IMG/VR virus record: IMGVR_UViG_3300021979_000001
Location: 194,948-258,947 of that record
Direction: 5' to 3' (one strand)
Source of the DNA: a virus
Lineage: Duplodnaviria > Heunggongvirae > Uroviricota > Caudoviricetes
Length of the DNA stretch: 64,000 nt
Below the pieces are notes generated by a model. The model was not told the origin of the DNA and searched no databases. It saw only the letters and a list, made by a program, of their open reading frames with translations. The translations under genes and the position numbers were made by a program. This document shows, piece after piece, positions 1 to 64,000 of the stretch. Positions within the stretch are counted from its first letter, which is position 1. Each line of letters opens with the position of its first letter.

Positions 1-404
1 TGTTACTGTGCATTATTCGCCCATACAGGAGCCGTTTCACGATCTTTACTTCCCAGACTACCTAAACATCATTACATGTGCTGTATGCGCAAAAAATGCC
101 GCGTAACGTCGATGTTTATCATACCTATATTATATCCATTAATTTAAGCATGGGGATTATGATTTCATGATTATGTCGAATGACCATATAATTGTTTATA
201 TGGCTTGGCGACATAACATGTCCTATCGTTTCGTAATAAAACAAAACATCGATGTTATCATACTTTTAATATATGTCAGATGGTATGTATCGGGTTATAT
301 GTGCGAAAGTGAGTCTCACATTGTTCATGATTTGATGAAATTATTGTGACACACCTTCTGTTTATGTGATGGAATATTGGGGTTAACATGTAAATTTATT
401 TTTC

Positions 405-1187
405 CTAGTTAGCATTCACCAGATATAGCACATAATCACTTTCATTCTTAAAATATATTCTTTCATCGGTTACACTTACAATCGCGGCAACATCATAAAA
501 GCAATATGAATTATAAGTGACAGTATCATAATATGCCTTCTCTATGGTCAATACCTGGTGTGAGCCATATGATAACTTATCAAACAACATAATATGAACA
601 GCATGTTCGCTAATAGTATCACGAAAGCTGGTAGTATAACAGAAATCGTCAAGGCACAACGTTTGTTTAACCCGTGCATGATGCTGTATATTCATGATTT
701 GAGCATTGTTTATAAGATAACAATAATCACCAATTACATATCCATCGGTTGTTTCAAACGGGAAGCTGTAATTAGTTTGGTGAAGACACTCGTTAATAAT
801 CATAGATTTATTTACGGCGATACCGTCATGCATCACTATTGTGGAATCAAACGTAAGATCACAGGCAGGACTAATTATTTTAAAGCGTTCATGCTGCCAA
901 TTATCAAACGATTTGGAAATAGTTTTGTCATTATTTAAAAATACCACATAACATATTGTGTAGTTTTCAAACTGTGTAAAATTAGTAGTTTGATCACAAT
1001 AATGAATGCCATACTTATACTCATTAGGCAGAATTATATTTTGAACAAAGTCGAATACATTATGATACTTTCTATTCTCGTTAAACAGAATTGTCATATC
1101 TTTACATGATGCAATAATAATGCTATCATCTTCACCGTCATCATTATATGATTCAACATAATAAACGAAATGTTTCTTTACTGTCAT
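405..1187 (-). CDS. hypothetical protein (C-terminal FxNExDxxxYL motif family)
   Basis: 260-aa ORF ending IYFKNESDYVLYLVNAN; motif shared with other ORFs in the window. Confidence 0.7.
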   Translation of the reverse strand: MTVKKHFVYYVESYNDDGEDDSIIIASCKDMTILFNENRKYHNVFDFVQNIILPNEYKYGIHYCDQTTNFTQFENYTICYVVFLNNDKTISKSFDNWQHERFKIISPACDLTFDSTIVMHDGIAVNKSMIINECLHQTNYSFPFETTDGYVIGDYCYLINNAQIMNIQHHARVKQTLCLDDFCYTTSFRDTISEHAVHIMLFDKLSYGSHQVLTIEKAYYDTVTYNSYCFYDVAAIVSVTDERIYFKNESDYVLYLVNAN

Positions 1188-1253
1188 CGCAAGTTTCCGC
1201 AGTTAAATTAAACCGAGTTATCAGTCATCTGGTCTTAACATTAATAATTACCA

Positions 1254-2114
1254 TTATCCATGTAGCATTTTAAACATCGTCGCGTCCTCTAATGTTTTAC
1301 ACAACACCAAATATTTGTTTCTGTTACCAATGGCGGGTTCCATAATAATGATATTATATTTTTTGACATTGAACCCAGGAAAAAAGATCGGGACATGATT
1401 TCGCATGAAATATTTTCCTATTTGACTCACCCCGTCCCGCTGATATGGATATGGCTCCACCAATGGCACATTCATCCTTTGTTTCAACAAATACTCGTCT
1501 AACGGCACATAATAATAATCGTTATGTTCTAACAACACCGCACGAATATTCGGAATCTCAATAGATTCAATCATATGAGGAAAATGGTTCATTGATATTG
1601 GTTCTGGTTCAGAAAATGATTGATCATATATAACGGAATATTCCGACTCATTCACATAATATATAAATTCATTTGTGACCAACATATCGATGTTATTCTT
1701 AATGAATGGATGACGCAACATTACTTTATTATTGTTGATTTTCCCAACTTTAACACCCGGACCATATCCTATTATATTTTTATTGGTTGCAGATACAGGT
1801 GTGTCCCTGATCATATATATATGTTTTAATGCAGACAGTTTATAAAATGCAGACTGTTTATGATAATAACCATCAGTATAACTGGCAATTTCAAAATCAG
1901 AATGTGTTATCAGCATTTTGTTTTTGATTGCATGACATGCCGCCTTCATAATGTCATAACCACCGTTATCAATCACCGTTACCGTGTCAACTACTGATTT
2001 AATAAACGAAATATCAGATAAAAGGTGACTGATACTATGAGACATATGATAATAATCAGTAGGAAAGTCCCAACTTTTACTTATATCATATGCCTCGATA
2101 CGAAATGCTTTCAT
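1254..2114 (-). CDS. hypothetical protein (same C-terminal motif family)
   Basis: 286-aa ORF ending CKTLEDATMFKMLHG. Confidence 0.7.
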   Translation of the reverse strand: MKAFRIEAYDISKSWDFPTDYYHMSHSISHLLSDISFIKSVVDTVTVIDNGGYDIMKAACHAIKNKMLITHSDFEIASYTDGYYHKQSAFYKLSALKHIYMIRDTPVSATNKNIIGYGPGVKVGKINNNKVMLRHPFIKNNIDMLVTNEFIYYVNESEYSVIYDQSFSEPEPISMNHFPHMIESIEIPNIRAVLLEHNDYYYVPLDEYLLKQRMNVPLVEPYPYQRDGVSQIGKYFMRNHVPIFFPGFNVKKYNIIIMEPAIGNRNKYLVLCKTLEDATMFKMLHG

Positions 2115-2242
2115 TTTTAAATCATCCGATATTCTTAATTAATCAGTAAGTTTAATAACGTTAATTGTATATACATAAACCCCACTGAACCAAACAAACG
2201 ATACCAACTACCCCTTTACAATGGTTCCTGATATTTTACAAC

Positions 2243-2280
2243 AAAAAAAGCGGGTGCCCATAATTGGGGGACACCCGCTG
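2243..2280 (-). terminator. intrinsic terminator
   Basis: GCGGGTG-CCC...GGG-CACCCGC stem preceded by A7 on + (U-tract on -), downstream of 2308..2640. Confidence 0.7.
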
Positions 2281-2307
2281 TCATCATCACCGTGTTATAT
2301 CGTCAGA

Positions 2308-2640
2308 TTATGACGGAACCCCGGCCCAATACACACCGGTATTACGATCCACCGACCCTCGGATATTTGTGTCGCCTCGGCACATTTCGCGGGCGATATT
2401 GGTCATCAATAGTAACAAATCGGAACTAACTTCATTGTCCAGAATAACCGGCCCATCTTTTGGCATACCGAAATCAACAACCACAATTGCAGTAGGGTGT
2501 TGATGTCCATTAACATGGACTGATGGCTTTACCGGCAGTTCCAGGCCATCAACGAACGTTTTCAATTCAGACACACCGTTGCGGCGCTTGGTGCGTTTCG
2601 TTGCATTGGTGGTTCTGGTCTTTTTTGCTTCTACAGTCAT
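2308..2640 (-). CDS. hypothetical protein with basic N-terminus
   Basis: 110-aa ORF followed by a terminator. Confidence 0.65.
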   Translation of the reverse strand: MTVEAKKTRTTNATKRTKRRNGVSELKTFVDGLELPVKPSVHVNGHQHPTAIVVVDFGMPKDGPVILDNEVSSDLLLLMTNIAREMCRGDTNIRGSVDRNTGVYWAGVPS

Positions 2641-2790
2641 ATTCTTAACCTATAAACTAAATTAAACTATACGTTCTTTGTTATATGGCGTAGAACGTTT
2701 AACACCATGATTTTGTTTTACCAAAACCGGCCTATCAAATGCAATATATTTTTGTTAACCAAACATTAAAACAATGGGATAAATAATTTT

Positions 2791-3120
2791 ATGTGTAAAG
2801 ATATTGACATTTGGTTGGAATATACAAAAGAAATAACCCCGATTGCAGATTGTGATCGGTTACATTTGTTGTGCCCGGAACCCAGTCTGACACTATCCCA
2901 TATTGGACATCATTCATATCTTGACTTGCATGGACTTAGTGTGCAGGCCGCATATAAGAAAACCCTGGAATTTATTGATCGTGCCAACCAAAATGGTTTG
3001 AAAAAAGTGACGATCATAACAGGAAAAAGCGGGGCCATTCGAAAAGAGTTTCCCGAATGGTTATCCCGCTATCATGTCACCGATATAAATGGTGGTTCGT
3101 TTTCAGTTAAGATCAGGTAA
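2791..3120 (+). CDS. Smr/MutS2-domain endonuclease
   Basis: LDLHGL...A...FI...VTIITGKSG.IR...PEWL...GGSF Smr signature; N-terminal DIDIW. Confidence 0.88.
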   Translation: MCKDIDIWLEYTKEITPIADCDRLHLLCPEPSLTLSHIGHHSYLDLHGLSVQAAYKKTLEFIDRANQNGLKKVTIITGKSGAIRKEFPEWLSRYHVTDINGGSFSVKIR

Positions 3121-3631
3121 GTTCGAGATTGATGGCATTCAACAGTTTAATGCCTTGCTGTTTGCATCCATCCGCCACCATCTCAACCAAATCATCAACC
3201 AGGATGGTGCAACCCATCTTTTTTGCAACCTTTGCTTTCCAACCCATCAAATCAGCAGCTTGTTGCCACAAATCATCATTGGTTACTTTAGCCAATTCGG
3301 TTGCATAGGTCAGTCGTGTTTCGCCGGGTTCGAGAACAGTCACATCCAGTTCAAACTCAACATTGATATATGCCATATACCAATTGGAGTTTTCCAAATT
3401 GGTTGTTGTTTTGAACACCCCATCAGCATATCCATATTGTGACAGGTAATACGGAATGTCGGCAACCGTATGATTATCCCGAAATGTGATGATGTGATGT
3501 TCCTTTTCTGGATTATCAATGATGTATTGCCGAAATAAAGTTGAATGTGGCCCTTGATGCAAGGTCAAATCAAAGTCCCAGCCGATTACGGCGTGGTTGT
3601 CAAGATGCTGTTTGACCTTTAAAAATGACAT
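3113..3631 (-). CDS. HAD-superfamily hydrolase
   Basis: WDFDLTL motif I, IITFR motif II, ILVDD motif IV. Confidence 0.7.
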   Translation of the reverse strand: MSFLKVKQHLDNHAVIGWDFDLTLHQGPHSTLFRQYIIDNPEKEHHIITFRDNHTVADIPYYLSQYGYADGVFKTTTNLENSNWYMAYINVEFELDVTVLEPGETRLTYATELAKVTNDDLWQQAADLMGWKAKVAKKMGCTILVDDLVEMVADGCKQQGIKLLNAINLELT

Positions 3632-3723
3632 TTTTGATTAACTCCATAAAAACAATTATTGACTTTTACCGAGAAATTGTGAAATTGTCAAATCTTAATT
3701 TAAAATTATGGTATTTACATAAT

Positions 3724-3900
3724 ATGTTCATATGTAACTGTAATGGCATCAACGAACGTAAAATTTCTGAAATGGTATCAAACGGTGCTAAAAAATATTC
3801 AGATGTATTCGCGATGACTGATACCAAACCATGTTGTGGTAAATGTAAACACGACATTAATGCGTGTATAAATAACACGGTTAATGACCACAAAAAATAA
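3724..3900 (+). CDS. bfd: BFD-like [2Fe-2S] ferredoxin (start probably ATG 3724)
   Basis: MFICNCNGI...CCGKC: CxC...CxxC cysteine pattern, 58 aa. Confidence 0.85.
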   Translation: MFICNCNGINERKISEMVSNGAKKYSDVFAMTDTKPCCGKCKHDINACINNTVNDHKK

Positions 3901-3902
3901 TA

Positions 3903-3932
3903 TTGACTGATGATACGATCATCACCTATATT
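3903..3932 (+). promoter_or_regulatory. sigma70-like promoter upstream of the structured element
   Basis: TTGACT-N18-TATATT. Confidence 0.5.
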
Positions 3933-3939
3933 AGTTTTT

Positions 3940-4575
3940 TACATATTGTCCAGGAAGTAATAGGGGCCACTTCCGCCCCAAAGCAAGTCCATCCGGGAGA
4001 TAACAGAGACCGGGGTTTGCATGGCAGGACAGCCCACAAGCCGGATGCATGATCCACATGGTTAAGCCGACCATGGCGAGGTTATGTAAACAGCCGCTTG
4101 CCACACAAAGGATGTGGACGAAGGCACCTTAAAAGAGGATAGTTATGTCTTGAGCATATTTGACATCTATCCACATATGCAACAGTCCACCAATCGCTTT
4201 GCATATGGGCTTGTGAAAACTAAATTTACCATTTTTACATAACCGTTGGACCTACGATACATTTGCCTGTGCAGCAAGGTTGTTTAACCCCGATGCACCG
4301 TTTGATTAGGATGAAATGTGAGGTCGAGATAGGGCTATACTTGTTGGTTACCGGGCAACCGCCAACTATCATCGTAAAGGTGATTAGTAGCTTATTGGTA
4401 GCGGGCTAAATGACTCAGGAAGTTATTTTTAATTCGCTTAATGTCTCTCCCTTGGACTAATTCACCACTATTGCATTCAATTGCTATTAGTGTTTGCGCA
4501 ACAACGATGTTGTGTCTATAATTTGAATTAGTCCAGGGGGGAGAAAGAGCATAACATCTGATCTAGGATGCATGT
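3940..4575 (+). ncRNA. large structured non-coding RNA candidate, class unknown
   Basis: No long ORF; locally GC-richer; more than 10 helices found by eye, including 4035-42/4208-15, 4080-90/4234-44, 4137-49/4162-72, 4174-82/4199-4207 and a 21-bp 4444-64/4524-44; GCAA tetraloop; G-U pairs favour the + strand. Confidence 0.7.
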
Positions 4576-4798
4576 TCTATTTTTTAATAATCACTGTGTT
4601 CATTACGTATTTTTCTTATTGTCTTTTTATTCCTTAAAAATCAACAAGAATGAAATTTACAAGCATATGTGAACGTTAGTGAACAGATGCGCTGTATAAT
4701 TTCTTCTTGTTGCGATAGGGTCTTAATGATTTTTTTCCGCAAGGAAAACAAATCAGAGAGACCCTTCCAGTTAATGTCACTCACGGATAATTACCATA

Positions 4799-5125
4799 AT
4801 GACCAAATACACTTCATTACACGGGAATATGACGATACTTATCGACGAACAAATAATTACAGATGGAATCAATATATTAAATATGATCAATAATATTTCT
4901 GTGTTGTCTTCCTTGAAAGGAATACATGGCCCACATATGATCTATGAAAAAATCATCATTGATGAATTACATGTCGATATAGATGCCACAATGTATTGGC
5001 TAAAGAATTTTGGACTAATCACGCCAGTAATGCAGAAATCAGTTGCGATTACACCAAAAGGAATTAAATCACTTGACTTATCATCATTTCTATCTACAAA
5101 TCATTTAATTCCAGTTAGATCATAG
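4799..5125 (+). CDS. hypothetical protein (possible winged-helix C-terminus)
   Basis: 108 aa; WLKNFGLI...AITPKG resembles a wHTH end. Confidence 0.5.
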   Translation: MTKYTSLHGNMTILIDEQIITDGINILNMINNISVLSSLKGIHGPHMIYEKIIIDELHVDIDATMYWLKNFGLITPVMQKSVAITPKGIKSLDLSSFLSTNHLIPVRS

Positions 5126-5134
5126 GGACATGTC

Positions 5135-5563
5135 ATGAAAAAATACGAATTACTTAACAAAAAAGCACGGTTTGATTATTATCTTCACGATACCTTCGAA
5201 GCAGGGATTATGTTAACCGGGTTTGAAGTAAAAAATATTCGAACCCATAATGTTAGCATTACTGAAAGTCATATCCGTGTGGAAAACGGAGAAGCATGGT
5301 GGGTTAATTCCACTATTGGTCATTCAGTCGTTAATATGTTTGATAAACACGAACCAACTCGTGTTCGAAAATTATTATTGCATAAAAATGAAATTGCAAA
5401 ACTGTATGACGCCGTGAATAAAAAGGGAAATACCATTGTTCCCACCAAACTATATGAAAACAATGGCGTTTTTAAACTGGAAATTGCCATTGCCACTGGT
5501 AAGAAAACCGTGGACAAACGACAAACCATTAAAGAACGTGAATGGAAACGTTCGGGGCATTGA
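5135..5563 (+). CDS. smpB: SsrA-binding protein SmpB
   Basis: NKKARFDY, EAGIMLTGFEVK, RKLLLHK.EI, GKK..DKR motifs. Confidence 0.95.
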   Translation: MKKYELLNKKARFDYYLHDTFEAGIMLTGFEVKNIRTHNVSITESHIRVENGEAWWVNSTIGHSVVNMFDKHEPTRVRKLLLHKNEIAKLYDAVNKKGNTIVPTKLYENNGVFKLEIAIATGKKTVDKRQTIKEREWKRSGH

Positions 5564-5665
5564 TAAAAATACCGATGATTTTTAGTCATCGGTATTTTTA
5601 ATTGGTAATATTAATTTAAATTATGATATATTTTATTTTCCCGTTAAAATATGGTTGTTTATATA

Positions 5666-6130
5666 ATGAATGAAATACTTATTGCTGATTTAGAAACCAA
5701 TGGCATATCACCAAGTGAAATCTATATTGTTGGTGTTCTGAATTATACGACTGATGAATATACACAATATTATCAGTCACTTGATGAAATATCAGTAGGA
5801 TTAATGCGATTAAATGATGCCAGATTAATTATTGGTCATAATTTCATCAAATATGATTCGACTACAATACGTAAGTTAACCGAAGGGGTAATTGATATTC
5901 CTGAAACCAAGATAATCGACACTCTTACCATGTCGAGAAAATTATTCCCGGACATGAAGAAACATTCCCTTGGTGAATGGGGTGATATTTTTGATTATCC
6001 CAAGATCGATTATAAACTTGGTTTTGATCGGTTCCATCCTGAAATGTTACCATACTGTGAGCGGGATTGTCGTTTGAATAAAAGACTATATGATTTCCTA
6101 ATCAGCCAGGAAACCAATAAATTATCGTAA
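5666..6130 (+). CDS. stand-alone PolA-type 3'-5' exonuclease domain
   Basis: ADLETNG (ExoI), GHNFIKYD (ExoII), IDTL..SR, HSL..WG, YCERD (ExoIII). Confidence 0.85.
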   Translation: MNEILIADLETNGISPSEIYIVGVLNYTTDEYTQYYQSLDEISVGLMRLNDARLIIGHNFIKYDSTTIRKLTEGVIDIPETKIIDTLTMSRKLFPDMKKHSLGEWGDIFDYPKIDYKLGFDRFHPEMLPYCERDCRLNKRLYDFLISQETNKLS

Positions 6131-6838
6131 TTGGTCAATCGCTTGCATTACCATCGCTACGCCCCTATTTGGTTTTAGTTTATATAAATCCATTGTTAAG
6201 TTTCGCAAAATTTCATCTCGATACATAATCGATGATGTCAATGTAGTGACATCTGACGCATTTATATATTGATTAAGTAATAGCATGAGCATCATTCGAT
6301 CTGATTGAGTGGCATATGGTCTAAAACGATATAACGTTAACATATTTCCTTCGCTTATTAGTTGTTTCATTTTACTGTATTTGTATATGTCATTTTTGAA
6401 TACGAAATGATATATGCTGTCCCAGTTCAGTTGAACATCATACAAAAATTCTCCGTATTTAGGTATCTCTGTTAAATCAATTGTTTTTAAAAATGAATGG
6501 ACTACTGCGATATAGTAATCGATGTTCCCTGGACAACCATGTGCATCGTTAACAATCGATAATGGATACTGATCTACGAAAGTTCGCAAATCATTAAATG
6601 ATGCAAATTTGATTTTTAGTGTTGGTTTATATTTTTGAATACCATAAACAACATTATATGTATTATTTAATGTGTTTGCAAATGGGGAACGTGATGCGGA
6701 ATAATCAACCGCATAATCAGGAACAAGGTTAATCACATCGACGTGGGATTGGTGTAGATCGCTATACTCTTGTTTTGACAGAGCAAACTGCAATTTGATG
6801 CGATTTTGTGATAGAATCGTTATTTTTTTAATGTTCAT
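6122..6838 (-). CDS. hypothetical protein
   Basis: 238-aa ORF coupled by overlap to 6835..7530. Confidence 0.65.
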   Translation of the reverse strand: MNIKKITILSQNRIKLQFALSKQEYSDLHQSHVDVINLVPDYAVDYSASRSPFANTLNNTYNVVYGIQKYKPTLKIKFASFNDLRTFVDQYPLSIVNDAHGCPGNIDYYIAVVHSFLKTIDLTEIPKYGEFLYDVQLNWDSIYHFVFKNDIYKYSKMKQLISEGNMLTLYRFRPYATQSDRMMLMLLLNQYINASDVTTLTSSIMYRDEILRNLTMDLYKLKPNRGVAMVMQAIDQLR

Positions 6839-7530
6839 AATTGATATAGTTCGTTTAGGATTTCCGTGGATTCTAGCGCTTTATCTGCGAACCCAAGTTT
6901 AATATACCAATCGAGTGCATACTCATAAAACTCGATATATGACGACACGTTATTATTGTGTATTGCCATTGCAGTAATGGTTTCGGGGGATAGGGTGTTA
7001 AAACGACCAGTCTGGGTCAACCAGAATAAATTTTTTCCTAGATTGTATTCTAATGTTTGTTGGTCAATGATTTTAACATCTTTGATATTTTTGGGATTAA
7101 CAATGATTTCGTGTTCATCCCGGTCATTCATATATGCAATTATATCATTGAAATCAACGGTTGTTGATAAAACATAACCGGTATGATCTATCGTCCGTTT
7201 CACGAATGCGTCGGCACATTTACGATCCGTAGTCCATGACCATCCGGTGTAATTGTGCGAACCACAGCCACGGTAAATTTGCAATGGTTGTGAAAGAGCA
7301 TTCAACCATTTGCGGTCTTTTGGGCGCATCATCAGCGCATATAATGGATTGGTTTTTACATCATCCAAAATTTCAGAAATTATATCAAGATTGTCGAATA
7401 TATTTTCCGAAGTAACCCATGCGCCACCAAATGCCCGCCAGAATTTTCGTTCTGATATTACTTTCCTTTTCCTGGCATTGTATAGCGCGGAAATACGTTC
7501 TGGTTTGTCAAAAAGATACAACCAATCCAT
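6835..7530 (-). CDS. putative ADP-ribosyltransferase-fold protein (R-S-E type)
   Basis: IYRG...SWTTD...A..F...DEHEIIV pattern. Confidence 0.55.
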   Translation of the reverse strand: MDWLYLFDKPERISALYNARKRKVISERKFWRAFGGAWVTSENIFDNLDIISEILDDVKTNPLYALMMRPKDRKWLNALSQPLQIYRGCGSHNYTGWSWTTDRKCADAFVKRTIDHTGYVLSTTVDFNDIIAYMNDRDEHEIIVNPKNIKDVKIIDQQTLEYNLGKNLFWLTQTGRFNTLSPETITAMAIHNNNVSSYIEFYEYALDWYIKLGFADKALESTEILNELYQL

Positions 7531-7582
7531 ATCAAAGCATCCTGGTGTTTTTGGTGATGATGTTTATACTTAACACAAATTA

Positions 7583-7828
7583 TTATATTTGTAATAGAAA
7601 GAATATTGCATCTGTTTTGTTTTTGAAAAGTAGGGTTGGTTCAGGAAAATTAATCACAGTGACATCCGAATCGAATGAAAATCTTTCCAAATATTTTATC
7701 ATTTTATAAAACGAATAATAGTAATCACCATATAACGGATCAAACATCATAAAACGTTTATCGGTAATATCGATGACGACCGCACATTCATATGGGTCGT
7801 CATCGAAAAATGCGTCACGCAGTCTCAT
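7583..7828 (-). CDS. hypothetical protein (C-terminal motif family)
   Basis: ends LLFKNKTDAIFFLLQI. Confidence 0.65.
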   Translation of the reverse strand: MRLRDAFFDDDPYECAVVIDITDKRFMMFDPLYGDYYYSFYKMIKYLERFSFDSDVTVINFPEPTLLFKNKTDAIFFLLQI

Positions 7829-8288
7829 ATTTTTCCAACAATTGTGCCAGAAAATTGCGGGATTTCACCGGATCACGGTAATATACGGCTTGCCCACCGG
7901 CCTTTTCCCAACGTTTCACATTGGCGATGAAATCATCAACCAGTATATCACCATGTGCAACCATATGTGTTGCTTTATCCCGTGATAAACACGTGGTAAC
8001 GTTATCCCAGTTGAAATGATGTTTCCACCATTTTCGTTTTGCTACAACGGCAACATCATAGCCGGTTCGTGGGCACCCGGTTAAAACAGTTGGATTGAAC
8101 CGGCTAACCAATTCCCACAACTCATGTGCCCCCTCTTTAAGAGGGACACCATCCCAAAAATCGGGGGTGTTATTAACGTTTTCCCACAATTCGGGATTGC
8201 TCATATCTTTTGGCAATTTACCAAAATTTGACAACACATGGCTGTCAAAATCTGCAAAAACACCGTCGGAATCAACAAATAAATTCAT
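7815..8288 (-). CDS. 5'(3')-deoxyribonucleotidase (NT5C, HAD)
   Basis: VDSDGVFADF, VLTG.P, K..W...HF, DILVDD. Confidence 0.85.
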   Translation of the reverse strand: MNLFVDSDGVFADFDSHVLSNFGKLPKDMSNPELWENVNNTPDFWDGVPLKEGAHELWELVSRFNPTVLTGCPRTGYDVAVVAKRKWWKHHFNWDNVTTCLSRDKATHMVAHGDILVDDFIANVKRWEKAGGQAVYYRDPVKSRNFLAQLLEKYETA

Positions 8289-8833
8289 TACTTCGTCCCT
8301 TTAAGCAATACGTATTTCATTTTAGTGGTGTCTGCTTGTAGCAGTTTAATCAAAGCGTTACCAGCCATAATAGCATCAGACAATGCATTATGATGCTGGG
8401 TCACTGTAACGCCCACATGTTCGCATAGTGCGGGCAATGACATATTATTTTTTGTTTTCAGAACGTGCCGAGCATATCCTTGACTACATCCGATAGGTCG
8501 CATTAGTGTCGAATGACCAATAATATGCAAATCGTGATTGAGCATTTTATGATCATTTTTTGCAGAATGTGCGATAATCGAATCCGTATTGATGAAATCC
8601 ATCAATTTTGGAAAAGCATGCTCGAACAACATCCCTTTACGGCATTGTTTTGGGTGGATACCAATTTTTTTGATGACGTAATAGTTGAAATCCGACGTTT
8701 TTGGATTTACCAGAATTTCAAGTGTGTCAGTCATTTTTCCGTTTTCAAACCGGGCCGCACCGATTTGAATTATTTGACGAACGTTTTTATAATCACGTCC
8801 GGTTGCTTCAATGTCGATTGCAACGAAACGCAT
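8288..8833 (-). CDS. DnaQ/epsilon-like DEDDh 3'-5' exonuclease
   Basis: AIDIEATG, IIQIGA, IAHS...D, HHNALSDA. Confidence 0.9.
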   Translation of the reverse strand: MRFVAIDIEATGRDYKNVRQIIQIGAARFENGKMTDTLEILVNPKTSDFNYYVIKKIGIHPKQCRKGMLFEHAFPKLMDFINTDSIIAHSAKNDHKMLNHDLHIIGHSTLMRPIGCSQGYARHVLKTKNNMSLPALCEHVGVTVTQHHNALSDAIMAGNALIKLLQADTTKMKYVLLKGTK

Positions 8834-8977
8834 AATTGGCTCCCCTGGTCAATGAATGATTAATATAGCAACATAATTTTAAACGTCAAACCAATAATTA
8901 ATGTTGCTCATTATTAATTGTTTTGGAACATATTGATGTGTTAGGATCACTAATCTCATTTTTATAGGTATGATGTA

Positions 8978-10354
8978 ATGAAAAAAACAACGTGGTGTCC
9001 GCTTCCATGGTTACATATCGGTGTTCGGAACAATGGTGATTTGCGATTATGTTGTCACTCGAATACGGCCCCAGGAAAGGGTATTTATTTAAAAGACGAT
9101 GGGGTGACCGCGTATCGTGCAGATGATCCGGGTGCTATTGAAGCTGCCAGAAATTCACAATTGGCGAAAGATGTAAGAAAAACAATGATGTCTGGGGAAT
9201 GGCACCCAAGTTGTATTCGGTGTCAGCGGGAAGATGAAGCAAATCTCAATAGTCGTCGTCAATATGAAACAGAATTGTGGGCACCCGCGTTAACCGAAGA
9301 TCAATGTGCAACAATTACCGACACCGATGGCACACTGGACGTATCCAAGTCACCCCTGCGATATATTGATTTGCGCCTGGGTAATTTATGCAATCTTAAA
9401 TGTCGGATGTGCGGACCGACGGACAGTTCAATGTGGTATGACGATCTACCAGAGCAGGCAGATGGTTCAAAACAGTTCAATGATTCACATGGTGCGGTCC
9501 AGCTTATCCGTAATAATAAGGGTGGATGGATTGCTGCCAACAATGATTATGACTGGCCGCAGAACCAACAATTTTGGGATGATTTCAAGAAAAATATTTC
9601 TGCATTGCGCTTTATCTATGTGGTGGGTGGTGAACCCTTCATGATAAAAGAACATTTTGAATTTCTGGAATATCTTATTTCAGAAGGGGTGTCAGAAAAA
9701 ATCGTTCTTGAATACAATACAAATGGTGTCGTTATTCCGGCACGGGCGGCTGATATTTGGGCAAAATTCAAGCGGGTTCGTATTGGAGTTTCGCTTGATG
9801 GTGTTGGGGAAATCAATGATTACGTCCGATACCCCGCAAAATGGACGCACATTAAGAAAAATTTACACCGCCTTGATGATACACCAGATAATATCGAAGT
9901 ATGGTCATCCTTAACCGTGCAGATTTATAATATCTACTATCTGGATCAGATTTTAGATGAATGGATTGTTATGAATACGCAAGAGTTTAAAAAAATCAAT
10001 GGGTTAAAGCGAAAAAAACCTATTACTACGTCACATGCGCTGCATGGACCGATTAATTTCAATATTCGGACGTTACCGTCAGAAATCAAAAATGCGATCA
10101 AAAATAAGTTTGATGATGCAGCTTCATCATTTGATGATCGTCATCCTGGGATTGATCCGAGATACAAGACTGCATATGTCGAAACACTGGATTCGTATAT
10201 CAAGTTTATGATGGCTGACGATGCGTATTCCCCCGAGAATTTTGCAAGTTTTTGGGCACAAACATGTGATTTGGACAAAAAACGTAACCAAAATTTTAGC
10301 AATACGTTTCCTGAATTTTATGACATCATTTGTCCATATTTAAAAGATAAATAA
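8978..10354 (+). CDS. radical SAM protein with N-terminal twitch/SPASM-like domain
   Basis: CPLPW...LRLCC...C.RC, then CNLKCRMC, GGEPF, YNTNG, SLDG...YVRYP. Confidence 0.9.
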   Translation: MKKTTWCPLPWLHIGVRNNGDLRLCCHSNTAPGKGIYLKDDGVTAYRADDPGAIEAARNSQLAKDVRKTMMSGEWHPSCIRCQREDEANLNSRRQYETELWAPALTEDQCATITDTDGTLDVSKSPLRYIDLRLGNLCNLKCRMCGPTDSSMWYDDLPEQADGSKQFNDSHGAVQLIRNNKGGWIAANNDYDWPQNQQFWDDFKKNISALRFIYVVGGEPFMIKEHFEFLEYLISEGVSEKIVLEYNTNGVVIPARAADIWAKFKRVRIGVSLDGVGEINDYVRYPAKWTHIKKNLHRLDDTPDNIEVWSSLTVQIYNIYYLDQILDEWIVMNTQEFKKINGLKRKKPITTSHALHGPINFNIRTLPSEIKNAIKNKFDDAASSFDDRHPGIDPRYKTAYVETLDSYIKFMMADDAYSPENFASFWAQTCDLDKKRNQNFSNTFPEFYDIICPYLKDK

Positions 10355-10408
10355 AATCGGTTCTGGATGAACTAATCTGGTGGACAACGGATTACATAAA
10401 ACTTTATA

Positions 10409-10440
10409 CCCCCGGCAAATGTTTTGTCGGGGTTTTTTTG
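10409..10440 (+). terminator. intrinsic terminator
   Basis: CCCCGGCAAA-loop-TTTGTCGGGG followed by T7. Confidence 0.75.
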
Positions 10441-10567
10441 TAATTTTTTACCAATCATAACCACATAAAATAAATCGACGTGGTGGGGTAAAATCGGGCC
10501 GTGTGCGATGGTTACGACGGTAGATTGATACTGGTTCCATTTTATCAGATACTCGCGTGTAGGGTCA

Positions 10568-10602
10568 AAAAAAAGGGCGGAACAATTGTTTCCACCCTTT
10601 TT
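10568..10602 (-). terminator. intrinsic (bidirectional) terminator
   Basis: A8-GGGCGGAA...TTCCACCC-T5. Confidence 0.65.
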
Positions 10603-10622
10603 AAATTATTGATATATGATAT

Positions 10623-11105
10623 TCAAACTTTACTGGTAATAATCCATTCGTCATTAATAAAAATCATGGAAATTGCGCCATTATCGGAATTTACGGTATA
10701 TGTTGATGCACCATCAATTGTTTCAGACCCATCGGGTGTGATTGTGATATTATCGGTGCCTGCGCCACCCCGATCTTTAATCACGAGATGTTTACCGGTG
10801 ATTCCCGGTGCAAGAGTAATGGTTGTTCCACCACTGGCCGGAGTTACGATAACGTAGTTTGTATCGGAATTGAGAGTATGTGTGGATGTAGATACCGTTT
10901 CAAGAATTAAATCGGTTTCGATTAGTGTCCACCCAGTTGCTCTACGAAAGAAAAGCGCGGGGGACGTTCCGTGTTTTATATAAATATCACCGTTATTGCC
11001 AAGCCCGATAAGAGGGACATTTGCACCTTGATGCACCGTCGGGCCATTTTTACCAATAGAAAATGATGCGGCCATCGTTCCTGAAATATTATGTTTAACC
11101 TGCAT
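10623..11105 (-). CDS. putative virion structural protein (fibre/baseplate-type beta domain)
   Basis: TITL.P...G....IKD..G.....ITI.P.G.ETIDG pattern; perfect TATAAATA upstream. Confidence 0.6.
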   Translation of the reverse strand: MQVKHNISGTMAASFSIGKNGPTVHQGANVPLIGLGNNGDIYIKHGTSPALFFRRATGWTLIETDLILETVSTSTHTLNSDTNYVIVTPASGGTTITLAPGITGKHLVIKDRGGAGTDNITITPDGSETIDGASTYTVNSDNGAISMIFINDEWIITSKV

Positions 11106-11130
11106 AAGCTATATTCCTTAATAGATTGTC

Positions 11131-11138
11131 TATTTATA
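11131..11138 (-). promoter_or_regulatory. T4-type late promoter TATAAATA
   Basis: TATTTATA on +, 25 nt upstream of the 11105 start; gp55-like sigma factor in the window. Confidence 0.7.
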
Positions 11139-11234
11139 ACGAGTGAATATTTCGTTTCTCGCTTGAATATAAAAAACATAGCATATGATGGCAATTGCCT
11201 GGTAATTTAAAATCACCAGGCAACGATAATTATG

Positions 11235-11873
11235 CTATTTATAGGTGTCTGCCTTAAATTTCTGGTGGTAGTCAATGCCCTTTTTATGGGGCAGGTTAAA
11301 CACATTCCGCATCATATTCACAAATAACATGCCTTGTTCTAACGCATCGTCTACTGCAATATGGGTGTGTGGCAAGCGTTCTTTCCATTTTTGCGGGACT
11401 GTTTTTTTGACCGCACTTGAAAACGGTGAGATGTGTTTTTGTGACCATATGATGCTTTTCATGTCTACTACACTGGAAAACCCAAACGGGTTTTTTCCAT
11501 AAAAATGATGGAAATAATAATCAATCCATTTAAAATCATAAATGGCCGGATACCCTGCAAACACCGCTTTGGCATTTGATAATTTTTCCATTTCGCAAAT
11601 CCATGTCGCATAATCATGCATTGCGATACTTGGTAAAACCGGGTTAATTCTGGTTTCCGCATATGCCACGGGATTATTATTCCAGAATTTGGTAGTATCC
11701 GGGGAAGGGGTGGCATTTGGAAGAAGATCGAGATTTCGGGAAAATGAACCAATCACCGTTTTGTCAATGGTAACGGCGACTGATCCGAAACTCAACATGC
11801 TACTAAGTCCGGGAAATTTGCCATCAGCCTCAATGTCGGTGCTGATGAAAACGTTGTGCGTTATGTTGGTCAT
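11235..11873 (-). CDS. DEDDh 3'-5' exo(ribo)nuclease
   Basis: STDIEADG, YDF.W, HTHIAVDDA. Confidence 0.85.
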   Translation of the reverse strand: MTNITHNVFISTDIEADGKFPGLSSMLSFGSVAVTIDKTVIGSFSRNLDLLPNATPSPDTTKFWNNNPVAYAETRINPVLPSIAMHDYATWICEMEKLSNAKAVFAGYPAIYDFKWIDYYFHHFYGKNPFGFSSVVDMKSIIWSQKHISPFSSAVKKTVPQKWKERLPHTHIAVDDALEQGMLFVNMMRNVFNLPHKKGIDYHQKFKADTYK

Positions 11874-11941
11874 GTATGATCCTTTTAATAAGTGGATAAC
11901 GTCGTTGACAATTAAAAAATAATGTATTTTATGATATTTGT

Positions 11942-12484
11942 ATGATAGTTCTGTATTTCATAATTTGGAAAACACGTATCATGATAGATCATAATACTAA
12001 TATAACTTGCCAAATACAAGTGAATGGGAAGTCTCTCGATGAAAACCGTGATGACAATGACGGATCACTGGTTATCACGGCATGCCAGAACACGGAGTTC
12101 AGCGTATTTGTGGCGAATGATGCAGATCATGACCGAGAAATTGCCATAGCAATTGATGGGGTGTCAATCATTGATGGATGTATTTTCGATAATAATAGTG
12201 AAGGTTACATTTTACGGGCACACCACACAATGGTGATACCCGGTTGGCTCATTGATCAGAATAATTCACAGGGATTTGTTTTTGGGCCAAATAATGCCAT
12301 TATCAACATCATGGTTTATAATGGCACGATAGAACGACCTGTTGCTCATTCGGATCAATTATGTGGATCGTCATTTAATCATAGCCGGACATACGGCAAG
12401 AATAAATCATTTCCGCTTAATCGTATCGAGTTCGAACGTGGTGAATTGGTTGGGACATACGTAATAAAGGTATTTTCCTCATAA
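11942..12484 (+). CDS. hypothetical protein (start probably 11981)
   Basis: beta-rich ORF with IDG.SIIDG...GYIL...IPGW. Confidence 0.6.
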   Translation: MIVLYFIIWKTRIMIDHNTNITCQIQVNGKSLDENRDDNDGSLVITACQNTEFSVFVANDADHDREIAIAIDGVSIIDGCIFDNNSEGYILRAHHTMVIPGWLIDQNNSQGFVFGPNNAIINIMVYNGTIERPVAHSDQLCGSSFNHSRTYGKNKSFPLNRIEFERGELVGTYVIKVFSS

Positions 12485-12491
12485 TTATTAA

Positions 12492-13055
12492 TTAAATCCA
12501 CTGAATGATTGGACCAGAACCTTTGTAATCGTGATCCCACACGAACCATGCAAATGCGATCATACCGGAATTTTTCATTTTGATACCATTACGTGTCATG
12601 GTTAATCGTTTTGAAAAAACATGCACTGATGCAAGTGGGGTATTTTCGAACATGGTTTTTCTTTTCCCACCTTCTAAAAACGCCAGTTTGCACAACATGG
12701 CAACTTTTCCGGTAGTCAATGATAAGGAATGCTCAACAAATTGTTGCGCCAGGGTGTAAGGCGGGTTTGTTATGATATTGTCGAATTTTTTATCAGATGT
12801 CAGAAAATCAATTCCGGTATCACCATAACCACGATCAATCAAATCGCTGGAAAACACTTGATGACCCTTTTCAATAAGCAAATTACTAATTGCGCCGTCA
12901 CCGCATGCTGGTTCCCAAATGGTTCCAGTAAAGGTTTCTCGTGACAATAAACCTAACGTTGCTTCGGGTGGGGTAGGATAAAAATCATTTTCGGGACGGC
13001 CAGTTGAGGTTCCAACTAAACTTCTTGCTCGTTTTAGGCGATTTTCTGTATTCAT
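12492..13055 (-). CDS. DNA amino-methyltransferase
   Basis: DFYPTP, WEPACGDG (motif I), TNPPY (motif IV). Confidence 0.88.
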   Translation of the reverse strand: MNTENRLKRARSLVGTSTGRPENDFYPTPPEATLGLLSRETFTGTIWEPACGDGAISNLLIEKGHQVFSSDLIDRGYGDTGIDFLTSDKKFDNIITNPPYTLAQQFVEHSLSLTTGKVAMLCKLAFLEGGKRKTMFENTPLASVHVFSKRLTMTRNGIKMKNSGMIAFAWFVWDHDYKGSGPIIQWI

Positions 13056-13171
13056 TGGTTGCTTTCATAAAAAATATGTTCAGGGAACAGTATTTTTATT
13101 TAGCTAACCTATTGTTAACCCACTCTTTTTAAAAAAGATCACTTTTTTTTAAAAAAATGGTGTTTTTTATA

Positions 13172-13200
13172 TTGACGATCCGGCCTCAAACCGTTAAGTT
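13172..13200 (+). promoter_or_regulatory. sigma70-like promoter
   Basis: TTGACG-N17-TAAGTT upstream of the ParB-like gene. Confidence 0.55.
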
Positions 13201-13259
13201 ACATCTATCGGCGGACAACACAGTCACCGACTAAACATTAAAATGTAGGAACAAAAATC

Positions 13260-14174
13260 ATGACCGATTTTATCAAAAATCTCAAAGCCGAAGCGGAAAC
13301 CATCGTCGCCCGTGGCGACAAAAACCTTAAGAAAATGTCTTCTGGTCGTTCTGACATGTTCAAGGTGAACCCGTTTCTGTTGACCGTCGAACCGGGCTGG
13401 AACAGCCGGGAAGTGGATGCGCCGGGATACGATGCTGCAATTCGCGAACTGGCCCAGCAGATTGCTGATCAGGGTGTCCTCAAACCCCTGATGGTCAAGG
13501 TTTCTTCGGATGGCAAATTGGTGGTTCGTGATGGTCATCGTCGCCTTGCTGCAACAATGATCGCCATCAATGAACTCGGTGCCGAAATTCTGACTGTTCC
13601 GGCTCTGCCGGTTGATCGTAATTCGAACGCCGCCGACGAACTGTTCATCCAGATCACCTCAAACTCGGCTGAAAAGCTGACCGCCTTTGAAATGGCAAAG
13701 GTTTTCAAGCGCCTGATTGGCTTTGGCTGGACCGAAGCACAGATTGCACAGAAAGCTGGCGTAACCCCGCAGACTGTTGCAAACACTTTGGTTCTGATGG
13801 CGATGCCGGTGCCGGTGCAGAAGATGATTGTGGCAAAGACCGTTTCTCCAACTCTTGCCCGCCAGGTCTTCAATGCAACTGGTCAGGATGCGGATGCTAC
13901 CGTTGCCGAATTGACCAATGCTGCTGTAACCGCCGCCGAAGCCGGTAAGGAAACGATCACCGCAAAGCACCTTGCCGATGATGGCGCAGCATCGGATGTC
14001 AAATACGTCAGCCCGAAGAAAGCGGCCAAAAAAGCAAAAGCCACCGTTAACGTGGCTACTGAAATGAAGGCAGTATTCGATGCTGCAACCATCGACAATT
14101 CCGGCGAACGTGATGTTGTCGTAACCTTCTCGATTGCCGAATTTGAAAAGGTCAAAGAACTTCTGGCTCTGTAA
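13260..14174 (+). CDS. ParB/Srx-domain protein with HTH
   Basis: GVLKPL.V...VRDGHRRL arginine patch; GWTEAQIAQKAGVT..TV HTH. Confidence 0.85.
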   Translation: MTDFIKNLKAEAETIVARGDKNLKKMSSGRSDMFKVNPFLLTVEPGWNSREVDAPGYDAAIRELAQQIADQGVLKPLMVKVSSDGKLVVRDGHRRLAATMIAINELGAEILTVPALPVDRNSNAADELFIQITSNSAEKLTAFEMAKVFKRLIGFGWTEAQIAQKAGVTPQTVANTLVLMAMPVPVQKMIVAKTVSPTLARQVFNATGQDADATVAELTNAAVTAAEAGKETITAKHLADDGAASDVKYVSPKKAAKKAKATVNVATEMKAVFDAATIDNSGERDVVVTFSIAEFEKVKELLAL

Positions 14175-14196
14175 ATCAAAACCGATGCCGAAACAT

Positions 14197-14228
14197 AGGC
14201 GGGGTTCGTTATGAACCTCGCCTTTTTC
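14197..14228 (+). terminator. intrinsic terminator
   Basis: AGGCGGGGTTC-loop-GAACCTCGCCT followed by T-tract. Confidence 0.8.
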
Positions 14229-14236
14229 TATAAATA
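14229..14236 (+). promoter_or_regulatory. T4-type late promoter TATAAATA
   Basis: perfect match upstream of 14314/14527. Confidence 0.55.
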
Positions 14237-14313
14237 GTCTACTAATAATTATCATTTGACAAATAAATGTTACCGAATAGAATATAATCAACCTTTTTGG
14301 TGGGAAATTAAAA

Positions 14314-14514
14314 ATGATTATCAGTGAATTTGACTATAACCAACTTCTGGTTATTAATATTGCGGGTGAACGGTCATCCAATTATGATCGTCGAATTTCG
14401 ATAATTGAATTTGAAGTAAAACGCAAAGCACGAATGATGGGCATTACGAATGATGTCATCATTTTCGAAGCAATTGAAAAATTAATTAAAAAAGAACGAA
14501 AAACTGTTCATTAA
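14314..14514 (+). CDS. hypothetical protein
   Basis: 66-aa ORF behind promoters. Confidence 0.55.
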   Translation: MIISEFDYNQLLVINIAGERSSNYDRRISIIEFEVKRKARMMGITNDVIIFEAIEKLIKKERKTVH

Positions 14515-14526
14515 AACGGAAACCGA

Positions 14527-15216
14527 ATGCGATACAATGATTTAATTGAAGATGCCACTAACGATATGGGCGCACGGGATCAAATTCGATCTGTTATCAG
14601 ACGATTGATCAAAGTGATGCCATCATTTTCGGAATTTCATATTGGTGAATTGTCATCACCCAAAGGGTCATTGAAAATTCCGTATTTGACAATGAAAGAA
14701 ATGGGGTTTTCCGATTTCACTGATCTTGCTATTGGGACAATTGACGTTTCTGATGACATTGGGGTTTTTATGAAAATTCCAGATGACAGAAACGTAAATA
14801 TTCCCGCAGTCAATATGCTGTTGATCACGGCTAAGCCCGATGCCACCCCAAGTCAGGTGGCACAATCAATTCGGAAATTACCATATACGGTAATCCATGA
14901 ACTGGTGCATTATCAGGATTTAAAGCGTAAAAAAGGAAAAACTGTTAGTGCAACAAGTAATACTGATATGTCGGCATCCGATTATTTCAATCATTCATTT
15001 GAACTGAATGCCTATTATCATGAAGGTATTGCCAGGATGGAAGATAATCAAAATTTCATGGCAATGACTGATATGGAGTTTACTGACTTTATTAAGTTTT
15101 CATTTCGGTTTTTTGAACGGGATTGGTTGCAACATCTTTCAGATGATAACAGAAAACGATTGATTAAACGGTTGTTTTCATTATGGCAATCATACCAAAA
15201 TACAAATCCTGCGTAA
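14527..15216 (+). CDS. putative zincin metallopeptidase
   Basis: VIHELVH (HExxH) plus YF....ELNAY third-ligand motif. Confidence 0.6.
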   Translation: MRYNDLIEDATNDMGARDQIRSVIRRLIKVMPSFSEFHIGELSSPKGSLKIPYLTMKEMGFSDFTDLAIGTIDVSDDIGVFMKIPDDRNVNIPAVNMLLITAKPDATPSQVAQSIRKLPYTVIHELVHYQDLKRKKGKTVSATSNTDMSASDYFNHSFELNAYYHEGIARMEDNQNFMAMTDMEFTDFIKFSFRFFERDWLQHLSDDNRKRLIKRLFSLWQSYQNTNPA

Positions 15217-15322
15217 CCTGTTCCATTTTGACATAGCTGAAATGCTGCACATGCACAATGAATTCAGTGATTGATTAGGTAAATAGTAATAACAAATCGT
15301 TGTTACTGAATGGATTCCTAAG

Positions 15323-15421
15323 ATGGTTATGAATTTTTTGCGGCGCATCATGCGTCGATATATTGACGCACGTATGGCCCAAGTAAAGTATAAAATCTCA
15401 CATGGTGGATGGATAGTATGA
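15323..15421 (+). CDS. 32-aa small protein (not in ORF track)
   Basis: MVMNFLRRIMRRYIDARMAQVKYKISHGGWIV; ATGA overlap with next ORF. Confidence 0.5.
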   Translation: MVMNFLRRIMRRYIDARMAQVKYKISHGGWIV

Positions 15422-15585
15422 AAGATTTTTTGAAAAAGTTAAATGAAGCATGGAAAAGATTTCTGAAATGGAACAGCATGTCGGATGAAGAACGGTATTT
15501 GTCCAAGGCAGTTGACCTTGCCGACCTTGAAGAACGTCAACGACGTATCATTTACGGTCCTACTTCATCCTGGCGTTCATATTAA
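15418..15585 (+). CDS. DUF3563-like small protein, 55 aa (not in ORF track)
   Basis: EERYLSKAVDLADLEERQRRI matches the E.YL..A.D..DLE.R.R pattern; terminator follows. Confidence 0.75.
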   Translation: MKDFLKKLNEAWKRFLKWNSMSDEERYLSKAVDLADLEERQRRIIYGPTSSWRSY

Positions 15586-15604
15586 TAATGCTCGTTGTCC
15601 AAAG

Positions 15605-15639
15605 AAACCCACTGATTCTGCGAATTGGTGGGTTTTTTA
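15605..15639 (+). terminator. intrinsic terminator
   Basis: AAACCCACTGATTC-TGC-GAATTGGTGGGTTT followed by TTT. Confidence 0.75.
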
Positions 15640-15888
15640 TTTCAAAATTGGTTTTTCGGTTTCACATGTAACCGAATAATCAGTTGCCCGCCGAATGGTT
15701 CCGGTGTTATCCGCCAGTCCATATATATGCTGCCCAAAACCAGTTTCGATTTTTTGTTCATAGGTATCGGCTATATCCGGGCACGACAATGGCGGTAAGG
15801 GACCAAAAAATGCAACCACCATCCCGGCAAGGTAAATCGTTAAAAACATCATGTATCCCAAAAAATAGTTGATCCTGCATATTAGCAT
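15637..15888 (-). CDS. hypothetical membrane protein
   Basis: N-terminal hydrophobic segment. Confidence 0.45.
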   Translation of the reverse strand: MLICRINYFLGYMMFLTIYLAGMVVAFFGPLPPLSCPDIADTYEQKIETGFGQHIYGLADNTGTIRRATDYSVTCETEKPILK

Positions 15889-15994
15889 ACCCCTATATGG
15901 GTGTCATTAAACTTTTTTCCACGAAAATATTGCAATTGTTAGGCCACTGGTGGTAATTTGATGAAATACCATTTATACAGGAACACTTACAATA

Positions 15995-16387
15995 ATGACT
16001 CCTTCAAAATTTGCACATCCCTTTGATAGCGTTAAAGAATTTCATAGTTCGTTTGGGGTAACCAATCAAACATCCCCATCATTTCCAAATGCAACCACTC
16101 GCGAATTGCGGCAGCGTTTGCTATTGGAAGAATATAACGAATATTGTGAAGCAGAACAGCAAAATGATTTGGTTGAAGTAGCAGATGCCCTGGCGGATAT
16201 GATCTATATTATTTGCGGAACTGCCGATATTTACGGCATCCCACTTGATGAAATTTTCGCCGAAGTGCATAGATCGAATATGTCAAAGTTGGATAAAAAC
16301 GGGTTACCGATTTATCGGGAAGATGGAAAAATTCTTAAAGGGCCAAATTATTTTCGGCCAAACATTACACAGTTTATTGAAAAGTGA
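15995..16387 (+). CDS. MazG-like NTP pyrophosphohydrolase
   Basis: V.EFH..F, LLLEEYNE, EVADALAD, EVHRSNMSK, REDGKILKGPNY. Confidence 0.92.
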   Translation: MTPSKFAHPFDSVKEFHSSFGVTNQTSPSFPNATTRELRQRLLLEEYNEYCEAEQQNDLVEVADALADMIYIICGTADIYGIPLDEIFAEVHRSNMSKLDKNGLPIYREDGKILKGPNYFRPNITQFIEK

Positions 16388-16431
16388 TTGTTTCTAAATA
16401 ACCATGAAACATATGATTACAGGGTAATGAG

Positions 16432-16776
16432 ATGATATTTCATGATATTAATTACAGCACATGGTCTGATGAAGCACTCATGAACAAGGTGTTAGAACTT
16501 AACAAGCATTTAAATAATTGTTATGGCAATGATTTATTGCAGTATCAAATCATGGTTATGTTAGAAACTGTTCAGATTGAACAACATGATCGGGCGTTAA
16601 AGTCTCGATTTGATATGGAACAAAAGATGAACAGTAGTTCGATTATGATAGAAACCGATCCATCGATGTCGGAAAAACCAACAGAACTTGAAAGCGAAAC
16701 GCAAAAAAATAAATCAAAACGCCCGGTTCCATTTAAAATGACCAAAACACCGGTAAAACCATCAAATAACAAATGA
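16432..16776 (+). CDS. hypothetical protein
   Basis: 114-aa ORF after TAAATA at 16395. Confidence 0.7.
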   Translation: MIFHDINYSTWSDEALMNKVLELNKHLNNCYGNDLLQYQIMVMLETVQIEQHDRALKSRFDMEQKMNSSSIMIETDPSMSEKPTELESETQKNKSKRPVPFKMTKTPVKPSNNK

Positions 16777-16784
16777 TTTAAGGA

Positions 16785-17609
<825 letters not shown>

Positions 17610-17671
17610 TTTAACTATAAGGGCAACATGACAATGATGTGTTGCCCTTATAAAACCACGAACGAGACAGC

Positions 17672-18205
17672 ATGAAAACGATAAACCGAACAATTGATGA
17701 ATGGGGGAGAACGATTCTTTCACCTGATGCGGTGTTTGAATTAATGTATAATGGGCGGGTGGATTACGATACCATTCTAGTTGAAGATCACGACGAGATT
17801 AATCAATACAACACCATGTGTAAAACATTTGACCGGGAAAACATGTGCCTGGCAACACCAGAGCCAATGCCGCATACCCCGGATGAAGAATTCCAGGAAC
17901 GGAACCAAACATGGATGATCGACGACTATATTAAGGATATTCCAATTCGGGATTTTCTTATTACCATGTGCAAAGATGACGAACAAAGAGATCGGGTCCA
18001 TCATGAAATGGATTTGTTCGAAGAACGAAACTTGGTTCCGTTGTTGCAGTTAATGATATATTTGGTTGACCATTTTCGCACAAATAACATTGTTTGGGGC
18101 GTTGGGCGAGGATCGAGTGTTGCGTCATTCTGTCTTTTTTTAATTGGTGTCCATAAGATTAATCCCATAAAATATGGTCTGGATGTGCATGATTTTCTGA
18201 AATAG
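17672..18205 (+). CDS. DNA polymerase III alpha (DnaE) fragment
   Basis: RV..EM.L...WGVGRGSSVAS...FLIG...INPIKYGL...FL. Confidence 0.85.
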   Translation: MKTINRTIDEWGRTILSPDAVFELMYNGRVDYDTILVEDHDEINQYNTMCKTFDRENMCLATPEPMPHTPDEEFQERNQTWMIDDYIKDIPIRDFLITMCKDDEQRDRVHHEMDLFEERNLVPLLQLMIYLVDHFRTNNIVWGVGRGSSVASFCLFLIGVHKINPIKYGLDVHDFLK

Positions 18206-18269
18206 GTTTGGACAAAACACCAAAATACCAGTTATTATCCGGCTAAACACGAGCAGATGGCACAAAATT

Positions 18270-18509
18270 ATGGAACAACGAAAAATTGAAAGCTATTACT
18301 TTCTGATCAGACGCGGAACAACTCCCGCATGGTCCATGACAGATTGGATTAAATTTAGAAAGTGGATAGACGATAATGCACCAACAACGACGGTCTGCAT
18401 AGATACCAATAAAGTAGAAATCATATTTGATAATGAAAATGATGCCACATTATTTGTCTTGCGATGGGGTGACACTTTTCCAATAGATCAATATCATTCC
18501 AACGTATGA
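18270..18509 (+). CDS. hypothetical protein (C-terminal motif family)
   Basis: IIFDNENDATLFVLRWG. Confidence 0.7.
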   Translation: MEQRKIESYYFLIRRGTTPAWSMTDWIKFRKWIDDNAPTTTVCIDTNKVEIIFDNENDATLFVLRWGDTFPIDQYHSNV

Positions 18510-18516
18510 GGCAGAT

Positions 18517-18801
18517 ATGTCATATTTTAGATTACGTGAACCAGATATTACTGCGTTGATCAAAAACACACCGGAATTTGCTAGTGATCCAAAAATTGTT
18601 ATCAACCATGTTTCAATTTCATACCGGTGGGACATGCACAAATATATTGCCCCGGTTGAAAATTACTATGATGAATTGAAAATAATTGGGAGTTGGATAG
18701 ATTGTAATATCACTGGGCCATGGTCATATGGTTTGGAATTGGGTGACTTCATTTTTTTACAAGATGAAGAATTAATGCTTTTCATGTTATGTTGGAAATA
18801 A
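18517..18801 (+). CDS. hypothetical protein (C-terminal motif family)
   Basis: FIFLQDEELMLFMLCWK. Confidence 0.7.
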   Translation: MSYFRLREPDITALIKNTPEFASDPKIVINHVSISYRWDMHKYIAPVENYYDELKIIGSWIDCNITGPWSYGLELGDFIFLQDEELMLFMLCWK

Positions 18802-18804
18802 TAA

Positions 18805-19299
18805 ATGGCAGATAATTCACATTTGTTTCCGTCTTTATATCAAATAATTGGCGCAATTGGTGGAAATATGGAAGAAACATATTTAATCAATTTGCTGGAT
18901 ACACTTGATCATGCATCAAACAATAAACAAGTTACTAATGATGCCAATAATTCGTTATTACCACCAAGAGTTATTGATAATTCAACTATCGAAATGTTGA
19001 ATGACAATGTTCGCGATATTATTGATAATACTATCATTAATGTTAATTCATATGATGGAGTTCGAGTTGCACTGGCACGCCTGGAAAATGCAAGACTAAA
19101 CAATACAGCATCGGCATTCGCATATCTGGTAATACAAGCATATATTGGATTAGTCGAAGAAGTGTCATTAGATACATTATTTGAAAATGAATTAAATATT
19201 GTTGAAGTCTCTAAACACTTGACTGACCAACTAAAAGTTGTTGCTGACGAACGCCAGGGTAATGCAACACTTTCGCAAGTAATTAACAATGATAAATAA
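18805..19299 (+). CDS. hypothetical protein
   Basis: 164-aa ORF in operon. Confidence 0.65.
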   Translation: MADNSHLFPSLYQIIGAIGGNMEETYLINLLDTLDHASNNKQVTNDANNSLLPPRVIDNSTIEMLNDNVRDIIDNTIINVNSYDGVRVALARLENARLNNTASAFAYLVIQAYIGLVEEVSLDTLFENELNIVEVSKHLTDQLKVVADERQGNATLSQVINNDK

Positions 19300-19325
19300 T
19301 ATACATTGTTAATGGAGATAAAATA

Positions 19326-19697
19326 ATGAAGGTTAGATCAATCCGTGGTAGAGAAGTTGATATGTCAGCCCTTTCTGCACGAAATGAGACCAAAAAGGCG
19401 ATTGGTAACGCGAATATGAATGCACGTGGTGATGAAGTTGATTCCCAGGGTCGTATTGTTCGTGATCGCGCACAGATTGCACGGGACTATTATGCTACTA
19501 ATCCCAATGCAGTGAAAACATCAACATTAAATAAGATTTCAGCAGAAATTCTTACGCCTGAACAGGCCGTTAAAAAGGCAATTGAACAACAAGTTGCCGA
19601 TCAGGCCGCGTTTGCAGAAAAAGCAAAAGCCAAACAGGCCGAAGTTACGACAAAACCTGCACCACGAAAACGTAAAATCACAGAAACCGACGAATAA
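19326..19697 (+). CDS. phage hypothetical protein upstream of groES
   Basis: GREVDM...NE...GNANMNARGD; GGAG RBS, ATAAATA at 19292, terminator after. Confidence 0.8.
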   Translation: MKVRSIRGREVDMSALSARNETKKAIGNANMNARGDEVDSQGRIVRDRAQIARDYYATNPNAVKTSTLNKISAEILTPEQAVKKAIEQQVADQAAFAEKAKAKQAEVTTKPAPRKRKITETDE

Positions 19698-19839
19698 CAA
19701 ACAACAAAAAAATTAAAAACATAAAAGGCGGAATTTTTATTTCCGTCTTTTTTTTATTTTCGGTCACTTTAATTTTGGTGTTAACATCCAAAACAGAGTA
19801 TGATTAGCATATCGAAACCAGAAACGAGTAAATTAATAA

Positions 19840-20172
19840 ATGACTATTAAAGATTTTACCCCAATGAAAGATTATGTCTTTGTGACTAATCTTGAACATG
19901 GTCAACAAAAGACCAAAACAGGCATTATCATTATGGATGATGATATGAAAGATAACGGGATCAAACCCCGTTGGGCACAAGTTTATAAAGTCGGAGACAA
20001 ATGCACCGACTTATCGGTTGGCGATTGGGTTCTAATTGAACACGGACGTTGGACATCCGGTTTTGATGTTGAACCAGATAATGGGGAAAAAGTGCGACTG
20101 TGGCGCATTGATTATCCAGAAGGAATTTTATTGGTTTCAGAAACCGATCCTCGCCAGACTGTATATAACTAA
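19840..20172 (+). CDS. groES: co-chaperonin GroES
   Basis: P.KD.V.V...KT.TGII...V..VG...L.VGD.VL. Confidence 0.85.
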   Translation: MTIKDFTPMKDYVFVTNLEHGQQKTKTGIIIMDDDMKDNGIKPRWAQVYKVGDKCTDLSVGDWVLIEHGRWTSGFDVEPDNGEKVRLWRIDYPEGILLVSETDPRQTVYN

Positions 20173-20184
20173 CCAATTGGGTTT

Positions 20185-21126
20185 GTGATGAATCACGTTT
20201 TATGGGTTGATAAATATCGTCCTAATGAATTGGCCGATTATGTTTGGCGGGATGATCAGGAACGCGAAAAGGTAGAAGAATGGTTATCCACCGGGGTTCT
20301 ACCGCATCTTTGTTTTAGTGGCTCTCCTGGCACCGGTAAAACATCATTGGCTTTGATGATGTTAAAATTGCTGAACGTCCCTGATGGCGATATTTTGATC
20401 CGTAATGCGGTTAAAATTCGCACGGTGGACAAATTTCAGGAAACAATCACAAATTTTGTATCAACCTGGCCTTTTGGTAATATGAAATACGTGGTGTTGG
20501 ATGAAGCAGATAGATTATCTGCCACATCCCAGGAATTTCTGAAACATGAAATTGAAAAATATTCCGACACATGCCGGTTTATTTTTACCTGCAACAATGC
20601 ATCCAGATTGATTTCTCCATTAATATCACGTTGTCAATGCATGGATTTTCGACTTCTTGATTATGATGATTTTATTGCTCGCGTTGGGCAAATTCTCATG
20701 TCAGAAAACGTCAAGTTTGAAGTGGATGATTTGGTTAATTACGTGAAAGCTACGTATCCAGATATGCGTAGATGTATTAATCTGCTTGAACAGTCTACCG
20801 TTAAAAACAAACTTTCAAAACCACGTGCATCAGATGTCAATGGATCGTCAAACGATTATTTGCTCAATGCATTGTGCCTGTTTCAAGAAAAACGTTTTCG
20901 CGAAGCACGAAAATGCATTGTAGAAAATGTCCGGGCTGATGAATATATTGAAATTTATCAATTTTTGTCCCGAAATCTGGATTTATGGGGGAATACCCTA
21001 GATTTACAGGATGACGCGTTTTTGGTTATCCGAAAGGGTATGCTTAATCACGCAATTGCCGGTGATCCAGAAATCAATTTGGCCGCTACCATCATTGAAC
21101 TTGGCCGAGTTAATATGAATACTTAA
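20185..21126 (+). CDS. clamp loader AAA+ subunit (gp44/RFC-like)
   Basis: WVDKYRP, GSPGTGKT, LDEAD, SRC motif. Confidence 0.93.
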   Translation: MMNHVLWVDKYRPNELADYVWRDDQEREKVEEWLSTGVLPHLCFSGSPGTGKTSLALMMLKLLNVPDGDILIRNAVKIRTVDKFQETITNFVSTWPFGNMKYVVLDEADRLSATSQEFLKHEIEKYSDTCRFIFTCNNASRLISPLISRCQCMDFRLLDYDDFIARVGQILMSENVKFEVDDLVNYVKATYPDMRRCINLLEQSTVKNKLSKPRASDVNGSSNDYLLNALCLFQEKRFREARKCIVENVRADEYIEIYQFLSRNLDLWGNTLDLQDDAFLVIRKGMLNHAIAGDPEINLAATIIELGRVNMNT

Positions 21127-21146
21127 CGCATATCGGAGAAAATAAT

Positions 21147-21509
21147 ATGCATAATCTTAGAAAACGTCCTTTTTTGATCGTAAATATTGTTCATCGTCCC
21201 TCAAAACGGGCATCGACAAGTGTTAAAGGATGGGGGGACGATCCCAGTAATTGGGATTCATTTGAACAAACATCCGTTGTTGACAGTGTTAAAAGTCATC
21301 ATATGCAAACAGCAAGTGTTATTATTGATGTCATGAACGGAACAACGGTCAAGAACCGGTTTTCAGAATCAATGACATCGCAGCAGGCAGCAGAACATTA
21401 TCTGGTGAAATATAAGGAAGACGTTACCCAGGCAATGTCTATTTGGATGTCAAAGCTGGCAAAAAATAAAACACCATCCACCCCTCCTTCTGTAGAGGAA
21501 GTGGTTTAA
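21147..21509 (+). CDS. hypothetical protein
   Basis: 120 aa, GGAG RBS. Confidence 0.7.
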   Translation: MHNLRKRPFLIVNIVHRPSKRASTSVKGWGDDPSNWDSFEQTSVVDSVKSHHMQTASVIIDVMNGTTVKNRFSESMTSQQAAEHYLVKYKEDVTQAMSIWMSKLAKNKTPSTPPSVEEVV

Positions 21510-21568
21510 TTTAATTAGCCGGGTGATGATCGTCATTGCCCGGTTTTATTTTTTTTGAAGTAAGGTTC

Positions 21569-22165
21569 ATGACACAAATAATTTTAACAGATGTTGATGA
21601 AACAGTGCTGCGTTTTGCAGAACCGTTTGAACAATGGATGAAAACCCAAGGATTCATCGCGCAATACCCAGTTCGTGACGTGCATCATATTGATAAAGCA
21701 TTCAATATCAGTAATGACGCCATTTTGTCGCATATTAATAATTTTTGCACAAAAGATCGCATGGCAACACTGCCAGCCGAACCGGATGCCGAAGAAGAAC
21801 TACCTGTATTATATAATATGGGGTATCGGTTCATTGCCATTTCTGCATGTTTGGATGATCCAGAAATCGTTGAAGCCAGAACAAACAATCTCACTAAGGC
21901 ATTTGGCTTTCAATGGGACGAAATTCATTGTGTCGGTCTCAATGGAAGTAAAACGGATTTGCTCCATCAATATACCAAGGTTTCAAATATTTGGGTTGAA
22001 GATAATATTACGCATGCAGAAACAGGATATGAACTCGGGTATGATTCATTTTTACTCACAAGGCAATATAATATGATGACGCCATTTTCCGGCTATCGGG
22101 TGAATAGCTGGCATGAAATTAAAAACAAAATAGTGTCTACAGAATATGGGAGTAAATCAAACTAA
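21569..22165 (+). CDS. HAD-family nucleotidase (T4 30.2-like); start probably 21569
   Basis: LTDVDETVL, WVEDN, YN....RV.SW.EI. Confidence 0.8.
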   Translation: MTQIILTDVDETVLRFAEPFEQWMKTQGFIAQYPVRDVHHIDKAFNISNDAILSHINNFCTKDRMATLPAEPDAEEELPVLYNMGYRFIAISACLDDPEIVEARTNNLTKAFGFQWDEIHCVGLNGSKTDLLHQYTKVSNIWVEDNITHAETGYELGYDSFLLTRQYNMMTPFSGYRVNSWHEIKNKIVSTEYGSKSN

Positions 22166-22332
22166 CAATTTATTAAAATTATGTGGTCATTTGTCGCATG
22201 TAAATGTTTGTTAATAAAAAATTCATTTATTGAACTTGGCATTAAACATAAACACCAACTAAAATGATTTTTTACTTACCTAAATAATTATGTGCGGCAC
22301 ACAAAATACTTCCCACACACGGAGGACATGAA

Positions 22333-23097
22333 GTGGCAAAAATCCACTCTAAACGCGCAAAACGCGCAACCCGCCCTAACCCTAGAGAAGACCGCAATTA
22401 TAATATGCGCGGTGGTGATCTACATTTATCCCGAAATACCCCAAAACAGAATAAAAAAGATATTCGTCTTGTGCCACGAAATATTGCACAAGAAGAATAC
22501 ATCGAAGCATTGTTTGATGAAGATCAATATTTGGTTTTCGCAATGGGTCCAGCCGGTTGCGGCAAAACCATGATTGCAACGCTACACGCAATTCAGGGGT
22601 TCCAGGATGGATTATATAAAAAAATCGTAATTACACGTCCCGCAGTATCCGTTGATGAACAACATGGCTTTTTGCCTGGTGGACTTTTCGAAAAAATGCA
22701 ACCTTGGGTCATGCCAATATTGGATGTGTTCAAGGAAGTCGGTTACACACCTAATGACATTACCAGCATGATCGAATGCGGCGATCTTGAAATTGCACCG
22801 CTCGCTTATATGCGTGGTAGAACATTTAAAGATTCAATTATCATTTTTGATGAAGCACAAAATTCAAGTCCTGCGCAGACTAAAATGGTTCTTACCCGTA
22901 TCGGTGAAAATAGTCGAATGATTATCACAGGTGATCTTCGGCAGCATGATCGCGGTTTTGATGATAATGGATTGAAAGATTTTGTTGAACGGTTGTCCGG
23001 GACAAATGATAATATTACCGTTATTGAATTTGAACCAGAAGACGTTGAACGTCACCCAGTTATTGAACAGGTCTTGCGTATCTACGATCAAGACTAA
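22333..23097 (+). CDS. phoH: PhoH-family ATPase
   Basis: GPAGCGKT, ITRP, GFLPG, YMRGRT, DEAQN, TGD..QHD, RHP. Confidence 0.95.
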   Translation: MAKIHSKRAKRATRPNPREDRNYNMRGGDLHLSRNTPKQNKKDIRLVPRNIAQEEYIEALFDEDQYLVFAMGPAGCGKTMIATLHAIQGFQDGLYKKIVITRPAVSVDEQHGFLPGGLFEKMQPWVMPILDVFKEVGYTPNDITSMIECGDLEIAPLAYMRGRTFKDSIIIFDEAQNSSPAQTKMVLTRIGENSRMIITGDLRQHDRGFDDNGLKDFVERLSGTNDNITVIEFEPEDVERHPVIEQVLRIYDQD

Positions 23098-23259
23098 TCG
23101 TCGGTGTCGCCGCACGGATTAGATTTTTTGAAATGAGACTAAAATTAAATTATTATGGCATTTCCGCCAACAACACGAAAGGAGATTATTGATTTATCTA
23201 TCAACCGTTTCCGAATGTTATGGAAACACCATTAACTAAAAATAGTTGTAACAATTTCA

Positions 23260-23290
23260 AAGGCCCGCCGTAGGTAAAGCGGGCCTTTCT
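23260..23290 (+). terminator. intrinsic terminator
   Basis: AAGGCCCGC...GCGGGCCTTT. Confidence 0.65.
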
Positions 23291-23410
23291 ATTTGTAAAA
23301 ATAAATCAATGGTATGGTGCTTTTTTCGGGGATACAATGAGCATTGGAGATTTTTTGGTATGGGGGTGGCCTAAATACGTAACTGGCACTCAATGGCCGT
23401 TAAACGGCTT

Positions 23411-23686
23411 CTAACCCCATGTTAACTGAATTAATGTTGCCTGGTCTTCATCTGATATATAAATTTTGATACTTGTTTTAGTATCAACTAATACCCAGTC
23501 ACGCATAAATACACCAAGCGAATTTTGGCACCAATCAATAATACCGTCGCCATCCGTGTTCGGTGATTTCATTTTTTCATAATGTTCTTCTGTAGAAAAA
23601 ATAATAAACGGAAATTTACTTATAATCAACGCGCCATCTTCTAACGTCGTTGATATGAAAAATTCGTTCGTTTCTTTTGTTATCAT
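23411..23686 (-). CDS. hypothetical protein (C-terminal motif family)
   Basis: DWC...W...IYISDEDQATLIQLTWG. Confidence 0.7.
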   Translation of the reverse strand: MITKETNEFFISTTLEDGALIISKFPFIIFSTEEHYEKMKSPNTDGDGIIDWCQNSLGVFMRDWVLVDTKTSIKIYISDEDQATLIQLTWG

Positions 23687-23810
23687 CGCGATCCCCTATA
23701 TAAGTTAATTATACTTATATTGATAAAAAATATATTATTAGTGTATTTTTATTGTTGCAATCAGATATATTTCTGTTATAGTAACAAACATAACCAGTGA
23801 GGAAAAAATT

Positions 23811-24431
23811 ATGAACATTTTCAATAAAAATGCAAGTGAAATCGTCATTGGACGCCGTGTTTATTTTTCCTTATACGGTGGGAACACCGGCACCATCGTT
23901 AATATCGAACGCGATATGACAACGATCATTTGGGATGATGGCAAAAAAAGCCGGACTCCTATCGCCATCGTGTGTGGTGTTCAATGGGAAGTATATGACG
24001 AAGTTGTTTCGGCGGACGAAATTCAAAAATTGAAAGACCTGAATGCCGAGTATGAAATTCGGAAAATCGAAGATGAAAATAAAAAGAAAGAAGATTTCGC
24101 TAAAGAAATCGAATATTGGAAAAATAATCGCGAAGGCCGCAAAATTGCTGCCGATTTTTCGAAACCCATTTTCGATCAAGGGCTTGCTGCAAAAAACATT
24201 CGGATTGACCTGAAAACGAAATTTGGGGCCGGGGTGAAATTCTCGGTGAAGCAGCATGGCGGATCAATTCGGGTTTCATGTGATGATAAATCTATCTCAC
24301 GGAACGAAATCAAAAACGTGGTAACCCGGTATGAATCGGGATCGTTCGATTCAATGTCTGATTGCTACAATTATAAACAAGATGCTTTCGCCGATGTCTT
24401 TGGTAACGCCAAATACGTGTTTGTCGAATAA
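23811..24431 (+). CDS. LPD29-like domain protein (probably early)
   Basis: AAKNIR..LK..F..GVKFSV...GSFDSM.D.Y...F..VFG..KYVF; TTGCAA..TGnTATAGT promoter, GAGG RBS, terminator at 24455-24489. Confidence 0.7.
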   Translation: MNIFNKNASEIVIGRRVYFSLYGGNTGTIVNIERDMTTIIWDDGKKSRTPIAIVCGVQWEVYDEVVSADEIQKLKDLNAEYEIRKIEDENKKKEDFAKEIEYWKNNREGRKIAADFSKPIFDQGLAAKNIRIDLKTKFGAGVKFSVKQHGGSIRVSCDDKSISRNEIKNVVTRYESGSFDSMSDCYNYKQDAFADVFGNAKYVFVE

Positions 24432-24672
24432 ACAGGCCAGCTATCCAATAAATAAAAGCCACCCAGGAACATAATCTGGGTGGCTTTTTATATTAATAAC
24501 GCAAAAAGTATTATAAAAATAATAGCAATTCGCACGAGTAATGTTATGTTCGGTGGCGGATGTTTATTATACAAATGATCATATCCCGATTTGTGATCAT
24601 GTTCTATGTTTTATTCGCTGGGATAAAATTATCCGATAAACGTTCATTCAATTTATTCATCAACAAACCTTT

Positions 24673-25368
24673 TCAGTTATTAAAAATATCTTCGGTAACC
24701 ACGGTAAAACCGTGATCTGCGAACCGCTTTGCGACATCTTCAGTATATTCGATGAAACAGGGACCATCAGCATCCGCAATAGGCTGACCGGTAGAATCAG
24801 ACTTAATCAGGGCGAATATCCCTTCTATTTCTTCGTAACCGACAATCCCAGCAGGCCAGAAGGTTGTTGAAAACTCCGGCGAATGATTGTAAATGAGACC
24901 GCCCCATGGCCCATTCACAGCAGATAGAACACAGCCAACAACACCGAATAATTTATCAGGCATCAGATAGACAGTAAACAATCGCGGGTCAACAAATGCC
25001 GCACTGTATATAAACCCATCTTCAATGGCTTGATCGCCATATTTTTTAGTAAATTCGTCGGGGGTAGGCACATTCGAAATATTGGACAGCCACGCGTTTT
25101 CAGCAGGCATAGGAAAGCGAATAGAAACATCGTCCCCAATTGCCACGGCAATAACTGGTGTTTCAGTTAAATGGAAATAGCGCACCATTTTGTTCGCATC
25201 GCCGATGAACTCAAAAATTAACTTCCATTCAGTCAATTTCCCGGTGAATTTCGCAGAGATCGACAAATTATCATCTGCAATGAGGGACCACGAATTATCA
25301 GAAAAAATCGCCAGTTCCGGGACTAGGGTGGTGTTATTCAAATAAGAAATAATATCGTTATTTGTCAT
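24673..25368 (-). CDS. hypothetical protein, tandem paralogue A
   Basis: shares DIISYLN, RYFH.T..PVIAV.IGDD, FPMPAE..WLS, FWPAGIVG.EE.EG and DHGFTVVTED with the neighbouring gene. Confidence 0.85.
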   Translation of the reverse strand: MTNNDIISYLNNTTLVPELAIFSDNSWSLIADDNLSISAKFTGKLTEWKLIFEFIGDANKMVRYFHLTETPVIAVAIGDDVSIRFPMPAENAWLSNISNVPTPDEFTKKYGDQAIEDGFIYSAAFVDPRLFTVYLMPDKLFGVVGCVLSAVNGPWGGLIYNHSPEFSTTFWPAGIVGYEEIEGIFALIKSDSTGQPIADADGPCFIEYTEDVAKRFADHGFTVVTEDIFNN

Positions 25369-25473
25369 GGGAATCCTACTAAAAATCCAAAATTAATATC
25401 CTCAAAATTATTTAATATAAAGGATCACACCCGAAAGTGTAATCCTTTATCCGATCAAGCAATTCGCTTAAAC

Positions 25474-26112
25474 TTAAGCACCGAAGTCATCTTCGGTAAC
25501 CACGGTAAAGCCGTGATCTGTGAAGCGTTTGGTGGCGTCCGAGGCATTTTCGATAAAATTGAAACCGTTGGCATATTCAATCGGCTTGCCGGTAGAATCT
25601 GCTTCGAGCAGAGAGAACGTCCCCTCCATTTCTTCGAAACCCACTATACCAGCAGGCCAGAAGGATGCCGGAAACTCCGGCGAATGGGCATCGGTGAGTT
25701 CCATTTGATTATGCAGGGAATTTACCGCGTGTAGAGTGCAGAAAACCCCGAATAATGCATCGGGGGTTAAACAGACTGCAAACAATCGTGGGTCAATCAG
25801 TTTTGCACTGTATTCGAAACCATCATCAATGGCTTGATCACCATGACTGTTAACAAAATCATCGGGTGTAGGAACGTCCGAAATATCGGACAGCCACACG
25901 CTTTCGGCAGGCATAGGAAAGCGAAAAGAAATGTCGTCACCAATGCTGACAGCAATAACCGGCGAGTCAGTCATATGAAAATACCGAATGGTTTCGCCAG
26001 TAGTAACATGCGCAAATTCGGTAATCAGAGACCAACCCTTCGCATTAAAAACAGCCATTTCCGGCGGCGGTGTGGAGTTCAGATACGAGATAATATCATT
26101 CATATTCGACAT
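25474..26112 (-). CDS. hypothetical protein, tandem paralogue B
   Basis: paralogue of 24673..25368. Confidence 0.85.
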   Translation of the reverse strand: MSNMNDIISYLNSTPPPEMAVFNAKGWSLITEFAHVTTGETIRYFHMTDSPVIAVSIGDDISFRFPMPAESVWLSDISDVPTPDDFVNSHGDQAIDDGFEYSAKLIDPRLFAVCLTPDALFGVFCTLHAVNSLHNQMELTDAHSPEFPASFWPAGIVGFEEMEGTFSLLEADSTGKPIEYANGFNFIENASDATKRFTDHGFTVVTEDDFGA

Positions 26113-26155
26113 GACATTTCCTATTGATAGGATAAAACACCATCGTTGACGTGCT

Positions 26156-26184
26156 ATTATATAAAGTAGATAATTTTAAGTCAA
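26156..26184 (-). promoter_or_regulatory. near-consensus sigma70 (early) promoter
   Basis: TTGACT-N17-TATAAT on the minus strand. Confidence 0.8.
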
Positions 26185-26190
26185 CCGTTT

Positions 26191-26730
26191 TTAATCATAG
26201 TCATATTCCCAAATCGAACCGGCATCAAACGCGATATATGATGTAAACACATGCCCAAAACATGCATCTTCCATTATCATACCATCATACCCTAATTTCA
26301 CAAGACCATGTATGAATTGTGGTAGCTGTAAATATCCATTTGCTGACATTCGATAGTAATTTATATCGGTATCGCCGTATTTGTTTAAAAAATATTTTGG
26401 AATATCACTCCAAAATTTCGGGTCTATGTTCAAAACATTTTTTATTATACGTTGATCGCGTTCTTCTTCAAAATTTGCTGGATTTTTTAATGATAGAAAA
26501 AAACTGCGAACTGGGCCAAATTCTGCGGCAGCATCATAATCATCAGTGAAATAATAACCAGTTCTGCTTCGAGTCATCCCGTTTTCATGTCCGGGTTCAA
26601 ATTTATCAAATGATGAAGTAGTTCCATGGTAAACCATTAACGGATTGCCATCAAAATCTACAATCTTGCTACCAGAAAACCATGTGTCAAATGACGACAT
26701 TTCTTCACAAATATTAATATAATTGCGCAT
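26191..26730 (-). CDS. ADP-ribosyltransferase-like (ART-PolyVal type) protein
   Basis: F..WF.GSKIVD..GNPL.VYHGT...F..F...GYYFTD...A..FG...FL...NP...GYDG; ATAAATA at 26755-61. Confidence 0.75.
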   Translation of the reverse strand: MRNYINICEEMSSFDTWFSGSKIVDFDGNPLMVYHGTTSSFDKFEPGHENGMTRSRTGYYFTDDYDAAAEFGPVRSFFLSLKNPANFEEERDQRIIKNVLNIDPKFWSDIPKYFLNKYGDTDINYYRMSANGYLQLPQFIHGLVKLGYDGMIMEDACFGHVFTSYIAFDAGSIWEYDYD

Positions 26731-27062
26731 GTAAACCTATATATTCATTTTAGATATTTATTTAAAAATGTTCCATGTTTTTCCAAATATATTTCATATG
26801 GCCGCTGGATATGCTTTGGACAAATGTGTATTCAGAATATTTTTAAGAATGTCTAACATCATTATTACCATAAAACTCACATTGGGTGCTGATATTATAC
26901 AGTATCTCCGAATGCGGGTGAAATTATTTTAGTAGGAAAAATGTATTTTTATATTAACCGCAAAAGTTGTAATTCGTTATAGAACAAATTATGAACAATG
27001 GGTATAGGATTACAGTCATATATTATATCGGCAATTATTTTTAATCTAATAGAGAACCCAAT

Positions 27063-27092
27063 AAAAAACCCGGCCTGAAAGACCGGGTTTTT
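27063..27092 (-). terminator. terminator after the major capsid gene
   Basis: A6-CCCGG..GAAA..CCGGG-T5. Confidence 0.8.
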
Positions 27093-27117
27093 ATCATTTT
27101 TCGTGGTCGAAAATTGA

Positions 27118-28317
27118 TTAGATGAAGGACAGGGAATTGGTATCGATACCGACCAAGCCCAAATAATCGGACGCGTTGCCGAGTGACGACGCCGAGTTGG
27201 TAAGTTCCTTGTAACCATAACGGCTCATGAACGAAACAACTGGTTCCATGGTATTTGGATCGATAACAGCCCCGGTTGAAGTCAGTGGAACATAAGGGCA
27301 ATAGAATGCAGCAGCATCAGTATCGTTACCTTTGTAACCAACCATAACCGGTGTTGCATCAGATGCATACTGGTCAACGTAGACACGAATTGAGTTGTTC
27401 AGCAAACCAACAAACTTAGTATTGGTTGGTGCTTCGAAAACGCCTTCGGTTGTGCGGGCGAACGAAGATGTTGTAGCAGACTGCAACACGGTGAGAGCAG
27501 TCGGAGAAACAACAACCCAGTTACCAGCGCCACGACGGGTGCGCGCAGCGATCAGGTTAGCTTGACGACCGATCAGGATAGCGAGAGCCGCGTGAACATC
27601 ACCAACGAATGTTGGGGTTCCGGTGACTGCATCCTGTTTGAAGATCGCGGTTGGTGCGCCTGGCAGTGCCCGCAGTGATGTCAGGATTTCCTGGTCGATT
27701 TCAGCAACGAGTTCCTGTGCGAGAGCGGCCATGATTTCTGCTTCGATGTCGATACCTTGCTGTGCTTCTGCATCCTGTGCAGCTTCAAAGGTCCAGCGGG
27801 CGCTCATTTTACGTGAACGTGCTTCAACGACTTCTTTCAAAATCTGGACAGTCAAGCGCTTACCAGCAGTTCCTTCGAGTGAACTTGTAGCGGCACCATG
27901 CGGTGAGTTGACATCAAGATTACCACTGTAGTAGCGAGCAATATCAAATGGTGACAGTGCTTCTGAACCAGCAGTAACACCACCTGGAACAGTGTCGCCA
28001 TACCGAACGCGCATTGTGTGAATCTGACCAACTGGGCCGGTCATTGGTTGAACGCCGATAATTTCGTTAGCGATAACCGTAGGCATGACACGACGGATAA
28101 CTGGCAGAATGACTTTATTCAGAGTAGCAACATTGGCAGAGTTAGTTGCGCCAGATGTTGCAGATTCCATCAGATAACGATGTGTGTTATCGAGAATGGT
28201 TTCCATCACTCTTTTCTTATTTCGGTTCTTTGACCCGTCCTGGTTGTGTTCGAGATCATAACCTTCGCAAAGGGCTTCTTTAGTGCGTTTCCATTGCGTC
28301 TCAAAAAGTTTACTCAT
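27118..28317 (-). CDS. major capsid protein (T4 gp23-like)
   Basis: IRRVMPTVIANEIIGVQPMTGPVGQI, R..SARWTFEAAQD, FYCPYVPL, FMSRYG. Confidence 0.97.
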   Translation of the reverse strand: MSKLFETQWKRTKEALCEGYDLEHNQDGSKNRNKKRVMETILDNTHRYLMESATSGATNSANVATLNKVILPVIRRVMPTVIANEIIGVQPMTGPVGQIHTMRVRYGDTVPGGVTAGSEALSPFDIARYYSGNLDVNSPHGAATSSLEGTAGKRLTVQILKEVVEARSRKMSARWTFEAAQDAEAQQGIDIEAEIMAALAQELVAEIDQEILTSLRALPGAPTAIFKQDAVTGTPTFVGDVHAALAILIGRQANLIAARTRRGAGNWVVVSPTALTVLQSATTSSFARTTEGVFEAPTNTKFVGLLNNSIRVYVDQYASDATPVMVGYKGNDTDAAAFYCPYVPLTSTGAVIDPNTMEPVVSFMSRYGYKELTNSASSLGNASDYLGLVGIDTNSLSFI

Positions 28318-28362
28318 AATGTTTAGGCTCCTAAAACTTTTTTTAAAAAATTGACCGGTTAA

Positions 28363-29598
28363 TTACTTTTTAATACCGGAAAGACGAACGATTTTTTCGA
28401 GTTCGCTATCGACTAGTGGGTCAGTAGATTCCTCTAAGATTGCTTTTGCTCTATTGCCGGTTTTCACGGTTGAGTAGCGCTGCGTTTCTTTTTTATTTTC
28501 GTTCAGCGTGGTTTTGCCTTTTGGGGCAGGTTTCCGGGCTTCGTTCATAACAACCGGAAGTAATTTATTAAAAGCATCGCGAAGTTCTGCTGTCTTTGTT
28601 GTTTCCAACATTGATTCCATCACGGCACGTTTATCGCCGCGCAGGTTTGACATCAGTTCATTCATAACCTTATTCCGACGTTCGCGGCTTTCGGCTAACT
28701 GTGCTTTACGCTGTGCTGCGGTAGTATTTTTGGCGGCTTCATCTAATTTTTGTTTAGTGGCTCGAAGTTCATTAGTGGTGCTTTCAAGCACTTTCTGTAA
28801 TTCACCAACTTTGGTGCCTTCGATAAAATAAGATGACATGAATTCATTGGCGACTGCCTCGAATACACGACGACCAAACATATTTTCGCGATTGCGCTCT
28901 AATTCGTCATGAAGTGACGAAAGTTCAGTTTTCAGTGTTTCGTTGATGAATGTTTCAGCACGTTTTGCCGATTTCTCGACAATGCGCTTTTTCATTTCAG
29001 CAAGCTGGGCACGTCCTTCTGATGCGAGTTTGACGCGGGCTTCGACTAGGGCGCGTTTGTCCTGGGCGAATTCTTTAAGTTCTGCGGTTACGCGACGAAC
29101 GACAAACTCATCGATTTTTTGTAACCGGGCAGCATGTTCATCAGCCATTGCAGCCTTGACTTCTGCCAGTTCTTCTGCCATAATGTTTACCTGTTCAGCG
29201 AGTTTCGCTTTCTGGGCATTCAGTTCAGCAGCTTTTGCACTAAAATGTTCTTTAATGCGTTTGGTGAGCATGTCGGTTTTCGTCGAATATTCAGAAGCAT
29301 ACTTTGAACGAGATTCTTTGATTGCTTTGCGGGCAACGGTGCGTGCTTCTACAAATTTTTTGATTTCGGCATTTTTGGCTTCTTCATGTTCGGCAATAAC
29401 ATTGCCCATGAGGCGGTCCATAGCTTCAACCATTTGATTTTTATCATGCTCGTAACGACGTGAAAATTCAGCGCGAACATTGTGTTCTGCTTCTTCTTTC
29501 GCTTCGGCAACACGAGCATCAAATGCTTCTTGTAATGATTCCATCACTTCTTTTGAAAGCGTTTTATCCCCAAGAATACTGGTTAGATTATTTACCAT
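28363..29598 (-). CDS. prohead core scaffold protein (gp22-like)
   Basis: long coiled coil between protease and capsid genes; FGRRVFEA. Confidence 0.85.
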   Translation of the reverse strand: MVNNLTSILGDKTLSKEVMESLQEAFDARVAEAKEEAEHNVRAEFSRRYEHDKNQMVEAMDRLMGNVIAEHEEAKNAEIKKFVEARTVARKAIKESRSKYASEYSTKTDMLTKRIKEHFSAKAAELNAQKAKLAEQVNIMAEELAEVKAAMADEHAARLQKIDEFVVRRVTAELKEFAQDKRALVEARVKLASEGRAQLAEMKKRIVEKSAKRAETFINETLKTELSSLHDELERNRENMFGRRVFEAVANEFMSSYFIEGTKVGELQKVLESTTNELRATKQKLDEAAKNTTAAQRKAQLAESRERRNKVMNELMSNLRGDKRAVMESMLETTKTAELRDAFNKLLPVVMNEARKPAPKGKTTLNENKKETQRYSTVKTGNRAKAILEESTDPLVDSELEKIVRLSGIKK

Positions 29599-29615
29599 AA
29601 GAAATTAACTCCGGG

Positions 29616-30239
29616 TTATTTCAACTGTTCAATCCAAGACATCAATTCCTTTTGTAAAAAGGTTTGTGCCTTTGGATCGTGGGATACAGCATGCGCTAAA
29701 CTTTCAATTATCGCGCCGCGCTTACTGTCTCTTGATTCATAAACCGGTCGAGGATATGCCCCAGGCGCAGATGGCCGAGCCACGATGTCAACAGTCACAA
29801 TTTCAAAACCTGAAACTGATCCATCGTTGTCAACATCACCGCTACCACGTGACGATACCCCGAGTTTCACATCACATTCGATCAGTGTTTTGATGATGTT
29901 CCCAACTGGCGTGGGGAGAATTTCAAGTTTCCCCATGCCATTCGGGCCATCCATCCACATCTTAGAAATGCGATGTGAAACACGATCAAGATTGATGTTC
30001 AATTCTTCGGGGTGATCACATTCCCCAAGAACACTTTCGCCTTTAGTAATAATTCCGTTGATTGCATCAACAGCAGACGAAATTTCACGAACCGGATATA
30101 TACGTTGATTGTGATTTCGAACACCACCCTGAACAAAAATTCCAGTCATGTATAATTTTTTTGCATTGCCATTTTCACCAGCCGACGATTCAACAACCAT
30201 CCCTGCTTGATCAAATGTCATTCTTTCTTGCAAAATCAT
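29616..30239 (-). CDS. prohead protease (gp21-like)
   Basis: GIFVQ..VRN.N.R.YP, GECDHP, GVSSRGSG, D.V..PSAP.A. Confidence 0.95.
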   Translation of the reverse strand: MILQERMTFDQAGMVVESSAGENGNAKKLYMTGIFVQGGVRNHNQRIYPVREISSAVDAINGIITKGESVLGECDHPEELNINLDRVSHRISKMWMDGPNGMGKLEILPTPVGNIIKTLIECDVKLGVSSRGSGDVDNDGSVSGFEIVTVDIVARPSAPGAYPRPVYESRDSKRGAIIESLAHAVSHDPKAQTFLQKELMSWIEQLK

Positions 30240-30276
30240 TATGTGTCCCTTCTCAAATCGTATATGTTATTTATGA

Positions 30277-31224
30277 TTATTTCTTTTTTCCGAGTGGCGA
30301 AACATTATTGCCATCAGATTTTAATTTGTTAAGTTCAGCCGACTTATCGCCTTCTTTACTTACACGCTGTGTATTATCGGTCGAACGTTTGCGGGAATTT
30401 GCAAACTTTGCATTAGTGTCTTTGACATCTGGTGCAGTTTCACGGTCAAAACCTTTGTGGCCGTTGCTTTTAATTTCAACCGGCTTACCGCCTTTACCAC
30501 GTTCTGCCATTGGCTTCATTGGAATCGGGGTTGCCTTGTTCTGATCAAATGATTTTCCGGTGCCAACTTCTTTACCATCATCGTCAAGTGAAAGACTGAT
30601 TTTTTCCAAATCACTTGCAATGCTTTCCGTGATTGAATCAAAATCATCATCTTCATCTTCGTGATGAATATCAATTTCCAGATCACCTTCCTCTAATTCG
30701 TCTTCTTCTTCTGTATCCATTTCCAGATCATCCGCAGTATCTTCTAATTCTTCAACATCTGCATCTGCATCTGTTTCCAAATTATCTACATCATCGGCTT
30801 CGGTAGATACATCACCCATCAGTTCTTCGAACTGGGCGACAAGGGTATCTAACTGATCTTCAAAGTCTTCCAAGCGGTCTTCGATTTGTTCACCATCTTC
30901 TTCGGTTTCTTCGGTGTCCGCTTCAAGTTCGTCGCTGTCCATACCCATATCTGTTTCCAGATCGTCAGCAGCAGCTTCCACTTCTTCTTCGTCCGCATTG
31001 TCTTCTGCTGCATTTTCTGCATCAGCAAGATCATTAACGTCGTAATATTCTTCTGATGTAATCGAATCATCGAAGTCTTCTTTGAGGATTGATTCATCAC
31101 CCTGGCGCAATGATTCGTGAATTTTGCGTGAACGCTGAATCATGTAATTACGCATAAGTTCGGTGGCGCGATCTGTGTTATCATCCAGTAGTGCAGCGAT
31201 TGCACTTTCAAGAATTGATTTCAT
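30277..31224 (-). CDS. highly acidic prohead core/internal protein
   Basis: D/E-rich middle, basic C-terminus, located between portal and protease; TAAATA at 31279. Confidence 0.7.
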   Translation of the reverse strand: MKSILESAIAALLDDNTDRATELMRNYMIQRSRKIHESLRQGDESILKEDFDDSITSEEYYDVNDLADAENAAEDNADEEEVEAAADDLETDMGMDSDELEADTEETEEDGEQIEDRLEDFEDQLDTLVAQFEELMGDVSTEADDVDNLETDADADVEELEDTADDLEMDTEEEDELEEGDLEIDIHHEDEDDDFDSITESIASDLEKISLSLDDDGKEVGTGKSFDQNKATPIPMKPMAERGKGGKPVEIKSNGHKGFDRETAPDVKDTNAKFANSRKRSTDNTQRVSKEGDKSAELNKLKSDGNNVSPLGKKK

Positions 31225-31386
31225 TTTAATAACTCCCTAAAATTATTTGTTGCTCAATGTTAATTAACATTCTATTTTTATTTAGTAACTTGACCAAAAA
31301 AAGTGGATTTAAGTGCAAAAAAGTGCAAAAAACGATATTTTTAATAAAAAATTCAAAAAAATATCATCAATTGCTAGCTATGGAAA

Positions 31387-31626
31387 TTAGAAGTTCATCC
31401 CCATGCCACCCGTTTCTTCTTGTTGACCATACATGATTCCAAGTAAATCTTGGTTCTGTAACTGTTCTAATTTTTTCATCGCTCTTAATTTCTTAAGACG
31501 ATTTAAGTGTCGTAGAGTCAATACTGGCTTTCGTGTGTCATTTCGTCTACGTCGTGTTAGTTTGTCTTCCGCTGGGTCATATAACGCGGTTGATAATTCA
31601 TCCTTCGAAACTTCAAAGATGTTCAT
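31387..31626 (-). CDS. small head-module protein
   Basis: DTRKP.LTL..LN.LKK.R...MYG, directly downstream of the portal gene. Confidence 0.7.
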   Translation of the reverse strand: MNIFEVSKDELSTALYDPAEDKLTRRRRNDTRKPVLTLRHLNRLKKLRAMKKLEQLQNQDLLGIMYGQQEETGGMGMNF

Positions 31627-31646
31627 GATTTGTTCCTTTATACTTA

Positions 31647-33440
31647 TTATGCATTATTATCTGTAGTTGGTTCTGGGGCGGGTGCTGGCTCATTGTTCGA
31701 ACCACCCGCATCATCCAAATCACCCATATCACCAGTATCGTCCAAATCGCCCAAATCAGCATCGTTATCGTCGAAATTAAAATCAGCACCGAACCCACCA
31801 CCGGATGGTCTGATACCAACCGAACTTAAATCACTATTTGGATCAGTATCAGCCGGTGTTGCACCTGTGGTTTTTTTAAGTTTATTTGCATTTTCTTCTT
31901 TCCACATGGCTTGGTTCATTATGATTTCTTCACTCGTTAGACCTAGGAACCGTTCCATTTTAAACCGTTCTGATAATTTTTTATTTCCTTCAAGTTGCTG
32001 ATAAACAGACACTTGTTGTGCATCAAGTTCGATTTGTCGATATTTAGTGAAATTCTGTGGTGGATTAAATTCTAAGTCAAATAGGCTATTATCGATTTCG
32101 ATACCATTTTGATGCAAAAAATATTTGAACTCATAATCAAATACTGGGGCCATGATCGATTGAATACGCATACACATTTTGTTGAAACGATATTCTTGAA
32201 TCATTGCTGCGCCAAGACGACCATCATTATATGATGCGGTTGCATCATCATCTCCCATTGGCAAATAACTTGATGGGATGCGAAGACCGCGTGCTAACTT
32301 TTTGGTAAAAAATGACAAATCGCCAATTTCTCCCAAATTATCCCCACCTGGCATAGTGTCAATACGGGAACCACGACCATCCGAAGTTGTTGCTAGAAAA
32401 TAATCATCAAGCATTGAAAGAGGATTGTAGCTTGCATCCAGCATCGAAGAACCACCACCAGTGCGATTTGGTATACGCCGTTGATGAATTTCATTTTTAA
32501 TCGCCTCGATATGTGCTTTTGCTCGAACCGGTGGCATATCGCCAACATCAATATAAAAGATACGACGTTCTGGTGCGCGTTGAACACGATAAATGATGAC
32601 AGAATCTTCAAGTAATTGTTTTTGTTTGTAAGTCTTAAAAACAGACTGTAAAATAGATGTTCCAAACGGCCAGTTGGCATCCATACCAACAGATAATGAT
32701 AAATGAATGACATGTTTTGCATCAACTACGTGCAATTTATTTTCCAATTCTATATCACTCATATTTGGCGCGCCGGTGCCCGATAGCTGGAATTGACTTG
32801 ATACATTCGCTGCCATATTGGGTGATGGTTGGGAACCATACGCATTTGATGTGCCCATTGGAGTTTTGTATTTGTTCGGATCAACTATTGATGTTGCAAA
32901 ATTTTTCTGCTTGTTAAGGCTTAAACCACGAATAATATATTCTTCGGGTTCGTCGCCATTTTCATCATCAACTTTGACCATTTCAACTCGGTAATGGTCA
33001 ATCCATAACCACCGATTGGTTTCAGGATCGCGCAAATAAAATTGATCACCATTTTTGATAGTTTCTCGGATGATTTCCCAAAGAGTTGATTTGAAATCAT
33101 TCATACGAACCCATTTAGTCAAATAATTTTTGATTAATTTGACTTCGGTTTCGGTCACATCGCTTGTATAATTTATCAGGAACGGATTTTCGTTTTGTTC
33201 TTCGGATTGGGTGCAAAAATCAGCAATCGTATCTAATGCCGCACCAATATCGGAATCGTCCGCCATTTCATCATATTGATAATATCGCTGAATACGACTT
33301 GGATGACCCGCATAAATTTCGGGAAGAATGCTACTAAATTTTGAACTTGATCCAGATGCACCATATGAATTTTTGGATTTTCCAGTGTTGTTTTGATTTA
33401 GGCCAGGCTTAACAACACGAAAATGTTTTTTCCACGACAT
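31647..33440 (-). CDS. portal protein (gp20-like)
   Basis: LEDSVIIYRVQRAPERRIFYIDVG, DDYF, GRGS.I.TMPGG.NLGEI.D. Confidence 0.97.
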   Translation of the reverse strand: MSWKKHFRVVKPGLNQNNTGKSKNSYGASGSSSKFSSILPEIYAGHPSRIQRYYQYDEMADDSDIGAALDTIADFCTQSEEQNENPFLINYTSDVTETEVKLIKNYLTKWVRMNDFKSTLWEIIRETIKNGDQFYLRDPETNRWLWIDHYRVEMVKVDDENGDEPEEYIIRGLSLNKQKNFATSIVDPNKYKTPMGTSNAYGSQPSPNMAANVSSQFQLSGTGAPNMSDIELENKLHVVDAKHVIHLSLSVGMDANWPFGTSILQSVFKTYKQKQLLEDSVIIYRVQRAPERRIFYIDVGDMPPVRAKAHIEAIKNEIHQRRIPNRTGGGSSMLDASYNPLSMLDDYFLATTSDGRGSRIDTMPGGDNLGEIGDLSFFTKKLARGLRIPSSYLPMGDDDATASYNDGRLGAAMIQEYRFNKMCMRIQSIMAPVFDYEFKYFLHQNGIEIDNSLFDLEFNPPQNFTKYRQIELDAQQVSVYQQLEGNKKLSERFKMERFLGLTSEEIIMNQAMWKEENANKLKKTTGATPADTDPNSDLSSVGIRPSGGGFGADFNFDDNDADLGDLDDTGDMGDLDDAGGSNNEPAPAPEPTTDNNA

Positions 33441-33527
33441 AAAAAATCGGCTCCGATAAATAAACTCTAGTGTTATTTATCAAAGCCGATAGCTAAATTC
33501 CCATTTTGCTCATTTTTTAGAATAAAC

Positions 33528-36152
33528 TCAATTTAGTCCATTCATAGCATATGATCCATTACGAATGCCCTGTTTAATAAGTTTTTGGTGTTCTTTGTTT
33601 TGGGCAATCATGATTGCGGTTTGTTCGTTAACAGCATTGGTTAAATTGGTAAATTGATCAGTCATGGTGTTGGTTGTTGCAGTTTGGTTTCGTTCTTTAG
33701 CAATATCAGTTTCAATATCCCTTACATTCGCACCAATTGTTTTATTTGTTGGTGTTGCGGCATTATCAGACAGCATTTTTTCATAAATCATGTTCCCAAT
33801 GTATTCGCCGAAATCACTGCCATAACTCATACCAATACCACCTATTGCGGCACCACCAATAAACCCTGCCGCACCACCAATAGCGGTTCCCGCACCAGGT
33901 ATAATTGATCCAACCGCGCCCCCGGCAAGGGCACCAGCTTGTCCCAATGCAATCGCACCACCAGCCCCACCTACGAATGAGCCAACAATTTGACTAACGC
34001 TCTGTTTAAATTGTTCTTCACTTATTTCGCCATTTGCTCGCTGTTGATATAATTCGGTCAGTTTTTCACCAGTCTCCCCTACCATTAATACGGCGGCAAC
34101 AGGACCAAGAAGTTTTTTCATGGCACCAGATGCTAGTGATTTTGAGAAACCTAACGCACGTTTTCCAAAAGACGCAGTTGATTTAAGACCATTACTGACT
34201 ACACCAGATAGTGATGACATTAATTCATTATTGGCGAGCATCGAACCGAGGCTTTTAATTTTGGAAAATGCACTACCGCCGCCCATGCTATTAAAGATGC
34301 TGGCGGAACCACCCATAATTCTGCTTATGCCACTACGCCCACGACCAAGCATGCGGCGAAGAAAACCACCCCGACCACCGCGACCACGAGACCGACGACG
34401 ACGACGATTTCGGTCCCGATCAGAACCATCGCCATCGCCACCAAAATCAAAATTATCCTGTCCCCCGTCGTTGACATAATTACCCCGGACATTAACTGTT
34501 GCTGCGGTAATATCGACTTTCTTTGTTAAACGATCCCAGAACCGCTTTATGCCTGCTTTGCCACCCATGAACAGCAATGCAGTGGTAGCCGCAGTCAGTG
34601 CCCCGGCAAAGCCGTTTATAGTCGTTTCATTATCAGAAAATACTCCCATGATGGATTTGTAAATGCTATTAATGCCACCGACAACGGATGCAACAATTTC
34701 CCCAAGTTTGAACAACCAACTACCAAGTGTAGAAATGGTATTGTATACTGTATCAATATTTTCTTTGTTCAATGCAACTTCAAGAAAATGACCAAATGAT
34801 TTACCAGCATTTTCCACATTTTTAATTAAACCATCAAGTCCGGGGCCATCAGCAAATGCACTTAATTTATCAGTTAATCGTTCCAACGAACCAAGCATAC
34901 CTAACTTGAATACACCAACTAATCGGTTAAAAATGTTGTTGATGTTATTCATAAACTGGGTCAAACCTTCTTGCGCTCGCGCCGCTTCCTGTTTTTCCCG
35001 AAATTCCTTTTCAGTAATATCACGCATTTGGGTGATAATTTGCAAAACCTTCTTTGCATCTTCATTCCCGGATAGGGCCTGCAAACGTAAACTTTCTGCC
35101 GCCGCTTCACCCTGCTCTTTAAATTCGTGGAAAAAATTAAGGGCATCTGTATCGGTAAATGTTCCTTTTTCAATTTTTTCGCGTATCGTATCAAACATCC
35201 CTACCGCTTGACCAAACCCGGCATTAATAAATGTTTTTGCTTCATCAGCAAAAAGAGCCGTTCCTGCACCAAATGATTGTGATACCATTTTCGAGAAAAC
35301 ATCACCTGCTATACCTGGTTGTGCCGCCATAAATGCCGTTGCTTTACCAATGGCAAGTGCATAATCCTGCTGTGCCTCTCCTGATGTTTGTAGTAATCGG
35401 GTTGCAACAAGAGTATCACTAAGAGCATCCGTGACCGCTTTCATAATTTCACGTCGAGATGTCCCGAATGCACCAGATAACGCGGTTGTGGTTTCAGTCA
35501 GTTGAATGAAATTATCAACAGTTCTGCGATTATTATGTGCTTCGATATTTCCATATAGACGCATGCTTTCCATGTAATCGCCAAGATTTTCATTGATCTG
35601 ATCCGTGGTCATACCAAACATACCAAATCGCTCACTTGTCTTACGCACGTCATATGCCAGTTTGAAAAATGACTTTTGACTATCTAGTGCGGCGATCACC
35701 TTGCTATTTCGTTGAACTTCTTTAGCAAAATCATCAAGTGGCATCCCCGCTTCGGCAGCAGCAATACCCATTTTCAACATACTGCCCTGGAAATTTTGTC
35801 CAACATCAGTAAGCTGTTTATAGGTCTCGGTATATTCTTTGGCCGAGTGGATCAATAGACCGATAACCGCCCCACCAATAAACTTTTTGGCAACATCGGA
35901 GACAAGTCTGATCGCACTATCGGTCGATGTCGTAAACTCGAAAAGCTGGGTTGATGCCATACCCAAAGCATCATTCATCTTTTTTGTGCGACGAAAACGT
36001 TCTTTTTCTTGCATATCATTGGATAATCTTGATCTGGCCCGCGCCCGCCCTGATGAACCAGATTGATTATCCGCAATCCGCCCCAGTGTTCCTGCCGTCG
36101 TTTTAAGAGACGCAATCAATTCATTGAATTGTTGTTCGTTAATGTCACTCAT
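33528..36152 (-). CDS. tape-measure-like protein (start probably 36152)
   Basis: ~875 aa, helical, Ala/Gly-rich, C-terminal glycine-zipper segments; ATAAATA at 36180. Confidence 0.7.
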   Translation of the reverse strand: MSDINEQQFNELIASLKTTAGTLGRIADNQSGSSGRARARSRLSNDMQEKERFRRTKKMNDALGMASTQLFEFTTSTDSAIRLVSDVAKKFIGGAVIGLLIHSAKEYTETYKQLTDVGQNFQGSMLKMGIAAAEAGMPLDDFAKEVQRNSKVIAALDSQKSFFKLAYDVRKTSERFGMFGMTTDQINENLGDYMESMRLYGNIEAHNNRRTVDNFIQLTETTTALSGAFGTSRREIMKAVTDALSDTLVATRLLQTSGEAQQDYALAIGKATAFMAAQPGIAGDVFSKMVSQSFGAGTALFADEAKTFINAGFGQAVGMFDTIREKIEKGTFTDTDALNFFHEFKEQGEAAAESLRLQALSGNEDAKKVLQIITQMRDITEKEFREKQEAARAQEGLTQFMNNINNIFNRLVGVFKLGMLGSLERLTDKLSAFADGPGLDGLIKNVENAGKSFGHFLEVALNKENIDTVYNTISTLGSWLFKLGEIVASVVGGINSIYKSIMGVFSDNETTINGFAGALTAATTALLFMGGKAGIKRFWDRLTKKVDITAATVNVRGNYVNDGGQDNFDFGGDGDGSDRDRNRRRRRSRGRGGRGGFLRRMLGRGRSGISRIMGGSASIFNSMGGGSAFSKIKSLGSMLANNELMSSLSGVVSNGLKSTASFGKRALGFSKSLASGAMKKLLGPVAAVLMVGETGEKLTELYQQRANGEISEEQFKQSVSQIVGSFVGGAGGAIALGQAGALAGGAVGSIIPGAGTAIGGAAGFIGGAAIGGIGMSYGSDFGEYIGNMIYEKMLSDNAATPTNKTIGANVRDIETDIAKERNQTATTNTMTDQFTNLTNAVNEQTAIMIAQNKEHQKLIKQGIRNGSYAMNGLN

Positions 36153-36256
36153 TTTGCACCAAATCAAATATGTTATAACTATTTATTTTTGAAATTAACT
36201 TTGGTGTTTATACACAGATAAATACTACTATAACTTAACATTCGTTTGGTGCATAA

Positions 36257-37345
36257 ATGACAGATAATAAATTCCCGGTTGATGACTTTGATGAAAACGA
36301 ATTATTTAACCAAGCAACATCCACTCCATCTAATCCATCACAAGCGCAACCCCGAAATAATTATGCGGGGCCAGTGCCAAATATGCAAAACCATGAACAT
36401 ACCGAGGTGCAAGGACAACGTTTTGCTCGCCCAATGCAGCAAGAAATGATTGAGGATAACGAAGCACAAAGCCTTGGTGCGCGTGGTCCAGGTATGAATG
36501 AACCAGTTGGGTCGATTTTATCGAAATATTACCGTGAGCCAGGTATTCATATTCCGTTGCCAACTGGCGGTGCATTTATGCCAAAGGGATCGTATCAAGA
36601 AACATTGAGTGGTGACATCCCGGTGTATCCGATGCGGGCAGCAGACGAAATGATGCTGAAAACCCCAGACGCATTGATGAATGGGTATGCGATTGAACAA
36701 ATGATTCGTAGTTGTTGCCCGTCTATTGTCAGCGATTATGATCAAATTCCAACACCGGATTTGGAAGTGTTGATGCTGGCTATTCGAGCGGCAACATTCG
36801 GTGAAATCATGGAAATGGAAGTTGAATGCCCTAATTGTGGGGAACATCACGAATTTAATCTTGATCTTCCCGCATTGCTATCAACTATGAAACTTATTCC
36901 CGCCGAAAATACCGTTCGGTTAAATGATCAATTGGTAGTCTATTTGCGCCCATATACGATCAAAAATGGAACAAAAATTTCATTAGCTGCATTCAATGAA
37001 ACCAGAAAGTTACAAGCAGCAACCTTACAGAAAATACCAGATGAAGAACGTAACAAGATTATTAATGATGGTATTGCAAGATTGACATCTTTGAACTTGG
37101 AAATGATGTCCGACTGTGTTTTGAAAATTGTAACTCCGAATGGCACCGAGACAGATAAAAAAGAAATATTTGCATTTATTACAAATTCCAATGCGAACTG
37201 GACTAAAATGATTGATACTAAATTACAAGAATTGAATAATCTTGGTATTGATAAAAGACAAAGTGTCACATGTTCTGCATGTAATCATACGTGGGATACG
37301 GAGGTTGAATTTAATCCCGCAAATTTTTTCGAAACAGACTCTTAA
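36257..37345 (+). CDS. baseplate hub / tail assembly protein (gp26-like)
   Basis: LPTGG, P.YPM.A.DE...KTPDALMNG, AIR.AT.G, two CxxC pairs, ends NFF. Confidence 0.85.
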   Translation: MTDNKFPVDDFDENELFNQATSTPSNPSQAQPRNNYAGPVPNMQNHEHTEVQGQRFARPMQQEMIEDNEAQSLGARGPGMNEPVGSILSKYYREPGIHIPLPTGGAFMPKGSYQETLSGDIPVYPMRAADEMMLKTPDALMNGYAIEQMIRSCCPSIVSDYDQIPTPDLEVLMLAIRAATFGEIMEMEVECPNCGEHHEFNLDLPALLSTMKLIPAENTVRLNDQLVVYLRPYTIKNGTKISLAAFNETRKLQAATLQKIPDEERNKIINDGIARLTSLNLEMMSDCVLKIVTPNGTETDKKEIFAFITNSNANWTKMIDTKLQELNNLGIDKRQSVTCSACNHTWDTEVEFNPANFFETDS

Positions 37346-37563
37346 GATTAACGGATCGAGAGTCGTTGCAAAAATTCATAGCATCATACGATAATGATAA
37401 AGCACAATTACGGGCATCAATTCATCAAATAATGTGGTATATGCGCGGATCGATTAGTCGAAACGACGCATGGTCATTATCGCATCTAGAACGAAAAGAC
37501 ATTTTTTCATTGGTTGAAGAACGAATGAAAATAGTCAAAGAAACTAAGATGCCAATGATATGA
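37330..37563 (+). CDS. gp51-like ORF in the -1 frame; probably reached by frameshift
   Basis: WYMRG.IS...A..LS..ER motif; no ATG or RBS at its 5' end; frame opens at 37315, just before a slippery heptamer. Confidence 0.7.
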   Translation, partial: RNRLLRLTDRESLQKFIASYDNDKAQLRASIHQIMWYMRGSISRNDAWSLSHLERKDIFSLVEERMKIVKETKMPMI

Positions 37564-37886
37564 CAAAAATGGGGTGGATTTTAGAATTAGAACACTTGAT
37601 AGGGTATTCAATTCATGAAATTCACCCCTATAATGTCGCGATCTGTATGATAGCACCAATGAACCCTGAATGGATGCATAATCGCCCTGGCCTTTACGAT
37701 CTTCCACGGGTTGATACAGGAAAACTGGACATTTTTGTTGCAGAACGATTTGATAGTGAGGGCGCAATCGCGGAACGAATACGCTGGATCGTAGAAAATC
37801 TATGCGGGCCTTGGCATTATACACATTGTGGTTTTTATTTTGGTAAGGATATAGATGCTACAATGTATTTGCTGCGATGGAAATAA
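37560..37886 (+). CDS. hypothetical protein (C-terminal motif family)
   Basis: WI..N..GPW...FYFGKDIDATMYLLRWK. Confidence 0.7.
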   Translation: MTKMGWILELEHLIGYSIHEIHPYNVAICMIAPMNPEWMHNRPGLYDLPRVDTGKLDIFVAERFDSEGAIAERIRWIVENLCGPWHYTHCGFYFGKDIDATMYLLRWK

Positions 37887-37887
37887 T

Positions 37888-37915
37888 AAAGCCGGGATTA
37901 TTTTTCCCGGCTTTA
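37888..37915. terminator. bidirectional terminator
   Basis: AAAGCCGGGA...TCCCGGCTTT between convergent genes. Confidence 0.7.
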
Positions 37916-37917
37916 TG

Positions 37918-38292
37918 TTATTTGTTCAATGTTTCAATCAGCATGCCTGCCGGATTTTCATCACGTAATACATGTTCTAATGTTATCGTGTCGAAATAGG
38001 TAGCCAATCGATCATATTCATCAAGGTATTTTTTTAATTTGGTATCTTTGCACTTCCATTCGTGCTTGGCCTGATTAATTATTAGCTTGGAGTCTCCACG
38101 AATAGTAACATCTTTGGCATTTAACGAAATCGCATGATCAACCGTTAATAGAAGCGCAATCCATTCCGCTTCGTTATTCGTCCCCATGCCAATTTTTTCA
38201 TATAGATATTTGTTTGAACCCGTAACCGTAACCGCAACTTCCATCTTCCCCGGATTCGGTTTACATCCCCCATCAAAATATAATTCTAACAC
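37918..38292 (-). CDS. ribonuclease HI
   Basis: YFDGGCKPNPG, TNNEAEW.A, GDSKL, HV.R..N. Confidence 0.9.
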   Translation of the reverse strand: MLELYFDGGCKPNPGKMEVAVTVTGSNKYLYEKIGMGTNNEAEWIALLLTVDHAISLNAKDVTIRGDSKLIINQAKHEWKCKDTKLKKYLDEYDRLATYFDTITLEHVLRDENPAGMLIETLNK

Positions 38293-38603
38293 TATGAACT
38301 TTCCTTTCGGAAACGACTATTGCTATTAATTAATTGTTTTCGGGTTTTTTTGCTTTTGGGTTTGGCCGGGGTTTTCATTTCTTCATATGGTGTTTTTTTG
38401 TGCGGCTTCATTGATCGTTCAATTCTTTTGGCAACAAGTTCATCGCATTCTTGTTTTCCAATACCAGGATAGTCTTTCAGCACATTTTGTTTGGTAATCT
38501 TTTGTAACCAATAATGTTTGATATTGGCGTTGATGTTTCGTTTTTCTTTTTCGTGATGATGCTCAATATTGCGAAGTGTTGTTTTATAACTTTGATAATT
38601 CAT
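38292..38603 (-). CDS. basic hypothetical protein
   Basis: 103-aa Lys-rich ORF. Confidence 0.55.
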   Translation of the reverse strand: MNYQSYKTTLRNIEHHHEKEKRNINANIKHYWLQKITKQNVLKDYPGIGKQECDELVAKRIERSMKPHKKTPYEEMKTPAKPKSKKTRKQLINSNSRFRKESS

Positions 38604-38813
38604 ATAGATATATGCCTTATTTGTGATGACGACAAAGTGGAAATATAACTGAACACATACCCGTCCAGATGATAAAAACGATGATCAACCAAACCAGATT
38701 ATATTCTAATAACAGGAATAATAATAAATCCCCCGGTATCAACCTGTTAACTGCAATAATTCACCAAGGGACTATTGAAACAACGGTATCATAACTGTTT
38801 CGTAATACACGTA

Positions 38814-39080
38814 TTATTTGGATTTTCCGTAGTAGCAACGATGCACCAGCAATGCGTGGATTGCCAAACACATAAGGGCACAAATTAACCCTGAAATGAA
38901 ATGCCATGATCCGTCCATATACACACAGTAGCTTAAAATCACTACCATGATTATGTCGAAAATGACCCAAAAGTTCAAAAACGGGTTCGATCTGGTATTA
39001 TTCGGGTCACCAAAGAAAAAGGTTTTAATCATGTTTGGTTGATCCAATGCATGTATTTTATGTGGTTGATTGCCAAACAT
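38814..39080 (-). CDS. hypothetical membrane protein
   Basis: two hydrophobic segments. Confidence 0.5.
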   Translation of the reverse strand: MFGNQPHKIHALDQPNMIKTFFFGDPNNTRSNPFLNFWVIFDIIMVVILSYCVYMDGSWHFISGLICALMCLAIHALLVHRCYYGKSK

Positions 39081-39170
39081 TAATTGAACTCGCTGTGGTA
39101 TGTCAATAATTATCCGTTACCAAAATTTTGCAGGATAAATAAGATACATGCCACAATTGGAGCATTTTAC

Positions 39171-39689
39171 ATGGCAAGTGGAAGCAAAAGCAAGGATAAG
39201 GGTAGTCAAGGAGAACGCGAACTCTGTAAAATTCTTGGCGAAATTTTTGAAGGTAGCTTTATCAGGTCTGCCGGGTCCGGGGCATTTATCGGCGGAAAAA
39301 ACTCATTTCGTAAACAAAGCATGTCCGAAGGTCAAGTTCGCAATACCAAAGCAGATATAATACCACCCGATTTTTTGCCGCGTTTGGTTGTTGAAGCAAA
39401 ATGGTATAAAGACTTTCGATTTCATCAACTTATCCAACCTGGACCCAATCCACAATTGGATACCTGGATTGAACAAACCATTGAATGTATCGATGATGGT
39501 GACGTGTGGATGGTCTGTTTTAAAATTAACCTTCGTGGATGGTATGTTGCTGTTCCCGATGGACTAAGTGATGATTTTTCATACAATAACTATTGCGTCT
39601 ATACCGGTAAACATGGCAAATTTAAAGTGACCGACATGAAAGAGTTTATGACAAATAATGCCCATATCATAAAACAGTTGGCAGCATAA
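39171..39689 (+). CDS. Holliday junction resolvase, PD-(D/E)xK (start probably 39171)
   Basis: K.KG..GERE...L, SGAFIGG.N, ADII...VEAK.Y; GGAG RBS; ATAAATA at 39135. Confidence 0.8.
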   Translation: MASGSKSKDKGSQGERELCKILGEIFEGSFIRSAGSGAFIGGKNSFRKQSMSEGQVRNTKADIIPPDFLPRLVVEAKWYKDFRFHQLIQPGPNPQLDTWIEQTIECIDDGDVWMVCFKINLRGWYVAVPDGLSDDFSYNNYCVYTGKHGKFKVTDMKEFMTNNAHIIKQLAA

Positions 39690-39814
39690 TCAATTGATTA
39701 AGGTTCGCAATTATGGTCATTACCGCAAAGTTCAATTATTAGTCGAAAGGATTGATGCTGTAATTATGGTCAAAATGTTGTTTGATTATCCGGTTGATCC
39801 AACAATATTGATGT

Positions 39815-40183
39815 ATGGTGTTCCGAATGATTAAAGCATATCATGTTTCATCAGCAAATAACATAGCGTCTATTTTGACCTATGGTCTTATTCCAAGTGT
39901 TGGTGCCAGAAGTGTGGCGATGGGTGAAGAAAGCCCCGCAATATTTCTGTTTCCATCATTAGACGATTTGGAAAATGCGTTGGATAATTGGCTTGGGTCG
40001 GAAATTGATGACGAAATTTTTGCGCTGTTTGAAGTCATTATTCCTCCACACATCGAAAGTGAAGTGACAACAGGATACGAAATTTCAGTTTATACCACAA
40101 TACCGGCTGAATACATCACTTTGCTGTCCGATGATGTTATGTCGTTAGCATCTATGAATGAATTTAAATACACCAACGCATAA
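39815..40183 (+). CDS. Tpt1/KptA-like ADP-ribosyltransferase-fold protein
   Basis: YHVS...I.SIL..GL.P...IFL...IP.EYI. Confidence 0.55.
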   Translation: MVFRMIKAYHVSSANNIASILTYGLIPSVGARSVAMGEESPAIFLFPSLDDLENALDNWLGSEIDDEIFALFEVIIPPHIESEVTTGYEISVYTTIPAEYITLLSDDVMSLASMNEFKYTNA

Positions 40184-40254
40184 TTAATCTGTTGACGAAT
40201 ATATTTAATCTGTGTATATTGTGCCCATAAACACGTTACAGGGGTGATACTGAT

Positions 40255-40455
40255 ATGGTTTTGAAATTTTCGACACTGGCTGGTGGCGTCTATATTATGG
40301 TTGGCAGCGATTTTGAAATCCAGGATACCGTCCAATGTTTTCGGTTTTACGACGAAAAGGTCGAAGTTTCGACGGTCGGAAACTTGAAGCTGGATGCGTC
40401 GAAACATTGCTGGGTGCCCAGTGAATATAAATACAGTGACTTCCAATTTGCATAA
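40255..40455 (+). CDS. small hypothetical protein with own promoter and terminator
   Basis: TTGACG-N17-TATATT at 40192-40220; hairpin at 40454-40487. Confidence 0.6.
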   Translation: MVLKFSTLAGGVYIMVGSDFEIQDTVQCFRFYDEKVEVSTVGNLKLDASKHCWVPSEYKYSDFQFA

Positions 40456-40489
40456 AAAAAGGCCGGGTAAGATTGCCCGGCCTTTTTCG

Positions 40490-42631
40490 TTAGAATATGG
40501 TTGCGTTTTCCTCAAACTGCGTAAACTTATTTTCCCGCTTGACTAACAAAATTTTCTCTACTCTACCAATCAAATGTGTTTTATGCGAGATCAAGAAAAT
40601 TGACTTGCTCCGATCCCGCGTCATTCCTTTTAGGATTGATAGCGCCATATCAACACCGGCATCATCCAAACCATTGTCAATCAATTCATCGACAAACATC
40701 AGGTTCAGGTTGTCGTTAAGACTTTCCCAAACATCACGAAATGCCCAATGTGTCGCCAGAATAACACGGGTCATTTCACCCCGAGACAATTGTGCAAAAT
40801 CGTAATCCTGACCAAGATCGGTGATGTCAACTGACAAATCAGAACGAAATATCACCGCATGGGGTAGTGCCAACTTTTCCAAATAATGACTTACCCGTGT
40901 ATTCAAATATGCCAAGTTCTGATCTATAATTGCCTTACGCACAAAACTATCTTTTGATGTCAATAACTTATAAAGAAAATCCTGATGCGAAAACAGGGTT
41001 GTTAGTGCATTCAGTTCGGTGTAATTAACCTCCTGGATGGTGGTTTCAAGGGTTGTAACCTGATCGGCATGCGGATTTGATTTATCCATTTCATTTTCCA
41101 AATCCCGAACCAGTGAACTATAATATTGTCTGGTTACGTATAAATCATCACGAGTATCAAACAATGTTTGTGGACGACGTGCCATTTGTTCGATTGCAGA
41201 ATTTACCGTTGCAATCTGTTTATTGCATTCATAAATCAATGATTCCAAATCAGCAATTTTATTTTTAGCTTCGGTCGTTGCTTCTTTGCCTGCTTTGATT
41301 TTGTCATCAATCGCTACCAGCAAATTACTATGTTCTTCCTGGGAATCTGCTAGTTCCTTTTCCATTTTTTCTATATCAGATAAATGACCAGAAATTGTTT
41401 CTTCATGTGTGGCAATTTCGGCTTTCTTTTCTTCTATCGATTTTTCCAATGTAGCAACACGGGCAGTCATATTTTCAATAATGGTATTGTAATGATCGGT
41501 CCCATCAATATTTTGACCACAACACGTGCATGTCAGTTCATTTGGGTTACTCAATTCTTCATTGGCCGTAGCAAGGTCATCTAACATGGACGCCAAGGCA
41601 CTTTTTTTGGCCGTGTGTTGCGTGTTGAGCGTTTTAGTGTGGCCGTATGCTCTTTCAATTTCCCGCGTCTGCCGGGACATCTGATCAACAAGACGACGTT
41701 TATACGTTATGTCTGCGGCAATTTCCTGCTCGTTGCTATTGATACTTGAAATATATTCAATTTCTCGCTGGTGCGTTTTGAGTTCGGTCTCGTGTTCTAA
41801 CAGCAATGCCCGCAAATCCCGCATACCAGTATCATAAACTTCGGCTTCATCGAAAATTTTCAATTCCGCATCAAAATCAATATCAACCAGTTCCGAAATT
41901 TCTTTTTGAAGATTTGCAATAACATGTTCATGATTTTCTTCCCAGTTCTGACTTAATTTAGATTGGGTTTTGATCATTTGTTCTATGCGAGCATTAGCTT
42001 CTAATAATGCAGAAATATTTGCCTCTTGGGTGCGAATGCCATCTTTCGTTTCTGCTATTTGCGCCTTTAGTTCATCAGCACGCATACTGATTTGAGTGAT
42101 ACCAAGTAATTCTTCAATTACTTCCCGCTGTTCCCCTGCTTTTAGTTTGAGAAACGGTTCAGTAAAGGTATTCAAGGCGACAATATGACGGAACATCGTG
42201 TTTGACATACCAAACGCACGTTCAATGTCTTCTTGCGTATGCTTGTTTTCTCCCTGGGCTTCATCAGTGCTGATCTGTTCTTCGTCATCAACGAAAAAAC
42301 GAAGCACATTCGGCTTTCTGCCGCGCTCAATACGATACCGTTTATTGTCGCGAATAAAATCCAGCGTAACCAACATATTCTTGCCATTGATATTGTTGAC
42401 AAGATTATCAATTTTAATTTTTGTCAACGGGGTTCCGTAAAGTGCGTAATTAATCGCTTGTAGAATTGCAGTTTTCCCCGCACCATTTTTTGCATTTCCG
42501 TCGTTGTTATCGATATTTTGACCGATTACCAGGGTCATGTTATTTCCGTCTAGAGAAATCTCATGGGGAACCTGACCAATAGACAAAAAGTTTTGCATCG
42601 AAATCTTTTCAAGTTTAATCATAATACTCAC
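40490..42631 (-). CDS. recombination ATPase gp46 (SbcC/Rad50-like)
   Basis: NFLSIG, NGAGKT, CTCCGQ zinc hook, LSRGE, FVDE..D.GLD, ISH. Confidence 0.95.
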   Translation of the reverse strand: MSIMIKLEKISMQNFLSIGQVPHEISLDGNNMTLVIGQNIDNNDGNAKNGAGKTAILQAINYALYGTPLTKIKIDNLVNNINGKNMLVTLDFIRDNKRYRIERGRKPNVLRFFVDDEEQISTDEAQGENKHTQEDIERAFGMSNTMFRHIVALNTFTEPFLKLKAGEQREVIEELLGITQISMRADELKAQIAETKDGIRTQEANISALLEANARIEQMIKTQSKLSQNWEENHEHVIANLQKEISELVDIDFDAELKIFDEAEVYDTGMRDLRALLLEHETELKTHQREIEYISSINSNEQEIAADITYKRRLVDQMSRQTREIERAYGHTKTLNTQHTAKKSALASMLDDLATANEELSNPNELTCTCCGQNIDGTDHYNTIIENMTARVATLEKSIEEKKAEIATHEETISGHLSDIEKMEKELADSQEEHSNLLVAIDDKIKAGKEATTEAKNKIADLESLIYECNKQIATVNSAIEQMARRPQTLFDTRDDLYVTRQYYSSLVRDLENEMDKSNPHADQVTTLETTIQEVNYTELNALTTLFSHQDFLYKLLTSKDSFVRKAIIDQNLAYLNTRVSHYLEKLALPHAVIFRSDLSVDITDLGQDYDFAQLSRGEMTRVILATHWAFRDVWESLNDNLNLMFVDELIDNGLDDAGVDMALSILKGMTRDRSKSIFLISHKTHLIGRVEKILLVKRENKFTQFEENATIF

Positions 42632-42724
42632 TTATTCAAAAAGTTATTGGTATGCTTTAATTATCTAGCAATTATGACATTGTTAATATGTCAACCAAAA
42701 TATAACAGATGTTGCACAAAAGAA

Positions 42725-43096
42725 TCAATAAATCTGTGGTTTTAAATCGTTATCTACACCATACAATTCTTCAATTAGCTTCCATGCATTTGTGTTCTCT
42801 ATTTTTCTTATTTTGAACCGATAATCACTTGCCAGTCTCATTAGAACTGTATTCGGTTCATCCTCAAACAAAAGAACAGTCATGGTATATTGATCACAAC
42901 CCCATATAACTCGATCTATAAAAACACAGTTTGGGAATAATTCGGCAATGTATTTTACCGATGATAAATCCGCCCCTATTTTCGACATTTGATGGGCTAT
43001 CCATTTATATTCAACGTCCTTGACAACATCAGAATATGAAAATGGGAGATTAGTAAATCCTTGGCGAAATTGATGCAGTAGAACCCGATCAGTCAT
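42725..43096 (-). CDS. hypothetical protein
   Basis: 123 aa; LLFEDEPNTVLMRL resembles the window-wide motif. Confidence 0.6.
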   Translation of the reverse strand: MTDRVLLHQFRQGFTNLPFSYSDVVKDVEYKWIAHQMSKIGADLSSVKYIAELFPNCVFIDRVIWGCDQYTMTVLLFEDEPNTVLMRLASDYRFKIRKIENTNAWKLIEELYGVDNDLKPQIY

Positions 43097-43596
43097 TATT
43101 TGGGCACTTGGTTGAATAATTTATTGATGGTGGCTTTGGTCAACTTGCCTTTTCTGTGTAAGGGGCGAAGGGTTGAACCTGGGAAATATCCCATTCTGAC
43201 AATACCATCGTTTAATAATCTTGATGCATCCGCAATTATAAAATTCTTGTCATCTAGATGCTTGTCCATTTCATCCGCATTAAATGTTCTGCTTTTTCCT
43301 AACATTCCACTTGGACAAATATTGATGTCTTTTTTCCCCGACTTCACTTCAATCTTTTCGCCAGTGATTGTGTTTTCAATATCATAGCCTTTCGATTGGG
43401 CATTCAGGACGTAATCAGTGGATGTTTGCTGTAATTGTTTTAATGCAAGCTGTTCAATGGCAAAACCAGTCGATGACCCACGTTCGGTGAAAATCGTTGT
43501 TAAACATTCACCAAGATAACCGGTTTTTTTGATTTCATTAATTTCATTTGATAAATTGTATTCAGTTACATTATTAAGTTGTAAATTTCTTTCCAT
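43096..43596 (-). CDS. putative PD-(D/E)xK endonuclease
   Basis: E...GYDIE....EKIEVKS catalytic-type pattern. Confidence 0.55.
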   Translation of the reverse strand: MERNLQLNNVTEYNLSNEINEIKKTGYLGECLTTIFTERGSSTGFAIEQLALKQLQQTSTDYVLNAQSKGYDIENTITGEKIEVKSGKKDINICPSGMLGKSRTFNADEMDKHLDDKNFIIADASRLLNDGIVRMGYFPGSTLRPLHRKGKLTKATINKLFNQVPK

Positions 43597-43684
43597 AGTA
43601 ATTAAATCTCGTATCTAAGTTGATACAAGTATTCTCTCACATATGATAAGTAAAATGCAAAATTAAAGTAAACAAAAATAGAAA

Positions 43685-44569
43685 TTATTCTGGCGGAACC
43701 ATAGTAAAAATTAAATTGGCATTGCTAGAACATGCCAAATACTTACCATTACCATAACAAACTTCGTTGAAATAAGTTGATGCATCCGAAATATTCTGTT
43801 TCCATGTTAAACCATCGTCCGAAGAATAAACCGATGATGAATTAGTCATAAAAAATTTGGTATTCGCTGACATAAGACTGATTGCGGTAATAGGAGCATC
43901 TAATTGTGTCCAGTTAATACCATTAGTGGTGCTAGCATATTTTAATGTGACGTTTGGTAGTGCTAACAAAATACTACCATTTTGTGCAAATGATGTTACT
44001 GTATTTGTTGAACCTATGTAACTTCGCGACCATGTATTTGTTGGGATTGTTGCTGTTGCGGTTCTGCCCACTACGCCGCCAACTACAAATCTCCCACCAA
44101 TATATGAAGATGTGATGTAAGTATCAGACGAATTAATATATTTTCCTGTCCATGAAACGCCATTAGATGAATAAATAATTGAACCACCATCTATTGTGGC
44201 TATGTAATAACCATTGGCAAAGGTAATACTGTTAATGGTATTACTCGATGTGAATTTGTTATTGGTCCAGGATGTTCCCGTTGTCGAGTTATATAATACA
44301 CCAAGATTGCCAATTGCTGTGAATTTACCATTTGCGTATATTACCCGGTTAAGTGGATATTGTGGCGTAATATTGCGATTAGTCCAAGTTAATCCATCTG
44401 GGGATGTGGCAATCCCTTCTCCAACAGCAACAAATAATCCATTACCATAAGCAACACTATTAACTTTGAATAAATCAAAATCATGTGTTACCCAAGTTGG
44501 GTCAACGGCTTTGCTGTATAATCGTAATCTACCAACGTTTGGTTTTATTCCAGAAATAGTGTATGCCAT
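43685..44569 (-). CDS. beta-propeller (BNR/YVTN-like) protein, paralogue 5
   Basis: repeated YGNG.FVAVG / SxDGxTW blades; N-terminus MAYTISGIKPNVGRLRLYSK. Confidence 0.85.
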   Translation of the reverse strand: MAYTISGIKPNVGRLRLYSKAVDPTWVTHDFDLFKVNSVAYGNGLFVAVGEGIATSPDGLTWTNRNITPQYPLNRVIYANGKFTAIGNLGVLYNSTTGTSWTNNKFTSSNTINSITFANGYYIATIDGGSIIYSSNGVSWTGKYINSSDTYITSSYIGGRFVVGGVVGRTATATIPTNTWSRSYIGSTNTVTSFAQNGSILLALPNVTLKYASTTNGINWTQLDAPITAISLMSANTKFFMTNSSSVYSSDDGLTWKQNISDASTYFNEVCYGNGKYLACSSNANLIFTMVPPE

Positions 44570-44607
44570 TTATAATAAATCCTAATCAAATCGTTATATT
44601 GTTATTA

Positions 44608-45498
44608 TTATTCAGGTAGAGACATCGTGTAAATAATGTTTTGGTTATTAGCACAACCAACATATATGCCATTACCATAGCAAACGTCATGCATCCGCTG
44701 GTTCATAACAGTATTGTGCGGGGTCCACTCCAAACCATCATCTGATCCATAAATGGATGTTGCGTTTGATACAAAAAATTTATTGTTTGCGAACAATATT
44801 TTGTAAGACGAAATTGGTGATGTATGAAATTCCCACGACAATCCCGTAGTCGATATACCATAAGCATCGGTTCCATCTAACGTCGAGATCAGTTTGGTTC
44901 CACTATTCGCATAATAAGAAATGGTGTTAACATTGCCGCTGCCGCGAAGCTGCCAGGTTCCGGTTGGCGAAGGTGAAGCATATGAGTATGATCCATTTGT
45001 TCCACCCGCGATAAACCGGTTATTAAAATATGTTAAGGCACCATATGTAGTTGATGAAGTTATGAGTTTTTGATTCCAAGAAACCCCATTGGTTGAGTAA
45101 TATACATATGATATTTGTGGAAGTGTAACGTAATATCCATTAGCATATATTAACGTATTGTGGTTGTAAGTAGATGCAAAACTGTTATTGCTCCAAGTTA
45201 TGCCATTGGTTGATGAATATGATGAACCTAGATCACCAATTGCAGAGAATTTGCCGTTAACATATATTACTTTATTAAGAGGGTTTGTTAGGGTTAATCC
45301 GTTTATCTTTGACCAGTTGATACCATCAGTCGATGTGGCAATACCATTTCCAACAGCTACAAATAAACCATTTCCATAAGCAACACTTCTGACTGTAAAT
45401 AAATCAAAAGTTCGGGTTTTCCACCTAATCCCAACTGGTTTACTGTATAATTTTAGTTTACCAACATTTGGTTTAATTCCCGATATAATATATGCCAT
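44608..45498 (-). CDS. beta-propeller protein, paralogue 4
   Basis: same repeats; N-terminus MAYIISGIKPNVGKLKLYSKP. Confidence 0.85.
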   Translation of the reverse strand: MAYIISGIKPNVGKLKLYSKPVGIRWKTRTFDLFTVRSVAYGNGLFVAVGNGIATSTDGINWSKINGLTLTNPLNKVIYVNGKFSAIGDLGSSYSSTNGITWSNNSFASTYNHNTLIYANGYYVTLPQISYVYYSTNGVSWNQKLITSSTTYGALTYFNNRFIAGGTNGSYSYASPSPTGTWQLRGSGNVNTISYYANSGTKLISTLDGTDAYGISTTGLSWEFHTSPISSYKILFANNKFFVSNATSIYGSDDGLEWTPHNTVMNQRMHDVCYGNGIYVGCANNQNIIYTMSLPE

Positions 45499-45564
45499 GG
45501 TTTTTCACTCATTTTCTAACAATGTTGAGTATATATTTATTGATCAACGGTATTGATTTTTTAA

Positions 45565-46446
45565 TTAAATTGGTGGGACCATTGTATATATTTGATTCCA
45601 GTTGCCGGATACACCTACATATCTGCCATCACCATACGTAACATGTTGAAGTGAATTTGATATTTCTGCGGTATGTTGTTCCCATGTGATGCCATCTTCT
45701 GACCAGTAAATTGAACTGTTATCAGAAATAAATAACTTATTATTTGCGCTAACTATACGTTGTATGTTAATTGGAGAATCAATTTGTGTCCAATTAATAC
45801 CGTCATTAGTATGTATATATTTGTGGTTCAATGCGTTTAATGCTAACAGTGCAACGTTATTTGCCGCTAAACTACTAACAGTATTTGTCGATCCAACGTA
45901 ACGTAAATACCATGTGCTTGCTGGTGTTGTCGCTGATGCACATCTACCAGATGTCCCACCTGCATAAAACTTATTATTAAAATATGCTAATGAGAAAAAT
46001 TCATACGAAGAATTAACAATTATTCTGGTCCACCCAACACTTTGTGATGCATATAAAAATGCCATACCCGTTCCAGTCGTTACATAATAACCATTTGCAA
46101 AAATGGTATCATTATAATACCCAGGTGTGCTTGATATACTTGCGTTAGACCATGTGGTTCCGTTAACTGAATAATATGAAACGCCATTTGGTCCCATTGT
46201 GGCGAATTGATTATTCCCATAAACAATTCTATTTGCATTTGGATTTATATTCAGGTTTGTCCAATTTAAACCATCTGCGGACGTGGCAATCCCGTCACCA
46301 ACGGCAACAAATAATCCATTCCCATAAACAACATCTTTCAAAGTAAACATATCAAAATCATGAACTTTCCATGTTGGCACAACTGGCTTACTGAATAATT
46401 TCAATTTACCAACATTTGGTTTAATTCCTGATATGCTGTAAGACAC
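45565..46446 (-). CDS. beta-propeller protein, paralogue 3
   Basis: same repeats; N-terminus MSYSISGIKPNVGKLKLFSKP (GTG start). Confidence 0.85.
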   Translation of the reverse strand: MSYSISGIKPNVGKLKLFSKPVVPTWKVHDFDMFTLKDVVYGNGLFVAVGDGIATSADGLNWTNLNINPNANRIVYGNNQFATMGPNGVSYYSVNGTTWSNASISSTPGYYNDTIFANGYYVTTGTGMAFLYASQSVGWTRIIVNSSYEFFSLAYFNNKFYAGGTSGRCASATTPASTWYLRYVGSTNTVSSLAANNVALLALNALNHKYIHTNDGINWTQIDSPINIQRIVSANNKLFISDNSSIYWSEDGITWEQHTAEISNSLQHVTYGDGRYVGVSGNWNQIYTMVPPI

Positions 46447-46506
46447 GGTTCATCATCCTGATATTATTGTTTTTATTATTTATTGATAGATGGCTAATTA
46501 TTATAA

Positions 46507-47430
46507 TTAGGTAGATACTGGGGTTAATGTGTAAAATTTATTTTCACCAATCCCACACGCAAGATACATACCATTCCCGTAGCATATGCTGTTAACAATA
46601 GTCGGAGTATTGATTTTGTGTTCTTCCCATGTAATTCCATCATTGGATGCATAAAGTTGGGATGAATCATTTGCCATAAAAAACGTGTTATTTGCATATA
46701 TCATCTTCTTTGATATAATGGGGCCATCAATCCATTCCCAGGTATACCCGGATGATGATTTTGCATATTTTTTGTCGGTATCGTTTGTAGCACCAATAAC
46801 AATAGATGTGCCATTAGATGATAGACTAAGTATTTTTTTGTCTGATGCACCTAATGATCTAGATGCCAAATTTGATAGTGCGGTGATATTGGTGGCGGTT
46901 CGTATTTTTCCGATTTCACCGGAAATAATAGAAACATTTCCTAAATTCGATACAGACGTGAACTCTTGATTAGAAAATGTGCTATTTTGAGTAAACCACG
47001 TTCCGTTTGTGGCGACATAATATCCACCATCACCAACATTAATAAACGTATTGTTACTGGTATTAAAAGAAACATCCAACATATTTGAAATTAATGTTCC
47101 CGAAGTAGTCGATGTCCATTTGGTAGGTATCGAACTATCTTGCACTAATATTTCATTTCCAGAAGTATAACCATAGCCGTTTGTTGATGTATATAAAACA
47201 TGTGTTATAGGATTAGTAAAGACACCCGATGCAGTTCTGACCGTCCAAACCATTCCATCCGTTGATGTAGCAAGACCATCCCCAGCCGCAACAAAAAGAC
47301 CATTATTATAAGTAATGCTGGTTATTGGAAATAAATCAAAGGTATGTGACTTCCATGTAGGCACAATTGGTTTACTGTATAATTTAAGCTGACCAATATT
47401 TGGTTTTATTCCTGAAATACTATATGCCAC
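46507..47430 (-). CDS. beta-propeller protein, paralogue 2
   Basis: same repeats; N-terminus MAYSISGIKPNIGQLKLYSKP (GTG start). Confidence 0.85.
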   Translation of the reverse strand: MAYSISGIKPNIGQLKLYSKPIVPTWKSHTFDLFPITSITYNNGLFVAAGDGLATSTDGMVWTVRTASGVFTNPITHVLYTSTNGYGYTSGNEILVQDSSIPTKWTSTTSGTLISNMLDVSFNTSNNTFINVGDGGYYVATNGTWFTQNSTFSNQEFTSVSNLGNVSIISGEIGKIRTATNITALSNLASRSLGASDKKILSLSSNGTSIVIGATNDTDKKYAKSSSGYTWEWIDGPIISKKMIYANNTFFMANDSSQLYASNDGITWEEHKINTPTIVNSICYGNGMYLACGIGENKFYTLTPVST

Positions 47431-47558
47431 AATTCAGTTTCCTTTTAAATATGTCAATTGATAGACCCGGATATAATATATTATTTATTCCATACTATCG
47501 GAGAGGTTAGTATACCTTTATCTATCTATGTGGCTGTTGGAATTATGTTGGATATAAC

Positions 47559-47589
47559 AAAATGGGCCACCATAAAGGTGACCCATTTC
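47559..47589 (-). terminator. intrinsic terminator
   Basis: minus strand AAATGGGTCACC-TTTAT-GGTGGCCCATTT followed by TGTTAT. Confidence 0.65.
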
Positions 47590-47695
47590 GAGGTTATATA
47601 AATCATCAAATAAAGGATTACCCTTTTGCACTCTATGAAGACGTGTGGTAGCCCGTGACATATTTATTTATCTTCGTTATTATGCCATTACGAAT

Positions 47696-48643
47696 TTATG
47701 CGGGTGATACTGCTAATTTTCCGTTGCTACTACCAATATAAAATTTTCCATCATGATAATATGTTGCATTAATAGTAGTATTTCCGAGATTAGAGGTTTG
47801 TGTTGTCCAATCTGCAAGATTATTTGATGTTTTGATCTGCCCGATTGATGATGTTACTGTGTAAATTCCATTACCGAAAGAAATAGAATAGTTATTATAT
47901 GATGCACCGAACGGAGATGTTCTACCAAACCATTGAATACCATCATAGGAAATCGCAATTTTGCCACCTGTTCCACAAGTAACAAATCGTCTTCCGTCCC
48001 AAATAATACTAAGGTAAGAGTCCACGTCGGTAAACACATCATTTGTTGTTAATGTCCAGGTCGAGCCATTATCCGTAGAAATCGCATTAGTCCCGTTAGA
48101 GCCAACCGCAACGAGTTTTCCATCGCCATAAGCAATGTCCTTAAAATCATATTGTGACCCACCGATACCACCATCGGTGTTTCTTGTCCAACTGGTCCCG
48201 TTTGTGGAGGTAAGAAACAGACTGTTATTGCCTACAGCTACATAACTGGTTCCCGTATAGCAAACTCCGAACAGGTAACGCTCAACAGAACTGTATGAAC
48301 GCGGAGTCCAGGATACACCATTAGACGATGTGACTAATGCACCATTTGCACCAACTGCAACGAACAAATTATTTGCGAAAGTCACCCCATAAATAGCTTG
48401 GCTTTGTCCACTCCCACGAGCGACCCACGTTGATCCATCGGCAGATGTTGAAATATTGCCGCTAGCACCAACAGCAACATAAATGCCATTACCATAAGTA
48501 ATGTCTTGAATGCTGTTTGATCCAAACTGTGATGTTTTTTCAACCCATGTTACACCCAGATTTGGAATATTATCATACTTAATTTTCGTATTGATTTTTA
48601 ATCGCCCGGTATCTGGTTTAATGCCTGAAATAGAAAGTCCCAT
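47696..48643 (-). CDS. beta-propeller protein, paralogue 1 (most divergent)
   Basis: YGNG.YVAVG..G...S.DG..W blades; N-terminus MGLSISGIKPDTGRLKI. Confidence 0.85.
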   Translation of the reverse strand: MGLSISGIKPDTGRLKINTKIKYDNIPNLGVTWVEKTSQFGSNSIQDITYGNGIYVAVGASGNISTSADGSTWVARGSGQSQAIYGVTFANNLFVAVGANGALVTSSNGVSWTPRSYSSVERYLFGVCYTGTSYVAVGNNSLFLTSTNGTSWTRNTDGGIGGSQYDFKDIAYGDGKLVAVGSNGTNAISTDNGSTWTLTTNDVFTDVDSYLSIIWDGRRFVTCGTGGKIAISYDGIQWFGRTSPFGASYNNYSISFGNGIYTVTSSIGQIKTSNNLADWTTQTSNLGNTTINATYYHDGKFYIGSSNGKLAVSPA

Positions 48644-48654
48644 AATAAATATCC

Positions 48655-49680
48655 TTAATTTGATTGAAGGTTTTGGTAAAGGTTAATTAATGTTGATTTA
48701 TCCAAATCATTTGACTGCAATGAATTAATACCATCAATTACGATCTGATCAATTGAATGAAAAGTCATATTTTCCGAAAATGTTAGTGCATCTTCTTTTT
48801 TTGGCTGATTAATCAGTTCAATTTTACGTAAATTATCCGACTCGATAAAGGTATCTTTTATCAACTGTGCTTCTTCATAGCTAATATCAATATCGATGGT
48901 TACACGAGCGGTCAGATTTGGAACAAGCAACCCATCCGGGTTATTAAGCATGCTGCTTAGCTTCATTGTCCGAAATAGTGGTTGTTTGGGCCATGATTTA
49001 AATACAGGTTTGTCTCCATGCGTTAAAAACATCATACCCCGATCTTCATCCCATGCGTCCGAGAAATCAAATGGCATTACGTTGCCCATGTAGACGATAT
49101 TGTTTTTAACTTGACGCATATGAAAATGCCCGGTGAAAACATATTCATTGCCTTCGAACTGGGATGTTTCGGTCCCATGTCCTTCTGGCATTGCTACCTT
49201 GGCATTCATTAAAAATCCGGGAATTTCAAGATGGGCAAAGGTATATCTACTGTTTTTAAGGTCTTTAATTGATTTGTGTTCATCCCCAACCAACCATGGT
49301 AGAAAAGCCACATCATCAATTACGGTAGGATTCATGACAACTTCAATATTCGAGAATTTTTTTGCAAACTCAACCGATGCAACATCGCGTTTGCTACGAT
49401 AAAACAAATCATGGTTGCCAGGGATAAACCACACCTTATCAAATGCCGCATTCAGCATTTCCAGGCCCCGCAAACTGTAATTTAGGGTCAGTGCTTGAAT
49501 CTGGTGGCGATTATCATGCCAATCACCCGCGAAGATACAGGTTTCTGCACCATATTCTTTTGCTTCTGCGATAAACCATTCAAGAAAATCGATATTATCT
49601 TGTAACGATAACTGACTGTTGCCGTTGCGGCCAAAATGAATATCAGTAAACGATACTGCTTTTTTAAATAATTCTGCCAT
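48655..49680 (-). CDS. recombination nuclease gp47 (SbcD/Mre11-like); start probably 49680
   Basis: TDIHFG, GDWHD, PGNHD, GHFH metallophosphoesterase motifs. Confidence 0.95.
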   Translation of the reverse strand: MAELFKKAVSFTDIHFGRNGNSQLSLQDNIDFLEWFIAEAKEYGAETCIFAGDWHDNRHQIQALTLNYSLRGLEMLNAAFDKVWFIPGNHDLFYRSKRDVASVEFAKKFSNIEVVMNPTVIDDVAFLPWLVGDEHKSIKDLKNSRYTFAHLEIPGFLMNAKVAMPEGHGTETSQFEGNEYVFTGHFHMRQVKNNIVYMGNVMPFDFSDAWDEDRGMMFLTHGDKPVFKSWPKQPLFRTMKLSSMLNNPDGLLVPNLTARVTIDIDISYEEAQLIKDTFIESDNLRKIELINQPKKEDALTFSENMTFHSIDQIVIDGINSLQSNDLDKSTLINLYQNLQSN

Positions 49681-49795
49681 TAAATATGTTTTCCAATATA
49701 CGATTAAAAATAAGATATACCCAATAACCGGGGGTGAGACCAATATTAAAATGCAAATAACCGGCGGGATAATTTTTATCCCGCCTTGATTATTA

Positions 49796-50593
49796 TTATT
49801 TTACTTTTTTTGGTCTGCCCGGTTTTCCCGGTTTACGGACCGGTTCATCCCAAAATTCAATCTCGTTTTCAACCTGGCGCGAAAATGATGGGGCTTCCCC
49901 TGCAATAATACGCAGTTCATCCCGAATATCTTGATTTTTCTTTTCCAGGTTAAGAATGCGAGTGAAACAATGGCTGATCACCGTTGTATAAAACGAGAAT
50001 GGATTTGATGATTTGGATTCGTCAAATTGTAGACCAACCTGGCATAAATGAGTAATTGCATGTCCTCTCATTTCATCGTTATACGAATATCCGCGCCAGT
50101 TCCCACGAATACTATACTTGTTTACCATGTGTTGGATCATTTTTCCAAGTTTATCGGTGAACCTTCCTTTGTCCGGGGAAAAATTGCCGATTTCAAAGTC
50201 CCCGTCCCAATGTGATCTGCATACCTCAACATATTTCCCGTCTCTGATCACATAATGCTTAAATGGTGGAAATGGAGTTTTTGCATGATTTTTACCGTTC
50301 TTTGCTTTGCGTTTTCTTTCTGGATCAATGGGAATATGATCAAATGTCATTACTCTCCAAATGATGTCTTCATCTGAAAATGTTTCAGGATCAATTGGGG
50401 TTTCTCCTTTTACCGACATAGATGATGCTTTTTCTAATTTTGCTTCGATTATTTTACTCGAAGTAATTTCAGATAAATCATCAATAATAATATCATATTC
50501 TGCGTATTTTGGATCAAGTTGTTCGCAGTATGATTTTTTACTTTTATGAATTTCGATAAGTAAATCTTTGTTGTTAATAAAATTAGTCGCCAT
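49796..50593 (-). CDS. late-transcription sigma factor (gp55-like)
   Basis: INNKDLL.EI, NWRGYSY.DEM, QFDESKS.NPFSFYT...F.RIL..EK. Confidence 0.88.
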   Translation of the reverse strand: MATNFINNKDLLIEIHKSKKSYCEQLDPKYAEYDIIIDDLSEITSSKIIEAKLEKASSMSVKGETPIDPETFSDEDIIWRVMTFDHIPIDPERKRKAKNGKNHAKTPFPPFKHYVIRDGKYVEVCRSHWDGDFEIGNFSPDKGRFTDKLGKMIQHMVNKYSIRGNWRGYSYNDEMRGHAITHLCQVGLQFDESKSSNPFSFYTTVISHCFTRILNLEKKNQDIRDELRIIAGEAPSFSRQVENEIEFWDEPVRKPGKPGRPKKVK

Positions 50594-50702
50594 GGGATAC
50601 TTTCAACGTTTTATTATTTTATTACTATACCAAAGGAGTTACTTAAACACCAAATTAATACTTGTTATTTTTGAAAAAAACTTTTATTTATTATTGAAAC
50701 AA

Positions 50703-51629
50703 TTATGAAATAATACATTTGTTAACGAAAACGTCATCCCATAAAACATAAGCGTTGTGTTTTGTTCCACCACCCATAGTTATACCACCGACATAATGTA
50801 TACCGGTGAAATTCAAATCGCGTAAGTGTTGTCTTAAATCAGCTTGTGCTTTGCTATTATTAATAAGTGGACTATCAGCACTGATATTCACCCACACTTC
50901 TCTAAATGTAGGTGAATATCCATCACCACCTAATTCATTATTTTGATAATCCAATACACCATAGTTTTTGTATTTGTTGACATATTGTATGAGGTCAGTT
51001 GCCGTTGATTTATCACCATACTGTTTCAATAAAACAACGATTACATTCAATACGTCATCAGATATTTCATCATCTGCGACTAAACATCTGTTTATATATG
51101 ATACTGGTATTTTAAATTTTGTGATTTGCGAGTTATTAGATTTTTTGCGAATGATATATTCACCCGTTACCTGTTTTCTTACTTCAACAGATGGTTCAAG
51201 TTCATTCCACATTGCCGTTGCATACTGTATACGTTTGTTATACTCCGGTATGGTTTCTTCTGTTCTAGCAGACCAATCCATGCCATTTGAATATGGCAAT
51301 GCATTTTTTCCCCAGGTTTCAAAGCCCGTTACCAATTTACCGTTTAGATCAATCCATTTTGATTTGTTTCTGATCCATCTATCTATTACGTCCTGTTTGG
51401 ATTTTGCAGACGTTACTCTGAAAATAATGTCACCATTAGTTGATGCTTTTGCCGTATAATCTTTTGCTATTCGGTTGTTGTCAGTGAGGTAAATGCCTTG
51501 TCCGAACAATGCAAACATATCAGTTTTATTTAAATCAAATGCATCTATTTGGGTGGAATCGCCGCGATACAAAATAACGTAGTTATCGCTTTCTGTTATT
51601 ATGTTAATCCATTTTCTAATACCGGTCAT
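50703..51629 (-). CDS. ADP-ribosyltransferase-like protein (start probably 51629)
   Basis: LYRGD....FD..K....FGQGIYLTD...A..Y; GAGG RBS; ATAAATA at 51652. Confidence 0.6.
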   Translation of the reverse strand: MTGIRKWINIITESDNYVILYRGDSTQIDAFDLNKTDMFALFGQGIYLTDNNRIAKDYTAKASTNGDIIFRVTSAKSKQDVIDRWIRNKSKWIDLNGKLVTGFETWGKNALPYSNGMDWSARTEETIPEYNKRIQYATAMWNELEPSVEVRKQVTGEYIIRKKSNNSQITKFKIPVSYINRCLVADDEISDDVLNVIVVLLKQYGDKSTATDLIQYVNKYKNYGVLDYQNNELGGDGYSPTFREVWVNISADSPLINNSKAQADLRQHLRDLNFTGIHYVGGITMGGGTKHNAYVLWDDVFVNKCIIS

Positions 51630-51750
51630 TTCGTTCCTCAACATTTTTTTATATTTATTGCAAATTCAAAGATATTGCAATCTGGTATGATGATGTAATA
51701 ATATCCATCGTTAATCCCCCGATAAATAATGATAGCGAGTGTAAATTGTT

Positions 51751-52287
51751 ATGAAAGCTGTGTTTACTTGTGGAAGAATGAACCCTGTCACGATTGGTCA
51801 TGAAAAATTATTAAACAAGATTGATCAATTGTGCTGCGAGCAAGGCGGACGCCCATTTGTATTTTTGACCAAAACTCATGATTCGGTTGAAAATCCATTG
51901 ACGATTGATGAAAAAATTCAATTCGTATGCCAGGTGCAACCGTCATTTACATATCTTCCAACGGTGAATGCGTTTTCTGCAACAGATTATCTGCTGGCGA
52001 ACGGGTTTACTGAATTGGTATGCGTGTTCGGTGAGGATAGAACTGATATGGCAAATCGACTGGTTAAATTTTATACCGGTCATATGACAAGTCACATTAT
52101 TGATCGTGCATCGAATGACGTAAGTGCAACTATTGTTCGTAAAATGGTTATTACGGGCAATCGGAAAATGTTTAATCAAATGGTCCCGTCTTGCTTGAAT
52201 AAAAATAAATTATACAAAACCTTGCAGGTTGGAATGGGAATTAAAAATGGTTCAAACAATAAACGGATTAACGGACACCGTAGCTGA
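51751..52287 (+). CDS. cytidylyltransferase-like nucleotidyltransferase
   Basis: GRMNP.TIGH, NPL...EK, GEDR, SAT.VR. Confidence 0.85.
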   Translation: MKAVFTCGRMNPVTIGHEKLLNKIDQLCCEQGGRPFVFLTKTHDSVENPLTIDEKIQFVCQVQPSFTYLPTVNAFSATDYLLANGFTELVCVFGEDRTDMANRLVKFYTGHMTSHIIDRASNDVSATIVRKMVITGNRKMFNQMVPSCLNKNKLYKTLQVGMGIKNGSNNKRINGHRS

Positions 52288-53068
52288 AGTTAAATTATCG
52301 CGTGAAATTGAAGCGGCTTTCCGGTCATCTGGGTCAAGCAACTCATTTTTCACATCATCAAATATATCGACGCCGCAACTGGTCGGCACAAATGCGTCGG
52401 TGAACGACCCGGCATCCTCCATATCGTCATACCTGGAACCTGCCCCGGACCTGCGGGTTAGATTAAAACCACTTAACGCCGATGAAGTGTATGGGGATGT
52501 CGGTGGTCAAAAAAGTATACTTGGTATTTTACGCGAAACTGGCGGACTTCTATTTCCATTCACGCCAACAATCAGTTTTAACCAAGATGTTAATTATCAA
52601 TCAATTAATATGACACATACAAATATGGACCTATCTGCTTATACCGGCACCCCGTCGGTGACACTAAGCGTAGTGGGTAAATTTACCGTTCAGAACCAGC
52701 GCGAAGGACGATACGCGATGGCCGTGCTGCATTTTCTTCGAACCGTATCAAAAATGTATTTTGGTGATGCTGATCGAATTAGTGGCAAAGCTGGCTTGCC
52801 GCCTCCAATACTGGTTTTCAATGGTTACGGTGAATATATGTTTAATAATTTACGCACCATTTTAAAAAGTCATAGTTACACATTTGATGATACCGTTGAT
52901 ATGGTGACGATCTATATTGATGGGTCTCCGGTTCGTATTCCAGCATTGTTCACTATTTCGCTAACATTACAGGTCCAACAAACACCACGTGCAATGCGCC
53001 AGGATTTCAGTCTTGACGCTTTCCGTAGAGGTGATCTCATGCGTAATAATAAAGGGGGATGGATTTAA
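52247..53068 (+). CDS. baseplate/tail-tube initiator (gp48/gp54-like)
   Basis: FPFTPTI, HFLR.V.KMYFG, G.PPP.L.FNGYG; leads the baseplate operon. Confidence 0.7.
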   Translation: MVQTINGLTDTVAEVKLSREIEAAFRSSGSSNSFFTSSNISTPQLVGTNASVNDPASSISSYLEPAPDLRVRLKPLNADEVYGDVGGQKSILGILRETGGLLFPFTPTISFNQDVNYQSINMTHTNMDLSAYTGTPSVTLSVVGKFTVQNQREGRYAMAVLHFLRTVSKMYFGDADRISGKAGLPPPILVFNGYGEYMFNNLRTILKSHSYTFDDTVDMVTIYIDGSPVRIPALFTISLTLQVQQTPRAMRQDFSLDAFRRGDLMRNNKGGWI

Positions 53069-53373
53069 TGTCTAGAATAACTTATTCCTCAAAATCCCCA
53101 TACGCCAAGACAAAACAAACATCATGGCATATTGGACAGTTCAATTACAGATCAATTCCAGCAAGCGAAGAAGATAGTATCATCATAGTGGACCGAAAAT
53201 ACAATAATCGTCCCGATCTACTTAGCTATTATTTGTATGGTGATAGCGAATATTGGTGGATATTTTATGTTCGTAATCGAAATGTAATGACTGACCCTGT
53301 GTTTGGATTACAAACAGGAATGGAAATTGTTGTTCCATCCGCATCACATGTTAAGCGCACGTTAGGAGCATAA
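53068..53373 (+). CDS. baseplate wedge protein (gp53/LysM-like)
   Basis: RPDLLSY.LYG....WWIF...N. Confidence 0.8.
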   Translation: MSRITYSSKSPYAKTKQTSWHIGQFNYRSIPASEEDSIIIVDRKYNNRPDLLSYYLYGDSEYWWIFYVRNRNVMTDPVFGLQTGMEIVVPSASHVKRTLGA

Positions 53374-53376
53374 TTA

Positions 53377-55773
53377 GTGGCATTACGTGATAATAAATCT
53401 GGTCTAATTGTTGAAACCCCTATTAATAGAAATCAATCATCGTTTGGTTCTAAATCTACTGGCACAACTACACAACAGCCATCCCAACAGGATGCACAAC
53501 CAACATCACCAGATAATCAAACGCAAACCCCATCACAATCTGATCGTAATAAAGAACGTGCTGGTGTCGTCATTAATGCACAAGCTGCCGATGATCTTAT
53601 TGACAGAACCTTAAATCTTGGTAGCACACCGAATGTTCTGAATAACAGTTTCAACTCAACATACAATTTCACTTTATTCATGACAAATGAAACTGATTTA
53701 TTAACGACACTTGGAACTGACAATATTACCGTGACCGAAATGCAATCGCGTTTGGAAAATCTTAAGCGCGTGGTAATTGCACAAACTGGCGTTACTGGCT
53801 TCAATATCAAAGATGTGACCATTAAAAATATTGTTGCGCCAAATTCGGAAAGCAGAAGCACAAACACCACCGGAATTACTATCGAAATTGTCGAACCACT
53901 CGGAACCAGTTTTCTTGATACAATCAAAAATTCCGCAATAGAACTTGGTGTCCAGAACTGGCAAAAAATGTGGTATTATCTGGAACTATCTTTCATTGGA
54001 TATGATGAAGATGGATATATTGTTGACCCGGTATATGACATGTTTTTACCGAATGGCGGGCGGTGGATTTGGCAAATTCAAATCACCGATATTGATACCA
54101 GATTTGATTCCGGTGGAAGTGAATACACCATTACTGCAATACCAATGGACGAAACTGCGTTGGCGTCGGAATACCAAAAAATCAAAGATCATGTTAAGGT
54201 TGAAGCAACTAATATTGGTGAATATTGGGATAACCTGGCCGATGCGTTAAATACCTCATGGCGTTTGCGGTATGGTGATGACATCGTGTCATTCAAATTT
54301 AAAGCCCATAATATACGGTTTCATGGAAAAGAATATTCTGCGCGGGATATTCGCAATTTTTCATTAATCCCTAATGCACCAGAATTGAACAGTATACAAT
54401 CCGCTCCCTTGGATGGGCGACGTGGCATCGCTGCCGAAGCTGCCCGCGATACAAATATCATTGATTTGGTAGAGTATGCGTTCGTTAATTGTGAAAAGGC
54501 GCAAAATTTAGGTCTAGACAGATCAACAAGACAGGGTTCAACCGAAACAACAGAAAACTTTCGTGAGTCAATTATTTTTCGTGTTGAACCAGAAGTGCGC
54601 GTTACCGGGTATGACATCATTTCAAATCAATATGTCAAGGAAATCACATATCATGTTTTTGGATATGCAACCCAGTCCGTTATTTTGGACCGCCAGGACG
54701 TGTTGAACGCAGAAAATGACGATGTGCAGCGAAGTATGATAAAGCGTCTTGTAGACCACGGTTTCCTGCGCAAACGATACGATTATCTGTTCACCGGAAT
54801 GAATACAGAAATCACCGGGTTGGATGTTCGATTTAATTTCGCATGGAATGCAGTCTTGCCCCGATTAAAGGGCTGGAATTATACCCTTGAATCAGTTGAA
54901 GCCCATTCCCGGATTGACCCACTGTTAAAACAAGCCAGAAATACACAACGTTCTTTGGCTGATTTAACATCCGAAATTTCTGATTTGCAAGATGAACAAC
55001 GTGAAATACAAGGTATCCCGATTGGCAAACGAACCGAAGAACAAACCGCCCGGTTATCTCAACTACCGCAACTTATTCAAGATAATTCGGATACACGGGA
55101 ATTTCTGTTAGGACAGTTTCATTGGGAAAAAACGCAAACAACAAAATTGACAGAAGAATATCGCAAAAAACAAGCGGAACGTGATACAACAGAAACGAAT
55201 ATTGTGTATGCGGAAACGTTAACAGGCGTTCCAGAAAGTGTTCCGTTAATGATTTCCTTCGAGCAAGGTGGGGAAGAAGCCCGCGATGCAACCGGGGTTG
55301 GTTTCCGGCCACAATATCACCGTGATATGTCCGTATATGGGGCGATCCTTGACCAATTATATGCGCCAATGACAAAACAAATGATGACAATTGATATTGA
55401 AATTAACGGTGATCCATATTGGATTGGTGCCGGTAATTTTGAACATCGTGCTAACCTGGCAATGAATGAAATTCCAGTTCTGGCAAAAGATGCCGTTGTT
55501 GCAAATTATAGCGAAGGTGATAATACGTTCTTGTTAACATTTAAAATGCCGTATAATTTAGGTGATGATAGTAGAAGTGTTATTAGACAACGAGATACGT
55601 TCAATGGTGTGTATCGCGTCACCGAAGTAACCAATGTTTTTTCTGGTGGTGTGTTTAAACAAACATTACACGCAAACCGTTTGCCATTAATTGACATCTT
55701 CAAGGCAATGGGGGTATCAAGTATTGGTGATGGTTTTACTTATGATTCAAATTATAATGGCGCACCGAGGTAA
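53377..55773 (+). CDS. baseplate hub-like protein (gp27-like)
   Basis: I.GDPYW...GVYRV..V...FSGG.F.Q.L C-terminus; lies before gp5. Confidence 0.65.
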   Translation: MALRDNKSGLIVETPINRNQSSFGSKSTGTTTQQPSQQDAQPTSPDNQTQTPSQSDRNKERAGVVINAQAADDLIDRTLNLGSTPNVLNNSFNSTYNFTLFMTNETDLLTTLGTDNITVTEMQSRLENLKRVVIAQTGVTGFNIKDVTIKNIVAPNSESRSTNTTGITIEIVEPLGTSFLDTIKNSAIELGVQNWQKMWYYLELSFIGYDEDGYIVDPVYDMFLPNGGRWIWQIQITDIDTRFDSGGSEYTITAIPMDETALASEYQKIKDHVKVEATNIGEYWDNLADALNTSWRLRYGDDIVSFKFKAHNIRFHGKEYSARDIRNFSLIPNAPELNSIQSAPLDGRRGIAAEAARDTNIIDLVEYAFVNCEKAQNLGLDRSTRQGSTETTENFRESIIFRVEPEVRVTGYDIISNQYVKEITYHVFGYATQSVILDRQDVLNAENDDVQRSMIKRLVDHGFLRKRYDYLFTGMNTEITGLDVRFNFAWNAVLPRLKGWNYTLESVEAHSRIDPLLKQARNTQRSLADLTSEISDLQDEQREIQGIPIGKRTEEQTARLSQLPQLIQDNSDTREFLLGQFHWEKTQTTKLTEEYRKKQAERDTTETNIVYAETLTGVPESVPLMISFEQGGEEARDATGVGFRPQYHRDMSVYGAILDQLYAPMTKQMMTIDIEINGDPYWIGAGNFEHRANLAMNEIPVLAKDAVVANYSEGDNTFLLTFKMPYNLGDDSRSVIRQRDTFNGVYRVTEVTNVFSGGVFKQTLHANRLPLIDIFKAMGVSSIGDGFTYDSNYNGAPR

Positions 55774-55779
55774 TTTTTT

Positions 55780-57765
55780 ATGAATATTAATAAATCTCCG
55801 TCTAACCGAACCCCAGGTGCCAAAGGACGAATAAGGGAAGGTGGCATTTATGTTGGAATAATTAAGGATTCAAAAGATGCCCAAAGAATGGGTCGTTTGG
55901 ATGTTTGGATTCCCGAATTAGGGGGTGATCAAAATGACCGTCGGTATTGGATAACGGTGTCATATGTCAGTCCATTTGCCGGAACCACTCCTATTGATGA
56001 TACCGTATCAAATGGGGTGAATATGTCGGACAGCCAACAGTCATATGGTTTCTGGATGGTTCCGCCAGATACCGGTAATATGGTTATTGTTTGCTTTGCA
56101 AACGGCGATACCAGCCGTGGTTATTGGTTAGGATGTGTATACCCGCAATTCATGAATCATATGGTTCCAGGCGTATCTGTAAACAAAGCAACAACCGCTA
56201 CCCCTGGAACATTGCCGCCTGTTGTTGAATACAACAAAAATAGCAAACAAAATCCAAATGATCCCTTACGACCCGTGTTCACACCATTGCATAATGGTTT
56301 GGTGAACCAAGGGTTATATTCTGATCAGGAAAGGGGGCCGTCATCATCAAGTGCCCGCCGTGAAGCACCATCTAAAGTTTTTGGGTGGTTAACGCCACGT
56401 GGGAATAATATTCACGTTGATGACAATCCTGATAACGAATTTATTAGAATGCGCACACGATCCGGTGCGCAAATTATGATAAGTGAAACAACCGGATTCG
56501 TTTACATTAATTCAAAGAAGGGTAATAGCTGGGTAGAAATATCTGATAGTGGTATCGACATTTATTCTAGTGAGTCCGTTTCTATTCGATCCGAAAAAGA
56601 TGCGAACGTGCATGCGGATGGAAACATTCTGTTTGATGCCGGTGGAGACATCAGTATGAAAGCCGGGGGTAAAATAACAACCCAGTCGGGTGGTGATACC
56701 CTTATGAAAATGGGCGGAATGTTTAACGCACAGTCAGGTGGTGATACGTTGATAACACCAGGAGGGAAATTCTCAACTACTGCGGGTGGTGATATTTTAC
56801 TACGTGCCGAAGGATCAAACTTACGTGTTGGGACTTTTATTGGTGACAATTCGCAACCAATTCCAGCAAATAGTGGCGTTACCGTTCCATCACAGAAAAA
56901 ACAATATGATGTCAAAAGTGGGGAACGAACATCCACACAATCAATTGTAAATCGTATGCCATCACATGAACCCTGGACAGGACATCCAAAAAATGGAAAA
57001 GCTGTTTCTCCGCCGCGTGGTGTTCAAGTTGTGCCGGTTGATCCCGAAAATATTAAACAAATTGAAAGCCGGGGTGGTAATCCGATTTCTTCCAGCGTCA
57101 CGTCGGAAACCTCAACCCGCAAAATTGTTACTGGAACCGGGGTAACCGTTGAAAAATCATACACTGATAATTCTCCGAAAAAAAATATCGGGCCAGCAAA
57201 AATAAGTAATAACGTATTATCTAGTATCCGAGAAGCATCCGATGAAACCGGGGTGAGTTTTGGTTACATGATGGCTATGGCAGAAGTAGAAAGTAGTTTC
57301 GATCCGAATGCCAGGGCGGGGACATCTTCTGCAACAGGACTGTATCAATTTACCGATTCAACTTGGTCAAGTATGGTCAATAAATATGGCGATCAATACA
57401 ATATTGGCATAGATGATCGTAAAGACCCAAGAGCAAATGCTATTATGGGTGGATTGTTTGCAAAAGAAAATCAGACGTATTTAGAAGTAAATGGGCACGA
57501 TGTCCAGAATACAGACTTGTATATGGCACATTTTTTGGGGCCAGGTGGTGCAAATCAATTCTTGAATGCATTGGAAAAAAATGGCAATCAACCGGCATAT
57601 CAAGCGGTATCTGCTGGTGCCGCACAAGCCAATAAATCTATTTTTTATGATGCAAAAAATGGTAACAGACCACGCACCCTGCAAGAAGTATACAGCAATT
57701 TTCAAAAGAAAATTGAGCCGAAAACCGTGGTATATACACCATATTATAATGATTCAGACGCATAA
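55780..57765 (+). CDS. baseplate spike gp5-like with C-terminal lytic transglycosylase
   Basis: OB fold (D....GRL.VWIP), beta-helix repeats, then ESSF.P.A....SSATGLYQF...TW and YMAHFLG.GGA. Confidence 0.9.
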   Translation: MNINKSPSNRTPGAKGRIREGGIYVGIIKDSKDAQRMGRLDVWIPELGGDQNDRRYWITVSYVSPFAGTTPIDDTVSNGVNMSDSQQSYGFWMVPPDTGNMVIVCFANGDTSRGYWLGCVYPQFMNHMVPGVSVNKATTATPGTLPPVVEYNKNSKQNPNDPLRPVFTPLHNGLVNQGLYSDQERGPSSSSARREAPSKVFGWLTPRGNNIHVDDNPDNEFIRMRTRSGAQIMISETTGFVYINSKKGNSWVEISDSGIDIYSSESVSIRSEKDANVHADGNILFDAGGDISMKAGGKITTQSGGDTLMKMGGMFNAQSGGDTLITPGGKFSTTAGGDILLRAEGSNLRVGTFIGDNSQPIPANSGVTVPSQKKQYDVKSGERTSTQSIVNRMPSHEPWTGHPKNGKAVSPPRGVQVVPVDPENIKQIESRGGNPISSSVTSETSTRKIVTGTGVTVEKSYTDNSPKKNIGPAKISNNVLSSIREASDETGVSFGYMMAMAEVESSFDPNARAGTSSATGLYQFTDSTWSSMVNKYGDQYNIGIDDRKDPRANAIMGGLFAKENQTYLEVNGHDVQNTDLYMAHFLGPGGANQFLNALEKNGNQPAYQAVSAGAAQANKSIFYDAKNGNRPRTLQEVYSNFQKKIEPKTVVYTPYYNDSDA

Positions 57766-57766
57766 T

Positions 57767-57797
57767 AAAAAACCCGGTTTGAAACCGGGTTTTCTTT
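57767..57797. terminator. bidirectional terminator
   Basis: AAAAACCCGGTTT-G-AAACCGGGTTTTT. Confidence 0.8.
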
Positions 57798-58051
57798 TAA
57801 TCGATGATTTGGGTGATTGTCACATCCAAGTATCCCCTACTATATGGATAACGTGTCAACCCATCTGGTGATATGCTTTGTTGCTTCAACGCCTCGATCT
57901 TTCGATCAATCCGGGTGACAAATTGGTCATGTGTTTCATTGGGTGCCTGTGCCATCGCCCCTACATTTTCCACGATGTCTTCCCGTTGACCGCCGTAGTA
58001 TTCATCATACTTATGGACAATTACCGCAACATACATAATAAAACTCCGCAA
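57797..58051 (-). CDS. hypothetical protein
   Basis: 84-aa ORF; GGAG RBS before the internal ATG (MYVAV). Confidence 0.6.
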
Positions 58052-58127
58052 ATTTATTAATAATAATATATACTATTTTAAAAAATACAACTGTTTTTTT
58101 GTATTTTTTGTTATAGATAGAAAAAAG

Positions 58128-58395
58128 ACCAATGCTGATCCAGCGATCCAGCGCCCGTTGATTGATTTTATCATCAACGTCGGTGACGTTTCTAACATAA
58201 GTCACCTTTGAGTAAACATGGCGCAAAATACGAACCAGCGTATCCAAACACCACTACCGGGCGAGCATTTCCAATATGGGCAGTGTCATAAACCGTTGGT
58301 TCGCATACATACAAACGCACATGATCATGGTCAATCGGAACAAATTTCCGATTTTTCTTGGTCATGGTATCGTGCAGTATGATTGGCATGATCAT
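58128..58395 (-). pseudogene. cysS: truncated, frameshifted cysteinyl-tRNA synthetase fragment
   Basis: [17 protein letters not shown] (HIGH motif) continues after a 1-nt insertion as [25 protein letters not shown], then homology ends. Confidence 0.88.
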
Positions 58396-58608
58396 TTTCC
58401 CATATTAAATTCATTGGGAAAATGTGATGATCCCAATGATAAACGCGATCAGTGAAATTAAGAACCGCATGATGTTATGATCCTTCTGCTAATTACAATT
58501 ATGATACCATGTTAACATAGTATTACAATTCGTCCAGAAAAAGATCAATACCTCCAAATGCGACACAAATCCATTTTAATCAGTTGAATAAAATAAGTCA
58601 ACCATTTT

Positions 58609-59766
58609 TTAGGAACCAAGCATACGCATTTTCATTTCCGGCAATATTTCTTTTTTATAACGTTCGCTAATTTCATTAATCTGATCTGTTAGTCGTTGGC
58701 TTATTTCAAATTTTATATTTACGGCATCTGTTAACTCGACAAACCTTGAATAGTCGATTGTCTTACCACCCATATCCATTAGTATTTGAGTAAATGTTTG
58801 ATCATAGTTAAACCAGTTTGTTGTTTTTACAAGGTTAATTTCATTTCCTGATTTGATGTTCAATACAACCGCCGTTATTTGATCCAATGCCGGGGTTGCA
58901 TCAATATAAATGCATCCGGTTGCCAAATATGCACCATCGAGCGAATGTAATGATAACTTATACGGCACCGAATGATATTTTTCGGGAGACATCGCATTAC
59001 TGACCAAATTAATGCTTTTTGATTTGGTAAACCGGAAAATAAATTTATTTCCAGTAATATCAAACCCATCTTTGGCAAAGAACAACGAAACATTTTCGTG
59101 CCCAATTATTTTTTCCATTGTAGCAACAGATCGTTTCATTACTTTTTGTGCTTGTTTACGCGTTTTCTTGTCACGGAATGAAACGACGGGAACACCACTA
59201 ATGTTATTAATGGCATTATTGGTAATAAGTCCTGATTTTCCACTTAACGCAGCAGCTTTCAAATCGGTAACAATATCAGTAACCGCTTGAAAACGTTTTT
59301 GCATTTCATTAAAACGCCTGGACCAATTTTCAATTTCGGTGTCATATTTGGTTTTCATGGTTCTGGTGGTATCCAGCAACATTTTCTTTTCATCTTCGGT
59401 AATATCACGGATTTTAACCAAATCTGATTTGGTCGTATATGGGTATTCCGTTTCATCAACCCCCCAAAATTGACAAACTGCGAGACGTGCCCGTTCATTG
59501 ATTAATGTGAGAATGGCATCGTTAAACTGATATTCATCGCCACGACACCGGGTAACATCATAAACAACTGCCGCTTTTTGATTCAATGAAGCCGCATCCC
59601 ACCACACATCAAACTCATGAGTTACTTTACCAATAATGCTATCACTATTCTGGTGTGGCTCCACATCCATATAAAAATCTGAATAAAATAATTCAGCCCA
59701 TGCAGCAATATCCGGGGTGATTTCAAGACGTTCATGCGCATTTACAATGAAGTATGAATAATCCAT
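58609..59766 (-). CDS. hypothetical protein
   Basis: 385 aa; C-terminal CIY...TPALDQ..A..L....G.E......NW. Confidence 0.75.
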   Translation of the reverse strand: MDYSYFIVNAHERLEITPDIAAWAELFYSDFYMDVEPHQNSDSIIGKVTHEFDVWWDAASLNQKAAVVYDVTRCRGDEYQFNDAILTLINERARLAVCQFWGVDETEYPYTTKSDLVKIRDITEDEKKMLLDTTRTMKTKYDTEIENWSRRFNEMQKRFQAVTDIVTDLKAAALSGKSGLITNNAINNISGVPVVSFRDKKTRKQAQKVMKRSVATMEKIIGHENVSLFFAKDGFDITGNKFIFRFTKSKSINLVSNAMSPEKYHSVPYKLSLHSLDGAYLATGCIYIDATPALDQITAVVLNIKSGNEINLVKTTNWFNYDQTFTQILMDMGGKTIDYSRFVELTDAVNIKFEISQRLTDQINEISERYKKEILPEMKMRMLGS

Positions 59767-60296
59767 TACCGAAACACCAACAAATCAACAAGTTGTTTGA
59801 ACTCGCTCTTATACTGTGAAATATAATGCGGTTCATTTTGTGCCAGCAAAAGTTCACAATGTTCGTAAAACCGTGCGGCAATTTTAGGAATGTTCATTCC
59901 GTTTTCAATTTCGCGGGTAATGGTTTCTGGGATAGATGCGTCGATCAAATCAACACCCGGCTGGAACGCATGGCATTTTTTAACCAAGTCATGTAATGAC
60001 CCAGATGGTGTTGTTGGAACCAATTTTCCCAACATATCAGACGTGTTGCACGTTTCCTTACAAATAACACGATCTATAAAATACATGTTATTTTGACGCA
60101 CTATATTTGCGCCTCTCGTGACAATAATGTTGTCGTCTGGATGATAGCGAACAATTAATTTCAGATCGTTGAAATAATGCTTCAATAGACGATATTGAAT
60201 GATCCAACATGGATCGTCGATTTTTTGCCCGAACCACGATATTGATTGTTTCGGCAGATAGGTAATTTCACCTGTTACCGCATTGGGCAAAAACAT
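59766..60296 (-). CDS. hypothetical protein
   Basis: 176-aa ORF coupled to the downstream gene. Confidence 0.65.
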   Translation of the reverse strand: MFLPNAVTGEITYLPKQSISWFGQKIDDPCWIIQYRLLKHYFNDLKLIVRYHPDDNIIVTRGANIVRQNNMYFIDRVICKETCNTSDMLGKLVPTTPSGSLHDLVKKCHAFQPGVDLIDASIPETITREIENGMNIPKIAARFYEHCELLLAQNEPHYISQYKSEFKQLVDLLVFR

Positions 60297-60396
60297 GATT
60301 AAATCCCGTGATCATTATTACGACAATAAATAAGATTATCATAAAGGCTGGTGTTTATCCAGCAATAAATAGATAAAAGCATGGTTTACTAACATT

Positions 60397-60795
60397 ATGA
60401 AAAGACCGTTTCAAAAAAAATTGTTCACTGGATTTTCCACGTATGACGCCGGGTTTGATATGAACATCACGCATTACGATGTTGATTTGATCAAGCGTGA
60501 TCTATTGAATCACTTCAACACCCGAATTGGGGAACGTGTGATGCGTCCTGAATATGGGTGCCGCATATGGGATTATCTGTATGAGCCATTAAATCACGTT
60601 CGCGACGACATTGTTTCAGAAGCGGTTCGCATTTGCAATAATGATTCCAGGGTATCCGTGCAATACGTAAATGTCGAACAGCTTGATAACGGATTGCGCG
60701 TTGAAATAAGTTTAACGTATGCCTTGCTAGATGTCACCGATACTTTTTCATTAGATTTCGAGCGCCGCCAAAATGCAGAAATCACACAGAATTGA
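60397..60795 (+). CDS. baseplate wedge gp25-like
   Basis: D.DLIKRDLLNHF.TR.GERVM.P.YG..IWD.L.EPL...D.RV. Confidence 0.92.
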   Translation: MKRPFQKKLFTGFSTYDAGFDMNITHYDVDLIKRDLLNHFNTRIGERVMRPEYGCRIWDYLYEPLNHVRDDIVSEAVRICNNDSRVSVQYVNVEQLDNGLRVEISLTYALLDVTDTFSLDFERRQNAEITQN

Positions 60796-60812
60796 TTTTT
60801 TAGGATAAATTT

Positions 60813-64000: not shown

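Follow-up and report, generated by a model that had tools for sequence, protein, structure and literature searches.

A shortened SmrB-type nuclease, smpB and a large structured RNA in a giant phage genome: a probable mosaic locus

E. coli SmrB is a collision-sensing mRNA endonuclease, which carries a '--xxxa' motif in its N-terminal helix and a DxH motif (Saito et al., bioRxiv 10.1101/2021.08.16.456513). The basic C-terminal tail of SmpB, about 30 residues with KGKK and DKR, is required for tmRNA activity (PMC4151336), and huge phages with tmRNA-SmpB genes are already known (Al-Shayeb et al. 2020, PMC7162821), as are two-piece tmRNAs of phages.

The window analyzed here, a stretch of 64,000 nucleotides, belongs to a 457-kb phage genome that encodes a mini-Smr, SmpB and its own tmRNA, with the tmRNA gene 39 kb upstream of smpB. 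A sequence-only reading of the window had described a Smr gene, a BFD ferredoxin gene, a large RNA and smpB as a ribosome-rescue neighbourhood on one strand within 2.8 kb. All four features proved to be real, as judged by PF01713, PF04324 and PF01668 for the proteins and by fold (z -7.8) and covariation for the RNA. They do lie on the plus strand within that distance, but a minus-strand HAD gene (3113-3631) and ORF108 between them had been overlooked. The features, in window positions, are as follows.

2308..2640, minus strand: ORF110, 110 aa, GC-rich, conserved neighbour of the Smr gene
2791..3120, plus strand: mini-Smr, 109-aa stand-alone SMR-domain nuclease, Pfam PF01713
3113..3631, minus strand: HAD-fold phosphatase-like protein ORF172, 172 aa, convergent with Smr; assigned by homologues, motifs and structure model
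3724..3900, plus strand: BFD-like [2Fe-2S] ferredoxin, 58 aa from the ATG at 3724, in an ORF open from 3625; PF04324
3903..3932, plus strand: putative sigma-70-like promoter, TTGACT-N18-TATATT 5' of the RNA, a consensus match only (10 of 12 positions)
3940..4585, plus strand: large structured non-coding RNA, copy A of four, ~640 nt, homology-supported core 3945-4572
4586..4798, plus strand: hairpin-rich spacer from the RNA to ORF108, with a 20-nt inverted repeat and folded hairpins
4799..5125, plus strand: ORF108, 108 aa, predicted winged-helix-like fold
5135..5563, plus strand: smpB, 142 aa, Pfam and NCBIfam matches over cut-off
5564..5600, no strand assigned: terminator-like hairpin, perfect 15 bp with flanking A and T runs, which ends the ORF108-smpB unit
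5651..6130, plus strand: DNA-polymerase-type 3'-5' exonuclease-like protein, 159 aa; PF13482 and PHROG families

The BFD domain starts at the ATG at 3724 and scored 37.8 bits against PF04324 (cut-off 26), and the C-N-C and C-G-K-C of its translation fit the ligand pattern Cys-x-Cys ... Cys-x-x-Cys. Searches of Pfam, NCBIfam and PHROG gave no match for ORF110 and no family for ORF108. Homologues of ORF110 were detected by tblastn near Smr or the RNA in the relatives L057, L030, L012, L064 and L043. The stop codon of ORF108 lies 9 nt upstream of the smpB start. Its model resembled wHTH regulators among Atlas structures at TM 0.53-0.64, which is a lead only, and no likeness was found to the minus-strand ORF that lies between Smr and the RNA in L012. 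Single-protein searches of viral contigs with ORF108, SmpB and ORF172 each returned no relatives. The arms of the inverted repeat in the spacer, 20 nt each, are at 4642-4661 and 4693-4712, and the terminator-like repeat at 5564-5600 is 100% complementary.

SmpB was recognized over its full length by Pfam PF01668 (167.5 bits, cut-off 27) and by NCBIfam equivalogs at 173.2 bits (cut-off 130) and 162.5 bits (cut-off 119.1), which place it in the TIGR00086 family. Its best relatives were SmpB proteins of Sphingomonadales, with 55-59% identity, and the gene was probably taken from an alphaproteobacterial host. The protein lacks an N-terminal extension and ends about 9 residues before its closest homologues, at the C-terminal tail, although it retains GKK, DKR and the EREW Trp. 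Because of the shortened tail, the activity of the phage SmpB is an assumption. The genome-wide search for ssrA that had been proposed beforehand was successful. ARAGORN detected a permuted (two-piece) tmRNA at genome positions 160209-160554 with the tag ANDNVASNMAVAA, and Rfam assigned it to alpha_tmRNA (134.5 bits) and tmRNA_permuted (137.6 bits). Nothing rescue-related was found in the flanks of the tmRNA gene, and no member of the RF-1/ArfB family was found in the genome. Since the phage thus encodes a canonical two-piece tmRNA of the alpha type, SmpB has a normal partner, with which it would form a complete trans-translation pair.

This result bears directly on the proposal of a single functional rescue unit made up of the four genes, with the large RNA as a non-canonical partner for SmpB. 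Such a unit is highly improbable, even though the RNA is encoded on the smpB strand, 550 nt upstream of that gene, and even though the short C-terminal tail and the missing N-terminal extension of SmpB could fit a different RNA partner. Apart from the canonical tmRNA encoded in the genome, the RNA has its own promoter-like site (3903-3932) and, by eye, a hairpin and U-run ending near 4585, and these signals are separate from those of the ORF108-smpB unit. ARAGORN found nothing in the window. The RNA itself was rejected as a tmRNA, since neither ARAGORN nor the Rfam tmRNA models revealed a tRNA-like domain or tag-frame features, while the same tools do detect the true tmRNA elsewhere in the genome. 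A position close to smpB does not speak for a partnership here, the true partner of SmpB being 39 kb away.

The RNA region (3900-4600) is ORF-poor, with a GC content of 0.40-0.47 against ~0.32, and it folds far better than its shuffles. When 11 sequences were compared, 92.4% of cells were paired versus 36-41% with the partners slid, and 33 pairs were changed on both sides versus 9-15 in the slid controls; the observed values were reached by none of 500 shuffles. Three paralogues were detected elsewhere in the genome by nhmmer, and the covariance models R1 and R2 returned exactly these four genomic copies. The other three copies occupy ORF-free gaps beside unrelated genes, for example those for a lysozyme and a coiled-coil protein, and are far from smpB, which again argues against the rescue unit. 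Models R1 and R2 also found homologues in five IMG/VR records, L065 and L012, and with the same models further homologues were detected on chromosomes of Microvirga and Mesorhizobium, where genes for an integrase, a resolvase or Dam are neighbours.

Other searches for the RNA gave little. No match was obtained by blastn of positions 2700-5700 against 50,697 phage records, nor with two RNA patterns searched in viral contigs. The metagenome pattern gave 4 matches, which are regarded as chance because none was confirmed by the covariance models. A shorter hairpin pattern gave 44 viral matches, close to the chance expectation, of which 8 were true by R2 (E up to 2e-7), 7 of these also by R1. In Rfam 15, no family matched at gathering score, and a search of 3800-4900 at E up to 10 gave chance-level matches only; the families without a match include GOLLD, ROOL, OLE, HEARO, RNase P, group I and II introns and rRNA. 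RNase P, a group I or II intron and an rRNA fragment were also rejected as candidates because of the missing Rfam match and because no gene is interrupted, and a TnpB omega-RNA was rejected because no tnpB is adjacent and Rfam gave no match.

RNAs of comparable size and order are few, and each has so far raised new biochemical questions. The RNA shows strong covariation, has no Rfam model, is present in as many as four copies in a phage genome and occurs in bacterial integrated elements as well; it apparently represents a family of structured RNAs, so far undescribed, that is shared by giant phages and mobile elements of Alphaproteobacteria. Copy A would be an independently transcribed member of this multi-copy family, and as a best guess it would act in trans as a scaffold, similar to GOLLD and ROOL, and not as a surrogate of tmRNA.

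Mini-Smr scored 46.5 bits against the Pfam Smr family (PF01713). A word-indexed protein search returned only the self-match, and an exhaustive HMMER search revealed a family of 105-125-aa proteins that aligned over their full length. Three motifs were recognized, namely an N-terminal D-x-x-[LI]-W...V-x-P-[LI], D45-L-H47 and T77-G-K-S-G81. D45 and H47 of the DxH catalytic motif are invariant in 26 members, and T77, G78 and G81 are likewise invariant in the family. The Ser of the TGKSG loop is nearly invariant; the GxG loop of SmrB reads HGHG, and the longer SmrB-like relatives P0241 and P0229 have ITGKSG here, too. In the hook region, the phage sequence K-D-I-D-I-W8 stands for a family consensus of [DE]-D-x-x-L-W followed by V-x-P-L, with the Trp invariant. 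In a match by motif only, this region would correspond to the '--xxxa' helix of SmrB that hooks onto uS2. Mini-Smr reached 19 bits with the NCBIfam SmrB equivalog (cut-off 128) and stayed below every NCBIfam equivalog cut-off; P0241, which scored 54 bits with the SmrB model and covered positions 5-173 of its 181, bridges mini-Smr and SmrB. As far as motifs and alignments tell, mini-Smr is a shortened SmrB-clade protein in which the N-terminal hook motif has been kept.

A predicted complex of mini-Smr with uS2 of Novosphingobium scored 0.39 versus 0.00 for the best control, with at least 43% of the contacts agreeing between runs and a partner pLDDT of at least 63. Of 80 solved complexes 58 passed the mark for this score, as did 2 of 110 mismatched pairs; scores of 0.60 or less comprised only 7 of the passing solved complexes but both passing mismatches. 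The support is weak, and the complex may have passed because the predictor had memorized the solved SmrB-disome structure. Mini-Smr would bind ribosomes through its hook motif and cut mRNA at stalled or collided ribosomes, and this cleavage would feed tmRNA-SmpB, whichever genome supplies them.

It is unlikely that mini-Smr is instead a DNA nickase, similar to SmrA or MutS2 and unrelated to ribosomes, that serves replication, recombination or attack on host DNA. When the Smr profile was compared with solved structures, the Smr domains of MutS2 and N4BP2 were favoured over SmrA, with SmrB absent, but MutS2 itself is now linked to ribosome rescue (PMC10897456). The Smr neighbours in several relatives include genes for topoisomerase subunits and a polymerase-type exonuclease, which leaves room for DNA nicking and counts against the account favoured below. 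On the other side, the hook motif, typical of the proteobacterial SmrA/SmrB clade, is kept throughout the family with its Trp invariant, and the longer relatives fit the SmrB model end to end.

ORF172 had no Pfam hit, and its model gave no clear match to the PDB with Foldseek. The top rows of VIA-align were HAD enzymes, with Z of 8-10.4, rmsd of ~3 A and 105-122 residues aligned. The set D19xD21xT23, T49, K132 and D146D147 corresponds to the four HAD motifs (DxDxT; S/T; K; DD), and these residues (D19, D21, T23, T49, K132, D146, D147) are invariant in three homologues. Homologues of ORF172 adjoin Smr in Atu_ph07 (E 2e-19), Phosso (4e-14), L057 and L011.

In the relative L057 (415 kb), ORF110, Smr, the HAD gene, the RNA and the exonuclease gene follow in the same order and orientation as in the window. 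The exonuclease homologue, 47% identical and located at L057 211-2, lies directly 3' of the RNA at a distance of only ~100 nt, and no homologue of BFD, ORF108 or SmpB was found at the syntenic position; this order suggests that these three are lineage-specific insertions. The complete genomes of Atu_ph07 and Phosso keep Smr and the HAD gene, and neither SmpB nor an RNA copy was found in them. None of the five IMG/VR records carrying the RNA shows SmpB, which is not proof of absence as they are 8-72% complete, and a permuted tmRNA occurs in one of the five. No SmpB was found at the bacterial RNA loci, and neither an RNA copy nor SmpB was found on the Smr-homologue contigs L011 and L030-L033 within the DNA covered, which for L011 is a part of the contig.

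These comparisons complete the case against the RNA as a non-canonical SmpB partner, because no SmpB was detected in phage records and at bacterial loci that carry homologues of the RNA, and the syntenic L057 lacks smpB at this position. The neighbourhood does not stand as a conserved unit either, since the relatives examined carry Smr without smpB. Linkage in relatives, chosen in advance as a test, was thus not seen for smpB, but the pair of Smr and RNA recurs in four divergent phage lineages, at 0.5-0.8 kb in the window, L012 and L057 and at 4.5 kb in L059/L067, and persists at 33-40% protein identity and at GC contents from 35% to over 60%. Judged from gene order, the conserved linkage is that of Smr and HAD, partly with the RNA, and not that of Smr and smpB.

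This pairing speaks in favour of a functional module of Smr, HAD phosphatase and large RNA, with which giant phages would process or repair RNA. The RNA would serve the nuclease as substrate, guide, decoy or scaffold, and the phosphatase would trim the ends left by the nuclease. Genes near Smr in relatives include those for RNA ligases and a CCA-adding enzyme as well as one annotated 'polynucleotide kinase', and among the matches of the ORF172 model are the phosphatase domains of T4 Pnkp (Z 9.7) and Pnkp1 (Z 9.0). These HAD matches are generic, however; the Z for T4 Pnkp is no better than that for many HAD enzymes, and the fold therefore does not give the substrate. Moreover, Atu_ph07 and Phosso have Smr and HAD but no RNA copy, neither Smr nor HAD is found close to the majority of the RNA copies, among them every bacterial copy, and the adjacency of Smr and RNA may be inherited gene order because the whole block of ORF110, Smr, HAD and exonuclease is syntenic. 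The module is considered rather unlikely. Still more doubtful is a new class of large functional RNA that would join the SmrB-like nuclease and the HAD phosphatase in a conserved three-part module of giant phages, perhaps a ribonucleoprotein that processes RNA or is directed to ribosomes; if true, the insertion of smpB just 3' of the RNA would have been selected and not accidental.

In summary, the locus is probably a mosaic and not an operon, which would combine an SmpB that works with the phage's own tmRNA, a Smr of the SmrB clade and an RNA of an independent family. ORF110, mini-Smr, the HAD phosphatase, the large RNA and the exonuclease would form an old block in one clade of giant phages of Alphaproteobacteria. 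Two lineage-specific inserts would have been added in this phage, the BFD ferredoxin gene 5' of the RNA and, 3' of it, an ORF108-smpB cassette that has its own terminator. An RNA copy lies 0.5-4.5 kb from Smr in four lineages; this speaks against the mosaic, and a functional tie is possible, although it is treated here as inherited order.

It had also been suggested that the phage may have a collision-sensing and rescue kit of its own. Its parts are encoded, namely a SmrB-clade nuclease, SmpB and a distant tmRNA, so that the phage has the parts of a collision-to-rescue pathway, but they do not form a conserved unit. At the level of the genome such a kit is plausible, given that mini-Smr appears to be a shortened SmrB-clade protein retaining the hook motif. 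One genome with a SmrB-type nuclease and a full trans-translation pair makes the collision-to-rescue pathway testable as a phage-encoded function. The mini-Smr family, as shortened SmrB-type nucleases widespread in giant phages of Alphaproteobacteria, would be an addition to the known phage tmRNA and SmpB.

Compared with E. coli SmrB, mini-Smr shares the SMR domain with D-L-H and, in the N-terminal helix, a motif in which an aromatic residue follows acidic ones; it differs in length (109 versus 183 aa), in the linker from hook to SMR domain (~25 versus ~75 residues) and in the loop (TGKSG versus HGHG). ORF172 resembles the 3'-phosphatase domain of T4 polynucleotide kinase-phosphatase (PDB 5uj0, 1ltq) in its small cap-less HAD fold with DxDxT/T/K/DD, but has no kinase domain. 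As in the huge phages with tmRNA-SmpB (PMC7162821), a giant phage carries SmpB and a circularly permuted alpha-type tmRNA whose tag ends in AA; here, however, the genes are 39 kb apart, SmpB lacks ~9 C-terminal residues, and smpB is apparently a recent insert, not seen in five partial and two complete relatives. Like GOLLD and ROOL (Rfam RF01998, RF03087; bioRxiv 10.1101/2024.12.08.627333), the large RNA is about 600 nt or more, richly structured, non-coding and borne by phages or mobile elements. Unlike them, it matches no Rfam model at E up to 10, has different sequence motifs and shows no link to tRNA genes, and a genome may contain as many as four divergent copies of it.

The window covers positions 194948-258947 of a virus record that is 457,165 bp long and rated complete. 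ARAGORN detected 20 tRNA genes in this genome, along with a single permuted tmRNA gene. By gene content the virus is related to two jumbo phages that infect Alphaproteobacteria, Agrobacterium phage Atu_ph07 and Sinorhizobium phage Phosso, and to several metagenomic contigs 240-570 kb in length. The sequence-only reading had placed Smr, BFD, a structured RNA and smpB on one strand; all four were confirmed on the plus strand, but ORF172 on the minus strand and ORF108 had been missed. The features of the locus are as follows.

2308-2640, minus strand: ORF110, a small GC-rich gene (GC ~0.50) with no family
2791-3120, plus strand: Smr (Pfam, 46.5 bits)
3113-3631, minus strand: ORF172 (172 aa), overlapping the end of Smr
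3625-3900, plus strand: BFD ORF, with the domain from the ATG at 3724 (Pfam, 37.8 bits)
3940-4585, plus strand: the large RNA
4799-5125, plus strand: ORF108 (108 aa), with its stop 9 nt ahead of the smpB start
5135-5563, plus strand: smpB (Pfam, 167.5 bits; both NCBIfam equivalog cut-offs exceeded)

The ORF-poor stretch between BFD and the next ORF showed a GC content of 0.40-0.47 against a background of ~0.32, and a fold z of -7.8 relative to shuffles. A promoter-like site (3903-3932) lies in front of the large RNA, which ends in a hairpin and U-run near 4585 (read by eye), whereas a perfect 15-bp hairpin (5564-5600) closes ORF108-smpB. Given this separate promoter-like site and these hairpin ends, the stretch from Smr to smpB is, on present evidence, not a single transcription unit. 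The predicted fold of ORF108 is winged-helix-like, which serves as a lead only. ORF110, which is followed by a GC-rich hairpin near 2249-2280 (read by eye), is also conserved near Smr or an RNA copy in five or more other contigs of giant phages.

The gene order was compared with that of relatives. In L057, a part of the 415-kb IMG/VR record G001, ORF110, Smr, the HAD gene, the RNA and the exonuclease gene occur in exactly the order and orientation of the window, with gaps of only ~100-180 nt from HAD to RNA and from RNA to exonuclease, and no homologues of BFD, ORF108 or SmpB were found there. BFD and ORF108-smpB may have been lost in the other lineages; however, as no homologues were found in the L057 block, it is simplest to assume that the lineage of the window phage gained BFD and the ORF108-smpB cassette by insertion into an older block. 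SmpB was found neither in six further Smr contexts (L011, L012, L030-L033) nor in Atu_ph07 or Phosso, whose genomes are complete and carry Smr; Phosso has an alpha-type tmRNA. Among other genes in these contexts, L012 has a TnpB-like gene near its Smr-RNA region, as well as an IS1595 transposase, IF3 and ClpX are close to topoisomerase genes in L030 (1-1704; a phage-like contig with mini-Smr), and a methionyl-tRNA formyltransferase-like gene lies 2 kb from Smr in L033.

The whole-genome search for ssrA proposed in the sequence-only reading succeeded: ARAGORN located a permuted tmRNA at genome positions 160209-160554 with the tag ANDNVASNMAVAA, scoring 134.5 bits with alpha_tmRNA and 137.6 bits with tmRNA_permuted (Rfam cut-offs of 50 and 47, respectively). 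The phage SmpB thus has a canonical tmRNA as its likely partner elsewhere in the genome, with smpB ~39 kb downstream of the tmRNA gene. No rescue-related genes were found flanking the tmRNA gene; 2.7 kb further downstream is a gene of the TnpB/IS605 OrfB type (8224-9528 of sequence piece L006; genome ~163.2-164.5 kb). The closest relatives of SmpB are Sphingomonadales proteins (55-59% identity). This match and the alpha type of the tmRNA suggest that the host is an alphaproteobacterium and that smpB is probably host-derived. Compared with its closest homologues, the phage SmpB is shorter at both ends: an N-terminal extension of 13 residues is missing, and the C-terminal tail stops ~9 residues early (...EREWKRSGH versus ...RDWKRdqaRIMRdhg in the closest bacterial proteins). 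GKK, DKR and the Trp of that tail are retained. Because the tail is required for tmRNA activity (PMC4151336) and is short here, the phage SmpB is only assumed to be functional. The presence of tmRNA and SmpB in huge phages has been reported earlier (PMC7162821).

Using nhmmer with 3900-4800 as the query, three further copies of the large RNA were detected in the genome, at 416078-415465 (-), 305551-306023 (+) and 126563-125964 (-), each in an ORF-free gap of ~900 nt and neighboured by lysozyme, a coiled-coil protein or proteins without a family. Two covariance models (R1 and R2), built on a middle block and a 3' block, returned exactly the four copies. A weak fifth R1 match at genome 135728-135831 (-) (18.5 bits, E 0.18; none with R2) may be a chance match or a decayed copy. 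Homologues were also found with these models in five IMG/VR records (with two copies apiece in G001, of 415 kb, and G002, of 240 kb), in L065 and in the 485-kb contig behind L012, where a family-less 193-aa gene call (L012 8819-9400, -) overlying the RNA is probably a false call in GC-rich RNA. Chromosomal homologues occur in Microvirga sp. VF16, Microvirga sp. M2 and Mesorhizobium sp. KR2-14, next to phage-type integrase and ABC-3C genes or to resolvase, Dam and DUF5131 genes, a setting that, judged from these neighbours, is one of integrated elements. The two M2 copies lie inside a 2.45-kb inverted duplication (99.96% identical; L095 88-2536, L096 141-2588), and one is adjoined by resolvase, Dam methylase and DUF5131 genes.

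An alignment of 11 sequences (GC ~40% to 65%) gave a well-supported consensus structure of 51 pairs. Paired cells amounted to 92.4% compared with 36-41% in slid controls, in which the 3' partners were moved by 1-3 columns; pairs changed on both sides numbered 33 compared with 9-15, the covariation score was 0.477 against a control maximum of 0.119, and none of 500 shuffles reached the observed values. The orientation follows from G-U pairs on the given strand. Among the conserved elements are GACCGG in long-range pairing with the CCG of CAUAACCGUU, the hairpin GCUGG-bulge-CGG-GNRA-CCG-CCAGC, and UUUGACA within a hairpin. Since no Rfam family matched, even at E up to 10, and no description of such an RNA was found in the literature searched, it is regarded, as far as these searches reach, as a family not yet described.

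The earlier suggestion that this RNA is a non-canonical SmpB partner is very unlikely, considering the canonical tmRNA, the four-copy family, and the five RNA-bearing IMG/VR records, which are only 8-72% complete and in which SmpB was not found (one of the five has a permuted tmRNA). Synteny held for Smr and the RNA but not for smpB. In four divergent lineages an RNA copy lies close to Smr (in L012 ~0.5 kb downstream of it; in L059/L067 4.5 kb away), which may reflect a functional tie; however, Atu_ph07 and Phosso carry Smr and HAD but no RNA copy detectable by the covariance models, and Smr is missing from the surroundings of most RNA copies, among them every bacterial copy.

ORF172 is the conserved partner gene of Smr: its homologues in Atu_ph07 (E 2e-19), Phosso (E 4e-14), L057 and L011 are likewise convergent with Smr. 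All four HAD motifs are invariant, and its model (pLDDT 78.8) matched HAD enzymes with Z values of 8-10.4; these include the 3'-phosphatase domains of T4 Pnkp and Pnkp1. A second paralogue (genome 298128-298613, +; hmmsearch E 3.6e-26) lies ~7 kb upstream of the RNA copy at 305551-306023, with two tRNA-Ser genes at a distance of 0.5 kb.

From the genes, tmRNA, RNA family with its structure and gene orders observed directly, we infer the following. Mini-Smr would bind the ribosome through its hook and cut mRNA at stalls, leaving non-stop ends that the phage SmpB, paired with the phage tmRNA, could resolve; the HAD enzyme would act on phosphorylated ends or nucleotides, and the large RNA would be separately transcribed and trans-acting. 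The earlier interpretation is therefore supported in part: the proposed rescue kit is plausible at the genome level (mini-Smr, SmpB and tmRNA), as dispersed genes of differing histories, but not as an operon-like unit. Of greatest value here are two families: the large RNA, apparently undescribed, and the phage mini-SmrB proteins, whose HAD partner is conserved.

An exhaustive HMMER search placed the phage Smr in a family whose members are 105-125 aa long and align end to end; they are phage-borne wherever long contigs exist. The family retains D45-L-H47 and T77-G-K-S-G81 and has the N-terminal motif [DE]-D-x-x-L-W ... V-x-P-L with an invariant Trp. Two very long proteins, P0137 (1139 aa) and P0270 (1564 aa), each match the N-terminal part of mini-Smr seven times over separate stretches, which would fit a repeated hook motif. 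The proteobacterial SmrB clade is defined by an N-terminal '--xxxa' helix (EDQALF in E. coli) that hooks around uS2; the SMR domain without it does not bind ribosomes, and SmrB activity depends on the DxH motif (Saito et al., bioRxiv 10.1101/2021.08.16.456513). Longer relatives from the same search start with EEERALF or EEDRLYW and have ITGKSG in common, and one covers positions 5-173 of 181 in the NCBIfam SmrB model. Based on the N-terminal motif and these relatives, the phage Smr is best read as a putative SmrB-clade protein with a shortened linker; as it scored below every NCBIfam equivalog cut-off, it is not filed as SmrB itself. The predicted complex of mini-Smr with Novosphingobium uS2 scored 0.39 against 0.00 for the best control, a weakly supportive mark that 58 of 80 solved complexes and 2 of 110 mismatched pairs reached, with only 7 of those 58 but both mismatches at 0.60 or below. 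The runs shared at least 43% of contacts (partner pLDDT at least 63); because the SmrB-disome structure is already solved, this pass may reflect likeness only. Compared with E. coli SmrB, the phage Smr has a similar N-terminal hook motif and DxH, but a shortened linker.

Follow-up and report, generated by a model that had tools for sequence, protein, structure and literature searches.

A large structured RNA, very probably of a new family, of which huge phages carry several diverged copies

The window analysed here is a stretch of 64,000 nucleotides, corresponding to positions 194,948-258,947 of a 457,165-bp IMG/VR record (IMGVR_UViG_3300021979_000001, here G000) that CheckV rates as complete. 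ARAGORN identifies 20 tRNAs in this genome, together with a circularly permuted tmRNA (tag ANDNVASNMAVAA) at 160,209-160,554. Within the window, genes for a Smr-domain protein and a BFD-like ferredoxin are followed by a region whose longest open reading frame is no more than 57 aa and from which a conserved ORF is absent. Beyond this region lie a 108-aa ORF, smpB and the gene for a PolB-type exonuclease (Table 1). On the basis of sequence comparison, we consider it very probable that the region between these genes contains a real gene for an intricately folded non-coding RNA of ~630 nt on the + strand, and that this RNA represents a new, uncatalogued family.

Table 1. Genes, promoter and RNA elements at the locus (window positions), and the copies of the RNA family (positions in G000, or source record).
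Feature	Position	Strand	Description
Smr-domain protein	2791-3120	+	
BFD-like ferredoxin	3625-3900	+	
Sigma-70-type promoter	3903-3932	+	TTGACT-N18-TATATT; 10/12 in promoter scan
Compact H-type pseudoknot	3950-3982	+	YCAG before, AAA after
Hairpin H2	3983-4020	+	Outer GCAAG/UUUGC, bulged U, inner CCGG/CCGG, loop GA...AGA
Variable region	4021-4120	+	Conserved YAGRAC motif, GGUUAUG..CAGCCGC segment, hairpin H3b
Central domain	4121-4247	+	AAGGCAC; hairpins H4, H5, H6; invariant AUAACCGUU (4239-47)
Long-range helix P7	4249-53 with 4321-25, within 4246-4329	+	GACCU/AGGUC; closes variable arm
Three-way junction	4333-4392	+	P8 encloses hairpins H9 and H10
Conserved single-stranded motif	4413-4420	+	ACUCAGGA; directly before 3' hairpin
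Long 3' hairpin	4444-4544	+	21-bp base stem; pyrimidine run (CUCUCCC) with purine run
Tail motif	4560-4569	+	GAUCUAGGAU; last element common to distant members
108-aa ORF	4799-5125	+	No assigned family
SmpB	5135-5563	+	Pfam E 2e-49
PolB-type exonuclease	5651-6130	+	
Copy A	G000, 198.8-199.6 kb	+	
Copy B	G000, 415.5-416.2 kb	-	blastn; 75% identical; 217 kb from A
Copy C	G000, 305.5-306.1 kb	+	nhmmer profile of A+B
Copy D	G000, 126.0-126.6 kb	-	nhmmer profile of A+B
Copy E	G001 (85.8 kb, 62% GC)		Conserved-motif pattern scan
Copies F, G, H	Metagenome contigs		Pattern scans
Copies I, J	G002 (240 kb)		Pattern scans
Copies K, L	G004 (415 kb)		Pattern scans
Copy M	G005		Pattern scan
Copy N	G006		Pattern scan

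A preliminary description of this locus, made from the DNA letters alone, had noted an ORF-free, GC-richer island behind a promoter and had read it as a large structured RNA of the + strand. All of this was borne out: the promoter is present, the GC content of the RNA region is 46% compared with 39% across the window, covariation was found in homologues, and every helix sequence quoted in that description lies where it was placed and pairs as claimed. Transcription probably starts near 3939-3940. Promoters of the form TTGACN-N18-TANNNT (at least 9/12) occur upstream of 9 of the 14 family members described below, with most of the huge-phage copies among these nine, as opposed to 7.5% of shuffles. 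The fold is assigned to the + strand because it contains many G-U pairs on that one strand only. Folded as a single sequence, the region is marginally more stable than its shuffles (z -2.0 on the + strand, -1.4 on the - strand), and as this fold barely beats shuffled sequence the case for an RNA gene rests on the homologues. The extent first suggested, 500 nt from 3940 to 4440, was too short. The 3' hairpin indicates that the RNA continues well beyond 4440, and since the tail motif is common to distant members, the RNA or its DNA element extends to at least 4569, giving a span that begins at about 3940.

The family comprises 14 members (A-N), four of them diverged copies within G000 and the other ten spread over further huge-phage records (four or five) and metagenome contigs (three or four). 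Homologue collection with nhmmer, which the preliminary description had suggested, added two further G000 paralogues, and the remainder came from pattern scans. Two to four diverged copies are carried by huge phages, and those of G000 show a mutual identity of only 51-65%. CheckV completeness estimates imply host phages of roughly 400-580 kb for all of the IMG/VR copies, and the phage genomes that the family spans range from about 39% to 62% GC. A sixth IMG/VR record (L181) gave the same score as J, and a fourth metagenome contig (L067) carries a sequence near-identical to H. There is also a sister family (family 2), which shares only the 3' module with the family described here (family 1).

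A covariance model (R1) built on the central domain, 4121-4247, recovered exactly the known copies from G000, G001, G002 and G004 (4, 1, 2 and 2, respectively); it found nothing further in these genomes and none in 624 kb of unrelated loci. No match was obtained by blastn for copies A, E and J or family 2 in GenBank phages, or for copies F and H in PLSDB plasmids, and IMG/VR gave no hits to an exact 20-mer or to a gapped pattern for H2. Across 185,579 prokaryote species genomes, a strict pattern gave just one chance match, in a coding region. The pattern for hairpin H9 had 108 matches in metagenomes, mostly chance occurrences in GC-rich genes.

The helices listed in the preliminary description were judged by covariation in 9-14 homologues, among which strong compensatory changes were found. 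At the 5' end, stem 1 (3953-58, GGAAGU, with 3969-74, ACUUCC) and stem 2 (3963-67, GGGGC, with 3975-79, GCCCC) together form the single conserved pseudoknot of the RNA. This had been missed; stem 2, which does covary, had been listed as a helix of its own. The layout is seen in 13 of the 14 members, both stems differing in sequence, with stems of 4-6 bp, a loop 2 of 0-2 nt and a loop 3 of 0-1 nt. In a shuffle control, 18% reach 8 bp. The loops are so short that classical stacking of the two stems may be absent, and the stems could alternate instead. Hairpin H2 is part of the MFE fold, and compensatory changes are visible by eye in paralogues and homologues (GUAAG/UUUAC, UCGG/CCGA, CCAG/CUGG). 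In the variable region, RNAalifold with 13 sequences reports compensatory changes in hairpin H3b (CCACA/UGUGG, 4101-05/4113-17) and a short GCC/GGC helix (4093-95/4123-25) enclosing it. A 3' CAGGAAGU copy was also considered as an alternative partner for the pseudoknot loop, and was set aside: it fits only A, B and I, and the 5' partner covaries.

Several pairings that looked convincing in copy A did not survive this comparison. The locus had been portrayed as multiply pseudoknotted, with a density of tertiary pairing resembling that of ribozymes, and both of the tertiary pairings offered fail in homologues. The 11-bp pseudoknot 4080-90/4234-44 is perfect in copy A only, with 9/11 pairs in B, and beyond these two copies all that is left is a GGUNAU/AUAACC core in which a G-A mismatch recurs. 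The loop pairing GTCCAC/GTGGAC is weak in B and absent from C. As for the local helices, CATGGTT/GACCATG falls within a part deleted in paralogue B, GGCGAG/CTTGCC is lost in homologues, and the 8-bp helix 4035-42/4208-15 shares positions with hairpin H6, which covaries. Of this last helix a version of 4-6 bp at most is kept, which may show some compensatory changes in D and M.

The central domain contains three hairpins: H4 (4137-42/4167-72 and 4145-49/4162-66), H5 (CATATGCAA/TTGCATATG, 4174-82/4199-4207, with GUCC in its loop) and H6 (4212-16/4235-39). The first two had already been proposed, H4 as GGATAG..ATGTC/GACAT..CTATCC, and both covary. In the alignment of this domain, 93.4% of cells are paired, compared with 30-49% when the partners are slid, and both-side changes occur at 22/27 pairs, a figure reached by 0/500 shuffles. 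By our own tally, 76/92 changed cells (83%) still pair.

A nested arm had been proposed at 4249-4325. Its outer helix GACCT/AGGTC, here P7, covaries and is retained, and the arm itself proved variable. At least eight Watson-Crick versions of P7 are found at the same position, among them GGUC/GACC, GACC/GGUC, GGCA/UGCC and AGCC/GGCU; further versions are UGUC/GACA, CGGC/GCCG and GAUC/GAUC. The shuffle statistic for P7 was non-discriminating. The three-way junction that follows is closed by P8 (GGCUA 4333-37 with UAGCU 4388-92), with both-side changes at 4/5 pairs; in copy A, P8, which covaries, replaced a long-range GCCGC/GCGGC helix that had been considered. Hairpin H9 (4343-66) has 5+3 bp, a bulge on the 5' strand and a GNRA-type (RNAA) tetraloop. 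It was correctly picked out at the start as GTTGG..CGG-GCAA-CCG..CCAAC and is confirmed in homologues, although it is almost invariant and therefore adds no covariation. H10 (4368-84, GUAAA loop), likewise listed before as ATCATC/GGTGAT, does covary, with both-side changes at 5/5 pairs, and in the MAFFT alignment its pairing reaches just 77%. Over the whole junction, 89.8% of cells are paired as opposed to 25-50% when slid. Neither the 3' hairpin nor the short three-way-junction window was alignable with MAFFT and RNAalifold. The helix 4333-37/4388-92 and the hairpin 4444-4544 were both missing from the preliminary description.

Downstream of the junction, the single-stranded motif occurs as RACUCAGGR in 9/14 members. 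The 3' hairpin has a free energy of -50.2 kcal/mol (z -8.1), and the equivalent hairpins in homologues J, K and E reach z -5.3 to -8.0. It includes a G6 run at 4536-41 within the purine tract AGGGGGGAGAAAGAG (4535-49), and its C-run and G-run are present in all members, in genomes of 33% or 62% GC alike. In the tail, A, B, J, K, L and N all retain AUCUAGGAU, and I differs from it by one change. The sequence 3' of the hairpin has a conserved GATC site, becomes AT-richer over a stretch and carries GYGAAC repeats at intervals of whole helical turns. No intrinsic terminator was found after the hairpin in copy A.

The fold was then compared with known RNA classes. With cmscan and all 4227 Rfam 15 families, the window is blank at gathering score, as are 11 family-1 and 4 family-2 loci, each scanned whole; at E<=10, the region 3800-4700 (copy A) gives three chance-level hits only. 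The novelty anticipated in the preliminary description is thus upheld as regards Rfam, no known family being matched, and we found no description of this RNA family in the literature. The description had also stated that hallmarks of tmRNA, RNase P and group I/II introns are missing, and Rfam and ARAGORN agree. ARAGORN finds no tmRNA in the window, RF00023 is without a match at E<=10 at the locus, and the open frame after the invariant 26-mer encodes unrelated peptides of different lengths in copies A and B, unlike a tag frame. RNase P models gave no match at E<=10 in copy A, and the AAGUCC that resembles CR-I pairs locally in a covarying hairpin rather than in a P4-like helix. Group I and II intron models have no match at E<=10, and the locus, which follows a stop codon, has a promoter of its own at its start. 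GOLLD, ROOL, OLE, HEARO and raiA were rejected for want of any Rfam covariance-model match. Phage RaK2 (JQ513383) gives no R1 match at E<=10, and the H9 motif is missing from it even with 2 mismatches allowed.

These comparisons bear on the reading that we regard as the most doubtful of those considered, in which the locus is either a DNA-level element, such as a single-strand initiation or recombination site, or a very divergent tmRNA, RNase P, GOLLD or ROOL. The position of smpB, 0.6 kb downstream of the copy A RNA, might suggest such a relationship, and the GATC site and repeats are DNA-like. However, the promoter is conserved and the many G-U pairs are confined to one strand, which speaks against a purely DNA-level role. 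A divergent known class is opposed by the local pairing of AAGUCC, by the absence of Rfam matches at E<=10 beyond chance and by the permuted tmRNA elsewhere in G000; as the latter lies 38 kb upstream, the RNA is not the partner of the neighbouring SmpB.

The gene surroundings differ from copy to copy. The other three G000 copies are away from smpB, no constant neighbour protein occurs across the family copies whose surroundings were examined, and no relatives of the 108-aa neighbour protein were found in IMG/VR. In copy B the RNA precedes two genes for Rz-like spanins, a lysozyme gene is oriented divergently from copy D, and copy G sits among defence-type genes. Given that the genes next downstream of A, B and D share their strand and that a strong promoter immediately precedes the RNA, it could be a cis-acting leader or processing element for downstream genes (the 108-aa ORF, smpB and exonuclease in copy A, the spanins in copy B). 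We consider this quite improbable. The genes downstream of copy C are convergent, which rules out a simple leader role; moreover, the downstream genes differ at every copy, the 3' hairpin lacks a following intrinsic terminator, and in copy A the interval from the RNA to the next gene has a -10 element of its own, of the TGTATAAT type.

It is also hard to credit, though conceivable, that the RNA is a selfish, ribozyme-type element, an ORF-less (ex-)mobile RNA gene comparable to the ORF-less group II derivatives. Such an origin would explain several copies per genome and a spread over unrelated mobile elements, and is in keeping with a length of ~600 nt, a GNRA hairpin near the 3' end, and the occurrence of multiple copies in huge phages and single copies in contigs beside recombinase or defence-type genes. 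Against this, no group I/II model matches at E<=10. Domain V of group II introns has an AGC triad and a bulge on the 3' side, whereas the bulge of H9 is on the 5' strand and there is no AGC triad. A conserved target-site duplication is absent, the CAGGAAGU repeat that brackets the RNA core being confined to copies A and B, and embedding within a host gene is contradicted by the separate promoter that every copy has kept.

The main rival to our own reading is that each copy marks a replication origin and that the RNA is an origin-associated pre-primer, transcribed by the host polymerase, whose 3' purine/G-run would form a persistent RNA-DNA hybrid to be processed into a primer. ColE1 RNA II, the T4 oriF/oriG transcripts and the mitochondrial CSB II region are precedents for primers of this type. 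Local minima of cumulative GC skew coincide with the G000 copies to within 0.5 kb in three cases and 4 kb in the fourth, and copy B is at the global minimum. The change in skew at these copies falls in the 80th-98th percentile and exceeds a crude gene-strand explanation for A, C and D. In addition, one sister-family copy is 224 bp from the strongest skew minimum of its genome (G007). The layout of the locus would also suit an origin, with a promoter ~600 nt upstream of the conserved G5-6 purine tract and with the GATC site, AT-richer stretch and repeated GYGAAC boxes after that tract. The family is multi-copy in huge genomes, a divergent serine recombinase is directly upstream of F and H, and a PolB-type exonuclease is near A and H.

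Nevertheless, we judge an origin role to be rather unlikely. The two G004 copies are at the global skew maximum and near a maximum, and neither G002 nor G001 shows a clear link to skew. The failure of the link with minima outside G000 weakens the origin reading, although the copies overall tend toward skew turning points, which are block boundaries. In free RNA the G-run would be sequestered in a very stable hairpin, and neither an RNase H site nor an initiator gene was identified. Furthermore, we know of no primer RNA with so elaborate and deeply conserved a fold, and this lack of precedent counts against the origin reading.

Our leading guess, held tentatively, is that the RNA is a stand-alone molecule that acts in trans through its fold. 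In this scheme, the host RNA polymerase would transcribe the gene early in infection, the product would be capped at its ends by the 5' pseudoknot and the long 3' hairpin, the latter possibly serving as an RNase III-type processing site, and the folded molecule would work as a protein scaffold, a ribozyme or a decoy for host machinery, being neither message nor leader. Taken as a whole, the proposal that 3903-4569 (+) is a self-contained gene for an uncatalogued structured RNA acting in trans seems to us evenly poised between right and wrong.

Some observations sit less comfortably with a trans role. The level of identity among the G000 paralogues is unusual for molecules with one shared job, and position-bound (cis) roles fit it better. 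Several copies stand at GC-skew turning points, a hint that their role may depend on genome position, and the features after the hairpin (the GATC site and GYGAAC repeats) have the look of DNA elements.

A bolder and rather improbable extension is that at least two unrelated-looking RNA families of 0.5-0.7 kb, each in several spaced copies per huge phage, share a position-bound job. If this were true, each copy would fire or mark an origin or domain boundary through RNA folding, processing and template hybridisation, and the job would constitute a new RNA-based mode of phage replication or genome organisation. A second bold reading is that the RNA is a new ribozyme or an RNA-only assembly. To our knowledge, few large RNAs of bacteria or phages have a fold that is both complex and deeply conserved, and nearly all the studied classes of this kind that we are aware of have proved to be ribozymes, guide RNAs, RNA-only assemblies or cores of ribonucleoprotein machines. 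The family and its sister family suggest that huge phages may depend on a kind of large RNA so far uncharacterised, and the covariation-backed model offers a concrete basis from which genetic work, structure probing and cryo-EM can set out.

Set beside known systems, the RNA resembles tmRNA in being large and pseudoknotted and in adjoining smpB at the present locus, but it has neither a tRNA-like domain nor a conserved tag frame. ColE1 RNA II and the T4 oriF/oriG transcripts are structured RNAs of ~0.55-0.6 kb that start at a host-polymerase promoter and carry a G-rich 3' tract. The present RNA is likewise promoter-driven, of similar length and G-rich towards its 3' end, with several copies per large genome and some of these at GC-skew minima; its fold, however, is conserved across distant genomes beyond what would be expected of a primer. 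GOLLD and ROOL are large 'ornate' RNAs of phages and prophages, with Rfam families of their own and cryo-EM structures (bioRxiv 10.1101/2024.12.08.627333). Our family has in common with them a length in the range of 500-800 nt, an elaborate fold and a phage-borne gene with no partner protein gene. It differs in that it is not adjacent to tRNA genes, has another architecture and occurs in multiple copies, as diverged paralogues each with a separate promoter.

At the loci of family 1, the structured RNA of the window and its homologues, conservation continues past the 3' hairpin. A further conserved box, GYGAACG..GUGAGC, lies approximately 100-130 nt past this hairpin and was seen at copy A (the member in the window), downstream of its paralogues B and C (L002, L126), and at D, H, I, J, K, L and N. 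At copies B and C the box is followed by long hairpins and by GNRA-capped hairpins showing covariation, and because of the box and these later hairpins the conserved unit may reach approximately 850 nt. Alternatively, the box region may be a regulatory module in its own right, separate from the family 1 unit. The copy A version of the box is GTGAAC-N4-GTGAAC and adjoins a TGTATAAT -10 element.

A second, unassigned RNA family (family 2), approximately 470 nt long and well conserved in sequence, is represented by L168, L170, L172, L179, L183, L185 and L187. Cmscan of four family 2 loci against Rfam 15 returned no match at gathering score. The phage G007, a complete genome of 452.8 kb, carries three copies, and its strongest GC-skew minimum lies 224 bp from one of these. 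Common to both families are only the H9 hairpin (GCUGGUACCGGGCAACCGCCAGC), the small hairpin after it and the 3' hairpin, in which a C-run faces a G-run.

Upstream of the copy A RNA are genes for a stand-alone Smr-domain protein and a BFD-like [2Fe-2S] protein, and downstream of it genes for SmpB and a PolB-type 3'-5' exonuclease, a neighborhood not found again at the other copies. In two of the 3-4 contigs from outside IMG/VR (L030, L095), the RNA is preceded, at a distance of 0.2-0.7 kb, by a divergently oriented serine recombinase gene of the resolvase/invertase type. The window holds a second GC-rich island (2200-2640, 49% GC), which overlaps a 110-aa minus-strand ORF without a Pfam match.

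ARAGORN detected a circularly permuted (two-piece) tmRNA in the same phage genome, G000, at a locus for which Rfam RF00023 gave no report. SmpB encoded by the phage presumably works together with this tmRNA. The tmRNA tag, ANDNVASNMAVAA (ARAGORN), suggests an alphaproteobacterial host.

Locations of RNA elements and genes
Feature	Location	Strand	Remark
Smr-domain protein	window 2791-3120	+	
BFD-like protein	window 3625-3900	+	
First flanking motif, copy A	window 4413-4420		family motif RACUCAGGR
Second flanking motif, copy A	window 4560-4569		family motif RAUCUAGGR
Conserved box, copy A	window 4669-84		region 4660-4800
SmpB	window 5135-5563	+	
PolB-type exonuclease	window 5651-6130	+	
Permuted tmRNA	G000:C1:160209-160554		38 kb upstream of window
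Serine recombinase	L030:3434-4003		~190 aa
Serine recombinase	L095:6763-7329		~190 aa
Family 2 copy	G007:C1 15.3-15.8 kb	-	
Family 2 copy	G007:C1 314.6-315.0 kb	-	
Family 2 copy	G007:C1 364.8-365.3 kb	+	

In most family 1 members, two similar motifs flank the 3' hairpin. The first of them reads CAGGAUGU in members K, L and N, a sequence similar to the CsrA-binding consensus.
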